DNA of 64,000 bases, from contig JBLIRN010000001.1 of NCBI GenBank assembly GCA_049472315.1, forward strand, positions 1 through 64,000. Reading direction: 5' to 3'. Both the position numbers and the translations under genes were made by a program. The notes under the pieces are model-generated. The model saw only the letters and a program-made list of their open reading frames with translations. It was not told the DNA's origin and did not search any database. How positions within the stretch are numbered: the stretch's first letter is position 1; each line of letters starts with the position of its first letter. This DNA comes from a bacterium (GTDB taxonomy: Bacteria; SZUA-182; DTGQ01; JAFGSM01). Shown one piece after another: positions 1 to 64,000 of the stretch.

Positions 1-300
1 CATACCCCCCACTCCTGCGACCATGCTTCGGACAAAGCGCTCGTGGCCCGGCACATCGACGATCCCCAGGCGGATGTCACCCGGCAGCTCCATATGGGCA
101 AAACCGAGTTCGATGGTGATCCCGCGCTCCTTCTCCTCGGGGGCCTTGTCGATCTCGTCAAAGGGGATGAACTTCGCAAATCCCTTCTTCTCCAGCACCT
201 GGGTCATCGCCGCGGTGAGGGTCGTCTTCCCATGATCCACATGCCCTATGGTCCCTACATTGACATGCGGCTTCTTCCTCTCAAATTTCTCCTTAGCCAT
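1..300 (-). CDS. Translational GTPase, 5' part (runs off the window): EF-Tu N-terminus continuing in frame into SelB-like sequence
   Basis: Manual translation from ATG 300: [32 protein letters not shown]...[13 protein letters not shown] (EF-Tu) then [37 protein letters not shown] (SelB-like). AGGAGG RBS upstream; lies downstream of the Thr-Tyr-Gly-Thr tRNA cluster typical of tufB. Confidence 0.85.
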
Positions 301-367
301 CAGTCTTCCTCCTGTTATGCGCGGTGATCAAGGCATTCAACATTGTAAACCCCAACCAGTTCAAAAC

Positions 368-443
368 TGGAGCCCACGATCGGATTTGAACCGATGACCT
401 CTTCCTTACCAAGGAAGTGCTCTGCCGACTGAGCTACGTGGGC
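368..443 (-). tRNA. tRNA-Thr(GGT)
   Basis: Cloverleaf GCCCACGTAGCTCAGTCGG...anticodon GGT...GGTTCAAATCCG...CCA encoded. Confidence 0.97.
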
Positions 444-461
444 AAAAGATTTTATACAGGT

Positions 462-538
462 TGGAGCGGGAAACGGGATTCGAACCCGCGACCCTCAGCT
501 TGGAAGGCTGATGCTCTAGCCAACTGAGCTATTCCCGC
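462..538 (-). tRNA. tRNA-Gly(TCC)
   Basis: GCGGGAATAGCTCAGTTGG...anticodon TCC...GGTTCGAATCCC...CCA encoded. Confidence 0.97.
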
Positions 539-705
539 TAAACTGCCAAGCTATTTAAAACCCTGCATTCCGGTTCGAGATATAATTTAGTACCGTGTAA
601 TAATGCCCCGGTACCATGTCCATAGTGTTTGTGATCCGCAGTCCTTGCTCAAGGGAAGATCCCTTGTTTTGCCCCGGCACCTTATACCATATTTTTTAGT
701 ATTAT

Positions 706-959
706 AAAACGCCTGCGGTTTGCAGGCGGAGATTGTAAAATCCTAAGCATAACATATTTTTATAGTTTAGTAAAAAACCGCGATTTGTGGGCGGAAATTG
801 TAAACTCCAAGCTGGTCATATTTGTTTAGTTCAAGTAAACGCCTGTGGTTCGCAGACGAAAATTGTAGCTTCCAAGCCGATTATATTTAGTTAGTCTAAA
901 TAAACGCCTGCGGTTCCAGGCGGACGTCGTAACTTCCAAGCCGATTATATTTTTTTAGT
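706..959 (-). repeat. About four degenerate ~65-bp tandem repeats with a hairpin in the tRNA-Tyr/tRNA-Gly spacer
   Basis: AAACGCCTG(C/T)GGTT..CAG(G/A)CG hairpin starts at 710, 840 and 905 with a more diverged copy near 775; each is followed by TTGTAA..TCCAAGC..ATATTT-like sequence. Confidence 0.85.
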
Positions 960-962
960 TGA

Positions 963-1044
963 TGGAGGGGGGAGGATTCGAACCTCCGAAGGCGTCGCCG
1001 ACAGATTTACAGTCTGTTCCCTTTGGCCGCTCGGGAACCCCTCC
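963..1044 (-). tRNA. tRNA-Tyr(GTA), long variable arm, CCA not encoded
   Basis: GGAGGGGTTCCCGAGCGGCCAAAGGG...CTGTAAA...GGTTCGAATCC...CTCCA followed by TCA. Confidence 0.96.
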
Positions 1045-1057
1045 AACATCTTTTAAC

Positions 1058-1220
1058 ACTATGTTATGTCTTCTGCCAGAAAAAATGTCACGAACTCAAC
1101 GACTATGTTATGTCTTCTGCCAGAAAAAATGTCACGGACTCAACGACTATGTTATGTCTTCTGCCAGAAAAAATGTCACGAATTCAACGACTATGTTATG
1201 TCTCCGGCCAGAAAAAATGC
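1058..1220. repeat. 44-bp tandem repeat, ~3.7 near-identical copies
   Basis: Unit ACTATGTTATGTCTTCTGCCAGAAAAAATGTCACGAACTCAACG starts at 1058, 1102, 1146, 1190; no unique spacers. Confidence 0.95.
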
Positions 1221-1506
1221 CGCCGGAATCAATATTGAATTAATATGTATCTATGTCTTCCGCCGAAAGCATGCCCTCGACAGTGCCAGGCAGCTACAGA
1301 CAAGCAATTCCACGCATTAAGAAACAAAACAACGATGCTGCCGCAATCATGACACCATGAGGCCCTGCCACCTCTTTATAGATGAATACCCCCTATAAAT
1401 AAAAAATACCCCCTGCACCGGCGAAGCAGGGTACATATCCATTAAAGGGGCATCGCGTGCAGACAAAAGGCACGCCTGCCATACAATCGTTTATCATGGT
1501 TCCGAG

Positions 1507-1582
1507 TGGAGCTGGCGAAGGGATTCGAACCCCCGACCCGCTGATTACAAATCAGCTGCTCTACCGACTGAGCTACGCCAGC
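1507..1582 (-). tRNA. tRNA-Thr(TGT)
   Basis: GCTGGCGTAGCTCAGTCGG...anticodon TGT...GGTTCGAATCCC...CCA encoded. Confidence 0.97.
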
Positions 1583-1598
1583 GTTAACATAAGCGGCT

Positions 1599-1627
1599 AT
1601 TCTAAAAATTTGCAGCAAGAAAAGCAA
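1599..1627 (-). promoter_or_regulatory. Sigma-70-type promoter of the tRNA-tuf operon
   Basis: TTGCTT-N17-TAGAAT followed by a GC-rich discriminator-like AGCCGC just upstream of tRNA-Thr(TGT). Confidence 0.6.
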
Positions 1628-1804
1628 GGTGTATTTATGGAGAAAATTTCAGGTTAAAAGGCCAAAAAGGTCCATATAGGGCGTTTCCCTCATTTAACCT
1701 ATTATATTCTCATTAATAGTCCTTTTTTAGGCATATTCAACCCGTATTTCCCCGAAGGATGATCATGCTATCGATCGAGAAGGAACATACACCCCGCGTG
1801 CGAA

Positions 1805-3520
1805 TTACTGCATCATTCCTCCGCCTTGCATGTCCTGCATGGGCAAACTCATGGGCGGGGTGGGGAGGGAAGACTGATATTTTTTCAGGGCCTCCTGATT
1901 TGTGGTAATCGATGCCTTCGATTTCAATTTGGCGATAAGGTCCTGAATCTTTTTATCCCTTTTCTGAAACAGCACGATTTGTTCAACCTCGTATCTGACA
2001 TCGCTCAAGCTTGATGCTCCTGCCTGCTTATGGTCCTCCATCTTTATGATGTGGAAGCCGAAATTGGTCCGCACCACATCACTGACCTCTCCCTTTTTGA
2101 GCTTGAAGGCGGCCTCTTCGAACAGGGGTGCCATCCTGCCCCGGGAGAAATATCCGAGGTCTCCACCGTTTTTGGCCGTCGGGCATATTGAGAATTCCTC
2201 TGCCAGCTTCTCGAAATCACCGCCTGCCTTGATTTTGGCGAGGATCTCCTTTGCCTGTTCCTCGTCCGGTACCAGAATGTGGCGGACCCTGATTCGTTCC
2301 GGCATCTCCTTGAACCGTTCCCTGTTGGTTTCGAAATATTCCTTCAATTCCTCGTCGGTTACCTTTACGTCCTTCACATACTCCATGGCGTAGGTCTGCC
2401 CCATGAGTCCGTCTTTGAGGAGGTCGAATGTCCTCTTGAATTCCTCATTCTGGTCGTATTTGAGCCGTTTCGCCTCTTCAAGAAAAAGCACGCTGTTGAC
2501 CTTTTCGTTGATGATATTTTTCAAGAATTCGGGCTGCTTGAGGTACGGGCTGTTCATCTGGTAGCCGTATTCGGGTCTTTGGGGGGGCAGGATCTCCTTA
2601 AGGAGGATCTCTTTGCCATTCACTGTGGCGACCACCAGCTTGAGTGACGCCTCGTTGATCTTGTCGGATTTTTCCAGCTTTTTGATGTTCTTGTCGTTCA
2701 ATTCGATCTTTGCCTTCGATCTCAAACGGTCGAGCAGCTTATCGCGGACCTCGTCCAGTTTGGACTTTTGAAACTTATACCGCAAATAGTTTTTCCTGCT
2801 CTCCATTTCCTGTTCCGTCAGTTCCTTCCTGCTCACGGCCTTGAAGATGGCATGCCCCTGCCGGGTCTTGATGGGTTCGCTCACCTTTCCGTCCTTGAGT
2901 CGAAAGATCTTCTTTTCATCCTCGTCTGAAAGCTCACCCTCGAAATATCCGGTGTTGGGAATAACATACCCGATTTGTCCGCCCTTGGACGCATTTTTCG
3001 ACTTGGATCGCATCTTGGCCAGTTTGTTAAAATCCGGTTCCTTTTGAAGGGTCTTGAGGATGTCCTCCGCCTCTTCTTTCGTATTCACGAGGATCTGCTG
3101 AAAGTTGACCTTGTATTTGTCCGATGCCGGGATCATTTTTTCGATATCCGCATCAGTCAGTTCCGCCTTGTCCTCGACCTCTTTGGTGTAAAAGAAGTTG
3201 GCGAGCTGCTGCTCCTTCATCATCTCCAATTGTTCTTCGAATTCGGGCCCTTGATTGACCCCCTTCTTTTTTGCCTCCTCGGCAAGAAGGAGGTAGGCGA
3301 TGATCTGATCGAGCAGGGCTTGCGGATCCGCTCGGCCTTGCATGAGTTTCTCGAATGTCGCGGTATGGATCTTAAGGCCGTTCACCTCGGCGATGACCTG
3401 GCCGTTGTTCTTGCTCCCGGCCGGATTTGAATCATTCTGCTCCTGTGCAGCGGCAGACATGGTGGTCATCATGATGAACACCAGCAGTATGGTGAGAAGC
3501 GTGCCCAATATCTTCTTCAT
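1805..3520 (-). CDS. Exported peptidyl-prolyl isomerase/foldase with two parvulin (PpiC) domains
   Basis: Signal peptide MKKILG...; parvulin motifs QQILV...GGQIGY and RVRHILV...GGDLGYF...FGFHII; AGGAGG RBS before ATG 3520. Confidence 0.88.
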   Translation of the reverse strand: MKKILGTLLTILLVFIMMTTMSAAAQEQNDSNPAGSKNNGQVIAEVNGLKIHTATFEKLMQGRADPQALLDQIIAYLLLAEEAKKKGVNQGPEFEEQLEMMKEQQLANFFYTKEVEDKAELTDADIEKMIPASDKYKVNFQQILVNTKEEAEDILKTLQKEPDFNKLAKMRSKSKNASKGGQIGYVIPNTGYFEGELSDEDEKKIFRLKDGKVSEPIKTRQGHAIFKAVSRKELTEQEMESRKNYLRYKFQKSKLDEVRDKLLDRLRSKAKIELNDKNIKKLEKSDKINEASLKLVVATVNGKEILLKEILPPQRPEYGYQMNSPYLKQPEFLKNIINEKVNSVLFLEEAKRLKYDQNEEFKRTFDLLKDGLMGQTYAMEYVKDVKVTDEELKEYFETNRERFKEMPERIRVRHILVPDEEQAKEILAKIKAGGDFEKLAEEFSICPTAKNGGDLGYFSRGRMAPLFEEAAFKLKKGEVSDVVRTNFGFHIIKMEDHKQAGASSLSDVRYEVEQIVLFQKRDKKIQDLIAKLKSKASITTNQEALKKYQSSLPTPPMSLPMQDMQGGGMMQ

Positions 3521-3695
3521 AATAGAGGAACCTCCTTTCAAATATTGACGGTCCATGTAATGCAAATTATCGTCTTGTACCCGGTTGCCCTTTCGATTAC
3601 AATGAAAGGGCCATTATTCGCGCCCGTTCGTTTCCTCCCACGTGTGTCGCCATATGTATATACATTGATGGGTCGCTTAGGCTCCACAAGTAGGA

Positions 3696-3711
3696 TGCAA
3701 ATATTGTACCA
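3696..3711 (-). promoter_or_regulatory. Putative sigma-54 (-24/-12) promoter for the foldase gene
   Basis: TGGTACAATATTTGCA = GG-N10-GC with TTGC, correct orientation, AT-rich upstream tract. Confidence 0.55.
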
Positions 3712-3837
3712 GAAGAGAACACCTTTTAAATCAATAAAAAGAAATTATAAACAAAATCCAACATTGTGTCAATATGATGCCGTAGAGGAGATTCCCCTGC
3801 GATTATCCACGGGAGGTCGTCCAGGATGGGAGCGGAC

Positions 3838-4455
3838 ATGACACGTGTCGGCCTGACCGGGGGGATCGGCACCGGGAAGACCACCGTAGCCCGTATGTTT
3901 TCGTACCGGGGGGCATGGGTGGTGGAGGCCGACCGGATTATCCATCACCTTCTCATGCCCCGTGGGCCGGCCTGTAAACCGGTTTCGTCCATATGGGGGG
4001 ATGCCGTGTGCACCGGCGGGGGGGGAATCGACCGAAAGAGACTCGCCTCGATAGTGTTCAAAGACCGGGATGCGTTGAATCGCCTTGTGGAGATCCTCTA
4101 TCCTCTACTCAAGCGCGAGGTAACTGATGCCATGGCCCGGGCGAAACACATGGATGCGGTGATGTTTATCCTTGACGGTTCTCAGATCCTGGAGGCGGGA
4201 TGGGAAGGGATGTTCGACCTGATCGTCCTGGTGAGGGCGCGCGGTGATGTGTGCAGGGAGCGGATGTTACGGAGGGGCACCATGGACCCCGAACAGTTTC
4301 GCCTTCGCAGAGGGTTGCAGTGGCCGGAGTGGGTAAAGGCCCGACACGCTGATTTTATTATCGACAACAGCGGATCACGTCACATGACCGAGAGGGCGGT
4401 CAATCAAGTCTTCGACCAAATTGTCGGGGACACAGGTAGAAATTGTCGCACGTGA
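3838..4455 (+). CDS. coaE: Dephospho-CoA kinase
   Basis: VGLTGGIGTGKTTV P-loop, IDRKRLASIVF, ADFIIDNSG. Confidence 0.92.
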   Translation: MTRVGLTGGIGTGKTTVARMFSYRGAWVVEADRIIHHLLMPRGPACKPVSSIWGDAVCTGGGGIDRKRLASIVFKDRDALNRLVEILYPLLKREVTDAMARAKHMDAVMFILDGSQILEAGWEGMFDLIVLVRARGDVCRERMLRRGTMDPEQFRLRRGLQWPEWVKARHADFIIDNSGSRHMTERAVNQVFDQIVGDTGRNCRT

Positions 4456-4777
4456 CAGGAATGCCGATTGTGATACCGCCTCTTCCGGGCCGGTCATGGG
4501 CGCCCGCATGCATAGCCCAGGGCCTCGAACTTGGAAATGCTGTGTGTGTCGTCGCCCTGTTGAACTTTATTATCAGGCATGTTAAAATTTTAATTTATTA
4601 TTTAATCTTGGGTGGTTCTTCAACATTATTTAATAACACAACTACTAATACAGAGGGAAAAGACTCGGCAATACAGAGAGAAAATGGTTAGCAATCATAT
4701 AACATGCTACACGGCAAGGGGAAGATTGTATCCATAGTTGCTACAATGAATAACGGTGCGAAAGGAGCGAGGTGGGA

Positions 4778-5125
4778 ATGCGTAGATATGAATTACTCGT
4801 CATTCTTAACGCAGAAATCTCTGAAGAGGATCTCGAGAAGGTCGTCGATCGAATAACCCAGGTGATCAAGAAGGAGGGAGGAGAGGTCAGCGGGGTTGAT
4901 AAATGGGGGAAAAGGAGACTGGCTTACGAGATCAAGAAAACCAAAAAGGGTTTCTACCTGCTGGTGCAATTTGCCGGAGAAGCCCGCCTCTTAAAAGAGA
5001 TTGAAAGGAATTTGAGGTTTATGGAAGGGATCATCCGTTATATGACCGTCGCCCTCTCCGAAAAGGTCGATCCGTCTTTATCGCGATCCTATTCTGCTGA
5101 GAATAGGGAGGAGGCTGTCCTATGA
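4778..5125 (+). CDS. rpsF: 30S ribosomal protein S6
   Basis: MRRYELLVIL...WGKRRLAYEIKK; rpsF-ssb-rpsR synteny. Confidence 0.97.
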   Translation: MRRYELLVILNAEISEEDLEKVVDRITQVIKKEGGEVSGVDKWGKRRLAYEIKKTKKGFYLLVQFAGEARLLKEIERNLRFMEGIIRYMTVALSEKVDPSLSRSYSAENREEAVL

Positions 5126-5526
5126 TAAGGTTGAACAAGGTCTTTTTAATGGGGAACCTGACCAGGGACCCGGAACTGCGGTATACACCGAACGGCACGG
5201 CAGTTGCCGGTTTCGGCGTTGCGGTGAACAGAAGGTATACCACCAAAGAGGGGGATAAAAAGGAAGAGGTCGATTTTTTTGACGTTGAGGTGTGGGACAA
5301 GCAGGCAGAAACGTGTAACGAATATCTGGCAAAGGGCAGCGGGGTTTTTGTTGAAGGACGGCTGAGGCAGGACCGCTGGGAGGACGAGGCGGGGAAAAAA
5401 CGATCCAAATTGAAGATCGTTGCCTCGACGATACAATTCCTGCCTCGGAAGATGGAGAGCGATCTGACGGCAGAGGAATCGCCGTCCGATGACGACTCCT
5501 ACGAAGGTTCCAATCTACCCTTTTAG
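5122..5526 (+). CDS. ssb: Single-stranded DNA-binding protein
   Basis: LNKVFLMGNLTRDPELRYTPNG; acidic tail ending LPF. Confidence 0.97.
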   Translation: MIRLNKVFLMGNLTRDPELRYTPNGTAVAGFGVAVNRRYTTKEGDKKEEVDFFDVEVWDKQAETCNEYLAKGSGVFVEGRLRQDRWEDEAGKKRSKLKIVASTIQFLPRKMESDLTAEESPSDDDSYEGSNLPF

Positions 5527-5667
5527 GCAAGGGGGTTCGATCGGCCGGCCTGCTGTCCCTGCATATAACGTCACGGGGAGCGGCGAACGGGCGGGGAGTG
5601 ATGCAGGCGCCGTGCCTCTGCACGAGGGGTCTTTGTCACCATTCAACTGCGCAACGAGAGGAGAATA

Positions 5668-5889
5668 ATGATCGGGAAGTATCGACGAAAAAAGGTTTGC
5701 AAGTTTTGTGAATCGAGGACATTCCATATTGATTATAAGGATGTAAGGAGATTGAGGGCGTTCATGACGGAACGCGGGAAGATCATTCCCCGAAGGATTT
5801 CCGGCAACTGCGCCAAGCACCAAAGACAAATGACGAGGGCGATCAAGCGGTCCCGCAACATTGCCCTGCTTCCCTTTACCGCAGAATAG
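5668..5889 (+). CDS. rpsR: 30S ribosomal protein S18 (Zn-binding Cys type)
   Basis: RRKKVCKFC...IDYKD...[17 protein letters not shown]...ALLPF. Confidence 0.97.
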
Positions 5890-5940
5890 AAACTTCAACA
5901 CACACATCGTGCGGTTCGCGGCAGGAGTAAAGGGACGCGT

Positions 5941-6087
5941 ATGGTGACCGCGCAGGGTTCATACCACCGTTTGCAGCCGCTGCTCATTGTTCTCGCTGCA
6001 ACCCTGCCCGGTGTCGGTGTGTTCGGGGTCCCCATCATTATCCTCCCGCCGGTGTTCGGGGTATTCTTCATCATAATGGATGGGTAG
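5941..6087 (+). CDS. Possible 48-aa hydrophobic small protein between rpsR and rplI
   Basis: MVTAQGSYHRLQPLLIVLAATLPGVGVFGVPIIILPPVFGVFFIIMDG*; purine-rich upstream sequence; below the ORF-track cutoff. Confidence 0.35.
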   Translation: MVTAQGSYHRLQPLLIVLAATLPGVGVFGVPIIILPPVFGVFFIIMDG

Positions 6088-6111
6088 GCTTTTCAACAGA
6101 GGAGGGGATAT

Positions 6112-6555
6112 ATGCAGGTTATATTGAAACAACATATTGAAAAAGTGGGACAGGCAGGTGATCTCATAAACGTGGCGCCCGGATTTGCGCGCAACTATCT
6201 CCTGCCCAAAAAACTGGCGGTTCTGGCCGATGCGAAGAGCATCAAGCAAATGGAGCATCAACAGCGGCTCAAACAGGCCATCAAGGAAAAGCACCTGAGG
6301 GATTGCGAAAAACTGGCCAGGAGCATCGAGAGCCTTTCACTGACCATCATACGTAAGGCAGGGGAGAGTGATCGTCTCTTCGGGTCCGTGACCACCATGG
6401 ATATCGAGGAGGCCCTGGCGCATGAAGGGGTGCCCATCGAACGAAAGAGGATCATGCTTGACGAGCCGATCAAATCCCTCGGCATCTATACGGTACCCAT
6501 CCGCCTTCACCAGGAAGTAACGGCAAATCTGAAGGTCTGGGTGGTGAAGGAGTAG
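6112..6555 (+). CDS. rplI: 50S ribosomal protein L9
   Basis: MQVILKQ...GFARNYLLPKKLA...LFGSVT...IKSLG. Confidence 0.97.
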   Translation: MQVILKQHIEKVGQAGDLINVAPGFARNYLLPKKLAVLADAKSIKQMEHQQRLKQAIKEKHLRDCEKLARSIESLSLTIIRKAGESDRLFGSVTTMDIEEALAHEGVPIERKRIMLDEPIKSLGIYTVPIRLHQEVTANLKVWVVKE

Positions 6556-6566
6556 GGGGCGTCGGC

Positions 6567-7913
6567 GTGGATCCCGAGGGCATCCTGCTCGACAAGACAC
6601 CTCCCCACAGCCTCGAGGCGGAACGGTTCTTCCTGGGGGCGCTGCTGCTTGATGCCGAGGCCATCAACAAGGTCGTCGATCTTTTGGAACCGGGGGATTT
6701 CTACCTTCATGCCCACCAGGACATCTTTCGCTCCATCCTCTCCCTGTACGAGAAGAATATACAGGTCGACCTGGTTACCCTCAAGGAGGATCTCAAGGGC
6801 AAAGGGGTGCTTGATCAGGCGGGAGGGCTCACCTACCTCACCAACCTCCTGGAGGTGACCCCCACCGCCGCCAATATCAGGGTCCATGCGCGCCTGGTCA
6901 AAGAAAAATCCCTCGCCAGGCGCATGATTCAGGCGGGAACCCAAATCGCGACCAGGGGCTACGAGGAAGGCGAAGAGATCGACTCCCTGCTCGGGGTTGC
7001 AGAGGACCTGATCCAGGGTATTTCGGAGAAGAAGGTCCGGCCCGGCATTTATTCCATCAAGGACATTATCGCCGATTGCTTCCAGATCATAGAGAAGCTG
7101 TATGAAAAAAAGGGGAAGGTGAGCGGCCTCCCCACGGGTTTCCGGGATTTGGATGCGCTCACCTCCGGACTGCAGAACCAGGATCTCATCATTATCGCCG
7201 CCCGCCCATCCATGGGCAAGACAAGTTTTTGCCTCAACATCGCCCTCCATGTGGCCGTTACGGAGCATCGGCCTGCCCTGTTTTTCAGCCTGGAAACCGC
7301 AAAGGAACAGCTCGTGCTCAGGATGCTGTGTTCCCAGGCCAGGGTCAATTCCCACCACCTGCGGACCGGTTTCCTCACCGAACGGGATTGGAAGCGGCTG
7401 ATCAAAGGTGCGGCGGAGATCTCCGAGGCGCCTATCTATATCGATGACTCCGCATCCCCCACAGTCATGGAGATCAGGGCGAAGGCACGCAGGTTGAAGC
7501 GGGAGAAGGACCTGGGATTGGTGGTCGTGGATTATATGCAGCTTGTCCAGGGGAGCGGACGGTTCGAGAGCCGTCAGCAGGAGATATCGGAGATCTCCCG
7601 TTCATTGAAGATGACCGCCAAGGAGCTCGATTGTCCCGTCATCGCCCTTTCCCAGTTGAGCCGGGCAGTGGAGTCACGCACCGAGCGTCGCCCCATCCTT
7701 TCCGATTTGAGGGAATCGGGTGCCATCGAACAGGACGGGGACCTGATCGCATTCATCTACCGGCCCGAGGTGTACCATCCCGATACCGAGGAGGCGGGAA
7801 TCGCCGAGATCATCATAGGAAAGCAGCGAAACGGCCCCATCGGTACCATAAAACTGGCCTTTCTCAAGGAATACACCCGGTTTGAAAATCTCGCCCGCGA
7901 GGACGTTCAATAA
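6567..7913 (+). CDS. dnaB: Replicative DNA helicase
   Basis: PPHSLEAE, AARPSMGKT, DYMQL, SQLSR, DLRESGAIEQD, KQRNGP. Confidence 0.97.
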   Translation: MDPEGILLDKTPPHSLEAERFFLGALLLDAEAINKVVDLLEPGDFYLHAHQDIFRSILSLYEKNIQVDLVTLKEDLKGKGVLDQAGGLTYLTNLLEVTPTAANIRVHARLVKEKSLARRMIQAGTQIATRGYEEGEEIDSLLGVAEDLIQGISEKKVRPGIYSIKDIIADCFQIIEKLYEKKGKVSGLPTGFRDLDALTSGLQNQDLIIIAARPSMGKTSFCLNIALHVAVTEHRPALFFSLETAKEQLVLRMLCSQARVNSHHLRTGFLTERDWKRLIKGAAEISEAPIYIDDSASPTVMEIRAKARRLKREKDLGLVVVDYMQLVQGSGRFESRQQEISEISRSLKMTAKELDCPVIALSQLSRAVESRTERRPILSDLRESGAIEQDGDLIAFIYRPEVYHPDTEEAGIAEIIIGKQRNGPIGTIKLAFLKEYTRFENLAREDVQ

Positions 7914-8094
7914 AACGGTGCGGGCGGTGCGGATAACGACCGGGTGATCCAAAATCCCTTAAGTTGCGAATAGAATAATATAAGGTTATCATATCCGGTA
8001 ACTTCTCACAGCATTGTGGGCATTGGGTGTGGTGAGGGGCAGAGGAGCGTTTCCGTGCGTAAAGGAGGGGGGATTGCAGCGTAATGGGATAGGC

Positions 8095-9300
8095 ATGGCG
8101 GACCATCCGACCAGGGCGGTAATCGATCTTTCAGCTTTGCATCACAACCTGCAGGTCATACGGGAGCGCATCGGCCCCCAACGGCGTATACTGGCGGTGG
8201 TGAAGGCGAATGCCTACGGTCACGGCGCCGGGGTTCTGTGTGCACACCTGGAGGGTTTCGGGGTCGACATGCTTGGGGTGGCCTACCCGGAAGAGGGGCT
8301 TAACCTCCGGGATGCCGGAATAACCTCCCCCATTCTGGTCATGTCGGGGACCTTGCCCGATCAATTGGAGGGCGCCCTGGAGGCCAATCTCACCATTTCC
8401 CTGTCCGACCTGGACACTGCAAAGGCCCTGTCGCAGTTGGCCCTCCGTAACAAGCGGCGTGCCAAGGTGCACGTAAAGGTGGACACTGGCATGGGACGCC
8501 TGGGATTCCCTCTTGACGACGCGATCAACGCCGTCACCGCAATCGCCTCCCTGCCGCATCTGAGCATCGAGGGGATCTTCACCCACCTTGCCACATCGGA
8601 GGATGCGGATCACTCGTACACGCGGTACCAGACCGAGCGGTTCACCGGACTGGTCCGTTCACTGGAGGGGCTGGTGAATCCACCCCCGATTATTCATATG
8701 GGCAACAGTGCCGCGGTGATGAAACACCCCGAGACCTATTTCGATATGGTGCGGGTGGGTATCATGCTGTACGGCCTCGCCCCCGTGCCGGGACTTCAGA
8801 AGGCATTGCCTATTCGTCCCATTATGAGCCTCCAGACGAAGATCATTCATATAAAGCGAATGCCCGAAGGGAGCAGCCTCAGCTACGGCCGCACCTACAT
8901 CTGCCCCTCCGACAAGGTGATCGCCGTGATCCCCGTCGGATACAGCGACGGGCTTGCCCGTTGCATGTCCACAAAGATACATGTGCTGCTGAGGGGCGTC
9001 AGGGTGCCGGTGGTGGGGACGGTGTGCATGGATATGAGCCTGGTGGATATCACGGGAATCGACGGGGTCGAGATCGGGGAGGAGGTCGTGCTGATCGGGA
9101 GCCAGGGAGGTGAATGTATCACTGCCCATGACTGGGCAGCGTGGCAGAACACCATCCCCTATGAGGTGCTTTGCGCTGTTGGCCCCAGGGTCAAGAGGAT
9201 TTACCGCAGAGAAGAGGGAACACGGGAGGTGGTGCATGGATGTAAGGCAAACAGTGAAGGGGCTGGCGTAACAACCAATGGAAGCATCTGTACCGGGTAA
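8095..9300 (+). CDS. alr: Alanine racemase
   Basis: AVVKANAYGHG PLP motif, KVDTGMGRLG, VCMD, TIPYE. Confidence 0.95.
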   Translation: MADHPTRAVIDLSALHHNLQVIRERIGPQRRILAVVKANAYGHGAGVLCAHLEGFGVDMLGVAYPEEGLNLRDAGITSPILVMSGTLPDQLEGALEANLTISLSDLDTAKALSQLALRNKRRAKVHVKVDTGMGRLGFPLDDAINAVTAIASLPHLSIEGIFTHLATSEDADHSYTRYQTERFTGLVRSLEGLVNPPPIIHMGNSAAVMKHPETYFDMVRVGIMLYGLAPVPGLQKALPIRPIMSLQTKIIHIKRMPEGSSLSYGRTYICPSDKVIAVIPVGYSDGLARCMSTKIHVLLRGVRVPVVGTVCMDMSLVDITGIDGVEIGEEVVLIGSQGGECITAHDWAAWQNTIPYEVLCAVGPRVKRIYRREEGTREVVHGCKANSEGAGVTTNGSICTG

Positions 9301-10081
9301 GCGGCGAGGGCGCACCTCCCTTGTGGAACAGGTAGGGAGATTTTTTTACACCTGCCTGGAGGAGGCGGGACAGCTCCTGCTGCTCTTGGTGCAGGCCCTG
9401 GCGTGGCTCTTTCGAAGCCCCCTCAAATGGCGGGAGACCCTTACCGAGATGGAGGAGGTGGGGGTCCATTCGGTGCCGGTCACCCTGATTACGGCAACAT
9501 TCACCGGCATGGTGCTCGCCCTTCAGAGCTATATCGGATTCAAGCGCTTCAACGCGGAGACCATGGTGGGGACGGTGGTTGCCCTCTCCATGGTGCGGGA
9601 ACTCGGCCCGGTCTTGACCGGGCTGATCGTGGCTGGCAGGGCCGGCTCGGAAATGGCCGCGGAGCTGGGGACCATGAAGGTTACCGAGCAGATCGACGCC
9701 CTGTATACATTGGCGGTCGATCCGATCCCGTACCTGATCGTTCCCAGGATTCTCGCCGGGATCATCATGCTCCCGGTCCTGACCGTTTTGGCGGATTGTA
9801 TAGGAATTGCCGGAGGATACCTGGTGGCGGTGAAGATGCTGCACGCAAACCCGGTTATTTATATGCGACGGAGCTTTGATTTCATGGAATGGAAGGATAT
9901 CTACATAGGGCTCTTCAAATCCGGCTTCTTCGGGTTGATCATCTCCACGGTGGGGTGCCATAAAGGGCTTGCCACCGAAGGAGGTGCGGAAGGAGTGGGG
10001 AATGCGACCACGGGCTCGGTGGTGCTCTCCTCCATGCTGATCCTCATCTCCGACTATATATTGACCGCGCTGTTTTTTTGA
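9278..10081 (+). CDS. mlaE: MlaE-family ABC permease
   Basis: RELGPVLTGLIVAGRAGSEMAAELGTMKVTEQIDAL. Confidence 0.95.
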   Translation: MEASVPGKRRGRTSLVEQVGRFFYTCLEEAGQLLLLLVQALAWLFRSPLKWRETLTEMEEVGVHSVPVTLITATFTGMVLALQSYIGFKRFNAETMVGTVVALSMVRELGPVLTGLIVAGRAGSEMAAELGTMKVTEQIDALYTLAVDPIPYLIVPRILAGIIMLPVLTVLADCIGIAGGYLVAVKMLHANPVIYMRRSFDFMEWKDIYIGLFKSGFFGLIISTVGCHKGLATEGGAEGVGNATTGSVVLSSMLILISDYILTALFF

Positions 10082-10099
10082 GAACGGGGAGTGCGAGCA

Positions 10100-10879
10100 A
10101 TGGAGCCGTTCATCGAACTTACAGGGGTGCATAAGTCCTTCAACGCAGCCCAGGTGCTGCGCGGGGTCGATCTGGCGATCTCCCGCGGTGAATCCATGGT
10201 GGTGATCGGGGGAAGCGGGAGCGGGAAGAGCGTGCTGATGAAGCATGTGATCGGGCTGCTCAGGCCGGACAAGGGGAAGGTCCGCGTGGACGGCAGGTAT
10301 ATCAGCGATATGAAGAGAAGGGATCTCAATGACTTCAGGAAGAAATTCGGGATGCTTTTTCAGGCGGGTGCCCTCTTTGATTCCATGTCGGTGTGGGAGA
10401 ATGTCGGTTTCAGCCTCCTGCAGCACACCAGGCTTTCCAAGGAGGAGATACGCCGGAGGGTCACGGAGAAACTGGCCATGGTGGGTCTTGAGGGGATCGA
10501 GGATCTGATGCCCGCGGAATTGAGCGGGGGTATGAAGAAGCGGGTCGCCCTTGCCCGGGCGATCGCCACGGAGCCGGAGATCCTGCTCTATGATGAGCCG
10601 ACCACCGGTCTCGATCCGATCATGGGTGACGTCATCAACGACCTGATCCTGAGCATGAGGGAGCAGCTCACCGTCACCTCCCTTGCCATCACCCATGATA
10701 TGAAGAGCGCCTATAAGATCGCAGACCGCATTGCCATGCTCTATGAAGGGGAGATCATACAGGTGGGCACACCTGAGGAGATCCAGGAAACCAACAACCC
10801 CGTTGTGTACCAGTTCATCACCGGAAGCGCCAGGGGGCCGATCACCGACCGTAACCATGAGACAAGGAGGGATGCGTGA
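10100..10879 (+). CDS. mlaF: MlaF-family ABC ATPase
   Basis: GGSGSGKS, LSGGMKKRVALARA, YDEPTTGLDP. Confidence 0.93.
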   Translation: MEPFIELTGVHKSFNAAQVLRGVDLAISRGESMVVIGGSGSGKSVLMKHVIGLLRPDKGKVRVDGRYISDMKRRDLNDFRKKFGMLFQAGALFDSMSVWENVGFSLLQHTRLSKEEIRRRVTEKLAMVGLEGIEDLMPAELSGGMKKRVALARAIATEPEILLYDEPTTGLDPIMGDVINDLILSMREQLTVTSLAITHDMKSAYKIADRIAMLYEGEIIQVGTPEEIQETNNPVVYQFITGSARGPITDRNHETRRDA

Positions 10880-12387
10880 GAGGGATAACCACCGAGGCCA
10901 AGGTAGGGCTTGTGGTCCTTCTGTCCCTGTTCGTCCTTGCCTTTTTGACCTTTCGGGCCGGGCGCTATACCTTCAATCAGGGGGAGGGGTATCACCTGAA
11001 GGTCTTCTTCAGCACGGTGGCGGGATTGGATCCGAAGGCAAGGGTGAAGGTGAGCGGGGTGGATGCCGGATATATAAAGGATATTGCCCTGGTTGACGAG
11101 CGCCCCCAGCTCACCCTGTGGATACGGGAGGGCATCCGGATACGGGAGAATGCCATCGCCCGGATTCGTTCCCTCGGGCTTATGGGAGAGAAGTATGTGG
11201 AGATTGATCCGGGAATCGAGCCCTCTCCCTTGCTGGGGGAAGGGGACCACATTTCCAGGGGGTACGTGACCAAGGATGTGGATGAGATGTCCGAATATCT
11301 GGGGACCCTGGCTGAGCAGCTCATCGATATCGCCGCCGCCCTGAAGGCGGTCATAGGCACCCAGGAGGGACAGGCCCGTCTCATTCAGATCATGGAAAAT
11401 ATGGAGGGCATGACCACCGGCATGAACAACATGGTGGCCCAGAACCAGCAGGAGGTGAACCGGCTGGTTCGCAACCTTGCGGATTTCACCGAGGAGCTGA
11501 ACGGATTGCTTCAAAACAACAAGGAGCAGATCGCCGGCATCATTGACGATTTCGGGTCGTTTTCCTCCGATCTGGCGGTACATGGCCCCGGAATGATGCA
11601 GGATATCGCGGATGCCACCGATGCCCTGAAGGGACTCATGGATCCCAACGGTTATGGTATAGGAGCCACCCTCAAGGGGTTCGCCGATGCGAGCCAGAGA
11701 CTCGATTTCACCCTCAAACAGATCAGTGAGATCTCCGAGAGGGTGAACCGCGGGGAGGGAACGATCGGCAAGCTCATTACCGATGACAAGGTGTACGAAG
11801 ACCTCTCCGGCACCCTGGGGGGGCTCAATGCCATGGTGGGCAAGGCGGAATCCTTCAGCCTGCACCTTGGATTCAGGTCCGAGTATCTCACGGAATACGA
11901 CCAGTCAAAGTCCTATTTTTCTCTCAAGTTCCAGCCGCGCGTGGGGAAATACTACCTGCTCGAGCTTGTGGATGACTTCGACGAACACGTCACCACCACC
12001 CGGCGGGTGATGGATCCCAACGGCACGGTCACCCTCGTAGAGGAAGAGACCGAGGATAAACTGCTCTTCAACATTCTCATGGCGAAGCAGTTCGGCCCCC
12101 TTCTCCTCAAGGGGGGGCTCATGGAATCAACCGGGGGTGCGGGCATCGAGTATCATCCCTTCGGCGAGAACCTCTGGTTCGGTATGGAGGGATGGGATTT
12201 CGGCGAGTCGAAACCCCACCTGAAGCTGTTTGCCCAGACCGTAATCAAGCGGCACTTCATCATCAACGTCGGGTGGGATGATTTCAACAATTCGGATACC
12301 CAGAGCTTCTTTGCGGGGGCCGGATTCACCTTCGAGGACGAGGATCTGAAGTACCTCCTGGGCAAGCTCCCCTTGCCCGGTTTTTAG
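10876..12387 (+). CDS. mlaD: Long MCE/MlaD protein with helical extension and probable C-terminal beta-barrel
   Basis: N-terminal TM, MCE motifs (GLDPKARVKVSGVDAG; GLMGEKYVEI), long helical middle, aromatic alternating beta-strand-like C-terminus. Confidence 0.88.
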   Translation: MRGITTEAKVGLVVLLSLFVLAFLTFRAGRYTFNQGEGYHLKVFFSTVAGLDPKARVKVSGVDAGYIKDIALVDERPQLTLWIREGIRIRENAIARIRSLGLMGEKYVEIDPGIEPSPLLGEGDHISRGYVTKDVDEMSEYLGTLAEQLIDIAAALKAVIGTQEGQARLIQIMENMEGMTTGMNNMVAQNQQEVNRLVRNLADFTEELNGLLQNNKEQIAGIIDDFGSFSSDLAVHGPGMMQDIADATDALKGLMDPNGYGIGATLKGFADASQRLDFTLKQISEISERVNRGEGTIGKLITDDKVYEDLSGTLGGLNAMVGKAESFSLHLGFRSEYLTEYDQSKSYFSLKFQPRVGKYYLLELVDDFDEHVTTTRRVMDPNGTVTLVEEETEDKLLFNILMAKQFGPLLLKGGLMESTGGAGIEYHPFGENLWFGMEGWDFGESKPHLKLFAQTVIKRHFIINVGWDDFNNSDTQSFFAGAGFTFEDEDLKYLLGKLPLPGF

Positions 12388-12391
12388 CGCC

Positions 12392-13795
12392 ATGGCCCAC
12401 CCCTTTGTATGTCAGTCGTGCGGATTTCGCTCCCTCAAGTGGATGGGCCGCTGCCCGGAATGCGGGGAATGGAACTCCCTGGCGGAGGTCCCTGAACCGA
12501 AGACCGGAAGGAGCGCACCCGCCGGTTTTCCTCAGGGAGATGCCTCATTCGATGCCCCCCCGCTGCCCCTGCCCCGGTTGGAGGCGGACGAGGGGGAGCG
12601 GATCCGGCTGGGGGCGGAGGAGTGGGACCGGGTTCTGGGGGGAGGCCTGGTCAGGGGCTCCGTTATCCTTGTGTATGGCGATCCGGGGATCGGGAAGTCC
12701 ACCCTCCTTTTGCAGATATCAGACCGGCTGGCTGCCCAGGAGAAGGTCCTGTATATATCCGGAGAGGAGTCAGCCCGGCAGATCAAGATCCGCTCCGACC
12801 GTCTGGGCCTTTCCTCCCCCGGACTGCACATCTACACGGGCACCTGCATGGAACGGATCGTGAGTCATCTCGATCCCCTGAGGCCCCGGGTCATCGTGCT
12901 CGATTCCATACAAACCACCTACACGGAACGCATCGAGAGCCCCCCGGGAAGCCTGAGCCAGATCAGGGATCTTGCCACCCAGTGGATGTACCTGTCCAAG
13001 CAGATGAATATATCCACGTTCCTGGTGGGACACGTGACCAAGGAGGGGGCCATTGCCGGGCCCAAGGTGCTCGAGCACATCGTGGACACGGTCCTCGGCC
13101 TGGAAGGAGACCGCCATCACGCCTTTCGTATCCTCAGGAGCGTGAAGAACCGGTTCGGTCCCACCAATGAGATCGGTCTGTTCGAGATGACCGACCGGGG
13201 TCTGGTGGAGGTGCTGGAACCATCAAAGCTCTTTCTCAACCCCCATCAGGAACCGTATGCGGGCTCCACAGTCGTGTGCAGCCTCGAAGGCACCCGGCCG
13301 ATCCTGGTGGAGATACAGGCCCTGGTTTCCCCCGGGACCATCGGCATGGCCAGGCGCACCTGCAACGGGGTGGACCCCAACAGGGCCGCCCTCCTGATCG
13401 CGGTGCTCGAAAAGCGGCTGGGACTCTATCTGCAGGACAAGGATATCTATCTGAACGTGGTGGGGGGGTTGAAGCTCGACGAGCCCGCCGTGGATCTGGG
13501 GATCATACTGTCCATCTATTCAAGCCTCAAGGACCTTCCTGTGCCGCCCGATCTGGCGATCGTGGGCGAGGTGGGGCTGACCGGCGAGATCAGGGCGGTG
13601 TATCAATCGGCAGTGCGCCGCAAGGAGGCATGGAAGCGGGGATTCCGCACCTGCCTTCTGCCTGCAGCCAACCGGTCCGAGGGGGGGAGCGGGAAGGGGG
13701 GACCCGAGGTTATCTATGCGGAGACGGTGCAGGAGGCCATAGGGCTGGTCTTTGACAACCATCCACGAACAAGACGGGGTCAGACGGAGACATAG
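12392..13795 (+). CDS. radA: DNA repair protein RadA/Sms
   Basis: CQSCG...CPECGEWN zinc finger, GDPGIGKST, KNRFG, Lon-like C-terminal domain. Confidence 0.97.
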   Translation: MAHPFVCQSCGFRSLKWMGRCPECGEWNSLAEVPEPKTGRSAPAGFPQGDASFDAPPLPLPRLEADEGERIRLGAEEWDRVLGGGLVRGSVILVYGDPGIGKSTLLLQISDRLAAQEKVLYISGEESARQIKIRSDRLGLSSPGLHIYTGTCMERIVSHLDPLRPRVIVLDSIQTTYTERIESPPGSLSQIRDLATQWMYLSKQMNISTFLVGHVTKEGAIAGPKVLEHIVDTVLGLEGDRHHAFRILRSVKNRFGPTNEIGLFEMTDRGLVEVLEPSKLFLNPHQEPYAGSTVVCSLEGTRPILVEIQALVSPGTIGMARRTCNGVDPNRAALLIAVLEKRLGLYLQDKDIYLNVVGGLKLDEPAVDLGIILSIYSSLKDLPVPPDLAIVGEVGLTGEIRAVYQSAVRRKEAWKRGFRTCLLPAANRSEGGSGKGGPEVIYAETVQEAIGLVFDNHPRTRRGQTET

Positions 13796-13948
13796 AGAGG
13801 ACTCACGAAGGCATTCTGTAAGACCCTGAAAATAAAAGAGAAATCGTTCGTGGTTTTATTGGCCGGCGACCTATGGTATAATGTTGCTTGCCATCATAGA
13901 TGCTCTGCCAAAGCGGTCTAACTTACCCAATAATAAGGAGATGGGCCT

Positions 13949-14428
13949 ATGTTTGAGGTTGGTGAAGAGATCGTCTATCCTACCTTGGGTGTAGGTAAGG
14001 TCGAAGCCATCGAGGTCCGGGAGATTCAGGGAAACGCACAGCAATTCTATATCTTGAGGATATTGTCGGATAACAGCATGGTTATGGTTCCGACGGACAA
14101 TGCCGAGGCGGTCGGACTTCGCCAGTTGATAGGTCCTGAAGAGGTGAGCAAGGTCTTCGAGATCCTCAAGGGGGACATCGATGAGATGTCCGCAAACTGG
14201 ACGAGACGATACAAGGACAACCTGGATCGACTCAAAAGCGGCTCCATCTTCCAGATGGCTGCCGTGTTCCGCAATTTGAGCCTTCTGAAACAACGGCGCG
14301 AGTTGAGCTTCGGTGAGAAGAAGATGCTCGAGGATACCAAGGATCTCATCGTGACCGAGCTCTCTCATGCCCAAAAGATAACACCTCTGCAGGCAACGGA
14401 ACAGCTCGAACGCATCTTTGAGGTGTAG
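13949..14428 (+). CDS. carD: CarD-family transcription regulator
   Basis: MFEVGEEIVYPTLGVG...WTRRY...LSFGEKKML. Confidence 0.92.
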   Translation: MFEVGEEIVYPTLGVGKVEAIEVREIQGNAQQFYILRILSDNSMVMVPTDNAEAVGLRQLIGPEEVSKVFEILKGDIDEMSANWTRRYKDNLDRLKSGSIFQMAAVFRNLSLLKQRRELSFGEKKMLEDTKDLIVTELSHAQKITPLQATEQLERIFEV

Positions 14429-14592
14429 GGTTCATCTCCTATCGAAATCATTGGGTGCTGGAATGAATGCCGGTCACATCAATCAATAAGGATGAATGCC
14501 GGCATCCCTGCGCGCGAACGGAGCACGTCCATCGCCATGATCGATGGATATACCGTTTCGCCCTTCTTCTGATATCGAGGATCCATAGCACG

Positions 14593-15297
14593 GTGAACGC
14601 ATACGCCATCATCCCCGCTGCAGGGAGCGGCACCAGGATCGGGGAGGGGATGCCCAAGCAGTATATCCCCCTTGCCGGTGTGCCCCTTCTCACCCATACG
14701 CTTCACAGGTTCCAGAGGTCGCCTCTGATCGATGAAATCATCGTGGTGGTGCGAAGGGGTGAGGTCACGCGGGTCAGGCGGGAAATCGTCGCCCCGCATG
14801 ATCTTCCCAAGGTGCGGCGGATCGTCGAGGGGGGCGCCGAGCGGCAGGATTCCGTTTCCCGGGGGCTGAAGGAGATTTGGGATGACACGGGGGACGATGA
14901 CATCGTCATCGTGCATGACGGCGCCCGGCCCTTTGTGGATGAGGAAGGGATCGCGCGATGCATTCACGAGGCACGGGAATGCGGTGCGTGCATCCTGGGT
15001 CTCAGGATCACCGAGACCCCCAAGTGCGTGAATGACGGAGGTATCATCATGTCCACCCCCTCACTGAACGGTCTCTGGGTTGCGCAAACACCCCAGGCAT
15101 TTCGGGCCTCCGTGCTGAAAGAGGCCCATTCCCGAGCCCGGAGCGATGGTTTTTACGGCACTGACGAGGCATCATTGGTTGAGCGGCTTCCCCATCCCGT
15201 GCGGATCGTACAGGGAAGCATTTGGAATATCAAGGTGACCCATCCCGGTGACCTTGCATACGCGGAGTGCATTCTGCGCATGGGGGTATGTCCATGA
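14593..15297 (+). CDS. ispD: 2-C-methyl-D-erythritol 4-phosphate cytidylyltransferase
   Basis: IPAAGSGTR, PKQY, RQDSV, VHDGARP, QTPQAF; start uncertain (GTG 14593 chosen). Confidence 0.94.
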   Translation: MNAYAIIPAAGSGTRIGEGMPKQYIPLAGVPLLTHTLHRFQRSPLIDEIIVVVRRGEVTRVRREIVAPHDLPKVRRIVEGGAERQDSVSRGLKEIWDDTGDDDIVIVHDGARPFVDEEGIARCIHEARECGACILGLRITETPKCVNDGGIIMSTPSLNGLWVAQTPQAFRASVLKEAHSRARSDGFYGTDEASLVERLPHPVRIVQGSIWNIKVTHPGDLAYAECILRMGVCP

Positions 15298-15785
15298 GGG
15301 TAGGGATAGGATACGATCTTCACCCCATCGAGGAAGGCAGGCCGCTGGTGCTCGGCGGTGTCAGCATTCCCTATCCCAAGGGGCTGGCAGGGCATTCGGA
15401 TGCGGACTGCCTGGTGCATGCCATTTGTGATGCCCTGCTGGGTGCGCTGGGCAAAGGGGACATCGGGGAGCGTTTCCCCGATACGGATGAGCGGTATCGC
15501 GGCATTTCGAGCCTCCTCCTCCTGGGGGAGGTCGCCGGTCTTCTTGACCGGTGCGGATATCGGGTGAATCAGATCGACACTACGATCGTCGCGGACGCCC
15601 CGCGCATTACCCCGTATAAAAAGGCAATGGCCGCAGCCATTGCCCGGACCCTCGGTATTGCACCGGACATGGTTTCCATCAAGGCCACCACCACGAACGG
15701 GCTGATCCTTTTCGCGCGGGAGGGCATTGCGGCGTATGCGGTGGTAAGCCTCGTTCCCTGCGACGCGCCTGATGCCGGTGAATAG
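15294..15785 (+). CDS. ispF: MECDP synthase
   Basis: MRVGIGYDLH, GHSDAD, HAICDALLGA, DIGERFP. Confidence 0.95.
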   Translation: MRVGIGYDLHPIEEGRPLVLGGVSIPYPKGLAGHSDADCLVHAICDALLGALGKGDIGERFPDTDERYRGISSLLLLGEVAGLLDRCGYRVNQIDTTIVADAPRITPYKKAMAAAIARTLGIAPDMVSIKATTTNGLILFAREGIAAYAVVSLVPCDAPDAGE

Positions 15786-15865
15786 ATGCAGGGTTACGGC
15801 CCGGTTGGACCCGCCGGAGCGGAAGGGGCACACGGTCACTATCTTCAATAAAGGAGTCTCCTGAC

Positions 15866-17287
15866 ATGAGTGTAATGGTTTACAACACCTTGACCCGGAA
15901 AAGGGAGGCGTTCACCCCCCTGGTCCCCGGGAAGGTGGGAATGTACGTGTGCGGGGTAACGGTGTATGACCTGTGCCACCTCGGTCATGCCCGGGGCGCC
16001 CTCGTGTTTGACATCATCCGTCGCTACCTGGAATACAAGGGGTACCAGGTGACCTACGTACGGAACTTCACCGATGTGGATGACAAGATCATCAACCGTG
16101 CCTGCGAGGAGGGGTGTAATCCCGATGAGGTCGCCTGCCGCTATATCCATGCCTACGAGGAGGATTTCGGGAGCATGGGGGTGCGGCCCGCCACCATCGA
16201 ACCCAAGGCCACCGAGCACATCCAGGATATGATACGCATGGTGAGCGTGCTTATTGAGAAGGGCTTCGCCTATGAGCGGGAGGGCGATGTCTTTTTCAGC
16301 GTGCGGCAATTCAAGGACTATGGCAAGCTCTCGGGAAGAAACGTGGATGAGATGCGTTCAGGCGCGCGGGTGGAGATCGACGAGCGCAAGGAGGACCCGC
16401 TCGATTTTGCCCTGTGGAAGCGATCGAAACCGGGTGAGCCCACATGGGAGAGCCCGTGGGGACCGGGCAGGCCCGGCTGGCATATAGAATGTTCGGTGAT
16501 GTCTCAACGATATCTGGGGGATACCTTTGACATCCATGGGGGAGGCGAGGACCTCATCTTTCCCCATCATGAAAACGAGATTGCCCAGTCCGAGGCGGCG
16601 ACAGGGAAACCCTTTGCGCGCTACTGGCTCCATAATGGATTCGTGAGCATAAACCAGGAGAAGATGTCCAAGTCACTCAAAAATTTCTGCACCATCCGGG
16701 ATATAATCTCCCAGTATCCGGCTGAGGCGGTGCGCTATTTCCTTGCCTCCACCCACTATCGAAGCCCTATCGATTTTACCCCGGAGAGGATCGAGGAGTC
16801 CCAGCGGGCATTGGAGCGGGTATACACCGCATTTCAGAATATCGAGCGTCTGGAGGATCCTGCCGGGGATCTGCGGCCGAGCGAGGCATGCCGGGAACGG
16901 ATATCCATGTTGAAGGGGGCATTCGAGGCGGCCATGGATGACGATTTCAATACGGCGGGTGCATTGGGGCACATCTTCGAGTTCATAAAGGGGATCAATC
17001 TTATCCTCAGGGAATTGCCTGAAGATGCCCAGGCGGTGGCGGATCTGCGGGCCTCCAAAAAGGCGGTGCAGGAACTCGGTCAGGTCCTGACCCTTTTTCA
17101 GGGGGAGGAGAAGGGGGAGGTGGGTCATCTCGCAGGGGACCTTATCGGGCTCCTGATCGAGCTTCGCTCCTCGGCGCGGCAGAAACGGGATTGGGCCACA
17201 GCGGACCTGATCAGGGACCGCCTTGCCGATCTCGATATCCTCCTTGAGGATCAGCCTGGCGGGAAAACCATCTGGAGGGCAAAATAG
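15866..17287 (+). CDS. cysS: Cysteine--tRNA ligase
   Basis: YVCGVTVYD, HLGH, GRPGWHIECS, KMSKS. Confidence 0.98.
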   Translation: MSVMVYNTLTRKREAFTPLVPGKVGMYVCGVTVYDLCHLGHARGALVFDIIRRYLEYKGYQVTYVRNFTDVDDKIINRACEEGCNPDEVACRYIHAYEEDFGSMGVRPATIEPKATEHIQDMIRMVSVLIEKGFAYEREGDVFFSVRQFKDYGKLSGRNVDEMRSGARVEIDERKEDPLDFALWKRSKPGEPTWESPWGPGRPGWHIECSVMSQRYLGDTFDIHGGGEDLIFPHHENEIAQSEAATGKPFARYWLHNGFVSINQEKMSKSLKNFCTIRDIISQYPAEAVRYFLASTHYRSPIDFTPERIEESQRALERVYTAFQNIERLEDPAGDLRPSEACRERISMLKGAFEAAMDDDFNTAGALGHIFEFIKGINLILRELPEDAQAVADLRASKKAVQELGQVLTLFQGEEKGEVGHLAGDLIGLLIELRSSARQKRDWATADLIRDRLADLDILLEDQPGGKTIWRAK

Positions 17288-17300
17288 AGGAAACGGTTCC

Positions 17301-18062
17301 ATGGCCCTTTATTTCGGTCGCCGTCCGGTGCTGGAGATCCTTTCCGCCGGGACACCGGTGGGGAGAATTATCATGGCCCAGGATGCGCACGGATACCTTA
17401 TCGAGAGGATCGAGCAGCGGGCGCACGAGCAGGGGGTGCCCATCGTCAGGGTCCCCAGGCAGCGGGTTGAGGAGCTATTCCCCGGAAGGGTCCACCAAGG
17501 GGTGATCGCCGAGACCCAGCCTGCTCCCGAACATTCAATCGAGGATCTCCTTCAGGCGCTTCAGGGGAGTTCTTCACCCCCCTTTGTGCTTATTCTGGAT
17601 GGCATAGAGGATCCCCGCAACCTGGGGGCGCTTGTAAGAACCGCACATGCCGCGGGTGTCCAGGGGATCGTTATACCCAAGCACCGCTCGGCGGGTATAA
17701 CCCCGGTGGTCGCCAAGGCCTCGGCAGGCGCAACGGCATGCACCATGATTGTGCGGGTGGCCAATCTCGTTCAAACCTGCGAGATACTCAAAAATAAGGG
17801 CCTCTGGATCGTCGGTGCCGATGTCGCCGGAAAGGACCTGTGGTTTCAGATGGATTTCGCCTGTCCCTTCGCCCTTGTTCTGGGTGGAGAGGGCAAGGGG
17901 ATCAGAAGGCTTCTTCGCGAGGAATGCGATATGATCGTCCGCCTCCCCATGATGGGTTCCATCGGCTCCTTGAATGTCAGCGTGGCCGGAGGTATCCTCA
18001 TGTACGAGATGCTCAGACAAAGGATGATACGAATTCCCGGGTATATGGATGCTCCTTGGTGA
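17301..18062 (+). CDS. rlmB: 23S rRNA (G2251-2'-O)-methyltransferase, TrmH family
   Basis: HQGV, DPRNLGALVRT, GGEGKG, SLNVSVA. Confidence 0.92.
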   Translation: MALYFGRRPVLEILSAGTPVGRIIMAQDAHGYLIERIEQRAHEQGVPIVRVPRQRVEELFPGRVHQGVIAETQPAPEHSIEDLLQALQGSSSPPFVLILDGIEDPRNLGALVRTAHAAGVQGIVIPKHRSAGITPVVAKASAGATACTMIVRVANLVQTCEILKNKGLWIVGADVAGKDLWFQMDFACPFALVLGGEGKGIRRLLREECDMIVRLPMMGSIGSLNVSVAGGILMYEMLRQRMIRIPGYMDAPW

Positions 18063-18157
18063 AGGGGATACAGCCACATTTCTTAGGCGCTGTTGTAAAC
18101 CGGAAAATGTATTTTTGAAAAATCACATGAGGATACAGAGAATTTAGGGATAAAAGT

Positions 18158-18194
18158 GGGCGGCCCGCCCGCCGTATCGGCGGGCGGGCCACCC
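18158..18194. terminator. Strong GC hairpin between convergent rlmB and the Gly/Tyr-rich gene
   Basis: GGGCGGCCCGCCCGCCG-TAT-CGGCGGGCGGGCCACCC. Confidence 0.75.
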
Positions 18195-18236
18195 TTCAAA
18201 GGACTGGGGTTTAGATAACCCACACGCAGTGACAGT

Positions 18237-18938
18237 CTATTGCGTTGTCGTCGTGGTCGCTGTAGGATCAAAAAGGTACGGGAAAAGCTGGGCGTAGAGT
18301 CCACCGACTCCAAGGAGCGGTGCAAGCTGTAAGTAAGGGATCTGATAGCTCAATCCGCCTGCGGTCTGAATCGGATAAAAGAGGTTCGATAAGGAGAAGG
18401 GTGAAACAGATCCGAGTCCACTGAGTCCAGAGAGTCCACCGAGTCCGCTAAGTCCACCGAGTCCAGAGAGTCCACCGAGTCCAGAGAGTCCGCCGAGTCC
18501 GTACAAGGAACTGATTCCGCCGAGGCTCCCCAGCCCTCCCAAGAGACCTGATCCGCCTCCATAAATACCACCAAGTCCCCCTCCATATAAGGAAAGCCCG
18601 GAAAGGCCTGCATAGCTCCCGTAGGGACTTCCATATAAGGAGGAACCGTAGCCTGAGTATCCGTAGGGGCTGGTGCCATAGCCTGAGTATCCGTAGGGGC
18701 TGTAGCCGTAGCTTGAGTATCCGTAGGGGCTGGTGCCGTAGCCTGAATATCCGTAGGGGCTGTAGCCGTAGCCTGAGTATCCGTAGGGGCTGTAGCCGTA
18801 GCCTGAATATCCGTAAGTACCATAGGCGTAAGGATTGTAGGTGGTCTGGGCGTACAGAGTAAATGAAGTAAAAAGAACACTTAAGAACAGTACCATTAAA
18901 CTGAGGCACAGAACCGAAAAATACTGCCTAGTCATCAT
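18237..18938 (-). CDS. Secreted Gly/Tyr/Ser-rich low-complexity repeat protein
   Basis: Signal peptide ending TLYA|Q; repeats YGYSGYG(Y/T)SP and GLGGLS; AAGGA RBS. Confidence 0.8.
   Translation of the reverse strand: MMTRQYFSVLCLSLMVLFLSVLFTSFTLYAQTTYNPYAYGTYGYSGYGYSPYGYSGYGYSPYGYSGYGTSPYGYSSYGYSPYGYSGYGTSPYGYSGYGSSLYGSPYGSYAGLSGLSLYGGGLGGIYGGGSGLLGGLGSLGGISSLYGLGGLSGLGGLSGLGGLSGLGGLSGLSGLGSVSPFSLSNLFYPIQTAGGLSYQIPYLQLAPLLGVGGLYAQLFPYLFDPTATTTTTQ
18411..18501. repeat. 9/18-bp coding repeats (GL[G/S])
   Basis: GAGTCC recurring with a 9-bp period. Confidence 0.85.
18646..18815. repeat. 30-bp coding tandem repeat (~5.6 copies)
   Basis: GTAGCCTGAGTATCCGTAGGGGCTG(G/T).GCC units encoding YGYSGYG(Y/T)SP. 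Confidence 0.92.
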
Positions 18939-19104
18939 ATGACATCATCCTTTCTGCTTTCACTTTTTACTGGAATTTGATGTGTTTGCATTAAAGACTG
19001 TCACCGTACGTAAATACGTAGGTGACCTAATGAGTGACATACCCCCCCCAGTTGTGATTGGGTTACTTCATTTACTCTCCTCCAGTGAGGCTGATACAAA
19101 ACGA

Positions 19105-19120
19105 AGCAATAACTATGCCA
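19105..19120 (-). promoter_or_regulatory. Putative sigma-54 promoter of the Gly/Tyr-rich gene
   Basis: TGGCATAGTTATTGCT closely matches TGGCACG-N4-TTGCW. Confidence 0.7.
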
Positions 19121-19275
19121 TGCAATGCGTGCAGTGGGTATGGCAGGATGAGCCATAATATATTTTAAATTACAACGAGTTATATAGCAAAGACGATTGC
19201 GCAGGTCACTCTATGCATTGTTGGGCAGGGAGTTGGGAATGGGCGGCACCATAAAACAGGGGGCATGATAGAGTA

Positions 19276-19288
19276 TAACTGATTGATT
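19276..19288 (-). promoter_or_regulatory. Putative IHF site
   Basis: AATCAATCAGTTA matches WATCAANNNNTTR, upstream of the sigma-54 motif in an AT-rich region. Confidence 0.4.
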
Positions 19289-19511
19289 ATAAGCTAATTA
19301 CAAGGATATGTGCAATAAAATACAGAGTGATAATTTAATGCATATAAGCAAGCGACAATGAAAAAGAATTCATATTTGTTCTGAATGATTCTTTGCCCGG
19401 ATGGCAGTCGGGCATTGCCGGATCAATCAGGGGCATGATGCAGGGAAGGCGCACGAGCGTTCCTGGCTTTTACAGCTTGACCATCGGCATATGATCGGTG
19501 TATAAGGAGAT

Positions 19512-19913
19512 ATGCTTTTTCGATTGATTCTTCTGTTCACCCTTACCCCGTTGCTTGAGTTTTATATCCTGATCAAGGTCGGAACCCACATTGGGGCCCT
19601 CTCAACGATCCTGATCGTGCTCATTACGGGCATTCTCGGCGGGATAGCTGCTCAGGCTCAAGGGATTTCAGTGATTCGCCGGATTTCTGCGGACCTGGAA
19701 CAGGGAATCTTCCCTGCAGAATCCCTGTGGAATGGATTGTTTGTTCTGGTTGGCGCAGTATTGCTCATTACCCCGGGGCTTATCACCGATCTGCTTGGAT
19801 TTATATGTATCCTTCCGCCTACGAGAAATCCATTGAAAAAAATGGTGAAACGGTATATTGCCCGGAAGTTGGAGCAGAAGGGGAGGATTACCATTCACTG
19901 GGGCGGCGTTTGA
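19512..19913 (+). CDS. fxsA: FxsA-family membrane protein
   Basis: PLLEFYILIKVG...GAVLLITPGLITDLLG. Confidence 0.9.
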   Translation: MLFRLILLFTLTPLLEFYILIKVGTHIGALSTILIVLITGILGGIAAQAQGISVIRRISADLEQGIFPAESLWNGLFVLVGAVLLITPGLITDLLGFICILPPTRNPLKKMVKRYIARKLEQKGRITIHWGGV

Positions 19914-19916
19914 TGC

Positions 19917-21023
19917 CTATGCATCCCTCGTTCCCTGAATGAATTCCTCGGTCATCCTGTGGGCCTCGTCATCCGAAAATTGTTTCGGGGGATGCTTCAT
20001 AAAATACGCGGAGGGGGAGTAGAGAATGCCCCCCTTTCCCCGATTGAGTGCGAGCTTGCAGCATCGTACGGCATCGATGACAATCCCTGCAGAATTCGGT
20101 GAATCCTCGACTGAGAGCCGCAATTCGAGATTCATGGGCACATCTCCGAAGAGTTTCCCTTCCATTCTGATGAAGGCGATTTTGTTGTCCTTCTGCCAGG
20201 GTACGTAGTCACTGGGACCGATGTGTATGTTTTCATGGTCCAGTCTTTTTTCTCCAAGCACCGATTGGACTGCCTCAGTCTTTGACACTCGTTTGTTCTT
20301 CAGCCTGGTTTTGTTGAGCATATTGAGAAAGTCGGTATTGCCGCCGGTGTTGATCTGGTAGGTTCTATCAAGGCTCACCCCCCTCTTTCTGAAAAGGGTG
20401 GCCAGGGTACGGTGAGCAATGGTGGCGCCGAGTTGCGATTTTATGTCGTCACCTATGATGGGCAGGTTCTTGTCGGAGAATCTCTTCGCCCACGCCGGGT
20501 CGCTCACAATGAAGACGGGCATATTATTGATAAATGCAACTTCCGCGTCAAGGGCGCACTCTGCGTAAAATCTCACCGCCTTTTCACTGCCCACCGGCAG
20601 ATAGTTCAACAGGATCTGCGCCCCTGATGACTTCAGCACCCTGACGCATTCTTCTTTGGAAGGCTCTTCCGCATCGGCAACGACAAAGCGATGGCGCTCA
20701 TCGTATTCCTTCATATGGTCGGAAACACCATCCAATACCCTTCCCATCAGGACCTTGGTCCCCGTTCGGGGAACGTCCCTGCAAAATTGGGCGGTGCAGT
20801 TGGGCGGTGCGAAGATGGCCTCTGATACATCCCTGCCCACCTTCCTCGCGTCGATATCGAACGCGGCCACCACGTCGATGTCCGATGGCATATATCCACC
20901 GATATTCCAATGCATCAGTCCCGCAACGTCATGGGCTGTTTTGTGCCGATAGTATTCGATACCCTGGATTAACGAACTTGCACAGTTACCAACCCCAATG
21001 ATGGCGATGTTGATCCTGTCCAT
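19917..21023 (-). CDS. ino1: myo-Inositol-1-phosphate synthase
   Basis: GVGNCASSL, NYLPVGS, GDDIKSQ.GAT, GGNTDFLNM, DSPNSAG. Confidence 0.95.
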   Translation of the reverse strand: MDRINIAIIGVGNCASSLIQGIEYYRHKTAHDVAGLMHWNIGGYMPSDIDVVAAFDIDARKVGRDVSEAIFAPPNCTAQFCRDVPRTGTKVLMGRVLDGVSDHMKEYDERHRFVVADAEEPSKEECVRVLKSSGAQILLNYLPVGSEKAVRFYAECALDAEVAFINNMPVFIVSDPAWAKRFSDKNLPIIGDDIKSQLGATIAHRTLATLFRKRGVSLDRTYQINTGGNTDFLNMLNKTRLKNKRVSKTEAVQSVLGEKRLDHENIHIGPSDYVPWQKDNKIAFIRMEGKLFGDVPMNLELRLSVEDSPNSAGIVIDAVRCCKLALNRGKGGILYSPSAYFMKHPPKQFSDDEAHRMTEEFIQGTRDA

Positions 21024-21179
21024 GAGAGAGTCCCTTTAGGTGTTGACCTTGAAATGGAGGTCTGCTTGAACTTCCTCACGCGCGGGAATGATACCCAAGA
21101 ATCGGTAATCACGTGTCAGTAAGAATGTCTGAGGGTTACCATATTGAGAGCAATTGGTATCAGACCTTGAAATAACAAA

Positions 21180-21209
21180 AGTATATCCAAACGGTAGATT
21201 CATTGTCAA
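21180..21209 (-). promoter_or_regulatory. Sigma-70-type promoter for ino1
   Basis: TTGACA-N18-TATACT. Confidence 0.6.
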
Positions 21210-21476
21210 GAATAAGCGCCCGCCTGCGGCACATCCTGCCGTGGCACATTCCATCAATGCAAATTCAGACGATGCATCGTGGTAAGCAGGCACGTGTGCC
21301 CACCTCCCGAAACAATGATTGAACATGGAAATCCCCGGGATACGCCCTTGGTGACCCGCCCGGGGCATTGTCGAACCATTTCATCCAAAAAGCCGATAGA
21401 AATATGGGAACCCGGGACTGGCACGTGTCCTGGCAACTATTAATAATCTCGCGCTTACAAAAGAAAGGGGGCTGTA

Positions 21477-21848
21477 ATGCATTTCTCAAAACAAAGAACC
21501 CTGGCGGTAATGCTGGCGATTGTCGTTCTCATGACCCTTTTCTATTGTGCATCGCTTCGTCATAGCAGTGAACTTCGGGCAGAGGAGACAACCCTTTCGG
21601 AGTCCGCGCAGGCAGGTCAGGCGATTTTTGAAGAGGTCAATTGCCTGATGTGTCATCTCCTGAATGGAGAAGGCGGAGGACTTGATGATGCACCCGATCT
21701 GGCCGGGGTTTCCCAGCGATTGGATCCGGAAAAAATGAAGGCCTGGCTCAAGGATCATCTCTACGAAGAACCTCGGCTTTCCATGTTCGAAGAGGATCCC
21801 ACGGACCAGGATATCGCCAATCTGACCGACTATCTGCAAACACTGTGA
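21477..21848 (+). CDS. Monoheme c-type cytochrome
   Basis: N-terminal signal/TM, CLMCH heme motif, APDL, distal Met (PRLSM). Confidence 0.85.
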   Translation: MHFSKQRTLAVMLAIVVLMTLFYCASLRHSSELRAEETTLSESAQAGQAIFEEVNCLMCHLLNGEGGGLDDAPDLAGVSQRLDPEKMKAWLKDHLYEEPRLSMFEEDPTDQDIANLTDYLQTL

Positions 21849-21865
21849 CCTTGTGTCGTCCACAG

Positions 21866-21901
21866 GCGAGGACGTGCCCTGTTAACAGGGCACGTCCTCG
21901 C
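21866..21901. terminator. Perfect 36-bp palindrome between convergent genes
   Basis: GCGAGGACGTGCCCTGTT|AACAGGGCACGTCCTCGC. Confidence 0.7.
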
Positions 21902-22797
21902 TAAATCCGTTCCACGATAATGATCCGTATATAGAACACCCCACCCTCCTCCTCCGAACGATTCACCTTAAAAATTTGGCCGTCGCGGGCGGAGTGGGGG
22001 ACCCTGATGGTATATGGCCCATCCCTTGTCATGATCTCCTTGATGATCTCTTCACGTATCTCTTTATGAGTGACCAGGAGGGTCACTATTTCCTTGCCCC
22101 GTTCCCTCCAGGATCGTTGGGCGTGGTTGAACACGGACTGGTACACCAGTGTCAGATTGAATTGGAGCGCAATCATTGTAGCCACCAACAGGGTGACTGC
22201 CAGCAGGGTGACGATCCGGTTGAATATGGGTACCGTATGTTTTTTGATGACCCGGGTGCGGGCGATTTTGTCGTGCCATCCCTGGTTGCGCGGGTCCAAT
22301 GCGATGAACAAAAAGCCGATGCCCAGGGCGAATGTTGAGACGAAATATCCCAGTGTCCTGAGAAAGGCGTCTGAATAACCGAACCAACGGGAAGGGTTCA
22401 TCGGCGAAACGGCAAGCCCGAAAAAACGCTTACCCGGGGTTGTCCTGAACCTGCCCAGGAAGAGGGCGTGGTACATGATGAACAGGATGGTGAAAAAGAG
22501 GCACGCCTTATCCCGGTTGGGAAAGAGCGCCTTTCCGATAAAGGTCGAATAGGTAAGGCTTCCAATGATAATGGCGATTGAGAGAATGACCAGTGCATCC
22601 AGCCAGAATGCGAGCATCCTGATCCAGAATCCGGCACTGGCCGGTTGTGTATCCGGATGAGAGTCTCCCCTGTCCGGAGAGGGGGAAAAAGAGGGGGAAT
22701 CCATCTGCTGACCATCGGATACCCTGGTTCCGCAGGAGGGACAGAAATTGATATCCTTGCCGTCAAGGCTCCTGCTGCACCGTGGACAGACAATCAT
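21901..22797 (-). CDS. RDD-family membrane protein with N-terminal zinc ribbon
   Basis: CPRC...FCPSCG; AGFWIRMLAFWLD; TPGK; QGWHDKIARTRV. Confidence 0.85.
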   Translation of the reverse strand: MIVCPRCSRSLDGKDINFCPSCGTRVSDGQQMDSPSFSPSPDRGDSHPDTQPASAGFWIRMLAFWLDALVILSIAIIIGSLTYSTFIGKALFPNRDKACLFFTILFIMYHALFLGRFRTTPGKRFFGLAVSPMNPSRWFGYSDAFLRTLGYFVSTFALGIGFLFIALDPRNQGWHDKIARTRVIKKHTVPIFNRIVTLLAVTLLVATMIALQFNLTLVYQSVFNHAQRSWRERGKEIVTLLVTHKEIREEIIKEIMTRDGPYTIRVPHSARDGQIFKVNRSEEEGGVFYIRIIIVERI

Positions 22798-23124
22798 ACC
22801 GTGTGGAGGGGGATCTCTATGTATCTGAGAGGACATATGCCCGCACTTTATCAACTGTGGGGGAACACCCACAGCGGTTTGGAAATTCACATAAATTCGT
22901 TGATTTGTAAAACAAAGTGTACCACATCTGACGACATTTTGAAAGATGTCCCCCTGAATCGGATAGGATGAAGCGCAGGGCAGGGAATGTTTCCGACTCT
23001 TCAGCAGGCAGCCTCCAATTTACGTTGTGGGAAGGGAAGGGGACGGATGTGCATTGACGCAGCATGGAAACCATGTTATTAATAATAGTCGAAGAATTTT
23101 TGAAATATCCGCGTAAGTGCATAT

Positions 23125-23196
23125 GGGGGACTAGCTCAGCGGGAGAGCGCTGCCTTCGCAAGGCAGAAGTCACGGGTTCAAATCCCGTGTCCTCCA
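23125..23196 (+). tRNA. tRNA-Ala(CGC), CCA not encoded
   Basis: GGGGGAC/GTCCTCC acceptor stem with G3:U70, anticodon CGC, GGTTCAAATCC. Confidence 0.93.
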
Positions 23197-23201
23197 TCCT
23201 T

Positions 23202-23300
23202 ATTAACAATATGAACGGCCTCAGGCCACAAACGGGCTCGGACCCTTGACCTGATTATTAAAATTAACAATATGAACGGCCTCAGGCCACAAACGGGCTC
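23202..23300 (+). repeat. 38-bp exact direct repeat (61-bp period) directly 3' of tRNA-Ala, with further degenerate copies to ~23440
   Basis: ATTAACAATATGAACGGCCTCAGGCCACAAACGGGCTC at 23202 and 23263. Confidence 0.92.
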
Positions 23301-23485
23301 AGCACGTTAGCCGGATCAAAATTATATATAGCCTACGGCCACACACAGCCCCGGCTTTTTAAGCGATCCGCGGGTGCAAACAGATCAGGGATCTTAATTA
23401 CATAAAAACAATTTAGAAGGTCTGCGGTTACAAAAAAGGGCTTGGCGTACGTGGTGCTTTTTGATTGAAATGATGAACCGCGTAC

Positions 23486-23514
23486 TTGATTTTTTTCAGG
23501 TTTTTCTATATGCT
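23486..23514 (+). promoter_or_regulatory. Possible sigma-70 promoter of the CBM48 gene
   Basis: TTGATT-N17-TATGCT. Confidence 0.45.
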
Positions 23515-23592
23515 CTGAACGTTTGAGGGTGTATCGTTCACCGGTCTGTTTTCGTTAATTGTATTACGCTAACCTTTTAAAAGGGGGGTACG

Positions 23593-24003
23593 ATGGCTAC
23601 CAAACCTAAAACCACCACCAAGGCTGCAAAAAGCCAGAGCATGTCGATGAACAAAACAGCGGGCAACGCTACTCCCAAATCAGGAAGTTATTCCACAGCA
23701 AAGCCGGTTCAAAAATCATCGACAAAACCCGCTGACAAGCCATTGACCAGATCGATCCAGTTTTCCTATTATGCCCCGGAGGCCCATCAGGTGTCCCTTG
23801 CAGGCGATTTTAATAATTGGAAGACCGATTCGACCCGTTTGATGAAAACCAATAATGGAGAATGGACAACCTCCCTTAGTCTCAAACCAGGCGTATACGA
23901 CTATAGATTTTTTGTGGATGGCGAATGGCGCGATGACCCCAAGAGCGCTCAGAGGGTCCCCAATACGTTCGGGACCCAGAATGCAAGGATCATCGTAAAA
24001 TAG
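23593..24003 (+). CDS. Glycogen-binding (CBM48/AMPK1-like) domain protein with Lys/Ser/Thr-rich N-terminus
   Basis: APEAHQVSLAGDFNNW...W...L.PG.YDYRFFVDGEWRDDP...NTFG. Confidence 0.88.
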   Translation: MATKPKTTTKAAKSQSMSMNKTAGNATPKSGSYSTAKPVQKSSTKPADKPLTRSIQFSYYAPEAHQVSLAGDFNNWKTDSTRLMKTNNGEWTTSLSLKPGVYDYRFFVDGEWRDDPKSAQRVPNTFGTQNARIIVK

Positions 24004-24069
24004 GACCAGGGGAACGACCCCCCTTTGACCATCGATTCCATAAGGTCTTTTTACGAGGCGATAACAATG

Positions 24070-24119
24070 GCCGCCACATAAGGATAGCGTTTGCTTGAAA
24101 GATTTGTGGCGGCTTTTTT
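24070..24119 (+). terminator. Intrinsic terminator-like stem plus T-run
   Basis: GCCGCCACA...TGTGGCGGC followed by TTTTTT (large loop). Confidence 0.55.
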
Positions 24120-24216
24120 ATGACCTTGGTGGCGAGGTTCTGTATACCTTTTTTTGATTCGCACCTTTGATTTGTTACCCTTGAGGCTAAGGAAAACCTT
24201 CGGGATTGCTCAGCGG

Positions 24217-24732
24217 TTACAGATCATAGAGCCCGGGATCTCTGGTGGGGCCGCAGCCATACCCCGAATCGTCACCATATTCTCCTTCACCGAACAGGTC
24301 TCCCATCTCCTCCTCTATCTTTTCGGGGTCTTCACCCGCCTCGAGTCTCTTGACCGCCTCGTGTAATTCCTCGGGCATGGGTTCGCCGGTCATCTCCGAC
24401 ATCCTTCGCATGAGCCTGCCCAATTGGCGGGGGTTTGGATTCTCCTCGTCCATCCCTGCCATCTCCCTTTCCAGCACCTTCATGGCCTTCTCCATTTTTG
24501 CATCCTCTTCGGGATCGTGCGAACGCGGTACATCGCCTTCCGCATCTGAAGCGGAATCCGCCACGTTGTGTCTTCCTTTCTTGGTACGCAGCGGAGACAC
24601 CAGGGAGATCTGCCTGATCATATGGTCGGATTTACACCGCGGGCAGTGAGGGATGCGTGTCTCCTTCAACGACTTGGAGAAAAAACTGAAGATACGATTG
24701 CACTCAGGGCAAAGAAATTCATATATTGGCAT
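24217..24732 (-). CDS. FmdB-family zinc-ribbon protein with acidic C-terminal region
   Basis: MPIYEFLCPEC...CPRC; RLEAGEDPEKIE. Confidence 0.82.
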   Translation of the reverse strand: MPIYEFLCPECNRIFSFFSKSLKETRIPHCPRCKSDHMIRQISLVSPLRTKKGRHNVADSASDAEGDVPRSHDPEEDAKMEKAMKVLEREMAGMDEENPNPRQLGRLMRRMSEMTGEPMPEELHEAVKRLEAGEDPEKIEEEMGDLFGEGEYGDDSGYGCGPTRDPGLYDL

Positions 24733-24920
24733 GGAACCCTCACATTTTACATTGAATGTCGCATGCCCTATCTGCCACTGCATCCTTGATCCGCTCGGCA
24801 GACAAGGGATTAATTATAGAACAAAATGATTTCTATATTTTTTATTTAGCATATTTTTGAACCCTCGTCAATACAAAACCCTTTCTTGCAAAAGGATGAG
24901 GCCGGATATACAATCAACCC

Positions 24921-26507
24921 ATGTTCACTCTCTACTGTGTGAAGGTGCGGTTGTTCCCCCGTTTGTCTGAACCGTGGCGGGGATTTCGGACAATTACGGC
25001 CATAGGCGCCTGCGTGCTTCTCCTTGGGATGGTGTGCCCGCGCCCGCTTTCCCCTCAAATCACCCCCGAGGACAGCCTGTACACCCTGGCACTCGGTGCG
25101 TACCGGAATGGGTTTCTGGATCTCGCCATCGATCAGTTCAGGAAATTCATCGACCTGTATCCTGAAAGCCGGAAGGTCCCCTATGCATGGTTCAGGTTGG
25201 GCGAGGCGTATCGGGCACAGAAGAGGCATGCCCTGGCGGAAGAGGCCTATCAGAAGATCCTCCAGGCATACCCGGGGCATCAGGTGTCGTCGCTGGCCCG
25301 GTTTCGCTGCGCCGGTGTGCGTTTTGTCCGGGGTGAATTTGCCGCCGCACTTTCCGATTACCAGCGGTTCCTCATGGAGGACCCCGACGCTGATCATGCA
25401 CTGGATGCGCGTTTCTGGATTGCCGAGTCCCTCTATCAAATGAAGCGCTACCCTGAGGCATTGGCGGCATACCGGACCTATGTCAAGGAGGCACCGGAAC
25501 ACGAGTTCATCCCGCAGGCCCTGTACGGAATTGCTTGGTGCCTTATGGAACTCGGACGCTATGCGGAGGCAGCCGGGCAGTTTCAAGGGCTCCTGGATCG
25601 AGGTCCTCCCCCGGCCCTTCTCCCCCAGATTCATCAACAATTGGGGGATGCCCTGTTTGAACAGGGAGACTACACGGCTGCGCTCGAGCACTATTCCGCG
25701 TACGTGAAACTGAATCCCGATTCCCGTGATCAGGTGGTCGTCAAGCAGGGGGTTGCCCTGTCCCGGCTGGACCGTGACGATGAGGCAATCGAGCGTTTCA
25801 GGTACTTCCTTGCAGTCGCCTCGGCCGACGATCCCCGGATCCCCGAGGTTTCCCTGCACCTGGGTCATCTCTTGTGCGAGCATCAGCGGTATGAGGAGGG
25901 GGTAAAGCGTCTTGCGCTGCTCAGGAAGCGGTACCCGCAGCATCCTGTCATACCCGAGGCAACGTATCAGTTGGGGCTGTGTTACCTGCACCTCAACAAG
26001 ACCGATATGGCCCGGCAGTGCCTGGAAGAGAGTATGCAGCATGCCGTCGAGGAAGGGCTGGCTGCGCGGTCCGCCCTCCATCTGGGGAATATCCACTATC
26101 GGGAAGGGAGAATGGAGCAGGCGGCCCTTGTCTATGCGAAGGCGGAACAGGCACGTGAGCCGTCGATTGCTGCGGAGGCCGGGTATCGACGCGCCGAAGC
26201 CCTTCTTTTGATCGGTGATCATGAAAAGGGCGTCATGATACTGCGGTCGATGATGGACAAGGGTGCCGTAGAGCAGCCGTGGATGCAAATGGCCGGGTTC
26301 CGGCTTGGAAACCTCTATGAGCAGAAGGGGGACAGGGAGATGGCGCTTGGCTTATATACCCGGGTAGCGGCGATGAAGGATGGGACACAGGCGCTTACGC
26401 AATCCGCACAGGAACGGATAGATGTCCTCACGAGGGGTGCCGGCAGCGTTCAAGGACACAGGAATTCCTCAACAGGCGGGGGAGAGCAGAATGCGCCATT
26501 GCCGTAA
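24921..26507 (+). CDS. Exported TPR protein (CpoB/BamD-like repeats)
   Basis: Repeated A...Y/F...YP......A.F.LG/AE units; hydrophobic N-terminal segment; start uncertain. Confidence 0.85.
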   Translation: MFTLYCVKVRLFPRLSEPWRGFRTITAIGACVLLLGMVCPRPLSPQITPEDSLYTLALGAYRNGFLDLAIDQFRKFIDLYPESRKVPYAWFRLGEAYRAQKRHALAEEAYQKILQAYPGHQVSSLARFRCAGVRFVRGEFAAALSDYQRFLMEDPDADHALDARFWIAESLYQMKRYPEALAAYRTYVKEAPEHEFIPQALYGIAWCLMELGRYAEAAGQFQGLLDRGPPPALLPQIHQQLGDALFEQGDYTAALEHYSAYVKLNPDSRDQVVVKQGVALSRLDRDDEAIERFRYFLAVASADDPRIPEVSLHLGHLLCEHQRYEEGVKRLALLRKRYPQHPVIPEATYQLGLCYLHLNKTDMARQCLEESMQHAVEEGLAARSALHLGNIHYREGRMEQAALVYAKAEQAREPSIAAEAGYRRAEALLLIGDHEKGVMILRSMMDKGAVEQPWMQMAGFRLGNLYEQKGDREMALGLYTRVAAMKDGTQALTQSAQERIDVLTRGAGSVQGHRNSSTGGGEQNAPLP

Positions 26508-29500
26508 ATGGTGTCGCATCCTGGCATGTGCCTTCACCTGCATGGGTATGGCGGCGGTCATGCTTGCCGGTGCCCGGACCGTAACCTGTGCCGAGGATAT
26601 TCTCCAACTGCCGGAGGTTATCGTGCTCGGTCGCTCCGTGCTCAAATTAAAGGAGGAACGAAAGGAAATCCTCCCCCCGGAGAAGGTCACCGGGATAAAG
26701 GATATCCCCGATGAGAAGGCGAGGCACGAGGAGACGCTCGCACCGGCGGCTGACAAGAAGGCGGTTGCCCCCGATACCCCTTCGTCCTGTTGTATATTCG
26801 GCTCACCCATAGAAAAATTATTTTCCCATACCATCCTGGGAGACAAGGGGTACTACGACCTGGGGCGGTTCAAATATCAACAGGGTGCCTACAAGGAGGC
26901 ATTTCATCTCTTCCTGGAGTTGGGCACCCGGTATCCGGAATCCCCCTATCTCGGCAAGGCATACTATTGGGCGGCGGAGGCGGCCTTTCAGACCGGCGAC
27001 TGGGATGTGGCCTCGTTCTATTACCGGTATATCACCGAGCACAAGCCGCGGTCGGAGTTTGCCGATTATGCGTTCTATTCCCTCGGGTGGATCATGGATC
27101 GGCAGGGGGACCATGAAGAGGCGGTCCGGCTTTTCAGGGCGCTTTTGTTTGGTTATTACCAGAGCCCTGTTCGTGAAAAGGCGCAATTTCTGCTCGCAAA
27201 CGTCCTCTATGCGATGGGATCATACAAGGATGCGGCACAGGAGTACGATCTGTTTATTCACACGTACGCGCCAAGTCCCCTCATCTCGGAGGCCTCGTTC
27301 TGGAAGGCGGAGTCCCTTTTTCAGGCAGGGGATATCGAGGGCGCCCGGGCTGCATATCAATGGTTTCTCACGACATTTCCGGAACATCCGCGGATCCCCA
27401 TGGCCCTATACGGACTCTCATGGTCCCTGTATGCCCAGCAAAGGTATCAGGAGGCGCACGACCTCCTGCCCGATTTTGAGGACCGCTTCAAGGACAGTGC
27501 ACTCCTTCCCGACATCCTTTATTTGCGGGGCATCATCCTTTTTTCGCTTCAGGATTTCACCGAAGCTGCGGCCTTATTCGGGGAAACCGCGGACCGGTTC
27601 CCGGAACATCACCTCGCAGAAAGGGCCTTGTTCAGGCAGGGGTGGTGCCTCTTTCGCCTTTCGGAGCATGAACGGGCCATTACCGTCTGGCTCCGCATGA
27701 CACAACAGTTTCCCAGAGGGGAGATGAGACCGATCGGGGTGCTCATGATCGCAGAGTCCCTTTACAATATGGGGCGATTTGCCGATGCCGTCCCCTACTA
27801 TCGTGAGGCCGCTGAATACCTCGACATCCCCGATCTGTCCCAGTTGGCGCTCTTCAGGCTCGGTCAGACCTACTATCGGCAGGAGGAGTATTCCCTTGCC
27901 ATAAAGGCGTTTTCGGCCTATATGGAATTTTTTAAGGATTCCGCGATGCGGGATCAGGTGTTCTACTGGCGCGGGAATACCTATTTTGAGCGGGGGGAAT
28001 ACGAGAAGGCGGCGGGCGATTATCGGATGGTGCTCGATATGCCCCAGGCGGATGTCAAGGAGCAGGCCAGGTTCGGGCTTGCCTGGGTCTTTTACAGCCA
28101 GGAGGAGTGGCCCCGGGCGGAGGGCGAATTCAAGCGGTTTATCAAGGAGTATCCGCACGGGGAGAAGAGACCCGAGGCGCTCTTTCGTTTGTCCGAATGT
28201 CAATATAACCAAGGGGCGTTCAAGGAATCGCAAAAGACACTGGAGCGTATCATCCGGGAGTATCCCTCCTATCCGGCCATGGACAAGGTTTACTACCGCA
28301 TGGTGCTGGTGATGGCGCGTCTCGAGGATCAACGCAATGCAATCGCCTTCGTGAACCGGCTCACCGCCGAATATCCGGAAAGCCCGCTCGGTGCGGAGGC
28401 ACGGTATAGGGCAGGGTGGATCTATTTCATGATGGGCAGGTACAGGGATGCCCTTAACGAGTTCCGGGGCATCATCGAACATCACCCGGATACCCCGTTT
28501 GTCCCCATGGCCATGGTAAAGATGGGGGACAGCCTGTACAATCTGGGTGACTACCAGGAGGCCATCCGTACGTATCGGGATGTCATCGATGCCTTCCCGC
28601 GCTCCGATTCGGTAAAGGAGGCAAAGTACGGGATCATCCTCTGCCTTGACCAACTCGGGGATGTGGAGGGGTATATCAGGAATGCGGAGGAATTTTGGGA
28701 CCGGTACCGGCAGGACCCCCTTTCAGAAACCATCCTCTTTCGACTGGCCACGACCTACGAGGCGCGCAAGGAATGGCCGCAAACGCTCAAGGTGTACCAG
28801 CGGCTGATAAACCACTTCCCCAAGGGGAAATGGTCGGCCCTTTCCCTGCAAAAGATGGCGCAGATCTACCAGGAGACCGGCGATGTCCGTATGGCCACCG
28901 GCACGCTCAAGACAATCCTGTTCAGATATCCGGATGCGGAGATCGCATCCGATGCCTACCTTTCCCTGGGGAGGCTGTACGCATCGGAAGGGGATCATGA
29001 CAAGGCATTGGAAAGCCTCGATCAGGTCATCGCCAAGCCCCACGGCGAAGGGAAGGCGGCGGAGGCCTATCTGGCCAAGGGCGATATCCTGCACGCCATG
29101 GGCGAAACGAAGAAGGCCCGGGATATGTACCAGACGATTCTGGATGAATTCCCCGAAAGTCATGTCGTCGCCAGGGCCCACTATGCGCTCGGCAGGATCA
29201 CCACAGAGTTGGGAGAGTATGAGCTGAGCAAGGAGCACTTCACCAAGGCGGTAAACGCCAAGGACAGCACCCTCCGGCTTCGCTCCATCTATGACCTGGC
29301 GGAGACCTACGTCCTGCTCAAGGACTATGACAATGCAGTCCTGGAGCTTATGAAGATTGTCTATCTCTATTCGGAGAACGGGGAATGGCAGGCAAAGGCG
29401 TACTATCGTATCGGTCAGATCTATGAGATGCAGGGAAAACGTCAGGAGGCCCTCAATGCCTACAATCAAGTGATTGCGATCGACGCGCAGGGGGGTACCT

Positions 29501-29544
29501 GGGCGGAACAGGCCCGAAAGAAGGTCAAGGCCGTGAAAAAATAG
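26491..29544 (+). CDS. Large exported TPR protein (~1017 aa)
   Basis: Signal peptide, then many CpoB-like TPR pairs (YPESP...A.Y..G). Confidence 0.88.
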   Translation: MRHCRKWCRILACAFTCMGMAAVMLAGARTVTCAEDILQLPEVIVLGRSVLKLKEERKEILPPEKVTGIKDIPDEKARHEETLAPAADKKAVAPDTPSSCCIFGSPIEKLFSHTILGDKGYYDLGRFKYQQGAYKEAFHLFLELGTRYPESPYLGKAYYWAAEAAFQTGDWDVASFYYRYITEHKPRSEFADYAFYSLGWIMDRQGDHEEAVRLFRALLFGYYQSPVREKAQFLLANVLYAMGSYKDAAQEYDLFIHTYAPSPLISEASFWKAESLFQAGDIEGARAAYQWFLTTFPEHPRIPMALYGLSWSLYAQQRYQEAHDLLPDFEDRFKDSALLPDILYLRGIILFSLQDFTEAAALFGETADRFPEHHLAERALFRQGWCLFRLSEHERAITVWLRMTQQFPRGEMRPIGVLMIAESLYNMGRFADAVPYYREAAEYLDIPDLSQLALFRLGQTYYRQEEYSLAIKAFSAYMEFFKDSAMRDQVFYWRGNTYFERGEYEKAAGDYRMVLDMPQADVKEQARFGLAWVFYSQEEWPRAEGEFKRFIKEYPHGEKRPEALFRLSECQYNQGAFKESQKTLERIIREYPSYPAMDKVYYRMVLVMARLEDQRNAIAFVNRLTAEYPESPLGAEARYRAGWIYFMMGRYRDALNEFRGIIEHHPDTPFVPMAMVKMGDSLYNLGDYQEAIRTYRDVIDAFPRSDSVKEAKYGIILCLDQLGDVEGYIRNAEEFWDRYRQDPLSETILFRLATTYEARKEWPQTLKVYQRLINHFPKGKWSALSLQKMAQIYQETGDVRMATGTLKTILFRYPDAEIASDAYLSLGRLYASEGDHDKALESLDQVIAKPHGEGKAAEAYLAKGDILHAMGETKKARDMYQTILDEFPESHVVARAHYALGRITTELGEYELSKEHFTKAVNAKDSTLRLRSIYDLAETYVLLKDYDNAVLELMKIVYLYSENGEWQAKAYYRIGQIYEMQGKRQEALNAYNQVIAIDAQGGTWAEQARKKVKAVKK

Positions 29545-29640
29545 GAAATAGAGGGTGATGCCGGGGTATTCTCACCGGCTTCGTTTGAGGGTTTTTACGT
29601 CAACACCACGTATAACAAGGCACACGACAAGGGGGAGACT

Positions 29641-30279
29641 ATGATCGATTACCTTATCAAGGGTGGGATTGTCATGATTCCCATTCTCGCATGTTCAGTG
29701 ATTGCACTGGCCATTGCCCTGGAGCGTTTCTATTCCCTGAGAGGAGTCAGGGTGCACCCGCCGGAGTTTGTCACAAAGATGAAAAAGGTGCTCAATGAGG
29801 GCAAGGCCCAGGAGGCTTTGGCCATCTGCTCCAACAGCGCATGGCCGGTTGCGCGGATCATGGAGGCGGGGATACTGAGGCGGGACCATGCACGGGAACA
29901 GATCAAGGAGGTTATTGAACATGCCGGGAAGAAGGAGGCGGATAAACTGCATAAGTACCTGGCTCCGCTCGCTACCATTGCCATCATCTCGCCCCTCCTG
30001 GGGCTTCTGGGGACGGTGACCGGCATGATAAAGGTGTTCGAGGTCATCTCTCTTCAGGGGGTAGGACATCCAACGGCACTGGCGTCAGGCATCTCCGAGG
30101 CACTGATCACCACTGCCGCAGGACTGATCGTCGCCATACCCACCCTGGTGGTGCACAACTACTTCCTGAAGAAGGCAAACGGCTATATCCTGGAGATGGA
30201 GAGCACCTCGATGGAGCTCCTGGATATACTCGAGGAGCATACCCCACTGCGTCAGCAGTCGGCAGGAGCAAGGCGATGA
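29641..30279 (+). CDS. exbB: MotA/TolQ/ExbB proton channel
   Basis: SPLLGLLGTVTGMI, GISEALITTAAGLIVAIP. Confidence 0.88.
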   Translation: MIDYLIKGGIVMIPILACSVIALAIALERFYSLRGVRVHPPEFVTKMKKVLNEGKAQEALAICSNSAWPVARIMEAGILRRDHAREQIKEVIEHAGKKEADKLHKYLAPLATIAIISPLLGLLGTVTGMIKVFEVISLQGVGHPTALASGISEALITTAAGLIVAIPTLVVHNYFLKKANGYILEMESTSMELLDILEEHTPLRQQSAGARR

Positions 30280-30695
30280 ACTTCTCCGACAACAATAATC
30301 ATCAGATCCTCCCCGAGATCAATATCGTCAGCCTGATCGACGTGGTGCTTCTGATGCTGATATTCTTCATGCTCACCACGAGCTTTGTATCCACCCCAGG
30401 GCTTCAGGTGAAGCTGCCCAAGGCATCATCGGACGTGGTCAAGGCCCACGACAGGATCGAGGTGCACATAACCAAGGAGGGACACATCTACCTCAATAAC
30501 ACCATGATGCGCCTTCCCGAATTGAAATCGACACTCGAGGCCAAGGCCAAGGAATCCGCAGAGCAGGTTTTGATCATCCATGCGGATGAAATGGCACGGC
30601 ATGGGCTGGTGGTGAAGGTCATGGATTATGCAAAGAGGGCGGGGATCGAAAATATGGCCATTGCCACGCAACCGGAGCTGGAGCAGAAGGGCTGA
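30276..30695 (+). CDS. exbD: ExbD/TolR protein
   Basis: INIVSLIDVVLLMLIFFM, VKLPKA, IIHAD. Confidence 0.88.
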   Translation: MNFSDNNNHQILPEINIVSLIDVVLLMLIFFMLTTSFVSTPGLQVKLPKASSDVVKAHDRIEVHITKEGHIYLNNTMMRLPELKSTLEAKAKESAEQVLIIHADEMARHGLVVKVMDYAKRAGIENMAIATQPELEQKG

Positions 30696-30704
30696 TCGGA
30701 GAGC

Positions 30705-31517
30705 ATGCGTTTCAGGCTTGTTTATGCCATTGCGATCTCCGTGCTCCTCCATGCGCTCGTCATTGGGACGTGGCCCAGGATGCAGCCGCCTCAGGCGCAG
30801 CGACCGTTGCGTCTTGCACGGGTGACCCTGATCGAGGAATACCCCCCGGGCACTGCACAGGCATTGGATACCCCGCTGCAGGGCGGGGTGACCACCCCTG
30901 ACCCGGCACCGGTTTCTTCGGATGTGCTCGACACGGGCAGGGTGGTGACCGAGCGGGTCATTGAGGCCATGGGCCCACGGCATTGGGAACGAGGCACCGA
31001 CCGGTATACCCTTCCCGTCATAACGATTCCAAAGCGCCCGGTTCTCCCTGACGAGCAGGAGTATGCCGCGGTATGGCCGGAGGAATTCGCCGAAGCGGAA
31101 CCTGCCGGCCGCCCGCCCTCAATGATTCCCCGCATGGACAGGGGAGACAAGGGCACCCCTCCCCGTGCCGTCGATGCACTCACCGGGGAGACACCATTGT
31201 CCGATGCCTTTCCCGAGGAGGAGGCGCCGTCATCTCCCTCCGATATCACATGGGAGGGGCCGCCGCGCAAATGGATTTCCAAGCCGCAGGACCTCCCCTC
31301 CTATCAGGGGGAGGAGGAAGGGCTCGTCAAGATCAGGTTCTGGGTCGACGAAAAGGGCATCGTGGTGAAGGCGATCCCCGTCCAGAAGCTGTCGGTGGAA
31401 TTGGAGGAAAAGGCGCTGCACTATATCTTTTCATGGCGTTTCGAACCCTCTCCCGGGGTTTCCCTTCAGGAGGGGATTATCCGCATCAACTTTAAATTGT
31501 TGACACCCGAGGGGTAA
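30705..31517 (+). CDS. tonB: TonB-family energy transducer
   Basis: TM with SVLLH motif, Pro-rich linker, C-terminal G.VKIRFWVDEKG.V...WRFEP. Confidence 0.8.
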   Translation: MRFRLVYAIAISVLLHALVIGTWPRMQPPQAQRPLRLARVTLIEEYPPGTAQALDTPLQGGVTTPDPAPVSSDVLDTGRVVTERVIEAMGPRHWERGTDRYTLPVITIPKRPVLPDEQEYAAVWPEEFAEAEPAGRPPSMIPRMDRGDKGTPPRAVDALTGETPLSDAFPEEEAPSSPSDITWEGPPRKWISKPQDLPSYQGEEEGLVKIRFWVDEKGIVVKAIPVQKLSVELEEKALHYIFSWRFEPSPGVSLQEGIIRINFKLLTPEG

Positions 31518-32008
31518 TGGCGACCATCTGCGCAGTAGTGAGCCGGTCCCCTGAACAGACCGGTAACGTGGGGGAACTCCTCGCGAGGCATCTTCAACCC
31601 GGTGATATTATCGCCTTTTTCGGCGAACTCGGTGCGGGAAAGACCTGCATGATCCAGGGGATCTGCAGGGGACTCGGGGTGCCGAAGAGGGCGTACATCA
31701 CGAGTCCCACCTTCGTTCTCATGAATCGATACCAGGGAAGGCTGCCCATATATCATTTCGATTTTTATCGACTCGCCTGCGAGGAGGAGATCATTGGTGT
31801 CGGGTACGAGGAATTCCTCTTCGGCGAAGGGGTATCCCTCATCGAATGGGCCGATCGTGCCGGTGACCTCCTCCCGGAGGAATGCATGCAGGTCAGGATG
31901 CAGGTGGCCTCGCCGACCGAACGAAGGATTGACATCTCCGCCGGGGGCGAGGGATACGAGAAACGCCTGTCCATGTGGCGCGCACTGACGGATGCCCTGA
32001 AGGAATAA
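31517..32008 (+). CDS. tsaE: t6A biosynthesis ATPase
   Basis: GELGAGKT, TSPTF, HFDFYRL, IEWA. Confidence 0.95.
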   Translation: MATICAVVSRSPEQTGNVGELLARHLQPGDIIAFFGELGAGKTCMIQGICRGLGVPKRAYITSPTFVLMNRYQGRLPIYHFDFYRLACEEEIIGVGYEEFLFGEGVSLIEWADRAGDLLPEECMQVRMQVASPTERRIDISAGGEGYEKRLSMWRALTDALKE

Positions 32009-32475
32009 AATCCCTTGAGGACCTTATTGATTCGAGACGATAGTCAAAAGGTGCTCAGCGCTTTTGATTTTGACATGGATCGCCTCGGGCAGACATAGTT
32101 GCTTCGACAAAACTTTGTGAGGCGGAGCGAAGCGACGCACTATGTTACTCTTTTCAATTACAAAAAAGGCGGCAAAAAGCCTCCCTATATCGCTTTGCAC
32201 TATGTCTGCCCGTGCCCCCGGCCCGAAGGGTACCATTGGAATTGCCGGACGCGTGTGCCTTGACTTTTTTCTCTGTGGTAGTAATCATAATGGAGCATGT
32301 GGGCATTCATCTCCTGTCCTCGGATGCGTATCGACCGTTACCTGTCTGGGTGACAGAAGAACCCTTGAGTATACGTCATGGTTGCATGAATCCTTGCGAG
32401 AAGAAATCCCTGTGCGCTATGATTTTACACCAGGTGTAGGGGCGTTGCTCATGAAAAGAAGAGAGGTGGAAAGAC

Positions 32476-32709
32476 ATGAAAATCATTAGGAGGATCGTGT
32501 ACGTCGTCGTCATCCTGCTTGTTTTCATTGCCTTCGTATTCTTCGGAGGGGGAGGCGTCCTGGTGAAAGTCGGTGAAAGCATGGAAAAGTGGGAGCTTTC
32601 CATGAAAAAGAGCATCGGCGGCTTCTGCAAGCAGGGTGAGAAGCGACTCAAGTCAAAGGCGGGAAAGGTCGCAAAGAAGCTCCCGAGCAGCAAGGATCTC
32701 ACCAACTAG
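32476..32709 (+). CDS. Small hypothetical membrane-anchored basic protein
   Basis: GAGGTG RBS, single TM, stop overlaps ispG start. Confidence 0.65.
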   Translation: MKIIRRIVYVVVILLVFIAFVFFGGGGVLVKVGESMEKWELSMKKSIGGFCKQGEKRLKSKAGKVAKKLPSSKDLTN

Positions 32710-33785
32710 TGAACATCGAGCGGAGAACAACCAGACGGATCCGGGTGCGGGATGTCCCTGTGGGCGGCGGTGCACCCATATCAATACAGTCCATGACCAA
32801 AACAGACACCAGGGATGTGTCTTCGACCCTTGCCCAGATAAAATCCCTGGCGGATGCCGGGTGTGAAATCATACGGGTGTCCGTGCCTGATCGGGAGTCG
32901 GCGGAATCAATCGGGGCGATCAGCAATTCCTCTCCGATCCCCGTTATAGCGGATTGCCATTTCGATCATCGGCTCGCCCTCGAGGCCCTTCGCCAGGGTG
33001 TCGACGGCATTCGAATAAATCCGGGAAACATCGGTGCCAAGGATCGGGTGGCGGCGATCATCCGCGAGGCCAAGGCACGCCAGGTTCCCATCCGGATCGG
33101 GGTCAATGCCGGCTCATTGGAACGGGATATCCATGAACGGTTCGGGGGGGTGACCCCGGAGGCCCTTGTTGAAAGTGCATTGAGGCACATTGCCCTCTTC
33201 GAGTCGGAGGGATTCGATCAGATCAAGATCTCCCTGAAGTCCTCCCACGTGGGGGTGACCATCGATGCCTACCGCCTGATGGCGGAAAAGACACACTATC
33301 CCCTTCACCTCGGTCTCACCGAGGCGGGCGGCCCCTTCAGCGCCCCTATAAAGTCCGCCGTCACCATGGGGATCCTGCTTGCAGAGGGAATCGGGGACAC
33401 CATCCGGGTTTCCATTACCGGCGACCCTCTGATCGAGGTGAGGGCGGGATTCGAAATACTTCGCGCCTTAGACATTCGTCGCAGGGGGGTGGAGGTCGTT
33501 TCCTGCCCCACCTGTGCCCGGTGCAAAATAGACCTTTTCGGATTGGCCCGGCAGATCGAGGCGGCGGTCGCCGCCATGACGATTCCCCTGCGCGTAGCGG
33601 TTATGGGATGCGTGGTGAACGGTCCGGGCGAGGCCAGGGATGCGGACGTCGGGGTTGCAGGCGGAGCGGGCAAGGGGGTGATCTTCCGCAAAGGGGAGAT
33701 CGTCCGGTCGGTCAAGGAGGGGGAACTGGTTCAGGCATTGCTCGCCGAGATACAGGGGATTATCGGCGGGATTGACAAGGGGTGA
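32709..33785 (+). CDS. ispG: HMBPP synthase (GcpE)
   Basis: IQSMT, RINPGNIG, RIGVNAGSL, HLGLTEAG, SCPTCAR, GCVVNGPGE. Confidence 0.97.
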   Translation: MNIERRTTRRIRVRDVPVGGGAPISIQSMTKTDTRDVSSTLAQIKSLADAGCEIIRVSVPDRESAESIGAISNSSPIPVIADCHFDHRLALEALRQGVDGIRINPGNIGAKDRVAAIIREAKARQVPIRIGVNAGSLERDIHERFGGVTPEALVESALRHIALFESEGFDQIKISLKSSHVGVTIDAYRLMAEKTHYPLHLGLTEAGGPFSAPIKSAVTMGILLAEGIGDTIRVSITGDPLIEVRAGFEILRALDIRRRGVEVVSCPTCARCKIDLFGLARQIEAAVAAMTIPLRVAVMGCVVNGPGEARDADVGVAGGAGKGVIFRKGEIVRSVKEGELVQALLAEIQGIIGGIDKG

Positions 33786-33787
33786 AC

Positions 33788-34159
33788 ATGTACAGACTTA
33801 CGGTGGAATCGGGTTTTGCGTCGGCCCATCAGCTCAGGGAATACGAGGGGAAGTGTGAAAGGCTCCATGGACACAACTGGCGCGTCCAGGTGACGGTGAA
33901 GACCGAACGGTTGAACAGGATCGGTATCGGCATCGATTTCAAGCTCATGAAGACATGGCTCAACGAGATCCTTTCCGTGCTCGATCATGCCTTCCTGAAT
34001 GAGGTTCCGCCGTTTACCCTGCAAAACCCCTCGTCGGAAAATCTTGCACGGTATATATTTGAGGAATTTGAAAAGAGGATTGAAGGTGAGCCCGTGCAGG
34101 TGGAATGGGTGAGGGTGTGGGAGTCGGCCGGTGCGTGCGCGCAATACAGCGAAGAATAG
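33788..34159 (+). CDS. queD: 6-Carboxytetrahydropterin synthase
   Basis: FASAHQL, CERLHGHNW, DHAFLN, PSSENLA, VWES. Confidence 0.93.
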   Translation: MYRLTVESGFASAHQLREYEGKCERLHGHNWRVQVTVKTERLNRIGIGIDFKLMKTWLNEILSVLDHAFLNEVPPFTLQNPSSENLARYIFEEFEKRIEGEPVQVEWVRVWESAGACAQYSEE

Positions 34160-34249
34160 AGACATTCGGCCCCGATTATGCTTTACTTTATTGCAGCAGT
34201 GTGATACATTTATTAATTGTATTTTGCATAAGAAAGGAGGTTTAGAGCG

Positions 34250-34519
34250 ATGACACTCGCCAAGGAACAAAAACAAGAACTCATCAACACCTATAAGCTT
34301 CATGAGCAGGATACAGGGTCACCGGAGGTGCAGATTGCCATATTGAGCGGCAGGATATCGTATCTGACCGAGCATTTCAAGGTACACAAGAAGGATCATC
34401 ATTCCCGCAGGGGGCTCCTCAAGCTGGTCGGTCAGCGTCGCAGGCTTTTGAATTATCTCAAGGACAAGGACATGGGTCGATATAAGACGATTATCGACAG
34501 GCTGGGCCTCAGAAAATAG
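34250..34519 (+). CDS. rpsO: 30S ribosomal protein S15
   Basis: [21 protein letters not shown]. Confidence 0.98.
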
Positions 34520-34551
34520 GATGGAGGAAAGGGACGTGGAGGTAAGTGTAC

Positions 34552-36789
34552 ATGGTTGAAATGCTTGAAATGGAATTCGGCGGAAGGACGTTGACCATCA
34601 CCACCGGGCTGATGGCGAAGCAGGCGAACGGGTCGGCAACAGTCAGATACGGGGACACGGTGGTGCTGGTAAGCGCGGTGAGCGCCAAGGAGGGCAGGGA
34701 GGGGATTGATTTTTTCCCCCTGACCGTCAATTATATGGAAAAATCATATGCAGCGGGAAAGATTCCGGGAGGATTCTTCAAGCGAGAGGGAAGGCCCGGA
34801 GAAAAGGAAACCCTCACCGCACGGTTGATCGATCGTCCCATCCGTCCCCTTTTCCCAAAGGGATTTTCAAAGGAGACCCAGGTCATCGCCATGGTGCTCT
34901 CCGCCGACCAGGAGAATGACCCGGATTTCCTCTCCCTGATCGGCGCCTCCTGCGCACTCCATATCTCCTCCATCCCCTTTCTGGAGCCGGTGGGCGCAGT
35001 CAGGGTCGGGATGATCGGGGACGAATTCATCGTCAATCCGACCTATACACAGCTCGAGGAGAGCAGCATCAACATCATTGTCGCCGGCACAAGGGATGCG
35101 GTCACCATGGTCGAGGGAATGGCCAAGGAGGTGTCCGAAGAGGTGATGCTGGGTGCCATATTCTTCGCTCATGAGCAGTTTCAGCCCATTATCGACCTGC
35201 AGGAGCGGCTGAGGGAAAAGGTCGGCCTGGCCAAGCAAGAGGTGGAGGAGAAATCGATCGATTCCGGCCTTGTCGAAAAGGTGCGGGAATTTGCCGGCCC
35301 GCTCATCGAGGAGGGGATCTTCATTCCAGGAAAGCTGGAACGAAGCTGCAGGCTTGCCGAGATCACCGATCAGGCGCTCGAACAATTCGCCTCCGACGAG
35401 GAGGATCAGGAGACCCGGCGTGCGGTCAAGACCGTCGTCGAGGACGTCATCAAGGAGATCGCCCGCACCCAGATCCTTTCACATAAGAAAAGACCGGACG
35501 GGAGGGCCTGGGATGTAATAAGGCCCATTGATTCCCGCGTGGCGATTCTGCCCAGGACGCATGGCTCAGCCCTTTTCACGAGGGGGGAGACCCAGGCGCT
35601 GGCCATTGCAACCCTCGGCACCCCCGAGGATGAAAAAAAGATCGATGACCTGCTGGGCGAGCGGTACAAGAGCTTTATGCTCCATTACAACTTCCCGCCC
35701 TTCAGCGTGGGTGAGGTGAAGTTTCTGGGATCCCCGGGGCGCAGGGAGATCGGGCATGGTGTCCTGGCCGAACGGGCCATTCAGGCCGTGATCCCCTCTC
35801 AGGAGATCTTCCCCTATACGATCCGCATCGTGTCCGATGTCCTGGAATCGAACGGCTCATCATCCATGGCCTCGGTGTGCGGCGGCACCCTCTCCCTCAT
35901 GGACGCCGGGGTTCCTATACGGTCACCTGTCGCGGGGATTGCCATGGGACTGGTAAAGGAGGGGGATGAATTCGCCATCCTGAGCGATATCATGGGAATG
36001 GAGGACCACCTGGGGGATATGGATTTCAAGGTGGCCGGTACCCGTGAGGGAATCACCGCCTTCCAGATGGATGTGAAGATCGCGGGGGTGACCAAGGAGA
36101 TCATGGCCCAGGCCCTCACGCAGGCGCGGGAGGGCAGGATGACCATCCTGGACAAGATGATGGAGGCGCTGGCGAGCCCCAGGCCGAATATCTCGCAGTA
36201 CGCACCAAAGATCCTCTTCGTCCAGATCCCCAAGGAAAAGATAGGACTGGTCATCGGCCCCGGCGGGAAGACCATCCGTGGGCTCATTGACCAGACCGGG
36301 GTGAAGATCGATATCGACGACGAAGGGAAGGTCACCATCTCCTCCACTGAGGAGGACAAGAACAAGGAGGCCCGGGACCGGATACTCGCCCTTATCGAGG
36401 AACCGGAGGTCGGGAAGGTGTACGAAGGGGTGGTGAAGAAGATCTGCGAGTTCGGGGCCTTCGTCGAAATCCTCCCCAGCACCGACGGGCTTCTCCACAA
36501 AACGGAGATCAGTTACAACTTCGTACGACGAGTGGAGGACGAGCTCAAGGATGGCGACAAGATCCAGGTCAAGGTCATCGACATCGATCCCGAAGGCAAG
36601 GTGAAACTGAGTCACAAGGAGCTCCTCCCCAAGCCGGAGGGGTATGTTCCTCCCCCTCCCCATCATCGCCCCCCGCGTCACGATGACAGGGATCGTCGTT
36701 ACGACCGGGGCAGACCCTCGCACTCCAGGGATGGAGGGCGATTCCGGCAGGATCGCGATCCACGCCGCGGCGGCGGGGGACGCCATTGA
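34552..36789 (+). CDS. pnp: Polyribonucleotide nucleotidyltransferase
   Basis: GKIPGGFFKREG, RTHGSALFTRGETQ, ESNGSSSMAS, GDMDFKVAG, KH and S1 domains. Confidence 0.98.
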   Translation: MVEMLEMEFGGRTLTITTGLMAKQANGSATVRYGDTVVLVSAVSAKEGREGIDFFPLTVNYMEKSYAAGKIPGGFFKREGRPGEKETLTARLIDRPIRPLFPKGFSKETQVIAMVLSADQENDPDFLSLIGASCALHISSIPFLEPVGAVRVGMIGDEFIVNPTYTQLEESSINIIVAGTRDAVTMVEGMAKEVSEEVMLGAIFFAHEQFQPIIDLQERLREKVGLAKQEVEEKSIDSGLVEKVREFAGPLIEEGIFIPGKLERSCRLAEITDQALEQFASDEEDQETRRAVKTVVEDVIKEIARTQILSHKKRPDGRAWDVIRPIDSRVAILPRTHGSALFTRGETQALAIATLGTPEDEKKIDDLLGERYKSFMLHYNFPPFSVGEVKFLGSPGRREIGHGVLAERAIQAVIPSQEIFPYTIRIVSDVLESNGSSSMASVCGGTLSLMDAGVPIRSPVAGIAMGLVKEGDEFAILSDIMGMEDHLGDMDFKVAGTREGITAFQMDVKIAGVTKEIMAQALTQAREGRMTILDKMMEALASPRPNISQYAPKILFVQIPKEKIGLVIGPGGKTIRGLIDQTGVKIDIDDEGKVTISSTEEDKNKEARDRILALIEEPEVGKVYEGVVKKICEFGAFVEILPSTDGLLHKTEISYNFVRRVEDELKDGDKIQVKVIDIDPEGKVKLSHKELLPKPEGYVPPPPHHRPPRHDDRDRRYDRGRPSHSRDGGRFRQDRDPRRGGGGRH

Positions 36790-38066
36790 GCCCGGAGGAA
36801 TTCACGGGCCAGTACCGGGAATCGACCCTGGAGAACGGCATGCGGGTGGTCACCGAGCGCCTCCCTTTTGTGCGTTCCGTGGCCTTCGGCTTCTGGATCG
36901 TCGGGGGGTCCAGGGTTGAACCGCAGCCGGTGAACGGGATCACCCATTTCATCGAGCATATGCTCTTCAAGGGCACCAAAAGCCGTTCAGCCCGCGATAT
37001 CGCCATTGAAATCGATTCCATGGGCGGTCACCTCGATGCCTTCACCTCGCGGGAATACACCTGCTTTCTGGCAAACTGTCTCGATGAAAACCTTCCCAAG
37101 GCCATGGACCTCGTGATCGACATCCTTTTGAATCCCCTCTTTCCCGAGGATGAGCTGGAGCGGGAAAGGGCGGTGATACTTGAGGAGATCCGGTCCATCG
37201 AGGATACCCCGGACGATTACATCCATGATCTCCTGACCCAGGGATTCTGGCAGGGGCATCCCCTGGGAAGGCCGATCATCGGGGTGCGGTCCACGGTGGG
37301 ATCCCTGTCCTGCCCCATCCTGAGGGATTACTACAAAAAGGCATACCAGCCCCAGGAGATCATACTGGCTGCAGCCGGGAATCTGGACCACGAACAATTC
37401 GTGGACATGGTGCGCGACGCCATCCCCGCTGCGCAGGACTCCCATTCATTCGCCATGGAACCGCCGCCCGGTATTGTCCCCCACATTGCGGTGAAGGAGA
37501 AGGAACTGGAGCAGGTGCACATCTGCCTGGGAACCGCAGGTCTGTCCCAGACGGATGATGCGCGATACGCCGGATACCTCCTCAATACCATACTGGGAAG
37601 CGGCTTGAGCTCCCGCCTCTTTCAGACCATCCGCGAGGAAAGAGGGCTCGCCTACGCGGTCTATTCATACTGGTCCTCGTACCGGGACGCCGGGATGCTG
37701 GTGGTATACGCCGGAACGAAAAAGGAGAGCGCGGAAGAGGTGACGGATTTGATTCTTAAGGAGTTCCGGAGGCTCAAGGAACACGATGTGCCGGATGACG
37801 AGCTGAACAAGGCTCAGAATCAGCTCAAGGGAAATATGATGCTCGGGCTTGAAAGCACCATCAATCGCATGAGCAGGCTTGCCAAGCAGGAGATGTACTT
37901 CGGGCGGCATTTCACCCTCAACGAGACATTGGAGGCCATCGAGCGGGTCACCGGTGCGGACATTGCAGCACTTGCAAATCGGATCATGGATACACAATAT
38001 CTCAATCTGGCCACCATCGGGCCCCTGAACGGGATTTCGATCGGGAAAAGGCCCCTGACCTGTTGA
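36786..38066 (+). CDS. M16-family zinc peptidase
   Basis: Inverted zinc motif HFIEH, SSRLFQ.IREERGLAY; typical position after pnp. Confidence 0.93.
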   Translation: MSPEEFTGQYRESTLENGMRVVTERLPFVRSVAFGFWIVGGSRVEPQPVNGITHFIEHMLFKGTKSRSARDIAIEIDSMGGHLDAFTSREYTCFLANCLDENLPKAMDLVIDILLNPLFPEDELERERAVILEEIRSIEDTPDDYIHDLLTQGFWQGHPLGRPIIGVRSTVGSLSCPILRDYYKKAYQPQEIILAAAGNLDHEQFVDMVRDAIPAAQDSHSFAMEPPPGIVPHIAVKEKELEQVHICLGTAGLSQTDDARYAGYLLNTILGSGLSSRLFQTIREERGLAYAVYSYWSSYRDAGMLVVYAGTKKESAEEVTDLILKEFRRLKEHDVPDDELNKAQNQLKGNMMLGLESTINRMSRLAKQEMYFGRHFTLNETLEAIERVTGADIAALANRIMDTQYLNLATIGPLNGISIGKRPLTC

Positions 38067-38076
38067 TACAAGGCGT

Positions 38077-38526
38077 ATGCATAGACTCAACATTTCCATC
38101 AAACGACTCGCAGGGAACCATGACATCCCCTATCCAACCTATATGACCTCGCATGCATCGGGGATGGACATCTTTGCAGCAGTACCACAGACCGTTAGCA
38201 TACAACCGGGGGAACGGGCGGTAATCCCCACCGGTATCGCCATTGCGATCCCCACCGGGTACGAGGCACAGATACGCCCCCGGAGCGGGCTGGCGCTCAA
38301 GCACGGCATCGGTCTTCTGAACACCCCCGGCACCATCGATGCGGATTACCGGGGTGAGATACGGGTCATCCTCATCAATCTCGGGCACCTGCCGTTTGAG
38401 GTCAAACGGGGGGACCGGATCGCTCAGATGGTCATTCAACCGGTCATCACTGCATCCTGGGAAGAGGTGAGCGACCTGCCCGATTCCGAGAGGATGGAGG
38501 GCGGATTCGGCCATACCGGAACCTGA
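38077..38526 (+). CDS. dut: dUTPase
   Basis: RPRSGLA, PGTIDADYRGE, RIAQM, GGFGHTG. Confidence 0.97.
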   Translation: MHRLNISIKRLAGNHDIPYPTYMTSHASGMDIFAAVPQTVSIQPGERAVIPTGIAIAIPTGYEAQIRPRSGLALKHGIGLLNTPGTIDADYRGEIRVILINLGHLPFEVKRGDRIAQMVIQPVITASWEEVSDLPDSERMEGGFGHTGT

Positions 38527-38552
38527 ACGCCGCAGGGAGGGGGGAGCGGGGA

Positions 38553-39359
38553 GTGAAGATCTGTGTATTGGGAAGCGGGAGTTCCGGCAACGCCACGCTG
38601 GTGGCGTCAGCCAGGGCCAGGGTGCTTGTCGATGCGGGATTCAGTTGCCGGGAGATTGTGCGGCGGCTCTCCTCGATAGGGATCAGCCCCGAGGATCTGC
38701 ACGGGGTCGTAGTATCCCATGAGCACACAGACCACCTGAGGGGGCTGGAGACCCTCAGCAAGCGGCTCGACATCCCCATATACCTCAGCCGGGGGACATG
38801 GGACGCCATCAGGCATGACAAGGGGAGCCGGTTCAGGAACGTGCGCACCTTTTCCCCGGGCAAACAGTTCGACATCGAGGATATTACGTTCGAATCCTTC
38901 TCCGTGCTCCATGACGCCGCCGATCCGGTCGGCTTCTGCATCCACAGCGGAGGGGCAAAGCTGGGGGTGGCGACCGACCTGGGAAAAACCACGCACCTGG
39001 TGAGGGAATCCCTCCGAGGGTCCCATTGCCTCATACTCGAATCGAACCACGATCCCGGCATGCTGGTGCGCGGCCCCTATCCATGGTGGCTCAAGCAGCG
39101 GATCAAGGGAATGTTCGGGCACCTCTCCAACGAGGATTCCTCCTCCCTCCTATCGGACCTCTTGCACAGCGATCTCAGCCACGTGGTGCTGGCGCACCTG
39201 AGCCAGGTCAACAACCAGGAGGAGATGGCACATCTCAACGCCCTGCGGGTGCTCCGGGAAAAGGACTGTCACCACATTCAGGTCCGGGTCGCCGGGCAGG
39301 ACTGTGTCACCGATCCCATTCTCGTGGGCGAGGACGCGCAGCAATCGGGGTGTTGTTGA
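38553..39359 (+). CDS. MBL-fold hydrolase (YycJ/WalJ-like)
   Basis: GSGSSGN, SHEHTDH, HDA, TDLG, ESNHD, GHLSN. Confidence 0.88.
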   Translation: MKICVLGSGSSGNATLVASARARVLVDAGFSCREIVRRLSSIGISPEDLHGVVVSHEHTDHLRGLETLSKRLDIPIYLSRGTWDAIRHDKGSRFRNVRTFSPGKQFDIEDITFESFSVLHDAADPVGFCIHSGGAKLGVATDLGKTTHLVRESLRGSHCLILESNHDPGMLVRGPYPWWLKQRIKGMFGHLSNEDSSSLLSDLLHSDLSHVVLAHLSQVNNQEEMAHLNALRVLREKDCHHIQVRVAGQDCVTDPILVGEDAQQSGCC

Positions 39360-39396
39360 GCAATTATTGCGGATTGAATAACTATCGGGGGACAGG

Positions 39397-40737
39397 ATGA
39401 TAGAACGCTATACACGGCCCGAGATGGGGGGCATCTGGGAGCCTGAGAACAAGTTCCGGATCTGGCTGCGGATAGAGATCCTCGCCTGTGAGGCCTGGGC
39501 ACGAATGGGCGTCGTACCCGAGACGGCCCTGGCGGTCATCAAGGAGAAGGCGGGATTCGACATCCAGCGTATCGACGAGATCGAACGAAAGGTCAAACAC
39601 GACGTCATTGCCTTCCTTACCTGCGTTTCGGAGCGCGTGGGGGAGTATGCGCGGTACATCCATATGGGAATGACCTCCTCGGATGTCCTGGATACCTGCC
39701 TGGGCATCCAGCTCACCCAGGCATCGGACATCCTGATCGGGGATTGCAGGGCGCTGCTCGATGTGCTCAAGAAAAGGGCGTTTCAGTATCGCCTGGCGGC
39801 CATGATCGGCCGCTCCCACGGCGTGCATGCCGAGCCCATCACCTTCGGACTCAAGATGGCCCTCTGGTATGCAGAGATGGAACGGGATATACACCGCATG
39901 GAAAGGGCCCGGGATTCCATAAGGGTGGGGAAGATCTCCGGTGCCGTAGGGACCTTCGCCAACTGCCCCCCTGAGATAGAGGCATATGTATGCGAACATT
40001 TGGGGCTCACCCCTGCCTCCATCTCAACCCAGATCGTCCAGAGGGACCGGTTGGCCGAATTCTTTGCCACCCTGGCGATCATCGCCTCGTCGCTCGACAA
40101 ATTCGCCCTGGAGATCCGTCATCTTCAACGAACGGAGGTGCTCGAGGTGGAGGAGTGCTTCACCCCCGGGCAAAAGGGGTCTTCGGCGATGCCCCACAAG
40201 CGGAACCCCGTCGTATCCGAGCAGATCTGCGGGCTCGCCCGCCTGGTCAGATCCAATGCCCAGGCGGCCCTGGAGAACGTGGCCCTGTGGCATGAGCGTG
40301 ATATCAGCCACTCCTCCGTGGAACGGATTATATGCCCTGACACCACCATTCTGCTTGACCATATGCTCACCCGCTTTACCCGGCTCATGGACAACCTCCT
40401 GGTCTATCCGGAGCGTATGAGGGAAAATCTGGAGCTCACCGGGGGGCTGATTTTTTCGCAGCGGGTGCTCCTGGAATTGGTGAAGAAGGGGATGAGCAGG
40501 GAGGATGCCTACGGTGTCGTTCAAAGGAATGCCATGAAGGGATGGCAGCGCAGAGGGGAATTCAAGGCATCCCTTGAAAGGGACCCGTCCGTGAAGAACG
40601 TCCTTACCAAGGGGGATCTGGAGAATGCCTTCTCCATGCACTATCACCTGCAGCACGTAAACACGATCTTCAACCGGGTGTTTGGAGATCAGCCTGCCGA
40701 GGGTAACGTCCCGATGGATGCGGCAGGAGCGGCATAG
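39397..40737 (+). CDS. purB: Adenylosuccinate lyase
   Basis: MIERY, HDVIAF, GRSHGVHAEP, GSSAMPHKRNP. Confidence 0.97.
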   Translation: MIERYTRPEMGGIWEPENKFRIWLRIEILACEAWARMGVVPETALAVIKEKAGFDIQRIDEIERKVKHDVIAFLTCVSERVGEYARYIHMGMTSSDVLDTCLGIQLTQASDILIGDCRALLDVLKKRAFQYRLAAMIGRSHGVHAEPITFGLKMALWYAEMERDIHRMERARDSIRVGKISGAVGTFANCPPEIEAYVCEHLGLTPASISTQIVQRDRLAEFFATLAIIASSLDKFALEIRHLQRTEVLEVEECFTPGQKGSSAMPHKRNPVVSEQICGLARLVRSNAQAALENVALWHERDISHSSVERIICPDTTILLDHMLTRFTRLMDNLLVYPERMRENLELTGGLIFSQRVLLELVKKGMSREDAYGVVQRNAMKGWQRRGEFKASLERDPSVKNVLTKGDLENAFSMHYHLQHVNTIFNRVFGDQPAEGNVPMDAAGAA

Positions 40738-40741
40738 CCCC

Positions 40742-43700
40742 TCAAGGCCTGCTCTGGGATGCCTCCTCGACCATTTGCAGGAATCCCCCCAATTTATCCC
40801 TGCGGTACCGCCTGAAGTATCCCTCTGCAATCTTCCGCAGCCAGGAGAGGTCCTCCCGGCTGGCCTGCGCATTGACAATGTCCTGGTACGCGGCAGCATT
40901 CTCCTCCCTGGCAAAGTGTGCAATGGCGGCAAGGGAGAGTGCGCGGGAATGCTGCGGCCCGTTGCGGAGCCTGTCGGCAATGGTGAGCACCCCTTCAAGT
41001 GAATCCCTGCGCAGTTCCAGGAAGGCCGTCCTTTGGTCTTCCAGCGCATCCCGGTCGGGCTCGTCGATATCGATGAGCCGGGTGCCCTGCACCTTCTGCG
41101 CCCAGTAGTCCCCTTCCGCGAACTCCCCCTTTCTGTCCACGGCAACGATCAACTCGAAGATGCTGTTGACATTCTTGGTGGCTTCAACGGTCTCCCGGCG
41201 GAAATTCACTGCCGTATCCAGATCGGGGGATGACATCTCCTCGAATATGCTTGCCAATTGAGAGGATGGCAATGGGGTTTGGGTGCGTTCTCCAGGAATA
41301 CGTGACAGATCGAGGGCCTCGCGCGCATACCTGCCCGCGTTGTCCCAGTCGGGCTCGGGCTGCCTGCTCAGGCAATTTGCAAGCTGGTAGAGGACCCTGG
41401 CCCGTTCGGCACGCTGCTCTGATACGGGGAGGAATTCAATGGCCTCCTGGTAGTGCTGAACGGCCTTGCGCCAATCGGGCTCGGGCTTGTTCTGACAGCA
41501 AAAGGCCAGGCTGCAGAGCGTGCGTGCGCGGTCCGCAGACAGCTCCTCCGGGGTCTGAAGATTCAGCGCCTGCTCATAATAGTGGATTGCCTGATCCCAG
41601 TCAGGCGCAGGTTTGTAGTGGGAACATAACCCCAGTTGGAAGAGGGTGAGGGCGCGTTCCGCCTTCTGATCCGGATTCGTCTGGAACGTCAGGGCCTCTT
41701 GGTAATGCTCTATTGCCTTGTCCCAATCGGGCTCGGGCTGATTGTGACATAACCATGCATACTGCATCAGGGAATCCAGGAGGTCTCCGGTCTCGTTGAG
41801 TCCCTTGAAGATCGCCACGGATTCCCGGGACGCCTTCAGCGCCCCTGCCCAGTCGGGCTCGGGTTTGTTGTGCAGGCAGGACGCCAGCCAGAAGAGGATC
41901 AACCCCTGATCCGCCTTTTCCCCCTGATCCTTGACGAGGTCCATCGCCTCCTGGTAGAGACGGATGGCCTCGGCCCAGTCCGGATCAGGCTTGTTATGGA
42001 GACAGTAGGCAAGCTGGTAGATACTGATTGCCAGATCGGAGCGGTGTTTCTCGCCCTGCTGGAGGTCCATCGCCTCCCGGTAGAGCTGGATGGCCTCGGC
42101 CCATTCCGGGTCGGGTTGATTATGCAGGCAATAGGCCAGAAGGTACAATGACCGTGCACGATCCGACTCCTGGTGAGGCTCACGCTGGAGTGCTATGATG
42201 TGCCGGAAGCTTTCGATGGCCTCTCCCCAGGCGGGGTCAGGTTGGTTGTAGCAGAGCCAGGCATGCTGAATGAGGGCGTCCAGCAACTCATGAGGTCTGT
42301 CAAGCCCTTTGAAGATCTCCACCGATTCGCGCGATGCATGTATCAATTCGAGCCAGTCCGGGTCAGGCAGGTTGTGAAGGCAATAGGCCATCCAATAATA
42401 CGCCCTGGCCCGCTCGAGTTGCTGCTCGGGCTCCATGAGGATCTCCAAGGCCGCTCGATAACAGTCAGCCGCCCGTGCAAGATCCGGCTGGGGTTGCGTA
42501 TGAAGGCATGAGGCCAAGTGAACGAGGGTGATCGCCCGGTCATTTCGCTTATCCGGACCCGCCTGGAGATCCAATGCCTGCTCATAGGAGGTAATGGCCA
42601 GGGGAAGGTCGGGTTGAAGCTTGTCGTGGAGGCACGTGGCCAGTTGAACGAGGGTGCGTGCCCGCTCGTCTATTTGTTCCGGATCCGTCAGCAGTTCCAG
42701 TGCCTCTCGATAACAGGCAATGGCCTCCTCCCAGTCCGGGTTTGGTTTGGTGTGAAAACATGTGGCAAGTTGCACAAGGGCACGGGCACGGTCATGGCTC
42801 TGCCCCGGTTCCTTCAAGAGTTCCAGCGCCTTGCGATAACAGGTAATCGCCCGTGACCAGTCGGGCTCCTCCTGGTTGTGGAAACAGAATCCCATCTGGT
42901 ACAAGGTGAGACCCCGGTGCGGCAGCTCGGGGTTCTCCGTCTGGAGTTCCAGGACCTTCATGAAACAGGCGATTGCCTCGGGCCACTCCGGCTCTGTCTG
43001 GCGATAGAGGCACAACCCCAATTGGTATATTGTGTGTGCCCGTTTCTCCAGATATTTGGGGTCGTCAAGAATCTCCAGCGCCTCCCGGTATGTCTCGATC
43101 GCCTCCGGCCAATCCGGATACTCCTGATTGTGACAGATCCACGCATATTGGATGAGCGCATCCAGGAACCCCTGGGTATCGGCGCGTGCCTTCATGATCG
43201 CGATCGTTTCCAGGGACGCGGTGATCGCCCCTGCCCAGTCCGGCTCGGGCTGGTTGTAGAGGCAATAGGCGAGGCGGTGGAGGGCCTGCGCCCGCTCTGC
43301 CTGGTGCTCGGGCCCGGTGAGGATATCGAGTGCCTCCCGGTAGTACCTGACCGCCTCGACCCAGTCGGGCTCGGGCTGGTTGTAAAGGCAATAGGCGAGG
43401 CGATAGAGTGATTGTGTCCGCTCCGTTTGATGCTCGGGTCCGATCAGGTGATCGAGTGCCTCCCGATAGGAGGCGATAGCCTCGCCCCACTCGGGCTGCG
43501 GCTGATTGAACAGGCAGTAGGCGAGTTGGCACAGGATCAATGCCCGTTCAAGCCCGTGCTCGGGATCGATGAAATATGTCAGGGCCTCGTGGTAGTGGGA
43601 GATGGCCTCGTTCCAATCGGGCTTGGGCTGATTGTGCAGGCAGTATGCCAACTGGCAAAGGGTTTGCGCCCTCTCCGCATATTCCCCGGTTATGGTGAAG

Positions 43701-46700
43701 AGCTCCAGGGCCTGGCGGTAGCAGGAGATGGCCTCGTTCCAATCGGGCCTGGGCTGGTTGTGCAGGCAGTATGCCAATTGGTACAGGGTCAGGGCGCGAT
43801 CGGTGTATTCCTCTGGTGCGGTGAAGAGTTCGAGTGCCCGGTGGTAGTGGGAGATGGCCTGATGCCAATCGGGCTTCGGTTGGTTGTGCAGGCAAAAGGC
43901 GAGTTGATAGTAGGTTTGTGCCCGATCCGCCCGTTCCTCGGGCGCAGTGAAGAGATCCAGTGTCTTGCGGTAACGGGAGATGGCCTGGTACCATTCAGGC
44001 ACCGGCTGGTTGTGCAGGCAATATGCCAATTGATAGAGGGCTTGTGCGCGGTCCGCCTGTTCATCCGGTTCGGTCAATAGCTCGAACGACTTTTCGTAGC
44101 AAGTGATGGCCCCTGCCCAGTCGGGCTGGAGTTGGCTATGGAGACAATAGGCAAGGCTGTAAAATATCTCCGCTCGTTCCTTGCGCTGCTTGGGGTCGGT
44201 CAACAGCTCCAAGGCGCCCTGGTAGCAGGTGATGGCCCCCGCCCAGTCGGGTTCGGGCTGATTATGGAGACAGTGGGCGAGTTGATGGAGGGCCTGGGCC
44301 CGATCGGTACGCTGGTGAAGACCGGTAAGGATTTTCAGCGCCTCCCGGTACAGGGCGATGGCCCCGGTCCAGTCAGGAGACGGTTGGGTATGGAGGCAGA
44401 GTGCGCATTGACATAGTGTCAGGGCATGGTCTTCCTCCAGTCCCAGTGCCTCTTGATAATTCAATGCCTCCCGGTAGTGGGTAACGGATTCCGCCCAATC
44501 GGGAGTGGGTTGATTGCAAAGACAGTATGCCAAAAGGTAGAGGATGAGTGCTCGATCGCCGTGATCTTCCGGGCTTGTGAGGAGCTTCAACGCCGCCCGG
44601 TAGGTGGAAATTGCCTCGTGCCAATCCGGATCGGGCTGCTGCTGACACAACCAGGCATACTGAACCATATGATCCAGAAGCTCGCGGGTGGTACCGTGCT
44701 CCTTGATGAGTTTGACAGACTCCCGGGACGCCTTGAACGCCTCCGTCCATTCAGGCTTCGGCTGCGTGTAGAGGCAAAAGGCCAGTTGGAAGAGTGTGCG
44801 GGCCCGGTCCGCCTGTTGTTCCGGATTACTCTGGAGTTTCAATGCCTCCCGGTAGCAGACGATCGCCTCGGCCCAATCGGGGTTTGACTGCATGCGGAGG
44901 CAATATGCCAGGAGGCAGAGACTCTCGATCTCCTTGGCGGTGTTTTTGAGCTTGCGGTATGTCCCGAGTGCATGACGCGCATGGTGGATGGCCTCCGAGA
45001 TCTCAATTTCCCCCAGGTTTGTCTTGGCCAGGGCCAGTGTCTTGTTCAGGTGTCCTACGTCTGAGTCGGCGCCGAGGAATTCGCAGGCGCTTTTTGCCTC
45101 ATGAAGAAACGACACGGCCTTTTTGATGTTCGGGGGGACGATATTGAGAAAAAGGTTGCCGAGGATTGCCTTTGCATACGCAGCATCCAGCGTCACCTTC
45201 TCCAGTTGCCCGGACTTTTCGATGGCGCGCCACAGGAGGTTGATGGTGTTTTCGCACCATTTTCCGGTCAATCGATTCGTGGCCAGTGCGATCTCGAAGA
45301 GGGCCTTTATCTCCTGTTCCCCGGAGGCGTACTCGAGCGCCCTTTCAGCGCACGGGACCGCAATCTCCTTTTGGTCGCATGCCTGGGCACATTCCGACAG
45401 GGAAAGCCAGAATGCGCACAGATGCTCGGGGGTTCCTTCTTCCCTTATGTGGCTCCAGTCCTCGAGGAAATCCTGGATTCCTTCCCATATTTCCTGTTTA
45501 AATGAGGAGGAAAGATTTCCCTGCGTGCGGATCTCCTCCCCCAACGGTCCGTACATGAAGACCCTTTTCTGATCTTCAGGGTCGTCAAGGAGTGCCAATG
45601 TCCTACGCAACGATTCAATGGTGGCGCCTGCAAGTTCCTCCCCGAATTGTTCGACCTTGGCGAGCACATATCGTAAAAGCTCCCAGGACGGACCCTTGAG
45701 GAAATCGGTAATGACGAGCGCCTTCAAGCCCGGGATGGTACGGGGAAGAACCGATTCTACCACCTCCTCAACGCCGATTGGTTCCTTCCGTATAAGGGAG
45801 GCATACCGTTCGGTTCCCTTGCCTGCGCGATTGGTGAGGAGGTCCCACATCTGGCAGAGATACCTGACCGGGACCAGGCCCATTGAAATGATCGCCTCAT
45901 TGATCTCGTCGATCCGACCCTCCTCGCCTCTGGCAACGAGTACCGGGCGAAGAACGGCATCGGTGAAAAACCGCACATCCTCCTCTCCCACCAGATCGCA
46001 GGCATTTCTTACTATTCCCCTTTTTTCCCATGGGTTTTCGCCCTTCGGGCAGATCTCATCGAATTCGGCGCACCGGGCTGCGCCCCATACCCTCCACTGG
46101 CGGGGGGAGCGCAGAAGTTCCTTGCATATGGCAAAGATCCCCGGCTCATGTACATCATCGATTACGATGATGGGCTGCGTCTCCTTCCCGATCACTCCCG
46201 CATGCTCGAGGCGCTGTAGGAGCCTTGACACGGCCCCTTCCACATCATCGATGGACATGCCCTTGCTGGTCTGCAGACGCACAATGGGCACTGCGCTCCC
46301 AAATCGTTTATGCGCCTCCAGAGAGATGAAGGTGAGGAGGCTCGTTTTTCCGCAAAACGGGGCACCGGTGAACAGGAGATCCCCTTTTGATGAAAGCCAT
46401 TCATCCAGGTGATTCACGATCTTGGGCAGGGGGATGAAGTGTCTTTGGATGTGCTCGGCTGTCCTGAGTTCGTGGAAGCAGGGTGATTTTTCTTCAGCGG
46501 GCACCTCTTCGGCATTCTCACGGGTGATGATGTGGAAGTCGATGTCTTCCTTCGGCAGGAACAGGTCCCTGATCCGTGTCGGATCTCCCTCCAGGGCGTC
46601 CTCGCGAAGCACAAACTGATCGATATGGTACATGACCTCGTAGGATTTTTGAACCAACCGCGGAGGCCGGGAGGGAAGCAACGGGATCGTATCCATTCGT

Positions 46701-47806
46701 GTTCGTTCCAGGCCACTGTGAATCGCATACATTGACGAACGAGTCCCTGCGTCCTCCGGCATCCCTGCGCCGATGCTGAGGGTGTCTCGAAGGTCGCGCA
46801 GCCATGCGACGTTCTTCAGCCGGTGTCGCCCCTGCTCGTCGACCTCTTCCTCCTTGGACCGGCACGGCACCCATGAACCATCCCCTGCTGGATCATATTC
46901 CCGGAGCCATATTATGCCCGTTCCCTCCTCCAGATTCAGCCGGACGACATTGTACCCCGATTTTTTGGGTGGATGGTGATAGCAGGTGCCCGCTGCGATG
47001 CGGGTGTGTTCGTTGCGCGGTGTCACCCAGCGCGTATGATCGTGGCCGTGGAGCAGGAATTTGAACTCCGACTCCAATCGTTGCAGGAAAAAGGGGCTCT
47101 CCTTCTTGGTAAACCAATCAACCGGATGGTGCATCAAGGCAATGGAAAAGTTGGCCTTGGGAAGCGTCGAGCGGAAGAAGTCCAGTTGCCGGTCGCCATC
47201 CAGCCAGAGCTTCCCCTTTTCTCTCTTTCCCTTGCCCGAGGAAGACCATGCGGAATTGAATCCGGCGATGGCGATCTTCACACCGTTGAATTCCCTGATG
47301 TCGGAGTAGATAACCCGGGATGGATCGTCAATGAGGTGGTCATAGCCGTATGCCTTGAGGAAGTCACGGTATTCGCGCAATTTTGTCACATATGAGCGCC
47401 AAAGGCTGTTGGGGTCGTGGATCATGTCGGTCAGTTTTCGAAGGTCTGCCTTTTCTCGAAGCCATAGGATGAGGGACTTGCTGTCCACCGTGAGGTTCAC
47501 ATCGTGATTCCCGGGGATGATGAAGATATTTCTCTTGGGAACACATTCCCCGAACGCAGTGCGGATGGTTTCCATGAATGCGGCAGCCTCCGCATACTGC
47601 TCAGGCATCGACCTCCCTTCCCCGACGGCAGGATTGCCGAATATGGCATCCCCGGTAAAGAATATCATGTCAGGGGCTATCTCATGTTCCCTCTTCAAGC
47701 GGTTAAGATCGTCGATCAACTTCTCCGTAACTTCATGGTAATCGCATTCATGTGCCGGATGGCAGACATGCAAATCAGAGATATGAAGCCACGTAATGGA
47801 AGTCAT
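40742..47806 (-). CDS. Giant multidomain protein: calcineurin-like metallophosphoesterase + P-loop NTPase + 29 x 42-aa TPR-like repeats
   Basis: SDLH/TGD/PGNHD/MHHP/HGHDH metal motifs; Walker A GAPFCGKT and Walker B IIVIDD; repeat consensus QLAYCLHNQPEPDW.EAI..YREAL.L; GGAGG RBS before ATG 47806. Confidence 0.85.
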   Translation of the reverse strand: MTSITWLHISDLHVCHPAHECDYHEVTEKLIDDLNRLKREHEIAPDMIFFTGDAIFGNPAVGEGRSMPEQYAEAAAFMETIRTAFGECVPKRNIFIIPGNHDVNLTVDSKSLILWLREKADLRKLTDMIHDPNSLWRSYVTKLREYRDFLKAYGYDHLIDDPSRVIYSDIREFNGVKIAIAGFNSAWSSSGKGKREKGKLWLDGDRQLDFFRSTLPKANFSIALMHHPVDWFTKKESPFFLQRLESEFKFLLHGHDHTRWVTPRNEHTRIAAGTCYHHPPKKSGYNVVRLNLEEGTGIIWLREYDPAGDGSWVPCRSKEEEVDEQGRHRLKNVAWLRDLRDTLSIGAGMPEDAGTRSSMYAIHSGLERTRMDTIPLLPSRPPRLVQKSYEVMYHIDQFVLREDALEGDPTRIRDLFLPKEDIDFHIITRENAEEVPAEEKSPCFHELRTAEHIQRHFIPLPKIVNHLDEWLSSKGDLLFTGAPFCGKTSLLTFISLEAHKRFGSAVPIVRLQTSKGMSIDDVEGAVSRLLQRLEHAGVIGKETQPIIVIDDVHEPGIFAICKELLRSPRQWRVWGAARCAEFDEICPKGENPWEKRGIVRNACDLVGEEDVRFFTDAVLRPVLVARGEEGRIDEINEAIISMGLVPVRYLCQMWDLLTNRAGKGTERYASLIRKEPIGVEEVVESVLPRTIPGLKALVITDFLKGPSWELLRYVLAKVEQFGEELAGATIESLRRTLALLDDPEDQKRVFMYGPLGEEIRTQGNLSSSFKQEIWEGIQDFLEDWSHIREEGTPEHLCAFWLSLSECAQACDQKEIAVPCAERALEYASGEQEIKALFEIALATNRLTGKWCENTINLLWRAIEKSGQLEKVTLDAAYAKAILGNLFLNIVPPNIKKAVSFLHEAKSACEFLGADSDVGHLNKTLALAKTNLGEIEISEAIHHARHALGTYRKLKNTAKEIESLCLLAYCLRMQSNPDWAEAIVCYREALKLQSNPEQQADRARTLFQLAFCLYTQPKPEWTEAFKASRESVKLIKEHGTTRELLDHMVQYAWLCQQQPDPDWHEAISTYRAALKLLTSPEDHGDRALILYLLAYCLCNQPTPDWAESVTHYREALNYQEALGLEEDHALTLCQCALCLHTQPSPDWTGAIALYREALKILTGLHQRTDRAQALHQLAHCLHNQPEPDWAGAITCYQGALELLTDPKQRKERAEIFYSLAYCLHSQLQPDWAGAITCYEKSFELLTEPDEQADRAQALYQLAYCLHNQPVPEWYQAISRYRKTLDLFTAPEERADRAQTYYQLAFCLHNQPKPDWHQAISHYHRALELFTAPEEYTDRALTLYQLAYCLHNQPRPDWNEAISCYRQALELFTITGEYAERAQTLCQLAYCLHNQPKPDWNEAISHYHEALTYFIDPEHGLERALILCQLAYCLFNQPQPEWGEAIASYREALDHLIGPEHQTERTQSLYRLAYCLYNQPEPDWVEAVRYYREALDILTGPEHQAERAQALHRLAYCLYNQPEPDWAGAITASLETIAIMKARADTQGFLDALIQYAWICHNQEYPDWPEAIETYREALEILDDPKYLEKRAHTIYQLGLCLYRQTEPEWPEAIACFMKVLELQTENPELPHRGLTLYQMGFCFHNQEEPDWSRAITCYRKALELLKEPGQSHDRARALVQLATCFHTKPNPDWEEAIACYREALELLTDPEQIDERARTLVQLATCLHDKLQPDLPLAITSYEQALDLQAGPDKRNDRAITLVHLASCLHTQPQPDLARAADCYRAALEILMEPEQQLERARAYYWMAYCLHNLPDPDWLELIHASRESVEIFKGLDRPHELLDALIQHAWLCYNQPDPAWGEAIESFRHIIALQREPHQESDRARSLYLLAYCLHNQPDPEWAEAIQLYREAMDLQQGEKHRSDLAISIYQLAYCLHNKPDPDWAEAIRLYQEAMDLVKDQGEKADQGLILFWLASCLHNKPEPDWAGALKASRESVAIFKGLNETGDLLDSLMQYAWLCHNQPEPDWDKAIEHYQEALTFQTNPDQKAERALTLFQLGLCSHYKPAPDWDQAIHYYEQALNLQTPEELSADRARTLCSLAFCCQNKPEPDWRKAVQHYQEAIEFLPVSEQRAERARVLYQLANCLSRQPEPDWDNAGRYAREALDLSRIPGERTQTPLPSSQLASIFEEMSSPDLDTAVNFRRETVEATKNVNSIFELIVAVDRKGEFAEGDYWAQKVQGTRLIDIDEPDRDALEDQRTAFLELRRDSLEGVLTIADRLRNGPQHSRALSLAAIAHFAREENAAAYQDIVNAQASREDLSWLRKIAEGYFRRYRRDKLGGFLQMVEEASQSRP
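41300..44925 (-). repeat. 126-bp (42-aa) coding repeat array, 29 units
   Basis: Counted 29 P(D/E/A)(W/L) motifs; neighbouring units are 126 bp apart (e.g. ~43613 and ~43739). Confidence 0.9.
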
Positions 47807-48078
47807 TGTTCTCAACCCTCCGACTTTCTACGGTGTCCCTTGCCAATGCGCATCCCCATGATCATCAAGACCGGTCAATCCCTGATGAGCCCTCATTATG
47901 TACGAGAATCATGTGCATTTATATACCACCCCCCTTTGCAAGGTCAAGGGATTATCTAAATTGCAGGTTGCTAAAGAGAAAAGGATCGCCGATTCCGGAG
48001 GGAAAAAGTGTTGCTTCCGATGCCGTGAAAATGGTTGGATGCAATGTCAAAATGAGAATTGCCGGTTTGAGGTGGATT

Positions 48079-49587
48079 CTACTGACAGGTCTCCAAGATC
48101 CCTCTGAGGTAGTTTTCCGTAACCTTCGGCATGGAGGTGAAATGGACCAGAAATGTCCCCTCCCCCTGGCCCACCACCTTTGCGTAGAGGTCGATGGGTA
48201 TGTCTTCATCGTTTTGGCCGACCAGCAGAAATTTTACATCGCTGAGCTCGTCCACCTTTGTCTGGGACTTGACCAAGGCCTTGGTTGGGGAAAGCCTCAG
48301 GATGCTTCCCGTGTATGCTGAACTGTCAGCCACCTTGCCCTTGACCAGGACGAATTTAACAGGGATCTCCTTCTGGAGCATCAGGAGCTCTTCGGTGAAG
48401 CACTCGGGAAGGTAGAGGGCATAGTCGCCCCCCAATCCGAGCACCTCGAATACGGTGATGGGCTCGTCGATCCCCTTCGTCTCCACCTCCATCTGCCTGC
48501 CCAGTTTGAGGATATCCCCGATATCGTACCTGGTGCTTTCAGAGATCAGGATCTGCCCGCCGATGGTAAGGGATTCTATGCGAGATGCGAGGTTCACATT
48601 CCTTCCCACCACCCCGTATTTTACCCGTTTTACCGAGCCGATGTTCCCGACGATGACCTCCCCGGTGTTGATGCCGATCCCCATATTCAGCCTGGGCAGC
48701 CCTTCATTCCTGTTTCGCTCGTTTACCTCATCCATGGCAAGTTGCATCTCGACGGCGCACGCCACCGCACTGGCCGCATCATCATCCATGGTGGTGGGCG
48801 CCCCGAAGACAGAGAGGATGGCGTCACCGATAAACTCCACAATGGTGCCGTGGTACTTGAAGATGATGGTGGTCATGGTCTCCAGGTAGTTGTTGATGGT
48901 GGTCATGACCTGTTCCGGCTGTAATTTCTCACTAATGGAGGTGAATCCCCGCAGATCGGACATCATGATGGTCACCTTCCGCTTTTCTCCTCCCAGGTGG
49001 AGTCCTTCGGGGGTTTCCAGCAACTGGTTCACCACCTCGTCCGAGAGATACCGTCCGAAGGTCTTCATGATGAAACGATTGCGGAGCTCCAGCCTGCGCT
49101 GGCTCTCCACCAATGCCCGGTATGCCTCGTTGCGCTGCAGGAGGTTGATATAGCTTTTGGAATGGTGACGGATGCGGGCGACCAGCTCCATGGTGTCGGG
49201 GAATTTCACCATAAAGTCATTGGCGCCCGTTTCGAACGCCTTGGCCTTGATTTGCGGGTCCTCCTCGGCGGAGAGCACGATCATGGGCACGTCCCTGGTG
49301 ACCTCGTTTTCCCGCAGCTTCTTGACCATGGTGAGGCCGTCGATTCCGGGCATGACCAGATCCTGGAGGATGACGGTGGGCCTTACCCGCTCGGCGACCG
49401 CTTCCTCCTCCTCGGGATCGGTGCAGTAGTGAAAGGTGATGTCCTTTTCTTCGGAAAGGATTTCACTGATCGCCTCGCACACCGTTGGGGAGTCGTCGAC
49501 CAGAAGGACGGTAATGGTGTATTCGGTGATGGACTCCTCGACGAATGCACCTTTCAGGCTCTCAAACAGCGACTCTCTAAAGCTCAT
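48079..49587 (-). CDS. Response regulator (WspR-like REC and stalk) fused to a class III nucleotidyl cyclase with guanylyl-type signature, plus C-terminal beta domain
   Basis: LLVDD...PTVILQDLVMPG...ELVARIR.HS.SY..LLQR.EAYRAL; cyclase SDLRGFT, EFIGD, KYGVVG.NVNLASR. Confidence 0.85.
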   Translation of the reverse strand: MSFRESLFESLKGAFVEESITEYTITVLLVDDSPTVCEAISEILSEEKDITFHYCTDPEEEEAVAERVRPTVILQDLVMPGIDGLTMVKKLRENEVTRDVPMIVLSAEEDPQIKAKAFETGANDFMVKFPDTMELVARIRHHSKSYINLLQRNEAYRALVESQRRLELRNRFIMKTFGRYLSDEVVNQLLETPEGLHLGGEKRKVTIMMSDLRGFTSISEKLQPEQVMTTINNYLETMTTIIFKYHGTIVEFIGDAILSVFGAPTTMDDDAASAVACAVEMQLAMDEVNERNRNEGLPRLNMGIGINTGEVIVGNIGSVKRVKYGVVGRNVNLASRIESLTIGGQILISESTRYDIGDILKLGRQMEVETKGIDEPITVFEVLGLGGDYALYLPECFTEELLMLQKEIPVKFVLVKGKVADSSAYTGSILRLSPTKALVKSQTKVDELSDVKFLLVGQNDEDIPIDLYAKVVGQGEGTFLVHFTSMPKVTENYLRGILETCQ

Positions 49588-49769
49588 GGTTTACACAGGT
49601 GTGTGAGGGTTTTAAACCGGAAAAGAGGTGCCGCATACCGTACTATGTGGTTGCTATGTCACCGTACAGGCACCTTCTCAACACGCCGCGACATCCTGTT
49701 TTTTATATCGGCATGCTCATCCAAATCCTGCACGAGGAGATCGGGCATCGACGCCCTTCTGTCAGGGGG

Positions 49770-50093
49770 CTACAGGAGATCCAGCGCCTGCCTGCCGGTC
49801 ATGCCGGTCCGAATCCCGCATCGTTGTGCGGCCTCGTTGACATCCTTGACGATCCCCTCCATCAGGTCGTCGATGGCGGCGATGGTCCCTCCGGTGCTCG
49901 ACCTTACCCTGGCAGCGGGGTAATCAAAACGGTCCAGGGCATGGACATCCACCATGCCGCATCCGACCATGCCGGTATCGGTTGCGACCAGGACAAGGTT
50001 GAAGGGGCCGAAGGGAATCACATAGCCCTCTGCATCTTTATGTGCCAGGGATATCCTGCGGTGCGTCATTGCTGCCTGTTCCTCCTGATCCAT
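49770..50093 (-). CDS. YunC-like (DUF1805) protein
   Basis: GMVGCG..DV.AL...AARV...IDDL...VNEAA...GI.TGMTGRQALDL. Confidence 0.7.
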   Translation of the reverse strand: MDQEEQAAMTHRRISLAHKDAEGYVIPFGPFNLVLVATDTGMVGCGMVDVHALDRFDYPAARVRSSTGGTIAAIDDLMEGIVKDVNEAAQRCGIRTGMTGRQALDLL

Positions 50094-50097
50094 GCGC

Positions 50098-50421
50098 TCA
50101 CCCCTTATCCGGTTGTTCATGTGCATCGAGCAGTGCGAGCCTGATATCGAACAGCTCATCGACCACGTTCCCCATATCCGCAAGCAGATTGCCGATGCTT
50201 CTATGCTCCACGCGTTCCAGATAGTCTCGTATCTCTGCATCACGACGCTCGAGTGCCTCGAAGATCCGTTTCGTCTCCTCATCGTGGCGCTGCCGCATCT
50301 CTTCGACCCTCTTATCAGCCTCCTCGAAAAGGTTGTTGATTTCGTCAAGGCGTTCTTTCATCCCCTTGATCTTTTTGTACATCTCGTCGAATTTCTCGTA
50401 CATTTCCTCCAGCTTGTCCAT
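50098..50421 (-). CDS. Hypothetical coiled-coil protein
   Basis: AGGAGG RBS; highly charged heptad-like sequence; packed co-directionally with its neighbours. Confidence 0.7.
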   Translation of the reverse strand: MDKLEEMYEKFDEMYKKIKGMKERLDEINNLFEEADKRVEEMRQRHDEETKRIFEALERRDAEIRDYLERVEHRSIGNLLADMGNVVDELFDIRLALLDAHEQPDKG

Positions 50422-50450
50422 ACATACCTCCTGCGGAGTTAAAGGAATGG

Positions 50451-51572
50451 TCAGCTCCCGTTAAGCAGTCCCTGTGGGCTCACCCGCTCCTTAATGCCTT
50501 CCGCGATGACCAGGTTTTTCCCGATGCGTTTCCCCTCCTTCAACACGGCCTCGTCACGGGTATGTATCCGCCTGCTGAAGGTTCGGGTAGTGGGGTAGCG
50601 AACGCGGCAGTAGGCTACCAGCAGCGGGTCCTCCCTCCGTATCAGGCCGGGCTTCGTTCGATGCGGACGTTTTAATCCCTTACGGGCTGAAAGGCGGGCG
50701 CGAAATCCCTCCAGGACGCCCACGGCAAAGTCAATGCTCCTTGCATGGTTCACACCCTGTTTTCTCGTATATTCCCTCCACCTGGCGTCAATGAAATGAC
50801 GGACGAAATCGTACACATAGGATGCCATGTGGGTGTTCTTCAACGTTCCGCTGATCTCGAGGGCCCGACCCATTTTCCCCTTTCCCAGCACATAGGCGGG
50901 CACCCAGATCCCATTGACGAAATAGAATTCCTGAAGGATGCGGGCAAGGAGATAATCCGCCCGGCTGTGACGGAGTGCGGGCTCCCCGACAAAGATGCTC
51001 ACGAAATGCCGCGCTCCGTCATGGAGCACATGCCCCAGGTTGTACCGCGCGATGAGCTCATGGGCCTTTGCAAGGGCCGCCTCAGCCTCGTGGGGGTTCC
51101 CGCTTTCGGCAAGGGCCAGGAGTTTTTTCACCTTCACCAGGAACCGGTCTTCCTCGCAGGCCATGGTGCTCAGGACACGCTCGCGCAACGGGGGGTAGTT
51201 CCCGGAGGCCTTCGGATTTGCCCTGAGCAGATGACATGCCTGTTGAAAGCACGGGCCGTGGGGAGGCTCGTTGAATGCGCCGAGCACCTCATCCGCATAT
51301 TGATGGGCCATTTCGTGGTGGAGCACCTCCCGGACCGAATCCCAGGGGTGGTGCAGCACCAGTTTCCTGCTCAGGGAGATCTCACGGCGTTCCCTTGACC
51401 AGTCCCCCCAGGCACCTTCCCTGTCGGTGAGGCTGAACAGGGGCATGCGTATATGATTCCGTTCATGAGGATCAAGAAAGGCGAGGGCGGTGTTCCATTC
51501 GCAGGCGATCCCATGGAGTATTCGTCGCTCCAATTCCCCCCGGATGAGTTTGTGCTGCATGCGTATTTCCAT
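50451..51572 (-). CDS. SprT-like metalloprotease domain + DUF2786-like domain protein
   Basis: HHEMAH zincin motif then PHGPCF; KVKKLLALAES.NPHEAEAAL.KA.ELIARYNL. Confidence 0.78.
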   Translation of the reverse strand: MEIRMQHKLIRGELERRILHGIACEWNTALAFLDPHERNHIRMPLFSLTDREGAWGDWSRERREISLSRKLVLHHPWDSVREVLHHEMAHQYADEVLGAFNEPPHGPCFQQACHLLRANPKASGNYPPLRERVLSTMACEEDRFLVKVKKLLALAESGNPHEAEAALAKAHELIARYNLGHVLHDGARHFVSIFVGEPALRHSRADYLLARILQEFYFVNGIWVPAYVLGKGKMGRALEISGTLKNTHMASYVYDFVRHFIDARWREYTRKQGVNHARSIDFAVGVLEGFRARLSARKGLKRPHRTKPGLIRREDPLLVAYCRVRYPTTRTFSRRIHTRDEAVLKEGKRIGKNLVIAEGIKERVSPQGLLNGS

Positions 51573-51758
51573 GGGAAATCGATTATACCAGAGTAATGCC
51601 CGCTGGTCTAACAGGGTGCCGCGGTGCAAGGGATTCTCGTTTTGGCATTGTGTCGTAGCAAACATGCCTGCTCATATACCCATCGTGGTGATTCAGAATA
51701 AGAACTGCCGCGGCGAATGGTGGTGCGGCATGACGGGTCCGTTGCGGGAACCAGGGTA

Positions 51759-52595
51759 TCAGATCTCGATGGTGAGCCCCTCGTAGGCTGCGGTGCATTG
51801 AATGGAGAGGTTGTGTTGTGCGAACCATGCGCGCACCCCATCCTGTATGGCATCGATCTCCTCATCGGTGCGGTCCGGATCGTGGTGGGTGAGCACCAGG
51901 TGTTTTACCTCCGCTTCGGCAGCCAACTGCCGCACCTGGCTTACCAGGCTGTGCCCCCATCCGTGTTTTTGCGGCATGTCCTTCTCGATGTACTGGGCGT
52001 CGTGGATGAGCAGGTCCGCATGTCTGCAGAAGTGCACGAACCCTTCGAATTCCGTGGTTTTTTTGTGGGGGGGATCGAGTTCGTTGTCGGTGAGGTAGAT
52101 AACGGAGTGACCGTTTTTTTCGATACGGTAGCCATAGCCGCCGCCCGGGTGGTTGGTGGCGATGCGTGAAACCCTGAAGCCATAGTGATCGAGGAACGTG
52201 GAAACATCCTCGTTGATGCACTGATGCACGGACGGCAGGCTCTGCGGCTCCACCGGGAAGTGTGCGCCGTCCATCTGGTTGATAAGCGAGCATATCATGC
52301 TCTTTCCCTCTTCGTTCGACAGGATGTTTACGATTCGGTTTGTTTCGTAGATGGGCCAAAAGAAGGGGAATCCCTGGATATGGTCCCAGTGCCTGTGCGA
52401 CAAGAGGAGGAAGATCTCCTCACTGCCCCCGGCGAGTGCCTTTCCCAGCTCTCGGATGCCGGTCCCCGCATCCAGGACCAAAATTTTATCGGAGGCGGTG
52501 TGGATGCTCACACAGGAGGTATTCCCCCCGTACCGGATGGTATTCCTGCTCGGGCTGGGAATCGAACCCCTCACTCCCCAGAATGTCACTTTCAT
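51759..52595 (-). CDS. MBL-fold metallo-hydrolase (RNase Z/phosphodiesterase-like)
   Basis: FWGVRGSIP, GGNTSCV, DAGTG, SHRHWDHIQG, TDNE, HDAQY, GHS, HHDP. Confidence 0.85.
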   Translation of the reverse strand: MKVTFWGVRGSIPSPSRNTIRYGGNTSCVSIHTASDKILVLDAGTGIRELGKALAGGSEEIFLLLSHRHWDHIQGFPFFWPIYETNRIVNILSNEEGKSMICSLINQMDGAHFPVEPQSLPSVHQCINEDVSTFLDHYGFRVSRIATNHPGGGYGYRIEKNGHSVIYLTDNELDPPHKKTTEFEGFVHFCRHADLLIHDAQYIEKDMPQKHGWGHSLVSQVRQLAAEAEVKHLVLTHHDPDRTDEEIDAIQDGVRAWFAQHNLSIQCTAAYEGLTIEI

Positions 52596-52811
52596 CAGCG
52601 GATGCATGGTACCCCGCACAAAGAAGTAAAAAAATATACAATACTACTATATGTTATCGGCTGAGACGAGCGAGAAGTTTAGGAAACCCTGCAGGGTGCG
52701 CATGGAGCGTTCCAAAAACCGCACAGGAAAACGTCACAAGCACCGCAATTATACGCGGCAGTGCCCTGTTTTTCAATGAAATCGAAAAATCCTTCCCATC
52801 GCGTGGAGCAG

Positions 52812-53828
52812 CTATGTCTGCTCATGCGTTTGCCGAAACGGTTCGCCATGGGAATTGCTGCCGTTGGTACAGCCCGGCATCCGGACATCACCCGGGGATA
52901 GTTCCCGCCTCACGGCGCAGGGTGCTGTTTCCTCCTCACAGGCGGACTGTATGGTCGACTCAGTGATACGGTAGGTTCGGGCAAGATATCGGATTGCCTC
53001 CCCGACAAGCTCCTTGTGGCGCTGGTAGGGTATATGGTCGGAAAACCGGAAGTGTGAGGTGTACACGAGGATATCGGTGGAGATCGTCCACAGGTGGGCG
53101 CTGTGGATCTCGGTGATCTCCGGGAACCGTTTCATGAGATCCGCGTTAATGAGGTCGACATCCAGGCCCGGGGGAGCCATTTCCAGGAGCACACGGGTGG
53201 ATTCCTTTAATATCCCCCATGCCCAGAAGAGGATGAGGAGGGATATGCCCACGCTGACGAGGGGATCGATGATGTACCACCCGGTATAGACGATGGCGAA
53301 GCCTGCCAGAATGATCACCACCGAGGAGGCGAGATCGGCGATGATATGATAAAAGACGCTCCGTATGTTGAGATCGGTTTTATGGCTTTCCCCCAGTATG
53401 AAGATGCTCGCCACATTCACCCCCAGGCCTATCAGCGCGATCACCATCATTTCCAGGGTATGGATCTCCCTTGGGGACATGATGCGGATGACCGCCTTGT
53501 ACAGGATTATCCCCACCACGAGCACCAGGAACAATCCGTTCACGAATGCAGCCAGGATCTCGGCCCGGAACAGGCCGAAGGTTCTCTTCTCACACGGAGG
53601 TTTTCGTGCGATGAGGATTGCGGCGAGGCTCAAACCGATTGCAATGGTATGGGTCAGCATATGCCCTGCGTCACTCGTCAGGGCAATGCTGTGGGTAAGA
53701 TATCCCCCGACTGCCTCCACGACCATCACCGTGGAGGTGATGAGGAGTGCGAGGAGAAGCCTTTTCCCCTCCACCGAGCGGTATTCGAAGAGCACCTCGG
53801 CGGAAGGCTGGTGATTCGGGTGTTTCAT
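52812..53828 (-). CDS. Cation diffusion facilitator (CzcD/ZitB-like Zn/Co/Cd exporter)
   Basis: SDAGHM, RTFG..RAEILAA, LNIRSVFYHIIAD, HLW; AGGAGG RBS. Confidence 0.9.
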   Translation of the reverse strand: MKHPNHQPSAEVLFEYRSVEGKRLLLALLITSTVMVVEAVGGYLTHSIALTSDAGHMLTHTIAIGLSLAAILIARKPPCEKRTFGLFRAEILAAFVNGLFLVLVVGIILYKAVIRIMSPREIHTLEMMVIALIGLGVNVASIFILGESHKTDLNIRSVFYHIIADLASSVVIILAGFAIVYTGWYIIDPLVSVGISLLILFWAWGILKESTRVLLEMAPPGLDVDLINADLMKRFPEITEIHSAHLWTISTDILVYTSHFRFSDHIPYQRHKELVGEAIRYLARTYRITESTIQSACEEETAPCAVRRELSPGDVRMPGCTNGSNSHGEPFRQTHEQT

Positions 53829-54031
53829 GCACAGACCTCCTGTCGGAAGGGACTGGGAATGTCGGCTCGATATACTTTCCGATCGAGAGATCACGGCACC
53901 ACGAAAGGCGATTCCATACCGGCGCCTACAAACTGGCCTATGCACTATGCTATACTAAAATAGAGTATAAAAACAATCCCTATCCCCACCGCACCTTGGT
54001 GGTTCTCAGATGCACGAATGGGAGAGAATGT

Positions 54032-56365
54032 GTGAGTCGTAAACAATACATTCCGTTCATCATTGCGGTGGCTGCAGCGCTCGTGTTCCACGCCGGAATA
54101 TGCTATGCCTCCCATTTCCGGCCCACCGGAGCCTTCTCGGGGAGCCCCGCGTTCGAGAGCAAGTCACTCACCGTGCCTGCATGGCAATATCCGGAAACAG
54201 GGGAGGGCGATATCCTGGTCGACAATTTCGAATACTGGGACAGCCCTTGCAACCACGGGTGGAGACAGTACGAGCCCCCCTATCCCCTGTACGGATTCGG
54301 CATGGGATATGCCGTTCTCTTCGGAACAGTCCTGGATATGCGGGAAGGAAGCAGGGTGCTGGACGTGTACCGGCCTCCCTCGATATTTCTCTTAGGGAGG
54401 GAGTACGAACGGCACCGCATCTCGATCGAGCTCGCCACCCCTCCTTCCCCGGAACGGCATGAAGGCAGGGGATACATCGACCTCTCCGTACTTCCCGTCC
54501 TGAGCTTCAAGTTTCTGACGCCGCTGGCCCTTGACGCCTGGGAGATGTTTCAGTGCGACGTGCTGTGCAGGACCGAAAAGGGGCACCGGGTGACCGTTTC
54601 CATGAAGCCCGTCCAGGCCGCTGCGTACAGTTGTTCGCAGTGCGATTACTTTCCCACCGTGGTCGGGTTTTCGGACACCGCATCCCCTCCCTCCCTGTCC
54701 GTTCGAATCTCCCTGGGCCGTAATTTCACCGATGGCACCTGGCATGTCCTTTGGGTCAATCTCCCCGAGATGGTAAGGAATGCGGTGAACGAATACAACA
54801 GGATCCCCGGGGAACGGAAGGGAGACTGGCGGATCGTGCGGGCGGACACCCTCATCTTCTGCGGGCATAGATACCGCCTGGACAATATCATCTTCAGGAC
54901 GCAGGATTATTCACTCTATTCACAGAGGTATGCGGTGGATGTGATTGAGATCGGGCCCCTGTACGCCCAGCTCTTCGAGCCCTATCGGTTCCTCCTGTTC
55001 GCCAGCTACCGCGCCGATCACAGCATCAGGAACATCGATAATTTTCTCCTCGACCAGAACAACTTCATCTGCGATCCCAACTGCATCAGGGACACCTGGG
55101 AGGCCGATCTCCTGGCCCTCGATCCCGGCTACCATGCGATCGATGCCAGCAGCCTCCTGTACGATCCCGATTACACCCGCCGGTGGATGCCGGGGGATCC
55201 CAACTTCGGGATACCCGATCCGGTTGCGGAGCATTACCTGGGCAAGGGATTTTTCATCGACGCCACCCTGCCCCTTTTCGCCGACCAGCGGCTCAGGATC
55301 GCCGGGGACAGGAATGGGGAGCTTCACACACACGGGAGGCTCGGATGGAATTCCTCCATAGGCGGCTTTGGGGCAAGCGGTATCGACGCATTCCTCATTC
55401 GCCCCCTCCCCATCGATCCCTATGACGGCATGCCCACGTATATCGTGGACCGGTTCCTGACCATGCAGGCCATCGATACTTACGGCAGGGGCCACTTCGG
55501 GCCCGCACTCACCCATGCCCTGGAATCCGCCCTGTGGAACGCGGGGATGGAAGAGTGGCCCCATATCGCCTGCTTCGACTACGCCCCCCAGTACTTCGAG
55601 GACCTGATCGTGGCAGTGGAGGTGAGCAACAAGAACAAGGTGGAGAAGCTGGTGTTTCCCGTTTCCGTAGTGAATTACCCGGTCGAGAATTACCCCCCCG
55701 AGGTACAGGCGAGGATCTTTCCCCGGGTGTTCGATGTGGGGAAGGAAACCGAGTGCATCATCCTGTCGGTTGATCCGGATTGCTTCATATTCTCCCTCGC
55801 CCATCTCCTGGGAAGAACCCCTGCCACCACGCACCTTCCCATGCTCCCGGGGAACCGGATCAGGGACGATCAGGACAACCTCTACTACGAGATCTTTATC
55901 GAGGGATCGCACGCCTACCGGTACGGCCCCTGGATCGAGTGCGATGCCGACCCCTTCAGCGGCGTAGCCAGGCTGACCCCCAAATTCGAGGGGAACCTGC
56001 GGGTCATCACCATCTGCCGCGACCAGTTCGGCGGCTTCGACCAGGCGGCCCGCACCATCGTCTGCGTGAATCCGGGTACCTGGTATAACCATCCTCCGGT
56101 CATCACCGCACTCCCCAACCCCAGGATCATCAGGGCTGGTGAGGAGGTCGTGTTCAACGCCCGGGCCGAGGACCCGGACGGGGATGAGGTCTATGTCACC
56201 TGCAATATCGGATCGGTGGGGCAGGTGTCAAACGGGGACACCGTATGGACGTTCCAGACCAATTTCCCCGGCACCTACATGGTGGAGATCCTCTTTTTCG
56301 ATATCCGGGGCGGGTATGCCTCTGCCACCACAACCATTGAGGTAATCCCCTGGTGGTCCTTCTGA
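54032..56365 (+). CDS. Large exported hypothetical protein with Ig/cadherin-like C-terminal modules
   Basis: Signal peptide (GTG 54032, ...ICYA), NYPP/NHPP...DPDGD motifs, ends PWWSF. Confidence 0.72.
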   Translation: MSRKQYIPFIIAVAAALVFHAGICYASHFRPTGAFSGSPAFESKSLTVPAWQYPETGEGDILVDNFEYWDSPCNHGWRQYEPPYPLYGFGMGYAVLFGTVLDMREGSRVLDVYRPPSIFLLGREYERHRISIELATPPSPERHEGRGYIDLSVLPVLSFKFLTPLALDAWEMFQCDVLCRTEKGHRVTVSMKPVQAAAYSCSQCDYFPTVVGFSDTASPPSLSVRISLGRNFTDGTWHVLWVNLPEMVRNAVNEYNRIPGERKGDWRIVRADTLIFCGHRYRLDNIIFRTQDYSLYSQRYAVDVIEIGPLYAQLFEPYRFLLFASYRADHSIRNIDNFLLDQNNFICDPNCIRDTWEADLLALDPGYHAIDASSLLYDPDYTRRWMPGDPNFGIPDPVAEHYLGKGFFIDATLPLFADQRLRIAGDRNGELHTHGRLGWNSSIGGFGASGIDAFLIRPLPIDPYDGMPTYIVDRFLTMQAIDTYGRGHFGPALTHALESALWNAGMEEWPHIACFDYAPQYFEDLIVAVEVSNKNKVEKLVFPVSVVNYPVENYPPEVQARIFPRVFDVGKETECIILSVDPDCFIFSLAHLLGRTPATTHLPMLPGNRIRDDQDNLYYEIFIEGSHAYRYGPWIECDADPFSGVARLTPKFEGNLRVITICRDQFGGFDQAARTIVCVNPGTWYNHPPVITALPNPRIIRAGEEVVFNARAEDPDGDEVYVTCNIGSVGQVSNGDTVWTFQTNFPGTYMVEILFFDIRGGYASATTTIEVIPWWSF

Positions 56366-56548
56366 TCGGTATCCGTGATGCTCTTTTTTTCGATTGAGGC
56401 AACCCCCGATTGTGATGGTGTGGCAAAAGGTCATTTTACATACTGGAATCGCCTCGTTCTATTGTAGACCGACATGAATTACACTATAATCTGGGTGAGC
56501 CTGCTAACCGTGAACGCATCCCTCGCCGCTTGATCGAGGGGAGAAAGG

Positions 56549-56800
56549 ATGCCTATGATTGCCAGAATCTACATCACCCTGAAGCCCGGGGTCCTTGACC
56601 CCCAGGGGAAGACCATTCATCACGCACTCGGTTCCCTGGGATATGATGAGGTGGAGGGGGTGCGGCTCGGAAAATATGTGGTCATGCACCTGAAGGACGA
56701 AAATCCCGGCCAGGCGCGCAAGAGGATAGAGGAGATGTGCCGGAAGCTCCTGGCCAATCCGGTGATCGAGGAATACCGCTTCGAGATCGAGGGGGCCTGA
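56549..56800 (+). CDS. purS: FGAM synthase subunit PurS
   Basis: [18 protein letters not shown]. Confidence 0.96.
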
Positions 56801-56802
56801 GG

Positions 56803-57504
56803 ATGCGGTGCGGGGTGGTGGTGTTCCCTGGATCAAACTGCGATCATGACTGCTACCATGTGCTGAAGCATGTCATGGGTCTGGACACGGGGTACATCTG
56901 GCACAAGGAGCGGGACCTCACGGGATACGACCTCGTGCTGCTGCCCGGGGGGTTCTCCTATGGGGATTACCTGAGGGCGGGGGCCATCGCCCGTTTCTCC
57001 CCCATCATGAACGAGGTTATAGCCTTTGCCAAGCGAGGGGGGCTCGTGCTGGGGATCTGCAACGGCTTCCAGGTGCTCCTGGAATCCGGGCTGCTCCCCG
57101 GCGCCATGCAGATGAACCGCGGGCTCAGGTTCATCTGCAGGTACGTGCACATCAGGGTGGAGAATGCCACCCTTCCCTATACCCGGGTGTCCGCACAGGG
57201 ACAGGTGCTCCGGATACCCATCGCCCACCAGGAGGGCTGCTACTATAACGACCGGAAGGCCATCGCCCAGATGGAGAAACGCGGTCAGGTGGTGTTCCGG
57301 TACTGCGCGCCCGACGGCTCTTTGGGCGACGAGGTCAATCCCAACGGTTCGGTGGGAAACATCGCGGGGATCTGCAACAGGCAGGGGAACGTGCTCGGCA
57401 TGATGCCCCATCCCGAGCGGTGTGCCGAGGCAGTGCTGGGCTCCCAGGACGGTATGCTGATCTTTTCCTCCCTCATCGGGAAGGGACTGGAGGTGGCGCG
57501 ATGA
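56803..57504 (+). CDS. purQ: FGAM synthase subunit PurQ
   Basis: [30 protein letters not shown]. Confidence 0.97.
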
Positions 57505-59714
57505 GTCCCACCGATATTCCCATCACCCTTGAATTGATCAGCCAGCACGGCCTGAGCCCCGACGAGTACGAGCGGATACGCTCCCTGCTGGGCAGGGAGC
57601 CCAGCTATACGGAGCTCGGCATCTTTTCCGTGATGTGGTCGGAGCACTGCAGCTATAAGAGCTCACGCGCCATCCTGAAGAAATTCCCCACTGAGGGTCC
57701 CCAGGTCATCCAGGGTCCCGGGGAGAATGCGGGGGTGGTCGCCATTGACGACGACCTCGCCATGATATTCAAGATCGAGAGCCACAACCATCCCTCCTTC
57801 ATCGAGCCCTACCAGGGGGCGGCCACCGGTGTGGGCGGCATCATCCGGGACATCTTCACCATGGGGGCGCGGCCTGTTGCCTGCCTCAATTCCCTGCGTT
57901 TCGGCCCCCTGGACCACCCCAAGAACCGCTACCTCATGACCCGGGTGGTCGCAGGCATTGCCGGATACGGGAACTGCATGGGCATCCCCACCGTGGGGGG
58001 GGAGGTGTGCTTTGAGGGGTGTTATTCCCAGAATCCCCTGGTGAATGCCTTCTGCCTGGGGATCGCGCGGAGGGAGCGCATCTTCTACGCACGGGCGAGC
58101 GGGGAGGGGAACCCGGTCATCTATGTGGGCTCCAGCACCGGCAGGGACGGCATCCACGGTGCCACCATGGCCTCGGAGGAATTCAACGAGCAATCGGAGG
58201 AGCGCAGGCCCACCGTCCAGGTGGGAGACCCCTTCACCGAGAAGCTCCTGCTTGAGGCATGCCTTGAGCTGATGAAGACCGATCACCTGGTCGGCATCCA
58301 GGACATGGGCGCCGCAGGGCTCACCTGCTCCAATTGCGAGATGGCGAGCAGGGGAGGGGCGGGGGTGGAGATCGACCTCGACCTGGTGCCCGCCAGGGAG
58401 GCGGGCATGACCCCGTACGAGATCATGCTCTCGGAGTCCCAGGAGCGGATGCTCCTGGTGGCCAAGGAGGGAAGGGAGCAGGAGGTGGAGGCGATATGCG
58501 CCAAGTGGGACCTGCACGGGGTCACCATCGGCAGGGTCACCGGAGACGGCAGGATGCGGGTGAGAAAAGGCGGGGGTATTGTGGCGGACATCCCTGCGCG
58601 GGCATTGAGCGAGGAATCGCCGGTGTACCAGCGGCCTCGAAAGATGCCTGCATATCTGGAGGAGGCCCAGGCCTGGAAGCCTGAGGACCTGGCCGAGCCC
58701 AATGATTACACAAAGGCGCTGGAAGGGCTCCTGGGATCGCCGGCGCTCGGGTCGAAGGCATGGGTGTACGACCAGTACGATCACATGGTCCGCATCAACA
58801 CCATACTCCTCCCCGGCGGGGATGCGTCCGTACTGAGGGTCATGGGCACCTCCAAGGGGATCGGAATGACCCTGGACGGGAACGGGAGATACTGCCACCT
58901 GGATCCCAGGATGGGGGGAATGCTTGCCGTTGCCGAGGCCGCGCGGAACCTGGTATGCACCGGCACGAGGCCCCTTGCCATCACCAATTGCCTCAATTTC
59001 GGGGACCCGGAGAATCCCGTGGTCATGTGGCAGTTCGATCAGGCGGTGGAGGGGATTGCAGAGGCCTGCAGGTATCTCAAGACCCCGGTCACCGGCGGCA
59101 ATGTCAGCTTCTACAACCAGACCCTGGGGGAACCGATCTTTCCCACCCCGGTCATCGGCATGGTGGGGGTGCTCCAGGATGTCCGGACGCTTACCACCCC
59201 CTGGTTCAAACGTGAAGGGGACCTGGTCTGTCTTATCGGGGAGCCGGGCGCCCATCTCGGGGGGAGCGAGTATCTCAAGGCCTTACATGGCCTTATCCTG
59301 GGGGCTCCTCCGCAGGTGGACCTCCCCTTTGAGATGAAGGTGCAGGCCGCATGCCTGCGGGGGATCGAACTGGGCATTGTCAAGTCCGCCCACGATTGCT
59401 CGGAGGGCGGCCTTGCAGTGGCGCTCGCCGAGGCCTGCTTCTCGCCGGACGGGCCGGTCGGGTGCGAGGTTACCTTGAATAACATAGAGCGGGCGGATGC
59501 CCTCCTTTTCGGGGAGACCCCTTCCCGGATCATCATCAGCCTCGATGAGCGGAGGATGCCTGAATGGGACCGGCTGGCCACCAAGATCGCGGTTCCCTGG
59601 CAGGTGATCGGACGGGTCGGCGGCGATCACCTCACCATCGGCCCCTGGATCAAGGCACCGGTGCGGAGACTCAAGTCCCTGTGGGATCAGGCCCTTGCCG
59701 GGAAACTGGGATAG
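57501..59714 (+). CDS. purL: FGAM synthase subunit PurL
   Basis: [38 protein letters not shown]. Confidence 0.97.
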
Positions 59715-59844
59715 ACCGCGCTCCGATGCGGCCCGGAGGGAATGGCGCGGGATTTTCGGATGTGCACATCATGAAGGATTCCTGGTCCCTTAGCGCTGGA
59801 ATAATACATTGGAATATCGTAAAAGAATGAACGGGGAAAATCGG

Positions 59845-61272
59845 ATGCTCGGCCGGGAGGTGGAGCACAGCATTGCCCTGCGTGAACACTGTGGTGTGGT
59901 CGGCGTCTATAATCATCCCGAGGCGGCCAACCTGACCTACCTGGGCCTTTTTGCGCTCCAGCACAGGGGGCAGGAGAGTGCAGGCATCGCCTCCTGTGAC
60001 GAAGGCAGGATGTACATGGAGAAGGCCATGGGCAAGGTCGCCGACGTGTTCACCCGGGCCCGGCTCGCCCAGGTCCCGGGAAGGATGGCCATTGGCCATG
60101 TACGCTACTCCACCGCGGGGGAGAGCTCCATGGCCGAGTCACAGCCCATCATGGTGAAGTACGCCCACGGCACCATGGCGATCGCCCACAACGGAAACCT
60201 GATCAACGCGGAAAGGATCCGCTCGTTCCTGGTCGATGACGGGTCGATCTTTCAATCCACCACCGACAGCGAGGTCATCGTCCACCTTATCGCCCGCTCC
60301 AAGGCGGAGGGATTTCCCCAGAGGGTCATGGATTCCCTCTCCAAGATCGAGGGCGCCTACTCGCTCGTCTTCATGACCGAGAATCAGATGATCGGCATGC
60401 GCGACCCCCGGGGGTTCCGGCCGCTCGCCCTGGGCAGGATCGGGGACGGCTACTGCCTGGTCTCCGAGACCTGCGCCCTGGACCTCATGGACGCCACCCT
60501 GATCAGGGAGATCGATCCGGGTGAGATGGTGATCATCACGGATGACGGGGTGCGCAGCTTCAAGCCGTTTTCCCCGGAGCGGACGAGCTTCTGCGTGTTC
60601 GAATATATCTATTTCGCACGTCCGGACAGCACCATCCACGGTCTCAACGTCCACCTGACCAGGAAGGAATTCGGCAGGCAGCTCGCCCGGGAATCGAGGG
60701 TTGATGCCGATCTGGTGGTCCCCGTCCCCGATTCGGGCACCAGCGCGGCGCTCGGGTTTGCCGAGCAATCGGGTATCCCCTATGAACTCGGCATGATACG
60801 GAATCGCTACGTGGGCAGGACCTTCATCGAGCCCAAGCAGTCGATCCGGCACTTCGGGGTCAAGCTCAAGCTGAACCCGGTGAAGGAACTGCTCAGGGGG
60901 AAGCGGGTCATCGTCATCGATGATTCCATCGTGAGGGCCACCACCAGTAAAAAGATCGTGTCCCTGATCAGGGGGGTGGGCGCCCGGGAGATCCATATGC
61001 GCATCGCCTCCCCTCCCACCTCGTTTCCCTGCTATTACGGCATCGACATCCCCACCCGCCAGGAGCTCATCGCCTCATCCCACACCAAAAAGGAGATCAG
61101 CGATTTTATCGGCGCGGACAGCCTGGAATATATCTCGGTGGAGGGGATGAGACGCTCCGTTGGCCACATGGGCGAAAGGATCTGCTGCGCCTGCTTTACC
61201 GGCGAATACCCACTCCCCGTTGAGGAGGAGCGCTACGTCCAGCTCCGGCTCTTCGAAAAATACCAGGAATAA
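59845..61272 (+). CDS. purF: Amidophosphoribosyltransferase (propeptide, Fe-S type)
   Basis: EHCGVVG, QHRGQES, HNGN, DDSIVR, CYYGID, CCAC; start uncertain. Confidence 0.96.
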   Translation: MLGREVEHSIALREHCGVVGVYNHPEAANLTYLGLFALQHRGQESAGIASCDEGRMYMEKAMGKVADVFTRARLAQVPGRMAIGHVRYSTAGESSMAESQPIMVKYAHGTMAIAHNGNLINAERIRSFLVDDGSIFQSTTDSEVIVHLIARSKAEGFPQRVMDSLSKIEGAYSLVFMTENQMIGMRDPRGFRPLALGRIGDGYCLVSETCALDLMDATLIREIDPGEMVIITDDGVRSFKPFSPERTSFCVFEYIYFARPDSTIHGLNVHLTRKEFGRQLARESRVDADLVVPVPDSGTSAALGFAEQSGIPYELGMIRNRYVGRTFIEPKQSIRHFGVKLKLNPVKELLRGKRVIVIDDSIVRATTSKKIVSLIRGVGAREIHMRIASPPTSFPCYYGIDIPTRQELIASSHTKKEISDFIGADSLEYISVEGMRRSVGHMGERICCACFTGEYPLPVEEERYVQLRLFEKYQE

Positions 61273-61492
61273 ACCCCCTATCTATTCTGTCCGCCTCTGA
61301 TAAAGATCCTCGTATATAATACCATTTCACATGACCTATCGTTCGGACGCAACCGTAGCAGGTTCTGCACCTATAGACCGGATCACTGTTCAATCTCACC
61401 CGCCGCAGAGGAACGCAGTAAATAGCGGTCACCACCCGGTAATGGGATGATTTATTCCCCCATCAATTTGCTTCCATATAATGAAGCCGTTA

Positions 61493-62380
61493 TCATCGGG
61501 AATTATTCATAAAAAAGGATTCTAACGTATAGCTGTGATTCCCTTTTTTGAGTTCCCGTTCTAAATTTAATTTGATTGGATTTTCAAAATCCCGTTTATA
61601 GTAGATATATATCTCTCCATTGGCTAGGTCATAGATAGTGGAGTAGATTGTTCCACATTCCTTTCCGCCCTCGGTTTGCTCATGTTGGGAAACCATTTTC
61701 AATATCGATGCAAAATACTCAATGGAAATCTCCGGCGGATTTTCCATCAGCTCCCTGACCGTATCATATCTCCCACACGGATAATTACCCAGTTCAGGGT
61801 GTGACAGCCAAAAATTGGTTATCACCTTATAGTCATTCTTTTTTCGTAAAATTTTCATTTCACCGTCAACCCATTCAACGACTGCAGAATCACCACTTCT
61901 ATCAACCAGCATAATATGGGATCGAATGAATGGGATAGTATATTGCCTAAGCCATTGTATGGCTTCATCCACTGTGGAACATTGTGCCAATAGACTCTCC
62001 GGCAAACCGAATGTTCCAATTCGCTTCCTAAAGGAAAACGTGGGAGGATGAGATTTGGGGCACAAGGCCCAGTCAAAAAACAATCCTTGATCGTTCATGC
62101 CTCCCTGGGCCTGTGGAAAGAACAGGCATCGGTTCCACCCAAAACAGACCCTTCCATAGCCCTTCTCGGTTGCAGGAACAAACCATATTTTGACCTTGGT
62201 TGAATATGCTCCATCCTCGTTATTCCCAACCAAAACCATATCGTCTCGATTGCCATTGAATATTGTACAGGTTGATGCAGTGCCATAACAAAAAATAAAA
62301 ACGATCAATATGGAAAGGGCGATTGCACCACGAATACGCAGGATTCGCTTTTCGATTTCACATGCTGGAACGATCTTCAT
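61493..62380 (-). CDS. Exported Ntn-hydrolase (C45/linear amide C-N hydrolase-like), probable cassette gene
   Basis: Hydrophobic leader then CTIF nucleophile, GNNED, GGMNDQGL, DRSGDSAVVE, ITNF, CGRY. Confidence 0.75.
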   Translation of the reverse strand: MKIVPACEIEKRILRIRGAIALSILIVFIFCYGTASTCTIFNGNRDDMVLVGNNEDGAYSTKVKIWFVPATEKGYGRVCFGWNRCLFFPQAQGGMNDQGLFFDWALCPKSHPPTFSFRKRIGTFGLPESLLAQCSTVDEAIQWLRQYTIPFIRSHIMLVDRSGDSAVVEWVDGEMKILRKKNDYKVITNFWLSHPELGNYPCGRYDTVRELMENPPEISIEYFASILKMVSQHEQTEGGKECGTIYSTIYDLANGEIYIYYKRDFENPIKLNLERELKKGNHSYTLESFFMNNSR

Positions 62381-62392
62381 GATTTGTTGGCC
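62365..62392 (-). mobile_element. Possible internally deleted attC remnant
   Basis: GGCCAAC (R''-like) and GTTCCAG (R'-like) only 14 nt apart, right after the STAS/SEC14 stop. Confidence 0.35.
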
Positions 62393-62398
62393 AAAATT

Positions 62399-62779
62399 TT
62401 ACGAATTGTCATCCCGGCTTGATAACCACGCTTCTGCTTCTATTCTTTGGTCCCTACTAAATGCCTTGATTTCAAGACCTGGGAACAACGCACCCTCGAA
62501 TTCACTTACTTTCTTTAACCAGGTCTTGTCAGTCAAAACTGCTGCACGCCTGAATTTTTTCAAAAAACCAAACATAGAAGGAAGCCGAGAAAATTCTATT
62601 GTAATTGCTTCAAGTGAAGGAATATGGAAATCAATAACGTCATAAAGCATTTTGCCGTTTTCAATGTTCTCCGACTTACTGACAAGCTCGTCCAAGGCAA
62701 TTATCATATCCTCGGCATTTAACCTTCCGCTCATCTCAATATCCAAACGATTCGCGCCTTTTTGTATTATCTTAAACAT
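62399..62779 (-). CDS. SpoIIAA-like (STAS/SEC14) domain protein, cassette gene
   Basis: IEMSGRL.AED...RRAAVLTDKTW...EIKAF....EAEAWL; AGGAG RBS. Confidence 0.75.
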   Translation of the reverse strand: MFKIIQKGANRLDIEMSGRLNAEDMIIALDELVSKSENIENGKMLYDVIDFHIPSLEAITIEFSRLPSMFGFLKKFRRAAVLTDKTWLKKVSEFEGALFPGLEIKAFSRDQRIEAEAWLSSRDDNS

Positions 62780-62808
62780 AAGCTCTCCTATTATTGAGCC
62801 CCTTATAT

Positions 62809-62901
62809 GACTAACCACGGGCATGCCCCTTGTGAGCAATTAGGAAGGAGTGCGCGTTTCAGGGCAGCTAAGCAAGGTCAGGGTGCACGCCGTTGTTCTC
62901 C
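62809..62901 (-). mobile_element. attC site (93 bp)
   Basis: R'' GGAGAAC right after the ORF6N stop, imperfect inverted repeat, R' GTTAGTC; R'' is complementary to this cassette's 5' GTTCTCC. Confidence 0.75.
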
Positions 62902-62908
62902 GAAATTA

Positions 62909-63457
62909 TTATTTCTTTTTATCGGTAACTATGAAACCTATGGATCTCTTCTTTCCTCTTGGTTTCCGAGTATCTATCAATTTTCGAATTTCACGAACCA
63001 ATTGGATCAATACCTCATCATGGTCGCTCACACGCTTCTCCAATTGGTCGATTTTCCTTGATAGCTTCTCATTTGTCAGAGCCATTTCACGAAGACGAAC
63101 AAAGGCTCTGACAATAAAAATACTCATTTTATTAGCTTGTTCAGAGTTCAGCACATTTGCTGCCTGCAAGGCACCATGTTCCGTGAAAACCAATGGAGGC
63201 TTTCGTCGGCCACCCCAGCCGGAACTTGATATCGCAATTTGCGACTTCAAGTCGTCAAATTCTTTTTTGGTCAATTGGAACATAAAATCGGACGGAAATT
63301 TATCAATATTCCGACGCACTTGTTCGTTAAGGCGCCTTGTTTCAACGCCATATAGTGCTGCAAGGTCGGAATCCAATATGACCTTTTCTCCACGAATGAC
63401 CATTATGGTACTTAATATTCGTTTTTTGACGATAAGTTCCTTTGGACTTTCCGGCAT
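62909..63457 (-). CDS. ORF6N-domain DNA-binding protein, cassette gene
   Basis: IRGEKVILDSDLA.LYGVET..LNEQV.RN..KFP.DFMFQLT...FTEHGA....VLNS...IVRAF...IGF. Confidence 0.9.
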   Translation of the reverse strand: MPESPKELIVKKRILSTIMVIRGEKVILDSDLAALYGVETRRLNEQVRRNIDKFPSDFMFQLTKKEFDDLKSQIAISSSGWGGRRKPPLVFTEHGALQAANVLNSEQANKMSIFIVRAFVRLREMALTNEKLSRKIDQLEKRVSDHDEVLIQLVREIRKLIDTRKPRGKKRSIGFIVTDKKK

Positions 63458-63480
63458 TGCTTTTCATTCCTTTTTTTATC

Positions 63481-63551
63481 GGAGAACGTTATGATGAGGG
63501 GCTTGGTGGAGCGCCAGCGGAACCAAGTCCCTCTCCATCAATTCGTTCGGA
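63481..63551 (-). mobile_element. attC site (71 bp)
   Basis: TCCGAAC-GAAT-TGATGGAGAGGGACTTGG...CCAAGCCCCTCATCA-TAAC-GTTCTCC: R''/L''/L'/R' layout. Confidence 0.85.
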
Positions 63552-63593
63552 TTCCTCAATATCCTTCCATGCCCTGTAATCCTTGCCACGCAT

Positions 63594-63836
63594 TCAAGAG
63601 GGGCCTCCAGGGAATTCCAATTTGCAGGAACGACACACATATGTTGTAACCTTCTCATAAGCAGCACAATGACCAAGTAGGAGAAACAAGAAACCGATGA
63701 TTGGGCCGATGATTGTTGGGAAAGTGAAGATGATAAGCAATACGCCAATCAATTCAAAAAGACACGATCCCGCACCGGTCGCTCTTTTGCGTTTGGTTAT
63801 GCTTGTCAGCTTGTTTCCGCACTTTGGGCAATTCAT
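63594..63836 (-). CDS. Small Cys-flanked membrane protein (LITAF-like layout), cassette gene
   Basis: CPKC, hydrophobic hairpin, CRSC; lies between two attC sites. Confidence 0.65.
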   Translation of the reverse strand: MNCPKCGNKLTSITKRKRATGAGSCLFELIGVLLIIFTFPTIIGPIIGFLFLLLGHCAAYEKVTTYVCRSCKLEFPGGPS

Positions 63837-63847
63837 GTTTCTTATCA

Positions 63848-63947
63848 TCCGAACGACCAGGCCCTGCCTTGCGAGCAATTAAACAGGAGTGTAAATTGAA
63901 GGCGGATAGGAACCCATTAGCCAGAGGCACGGGAACTGCCGTTGGAT
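63848..63947 (-). mobile_element. attC site (100 bp) of the upstream cassette
   Basis: R'' ATCCAAC, CCC(G)TGCCT/AGGCAGGG pairing with an extra G, R' GTTCGGA; shares CACTCCT..TAATTGCTC.CAAGG with the 62809 site. Confidence 0.75.
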
Positions 63948-64000
63948 TCATGTTGCAATGATGAGAGGCGCCTGCCCCAAATATCCATACGGTCTTTGGA

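Follow-up and report, generated by a model that had tools for sequence, protein, structure and literature searches.

Where tuf, the gene for EF-Tu, is duplicated in bacteria, one copy lies in the str operon and the other, tufB, lies behind tRNA genes, and the two are kept identical by gene conversion. The locus described here has the same arrangement, with a tRNA cluster before one copy, fusA before the other, and identical gene ends; it differs in that amino acids 64–168 of tuf are missing from the binned assembly, and nothing else about the duplication is unusual. A second point of comparison is given by EF-Tu/SelB variants engineered for selenoprotein synthesis (PMC4150793; bioRxiv 10.1101/2025.02.04.636165), which, in the available parts of these sources, concern the same topic, an altered specificity of EF-Tu or SelB for Sec-tRNA, but are laboratory constructs. 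No natural tuf-selB fusion was found among the literature matches listed. The locus also resembles the inter-genome chimeric contig ends of short-read metagenomes, as it lies where a contig terminates beside a collapsed multi-copy gene, is joined in a stretch common to two conserved paralogues, shows discordant depth and lacks independent reproduction. It differs from them in that the join is in-frame and connects two translational GTPases at homologous positions, resembling a designed domain swap, and in that only one of its parents (tuf) was identified.

The window, which is the whole stretch of DNA analyzed here, comprises positions 1–64,000 of contig C1 (255,918 nt), so that this contig physically ends at window base 1. 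C1 belongs to a metagenome-assembled genome (MAG, G000) of 101 contigs, which is 97.6% complete with 1.35% contamination. An open reading frame on the minus strand (300..1) starts with an ATG at 300 and remains open through window base 1, giving 100 amino acids with EF-Tu in residues 1–63 and SelB in residues 64–100. The first part was identical at 63/63 positions to EF-Tu of a genome of the same genus (G001, locus L010), and only 1/37 of the following residues agreed with that protein. Residues 64–100 were instead identical at 27/37 positions to the MAG's own SelB and at 31–33/37 positions to the SelBs encoded in three fetched loci (L023, L102, and L101). When scanned alone against NCBIfam, residues 1–63 scored 104 bits with the EF-Tu model TIGR00485 and 35.3 bits with the selB model, while the sole match of residues 64–100 was TIGR00475 selB (39.7 bits, E = 2.4e-10, profile positions 40–73). 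A typical EF-Tu start followed by a SelB signature after residue 63 had been proposed by an earlier, sequence-only reading, and both assignments are borne out by these scores and identities. The same reading had named an ordinary EF-Tu profile score of the downstream part as the result that would speak against it; no EF-Tu model matched residues 64–100 at E ≤ 0.001 in NCBIfam. The full 100 residues scored 123.3 bits with TIGR00485 (cut-off 522.4) and 92.4 bits with TIGR00475 (cut-off 242.25), and Pfam assigned a single GTP_EFTU domain spanning the whole fragment.

Neither family is represented completely in this frame. On the EF-Tu side, residues 1–63 contain the N-terminus, including the G1 P-loop GHVDHGKT, and the effector region as far as ..RGITI, and the continuation past RGITI (..HVEY..DCPGHADY..) is absent from residues 64–100. 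On the SelB side, residues 64–100 carry the SelB-type segment ELGFA...DVPGHERF...MVAGVGG and match the selB model only, in agreement with SelB, the elongation factor specific for selenocysteine (TIGR00475), but the SelB-type G domain from its short N-terminus onward is absent, the SelB-like part is confined to these 37 residues, and domains II–IV and the winged helices are not visible in the fragment. An ungapped comparison of the frames gave 5–8/54 identical positions between residues 1–54 and the SelBs. The frame leaves the contig after codon 100, ahead of any EF-Tu domains 2/3 (GTP_EFTU_D2, GTP_EFTU_D3) or the SECIS-binding winged helices at the C-terminus of SelB. The exact 100-residue protein forms a cluster with 1 member, located on 1 contig (C1), among approximately 15 billion proteins.

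The position of the join could be confined to a short zone. The tuf gene of G001 matched window positions 113–319 with 97% nucleotide identity, and this match stopped at 113. Among 30 relatives, 12 genomes gave 14 tuf-type matches, which began at query positions 111–113 and never lower, while the four selB-type matches covered 1–138 (the MAG's own contig C26), 10–138 (G011), 12–138 (G008), and 1–123 (G002), none of them reaching above 138. No match in the 30 relatives spanned both sides of the junction. A blastn comparison with 160 fetched selB loci agreed with this limit, since the best 15 of 148 rows ended at window positions 138–142. The frame can hence be divided, on the minus strand, into a genuine 5' part of the tuf copy at the tufB position (139..300; codons 1–54), which matches tuf only, a crossover zone of 26 nt (113..138), which is compatible with both tuf and selB and encodes EEKERGIT plus two bases of the next Ile codon, and a selB-like tail (1..112; codons 64–100 and the last base of codon 63), which matches selB only, does not belong at the tuf locus, and reaches the contig end. 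The ribosome-binding region upstream of tuf (301..319) is near-identical to the region before the second tuf copy on contig C65. The 10-residue motif that the sequence-only reading had located at approximately nt 112–141 is encoded by window positions 141–112, and its placement of the join at the most conserved shared motif was confirmed, as both families match the 26-nt zone. Because tuf and selB are paralogous GTPase genes and are joined at homologous positions, the reading frame was kept automatically; the open frame is therefore no sign of selection, and the in-frame join says nothing about function.

Only 112 nt separate the junction from the end of C1, and tuf itself is broken at contig ends throughout the assembly. 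A tblastn search with the G001 EF-Tu detected no whole tuf in the MAG but four pieces, every one at a contig end: C1 300..1; C65 76..2 (aa 1–25); C65 15054..14980 (aa 373–397); and C32 31377..30691 (aa 169–397, up to the end of this 31,377-nt contig). The binned assembly lacks the middle of the gene (aa 64–168). C65 (15,054 nt) encodes NusG, L11, L1, L10, L7/L12, RpoB, RpoC, S12, S7, and EF-G between its two tuf stubs, while C32 carries the 3' part of tuf, then S10, and then a frame assigned to Ribosomal_L4 by Pfam. The first 77 nt of C65 (1–77) are identical to C1 225–301 and its last 77 nt (14978–15054) to C32 30689–30765, with the identity ending exactly there in both cases; a slightly longer comparison of C65:1–95 with window 225–319 gave 98% identity, with mismatches at 302 and 317 only. 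The terminal 77-mer recurs elsewhere in the assembly for 13/202 contig ends, and for 11 of these 13 the identity extends over exactly 77 nt. Such exact overlaps point to a de Bruijn graph assembly with a final k of 77. The overlaps of C65 with C1 and C32 mark a collapsed tufA/tufB repeat, whose two copies show no difference from the base directly preceding the ATG (window 301) onward and, at the 3' end of the gene, again over 77 nt. It had been remarked from the sequence that tuf is often duplicated and that this might underlie a chimera; here tuf is both duplicated and collapsed, as the 77-nt overlaps attest. The shared tuf ends allow the contig order to be deduced as probably C1, tuf, C65 (nusG...fusA), tuf, and C32 (S10 operon). 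The layout would run from the tRNAs and the 5' end of tufB on C1, through a tuf body, to the 3' end of tufB on C65, then through fusA to the 5' end of tufA, and through a second tuf body to the 3' end of tufA and the S10 operon on C32. No contig in the bin is shorter than 6,120 nt, and a tuf repeat contig of approximately 1.2 kb would have been excluded from it.

Public Logan assemblies provided an independent view of the junction. A listing of public runs that contain the initial 3 kb of the window comprised 20 runs from 7 studies, and at least half of the sampled words were present in 19 of them. The contigs of four of these 20 runs, each from a different study (X1, X2, X4, and X5), were compared with window 1–1200; the comparison uses contigs rather than reads, its depths are summed over all look-alikes that are at least 90% alike, and its listing of single contigs comprises 32 pieces out of 1937 and 24 loose ends out of 254. 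Contigs with zero mismatches covered 113–250 in X1 and X5 and 113–292 in X2, and they carried a median of 54–75 further letters before base 113 that do not belong to the window. Thirty of these letters, when translated by hand in the frame of the gene, read I-A-T-A-H-V-E-Y-E-T, which is aa 63–72 of the G001 EF-Tu. The contigs of three studies thus show that tuf continues as normal EF-Tu past the junction. No mismatch-free tuf contig of X4 was among the pieces listed, and no contig bridging base 113 was found among the 32 of 1937 pieces. Logan assemblies are built with k = 31, and a shared stretch of 26 nt cannot bridge them.

The depths of these contigs were compared with that of the flank at window 509–992. 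The tuf contigs had depths of 72.9 in X1 (flank 36.9, ratio 2.0), 232.5 in X2 (flank 100.9, ratio 2.3), and 73.9 in X5 (flank 25.9, ratio 2.9). With a depth 2.0–2.9 times that of the unique flank, ordinary tuf accounts for both collapsed copies. The selB-like end behaved differently. In the bin of window positions 1–40, the depth was 2.12 in X1, 3.89 in X2, 13.2 in X4 (flank 18.5), and 3.74 in X5, corresponding to 0.06, 0.04, 0.71, and 0.14 of the flank, so the ratio spread 18-fold between runs. The value of 0.71 is compatible with a co-occurrence of the tail and the genome in X4. A rare tail with a ratio that depends on the run is the pattern expected of a different organism. Logan cover was absent in parts of the window, such as 321–360 (three runs) and 681–920 (X5), and such gaps were not used as evidence.

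These observations make it very probable that the hybrid frame is a metagenome assembly artefact at a contig end and not a gene, which the sequence-only reading had regarded as the most likely cause. A contig end at a repeat boundary, a join within shared sequence, independent data in which the two parts are not joined and tuf goes on as EF-Tu, and a difference in depth were all observed. The origin of such an artefact may be outlined as follows. The genome would carry two identical tuf copies, the order being the tRNA cluster and tufB, then nusG-rplKAJL-rpoBC-rpsLG-fusA-tufA, and then the S10 operon. A de Bruijn assembly at k = 77 would fail on this repeat, and C1, C65, and C32 all end inside tuf, presumably because the repeat could not be resolved at that k. 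The path at the end of C1 would follow the tuf repeat for 188 nt, switch within the stretch of approximately 26 nt that tuf and selB share (the EEKERGITI codons) onto approximately 112 nt of selB, and reach a dead end there. The selB sequence would belong to another and much rarer member of the same community. Assemblers of the SPAdes type proceed through k of 21, 33, 55, and 77, and contigs from small k are fed into the later rounds. Since 26 shared nucleotides would not by themselves suffice for joining paths at k = 77, an extra step is assumed, which may have been an edge formed in a small-k graph and retained at larger k, or a read or PCR product that was already chimeric in the library.

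The selB gene that belongs to this organism is located on C26 (10149–12161; L183:1150–3162). It is intact, internal to its contig, scores 366 bits with TIGR00475, and encodes the domains GTP_EFTU, D2, beta-barrel, SelB-wing_2, and SelB-wing_3. An intact selB with both SelB-wing_2 and SelB-wing_3 shows this to be a selenocysteine-decoding organism. Its open frame extends for approximately 36 codons ahead of the conserved KHIILGTAGH start region, close to which no ATG, GTG, or TTG was seen. This gene matched window 1–138 with 73% nucleotide identity and, with 27/37 identical residues, differs clearly from the tail; the organism's own selB was ruled out as the donor. A loose end at position 104 in X2, when translated by hand, read as this own SelB (ELGFTSLDLPG), which shows that the own selB merely has approximately 35 nt in common with the window at that point. 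A search for intact copies of both genes, which had been suggested from the sequence, succeeded for selB on C26 and failed for tuf, of which no whole copy exists in the MAG. A reciprocal join of the selB 5' part to the tuf 3' part, suggested in the same place, was not found either, as selB is intact inside C26 and the 3' pieces of tuf at the ends of C32 and C65 have no selB attached.

The donor of the tail was sought more widely. An exact 30-mer of window 66–95 had 0 matches in genome_contigs and 0 in metagenome_contigs. A back-translated search with window 1–150 (minus strand) gave only ordinary SelBs among the matches listed, the best of these reaching 82% protein identity over the 50-residue query in genome_contigs, where Geomonas/Geobacteraceae MAGs lead, and 84% over the same query length in metagenome_contigs. 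By blastn, window 1–160 was at best 84% identical in nucleotides to the 160 selB loci (L102), and a search of the host phylum (20 genomes) returned G011 as its best and only match, at 77%. The host phylum is small in the collection, with 20 genomes in 8 families. The fetched SelBs were full-length and ordinary with normal N-termini (MKHLILGTAGHIDHGKT...), those of L101, L102, and L023 being of the MKH..LGTAGHIDHGKT type. The tuf parent of the chimera was thus identified, and a selB donor was not found among the matches listed in genome_contigs and metagenome_contigs, in the 160 loci, or in the 20 genomes of the host phylum. We infer that the donor was another organism.

The absence of a donor from these searches, together with the contamination estimate of only 1.35%, would also fit a tail derived from a divergent paralogue, a second selB of this organism, that was mis-joined to tuf, in which case the artefact would involve no foreign donor. 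We consider such an origin very improbable, since a tblastn search with the own SelB detected no second selB, either as a body or as a winged-helix part, in the 3.05-Mb bin, and the depth of the tail is far below that of the genome in three of the four runs.

A recombination within living cells is also conceivable, in which, in a minority of cells, the 26-nt EEKERGITI microhomology allowed tuf to recombine with a selB fragment gained by horizontal transfer, and the assembler took up this minor allele. An identical stretch of this length could in principle support illegitimate recombination, and sequences at least 90% alike over window 1–80 were present at low but non-zero depth in all four runs. 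If true, the minority tuf::selB allele would encode a hybrid translational GTPase. However, a rare organism with an ordinary selB explains the low depth equally well, and the 18-fold spread of the tail/flank ratio (0.04 to 0.71) is expected of two independent populations. Such an event would also destroy one tuf copy with no evident gain, and no bridging contig was found among the 32 of 1937 Logan pieces listed; we therefore regard it as very unlikely.

Hardly any credence can be given to a real hybrid tuf::selB gene fixed at the tufB position, with the N-terminus and P-loop of EF-Tu on a SelB body, because, although its letters are present in the deposited contig and its 100 codons are open across a join at homologous positions, the perfect tuf contigs of three studies continue as EF-Tu at approximately twice the flank depth and cover both copies, the tail stands at 4–14% of the flank depth in three of four runs, the junction lies inside a collapsed repeat and within 112 nt of a contig end, the join occurs in 0/30 relatives, the 100-residue protein is a singleton, and no selB remainder is present in the bin. 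A real hybrid factor, which the sequence-only reading had named as a remarkable alternative, is unsupported.

The genuine side of the junction is preceded by four tRNA genes on the same minus strand as the frame, all detected by both ARAGORN and Rfam: tRNA-Thr (GGT; 368..443; RF00005, 73.6 bits), tRNA-Gly (TCC; 462..538), tRNA-Tyr (GTA; 961..1045), and tRNA-Thr (TGT; 1507..1582). A tufB-type tRNA cluster ahead of the frame had been recognized from the sequence, and it reads Thr(TGT)-Tyr(GTA)-Gly(TCC)-Thr(GGT), the same arrangement as in the thrU-tyrU-glyT-thrT-tufB operon of E. coli. The spacers of this cluster contain repeats. The 422-nt spacer between tRNA-Gly and tRNA-Tyr is filled by two tandem arrays that overlap and have a 65-nt period (684–960; 2.0 and 2.6 copies, 78–80% matches), and each unit appears by eye to contain a short GC-rich inverted repeat of the GCCTGCGG..GCAGGC type. 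A long spacer filled with repeats in this way is unusual within a tRNA-tufB operon. Logan cover of run X5 ends at 657 and restarts near 921. Adjoining tRNA-Tyr, in the spacer toward tRNA-Thr(TGT), a 44-nt unit is repeated 3.7 times with 95% identity (1058–1219), for which no Rfam family was found at E ≤ 0.1. Beyond the cluster, a 586-residue frame on the minus strand (1805–3565) has a signal-peptide-like N-terminus and is rich in lysine and glutamate and repetitive.

As the hybrid frame is very probably a mis-join at a contig end, there is no biological novelty in it, and its relevance is one of curation only. The first 112 bases of C1 (C1:1–112) should be trimmed. The partial 'EF-Tu' derived from this contig is already a singleton in a public protein collection and is unfit for trees or family alignments. 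The locus also serves as a worked example of how a k-mer mis-join at the contig ends of MAGs yields, by construction, in-frame 'domain swaps' between highly conserved paralogues. A useful by-product for the organism itself is the probable contig order of C1, tuf, C65, tuf, and C32.

Follow-up and report, generated by a model that had tools for sequence, protein, structure and literature searches.

A WspR-type receiver on a Cya2-type cyclase with a PilZ-fold tail: a probable cGMP-producing response regulator in a genome in which no Wsp genes were found

Signalling through cGMP is represented in bacteria by few proven enzymes, and fewer inputs to them are known. Rhodospirillum centenum is said to have a cGMP/CgrA cyst pathway and a chemosensory-like system, Che3, that controls the same developmental process, the cyclase reportedly not being itself a response regulator of the chemosensory kinase. 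The full-length cyclase Cya2 is GTP-specific, and, as reported by Etzl et al. 2018 (PMC5995499), fusions with full-length Cya2 convert the other nucleotide to a minor extent only. According to the same source, the E488K variant of Cya2 is an adenylyl cyclase, the transducer element contains an FGRY motif, and a C-terminal extension of 118 amino acids, the removal of which nearly abolishes activity, could not be crystallised. ATP and GTP are bound about equally by Cya2, and the selection takes place by turnover (PMC4284465, PMC4215837). Its active site is tabulated as Asp448, Arg450, Glu488, Asp492, Gly562, Asn569, Arg573, and Lys608, with a supporting Lys and Tyr also named (PMC6005667). A mononucleotidyl cyclase has been listed among the regulator outputs of ACF systems (Munoz-Martinez et al. 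2012, PMC3447774), and Table S2 of that work contains the description “REC - CHD mononucleotidyl cyclase” once, for the delta proteobacterium NaphS2. All component parts of the protein described below are already known, and output swapping of the Wsp type is documented. A literature search, in which subscription journals were thinly covered, retrieved no account of a Wsp-linked guanylyl cyclase.

The gene studied here is located in a window of 64,000 nucleotides, which is the whole stretch of DNA that was analysed (GenBank assembly GCA_049472315.1, contig JBLIRN010000001.1, positions 1 to 64,000). The open reading frame of its product, here called the receiver-cyclase, and all motifs quoted for it in the first-pass annotation were recovered, and the domain layout is given in Table 1. 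In a Pfam scan, the protein matched Response_reg over residues 27-140 (E 9e-21) and Guanylate_cyc over residues 202-354 (E 3e-31), with a match to PilZ over residues 421-498 below the cut-off (E 0.03). The closest solved structures by sequence in a PDB search are a Cya2-based fusion (6fht), Cya2 (2w01), and WspR (3bre and 3i5a). The match to 2w01 (E 4e-61) has 107 identities over the 196 residues from 198 to 393, and the match to 3bre (E 7e-51) has 84 identities over the 151 residues from 24 to 174, both counted from the alignments. The AlphaFold model, with a mean pLDDT of 81, consists of a receiver, a single long helix (residues 132-177), a cyclase, and a beta-rich tail, and the modelled cyclase superimposes on 2w01 with a TM of 0.94 and an rmsd of 1.8. 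None of the domain, motif, and fold matches is at chance level. Promoter and terminator scans at the gene gave results at chance level. The G+C content of the gene (0.56) is close to the values for the neighbouring genes (0.57-0.64) and for the whole genome (0.54), and for this reason there is no sign of a recent transfer.

Table 1. Features of the receiver-cyclase gene, with positions in the window
Feature	Residues	Positions	Strand	Basis or key residues
Whole gene: WspR-type receiver, stalk, cyclase transducer element, Cya2-type cyclase, PilZ-fold tail	502 aa	48079..49587	(-)	
WspR-clade receiver domain	24-146	49150..49518	(-)	PDB sequence match and receiver trees
Start of receiver helix 1, presumed kinase-docking face	33-42	49462..49491	(-)	Lineage-specific Q33S, R41S/N, R42E
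WspR-like helical stalk	147-173	49069..49149	(-)	Likeness to WspR ends near WspR Leu167/Leu170
Cyclase transducer element with FGRY motif	174-197	48997..49068	(-)	Match to 6fht from residue 173
Class III cyclase core, Cya2 type	198-393	48409..48996	(-)	Asp211, Arg213, Glu251, Asp255, Lys323, Tyr324, Gly325, Asn332, Arg336, Lys371
PilZ-fold C-terminal domain, without c-di-GMP motifs	394-502	48082..48408	(-)	

The N-terminus had been assigned to the receiver and stalk of WspR on first inspection, and the phylogenies agree with the sequence match in this respect. In the more careful of two receiver trees, with 43 rows that included 11 of the 51 other receiver domains of the genome, the query was placed inside a WspR clade of 29 rows with a support of 100/100, together with WspR from the wsp operons of Azoarcus and Cupriavidus. 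When all 51 other receiver domains were included in a quick tree, which was without the Azoarcus WspR row, the same split was obtained, and here the receiver-cyclase is the sole WspR-type receiver in its genome. The receiver pocket is intact (Asp31, Asp32, Asp76, Ser106, and Lys128), and Asp76 is the equivalent of WspR Asp70 (PMC3663191). The similarity to WspR stops at the tip of the stalk, where the FGRY transducer element starts. Receivers of the WspR clade also carry GGDEF, PP2C, histidine kinase, and adenylyl-type cyclase outputs, and because so many output types occur in the clade, its receiver can be regarded as a modular Wsp-type input. A large family of proteins (P0121-P0229) contains WspR-type receivers fused to a histidine kinase, more receivers, and Hpt.

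All eight tabulated residues of the Cya2 active site align without gaps, and with a single offset of 237, to the residues listed for the cyclase core in Table 1, and Lys323-Tyr324 are placed directly before Gly325, as in 2w01. The residue set of the Cya2 type is complete in the receiver-cyclase, comprising the Glu/Gly pair, the supporting Lys and Tyr, and the catalytic set of Asp, Asp, Arg, Asn, Arg, and Lys. Glu251 is encoded at positions 48835-48837 and Lys323-Tyr324-Gly325 at positions 48613-48621. Glu251, Lys323, and Tyr324 are present in all of the best 120 homologs, and Gly325 in 115 of them. By length, 35 of these 120 homologs (P0005-P0027 and others, 726-826 aa) were counted as having two or three receivers before the same cyclase. 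The Glu/Gly pair was found in none of the six other cyclase domains of the genome. The gap-free mapping of the eight residues, including the GTP-selecting Glu/Gly pair, points to cGMP as the likely product. The alignment with Cya2 thus confirms a class III cyclase with the Glu/Gly/Lys/Tyr signature, for which a preference for GTP, as proposed in the first-pass annotation, can be predicted with considerable confidence.

An adenylyl or dual-substrate cyclase with cAMP as its output is improbable in comparison. Homologs are labelled “adenylate cyclase” in databases, and some cAMP output would be possible because Cya2 binds both substrates about equally (PMC4284465, PMC4215837). However, Glu, Gly, Lys, and Tyr are all as in Cya2, which needs the E488K exchange to produce cAMP, and the adenylyl cyclase CyaB, which has Lys/Thr instead, gave a far weaker match (E 9e-39). 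A fusion of the adenylyl type is found in a cyanobacterial wsp cluster (L035:9938-11107), which ends in a WspR-type receiver followed by a Lys/Asp cyclase without the tail. Since this cluster ends in such a fusion, there are probably Wsp-type systems with cAMP as their output.

For the last hundred residues or so, a PilZ-type barrel without the RxxxR motif had been suggested, and both parts of this suggestion were recovered. The model of the tail (residues 394-502), based on an alignment of 126 rows, has a pLDDT of 84, and a fold search with this model returned PilZ structures first (4i86, E 6e-5), and also Alg44, MapZ, BcsA, and YcgR. The PilZ structures were reached by the fold search only, a search of the tail profile against PDB sequences giving nothing significant. 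Pfam PilZ was matched at E <= 0.05 in 40 of the 126 tail members, with a best E of 8e-12. PilZ domains that bind c-di-GMP contain the motifs RxxxR and D/NxSxxG. Both motifs, the former of which belongs to the linker, are absent from the query tail, and among the 126 aligned tails they are present in three and seven members, respectively. A role of the tail as a c-di-GMP sensor was ruled out by the absence of these motifs. Likewise, the tail could be ruled out as a new add-on, as it was found with 195 of 200 Glu/Gly cyclase domains versus 4 of 37 Lys-type domains among 297 collected domains, a sample picked by likeness to the query and therefore biased towards it. The tail profile matches cyanobacterial cyclases of 730-790 aa, and the single one that was scanned (L031) contains a CHASE2 domain like Cya2. 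Judged by size, position, and these cyanobacterial relatives, the PilZ-fold tail is most likely the counterpart of the native, activity-stimulating C-terminal extension of Cya2. No publication linking Cya2 to PilZ was found in the literature search.

To place the family in its genomic context, we compared 25 distinct loci at which a Cya2-type cyclase is fused to a WspR-type receiver, with duplicates counted once. Nine of these loci are inside wsp clusters, one (L075) is cut by the end of its contig, and 15 are orphans, of which four are from the genus of the window, seven from the order of G042, and four from metagenome contigs. Three of the nine (L067, L214, and L221) have the cyclase gene directly after wspF, at the position of wspR, and six of the nine belong to the Moduliflexota, where the gene is located behind a receiver-GGDEF WspR in six of nine genomes. 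At L221 (12991-14504, genome G348), the gene is split into frames of 393 and 123 aa at the start of the tail, which may be an assembly error, since cheA is split as well. The receptors of the wsp clusters with family members vary (4HB, dCache, or unassigned).

Among the 55 genomes in the order of G042, 30 were matched at E <= 1e-110 and nine at E <= 1.3e-203; these nine have the WspR-type receiver, and the next-best matches that were scored are without it. The genomes in which a WspD-type CheW was detected are precisely the nine with the cyclase, all of which are kin and not independent cases. For the seven orphans of this order, no response regulator gene was found after the wsp genes, in clusters several of which are partial. 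In the Cyanobacteria, 41 of 251 genomes were matched at E <= 1e-110, nearly all of them across the cyclase and the tail only, and the sole match that reached a receiver (G200) is not of the WspR type. None of the 251 genomes in the phylum of G351 was matched at E <= 1e-150, with six candidates scored per genome, and the class of G032 was represented by two genomes only. The contexts give us high confidence that the receiver-cyclase family is an output of Wsp systems in other lineages. In this sense, the link to Wsp-type systems that the first-pass annotation had envisaged is supported by the relatives at the wspR position.

The wsp clusters of the Moduliflexota (L024 and L232-L236) encode up to three chemoreceptors, followed by a receiver-GGDEF WspR, the receiver-cyclase, and a cNMP-binding protein of 141 aa with Arg-Thr in its phosphate-binding cassette. 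This stand-alone gene adjoins the cyclase in all six Moduliflexota loci. In PKG, the Thr at the equivalent position favours cGMP, although the preference of the isolated domain is only two-fold (PMC3080414). Directly after orphan cyclases, we observed genes for an Apyc1-like hydrolase (L219:4299-5084) and for cNMP-binding proteins without the cassette Arg (L217:4164-4682 and L218:5301-5819). The genome of the window contains ten cNMP-binding domains, which are possible candidates for cGMP readers, none of them tied to the receiver-cyclase gene, and its stand-alone cNMP-binding proteins gave no match to that of the Moduliflexota.

In its own genome (G000), the receiver-cyclase is found in a different setting. 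The genome is 97.6% complete in 101 contigs, and neither scans for the CheW, MCP, and Hpt families nor tblastn searches with Wsp-type proteins identified wspA-F, the search for which turned up only a distant ACF-type cluster and a second CheA. Wsp-type genes were not found in the four genus relatives (G001-G004) either. A WspD-type CheW gave no match in the genome or in 19 relatives of the same class, and one of 41 genomes (G032) was positive. No WspE-type kinase was found in the genome, whose best CheA shares 27-33% identity with kinases of the WspE type, these being 42-58% identical to each other. Of the five genus genomes, four were found to contain the receiver-cyclase itself, which was detected in none of the 36 other sampled genomes. 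The proposed Wsp-type pathway is consequently not supported for this genome, in which no WspD-type CheW and no WspE-type kinase were found, and surface sensing in this organism is unsupported, as receptors of related clusters vary and a dCache domain is present in the resident one. A genuine Wsp surface-sensing pathway, with wspA-F missing from the assembly, would fit the 101 contigs and the pairing of the cyclase with Wsp genes in all nine cases from the order of G042. It is extremely unlikely, given the completeness of the genome, the lack of a WspD-type match in four further genus genomes and in all others sampled from the class with a query that does find its target in G032, the low identity of the best CheA to WspE-type kinases, and the changed docking face.

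The changes in the docking face were identified by comparing 229 distinct WspR-type receivers, in which P0002-P0004 were put in the query lineage by 74-76% identity and not by taxonomy. All six sequences of the lineage are altered at Gln33, Arg41, Arg42, Ala61, Tyr125, and Leu129, which are kept in 218, 200, 204, 221, 221, and 199 of the 223 other receivers, respectively. As many as 187 of the 229 receivers are unchanged at all six positions, and no row from outside the lineage is changed at more than four. Positions 33-42 correspond in the model to the start of helix 1 and residues within it, and position 129 to the beta5-alpha5 loop. Kinase specificity is set by helix 1 and the beta5-alpha5 loop in OmpR, and by helix 1 in chemotaxis regulators (PMC2991266). 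Because the six positions were chosen for this contrast, they show that the lineage has diverged and not why. Taken together, the changed docking face and the missing Wsp genes suggest a different phosphodonor, and it is very likely that the donor here is not a Wsp kinase. The gene would then be an orphan, the docking face of which changed after it lost or left Wsp.

The same changes at six near-invariant positions, the lack of a detected cognate Wsp kinase, and the long branch of the query lineage (0.64 in the careful tree) could also mean that switching of the receiver in vivo has been lost, and that the protein is a constitutive or small-molecule-phosphorylated source of cGMP, or a relic after Wsp loss. 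This is quite unlikely, as Asp31, Asp32, Asp76, Ser106, and Lys128 are all intact, and the higher identity within the lineage of the receiver (80-82%) than of the tail (59-67%) fits continued selection on the receiver.

Because no Wsp genes were found in the genome, another kinase is the probable switch here. An ACF-type cluster with the order cheW-cheR(TPR)-cheW-MCP-Hpt-cheA(REC)-cheB is located on contig 1 of G000 (168663-177135; L017:7664-16136), 119 kb from the receiver-cyclase, with the CheA-REC gene at 169.8-172.2 kb and, preceding cheA, an additional gene for a stand-alone Hpt. In G000, G001, and G002, cheB is followed by an HdrA-like gene of a hydrogenase-type block and no regulator gene; in G003 and G004, it is followed by a gene for a 271-aa receiver protein, of which no full-length counterpart was found in the genome of the window. 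G004 contains both the cyclase and the 271-aa regulator, so the cyclase did not simply replace the regulator next to cheB. G003, which is 63% complete, contains the cluster, and no cyclase was found in it. The receivers of the resident cluster and the receiver-cyclase have an Asp/Glu-Asp-Ser motif in common, which does not identify the donor because the receiver of WspE itself also has it. A second CheA with CheW genes is located on contig 78 of G000 (L018); no flagellin was found in the genome.

The chances that the resident CheA-REC, rather than another kinase, is the donor appear about even. The same phospho-activated guanylyl cyclase might instead receive its phosphate from the contig-78 CheA, a contig-27 Hpt hybrid, a stand-alone Hpt, or an ordinary histidine kinase, which we regard as rather unlikely. 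The genome has four Hpt domains, three of them besides that of the resident cluster, and many receiver proteins, and the gene is an orphan. Furthermore, relatives are located directly behind genes for hybrid histidine kinases in G301, G302, and G303, and the resident cluster of G004 keeps a regulator of its own. However, no kinase gene adjoins the cyclase in any of the four genus genomes that have it, the history of the family is one of CheA-type donors, and three of these four genomes have a resident cluster without a regulator.

Our preferred reading, which we give an even chance as a whole, is that of a WspR-type regulator with a Cya2-type cyclase output, in which phosphorylation of Asp76 would lead to a likely cGMP product, and the donor in this genome would probably be the resident non-Wsp CheA-REC. 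A signal would cause a kinase to place phosphate on Asp76, and by analogy with the biochemistry of WspR and Cya2, phosphorylation may re-pack the receiver/stalk dimer. The stalk helix, which would run straight into the FGRY element, may drive this element and thereby close the cyclase homodimer, which in its closed form would turn GTP into cGMP. The PilZ-fold tail, by analogy with the Cya2 extension, would stimulate catalysis and not read c-di-GMP. Activation of the receiver-cyclase by phosphorylation is, from the same analogies, likely.

The neighbouring genes in the window include, directly downstream of the cyclase (40742-47815, minus strand), a gene for a 2357-aa metallophosphoesterase, P-loop, TPR-repeat protein, which matches the DS-8 anti-phage model weakly (106 bits; cut-off 790) and accompanies the cyclase in L021, L022, and L023 but at none of the loci from other lineages. 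Two genes are located on the upstream side of the cyclase in the lineage, a conserved one for a SprT-like / DUF2786 / DUF7168 protein (50451-51665, minus strand) and one for a metallo-beta-lactamase-fold hydrolase (51759-52619, minus strand). The latter matches a cyclic-nucleotide phosphodiesterase model weakly (42 bits; cut-off 400), and in L053, L055, and L057 its relatives at 35% identity are found next to different class III cyclases. This hydrolase is a candidate for a cGMP-degrading partner.

The broader picture is tentative and, with all of its parts taken together, somewhat short of probable: a widespread branch of Wsp may use cGMP as its signal, either in place of c-di-GMP or alongside it, and may have a dedicated cGMP reader in the Moduliflexota; in the lineage studied here, changes in the docking helix may have connected the cGMP output to a chemosensory kinase unrelated to Wsp; and the activating tail of the Cya2 type may be a PilZ barrel without a ligand. 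If this is true, the Wsp architecture is able to output cGMP, and the family supplies a candidate soluble guanylyl cyclase with a defined on-switch, Asp76. The stand-alone cNMP-binding gene with the cGMP-favouring Arg-Thr in the Moduliflexota loci would be a candidate cGMP reader, and PilZ would be the fold of the Cya2 extension that optogenetic engineers needed yet could not crystallise. The genome of the window contributes a naturally occurring example in which the link to the kinase was likely re-wired.

Among the known systems, the receiver-cyclase can be compared with the ACF-class chemosensory systems and their varied multidomain response regulators, and WspR-type receivers likewise carry GGDEF, PP2C, and kinase outputs. 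The NaphS2 case can be likened to it by domain description only, as the account in PMC3447774, as far as its listing goes, gives no substrate, WspR clade, or family for this protein. Cya2 of Synechocystis sp. PCC 6803 (2w01; engineered fusion 6fht) is 54-55% identical in the cyclase core, with the TM given above, and the likeness extends to the Glu/Gly/Lys/Tyr set, the FGRY element, and a C-terminal extension that is comparable in size and location. Unlike the receiver-cyclase, which is soluble and has a receiver as its input, Cya2 is membrane-bound and carries a CHASE2 sensor. WspR of Pseudomonas aeruginosa (PA3702; 3bre and 3i5a), the output of the Wsp system, is about 56% identical over the receiver and stalk and belongs to the same clade, the phosphoacceptor Asp is conserved, and relatives of the receiver-cyclase occupy the wspR position. 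WspR acts via a GGDEF domain, whereas the receiver-cyclase acts via a class III mononucleotide cyclase and, having no GGDEF domain, is without the c-di-GMP inhibitory site. It also differs from WspR in that the tip of the stalk is replaced by the FGRY transducer element, helix 1 has diverged, and the genome is one in which no Wsp genes were found. The receiver-cyclase is WspR-like on the input side and Cya2-like on the output side; it is not a WspR, and here it is not part of a Wsp system.
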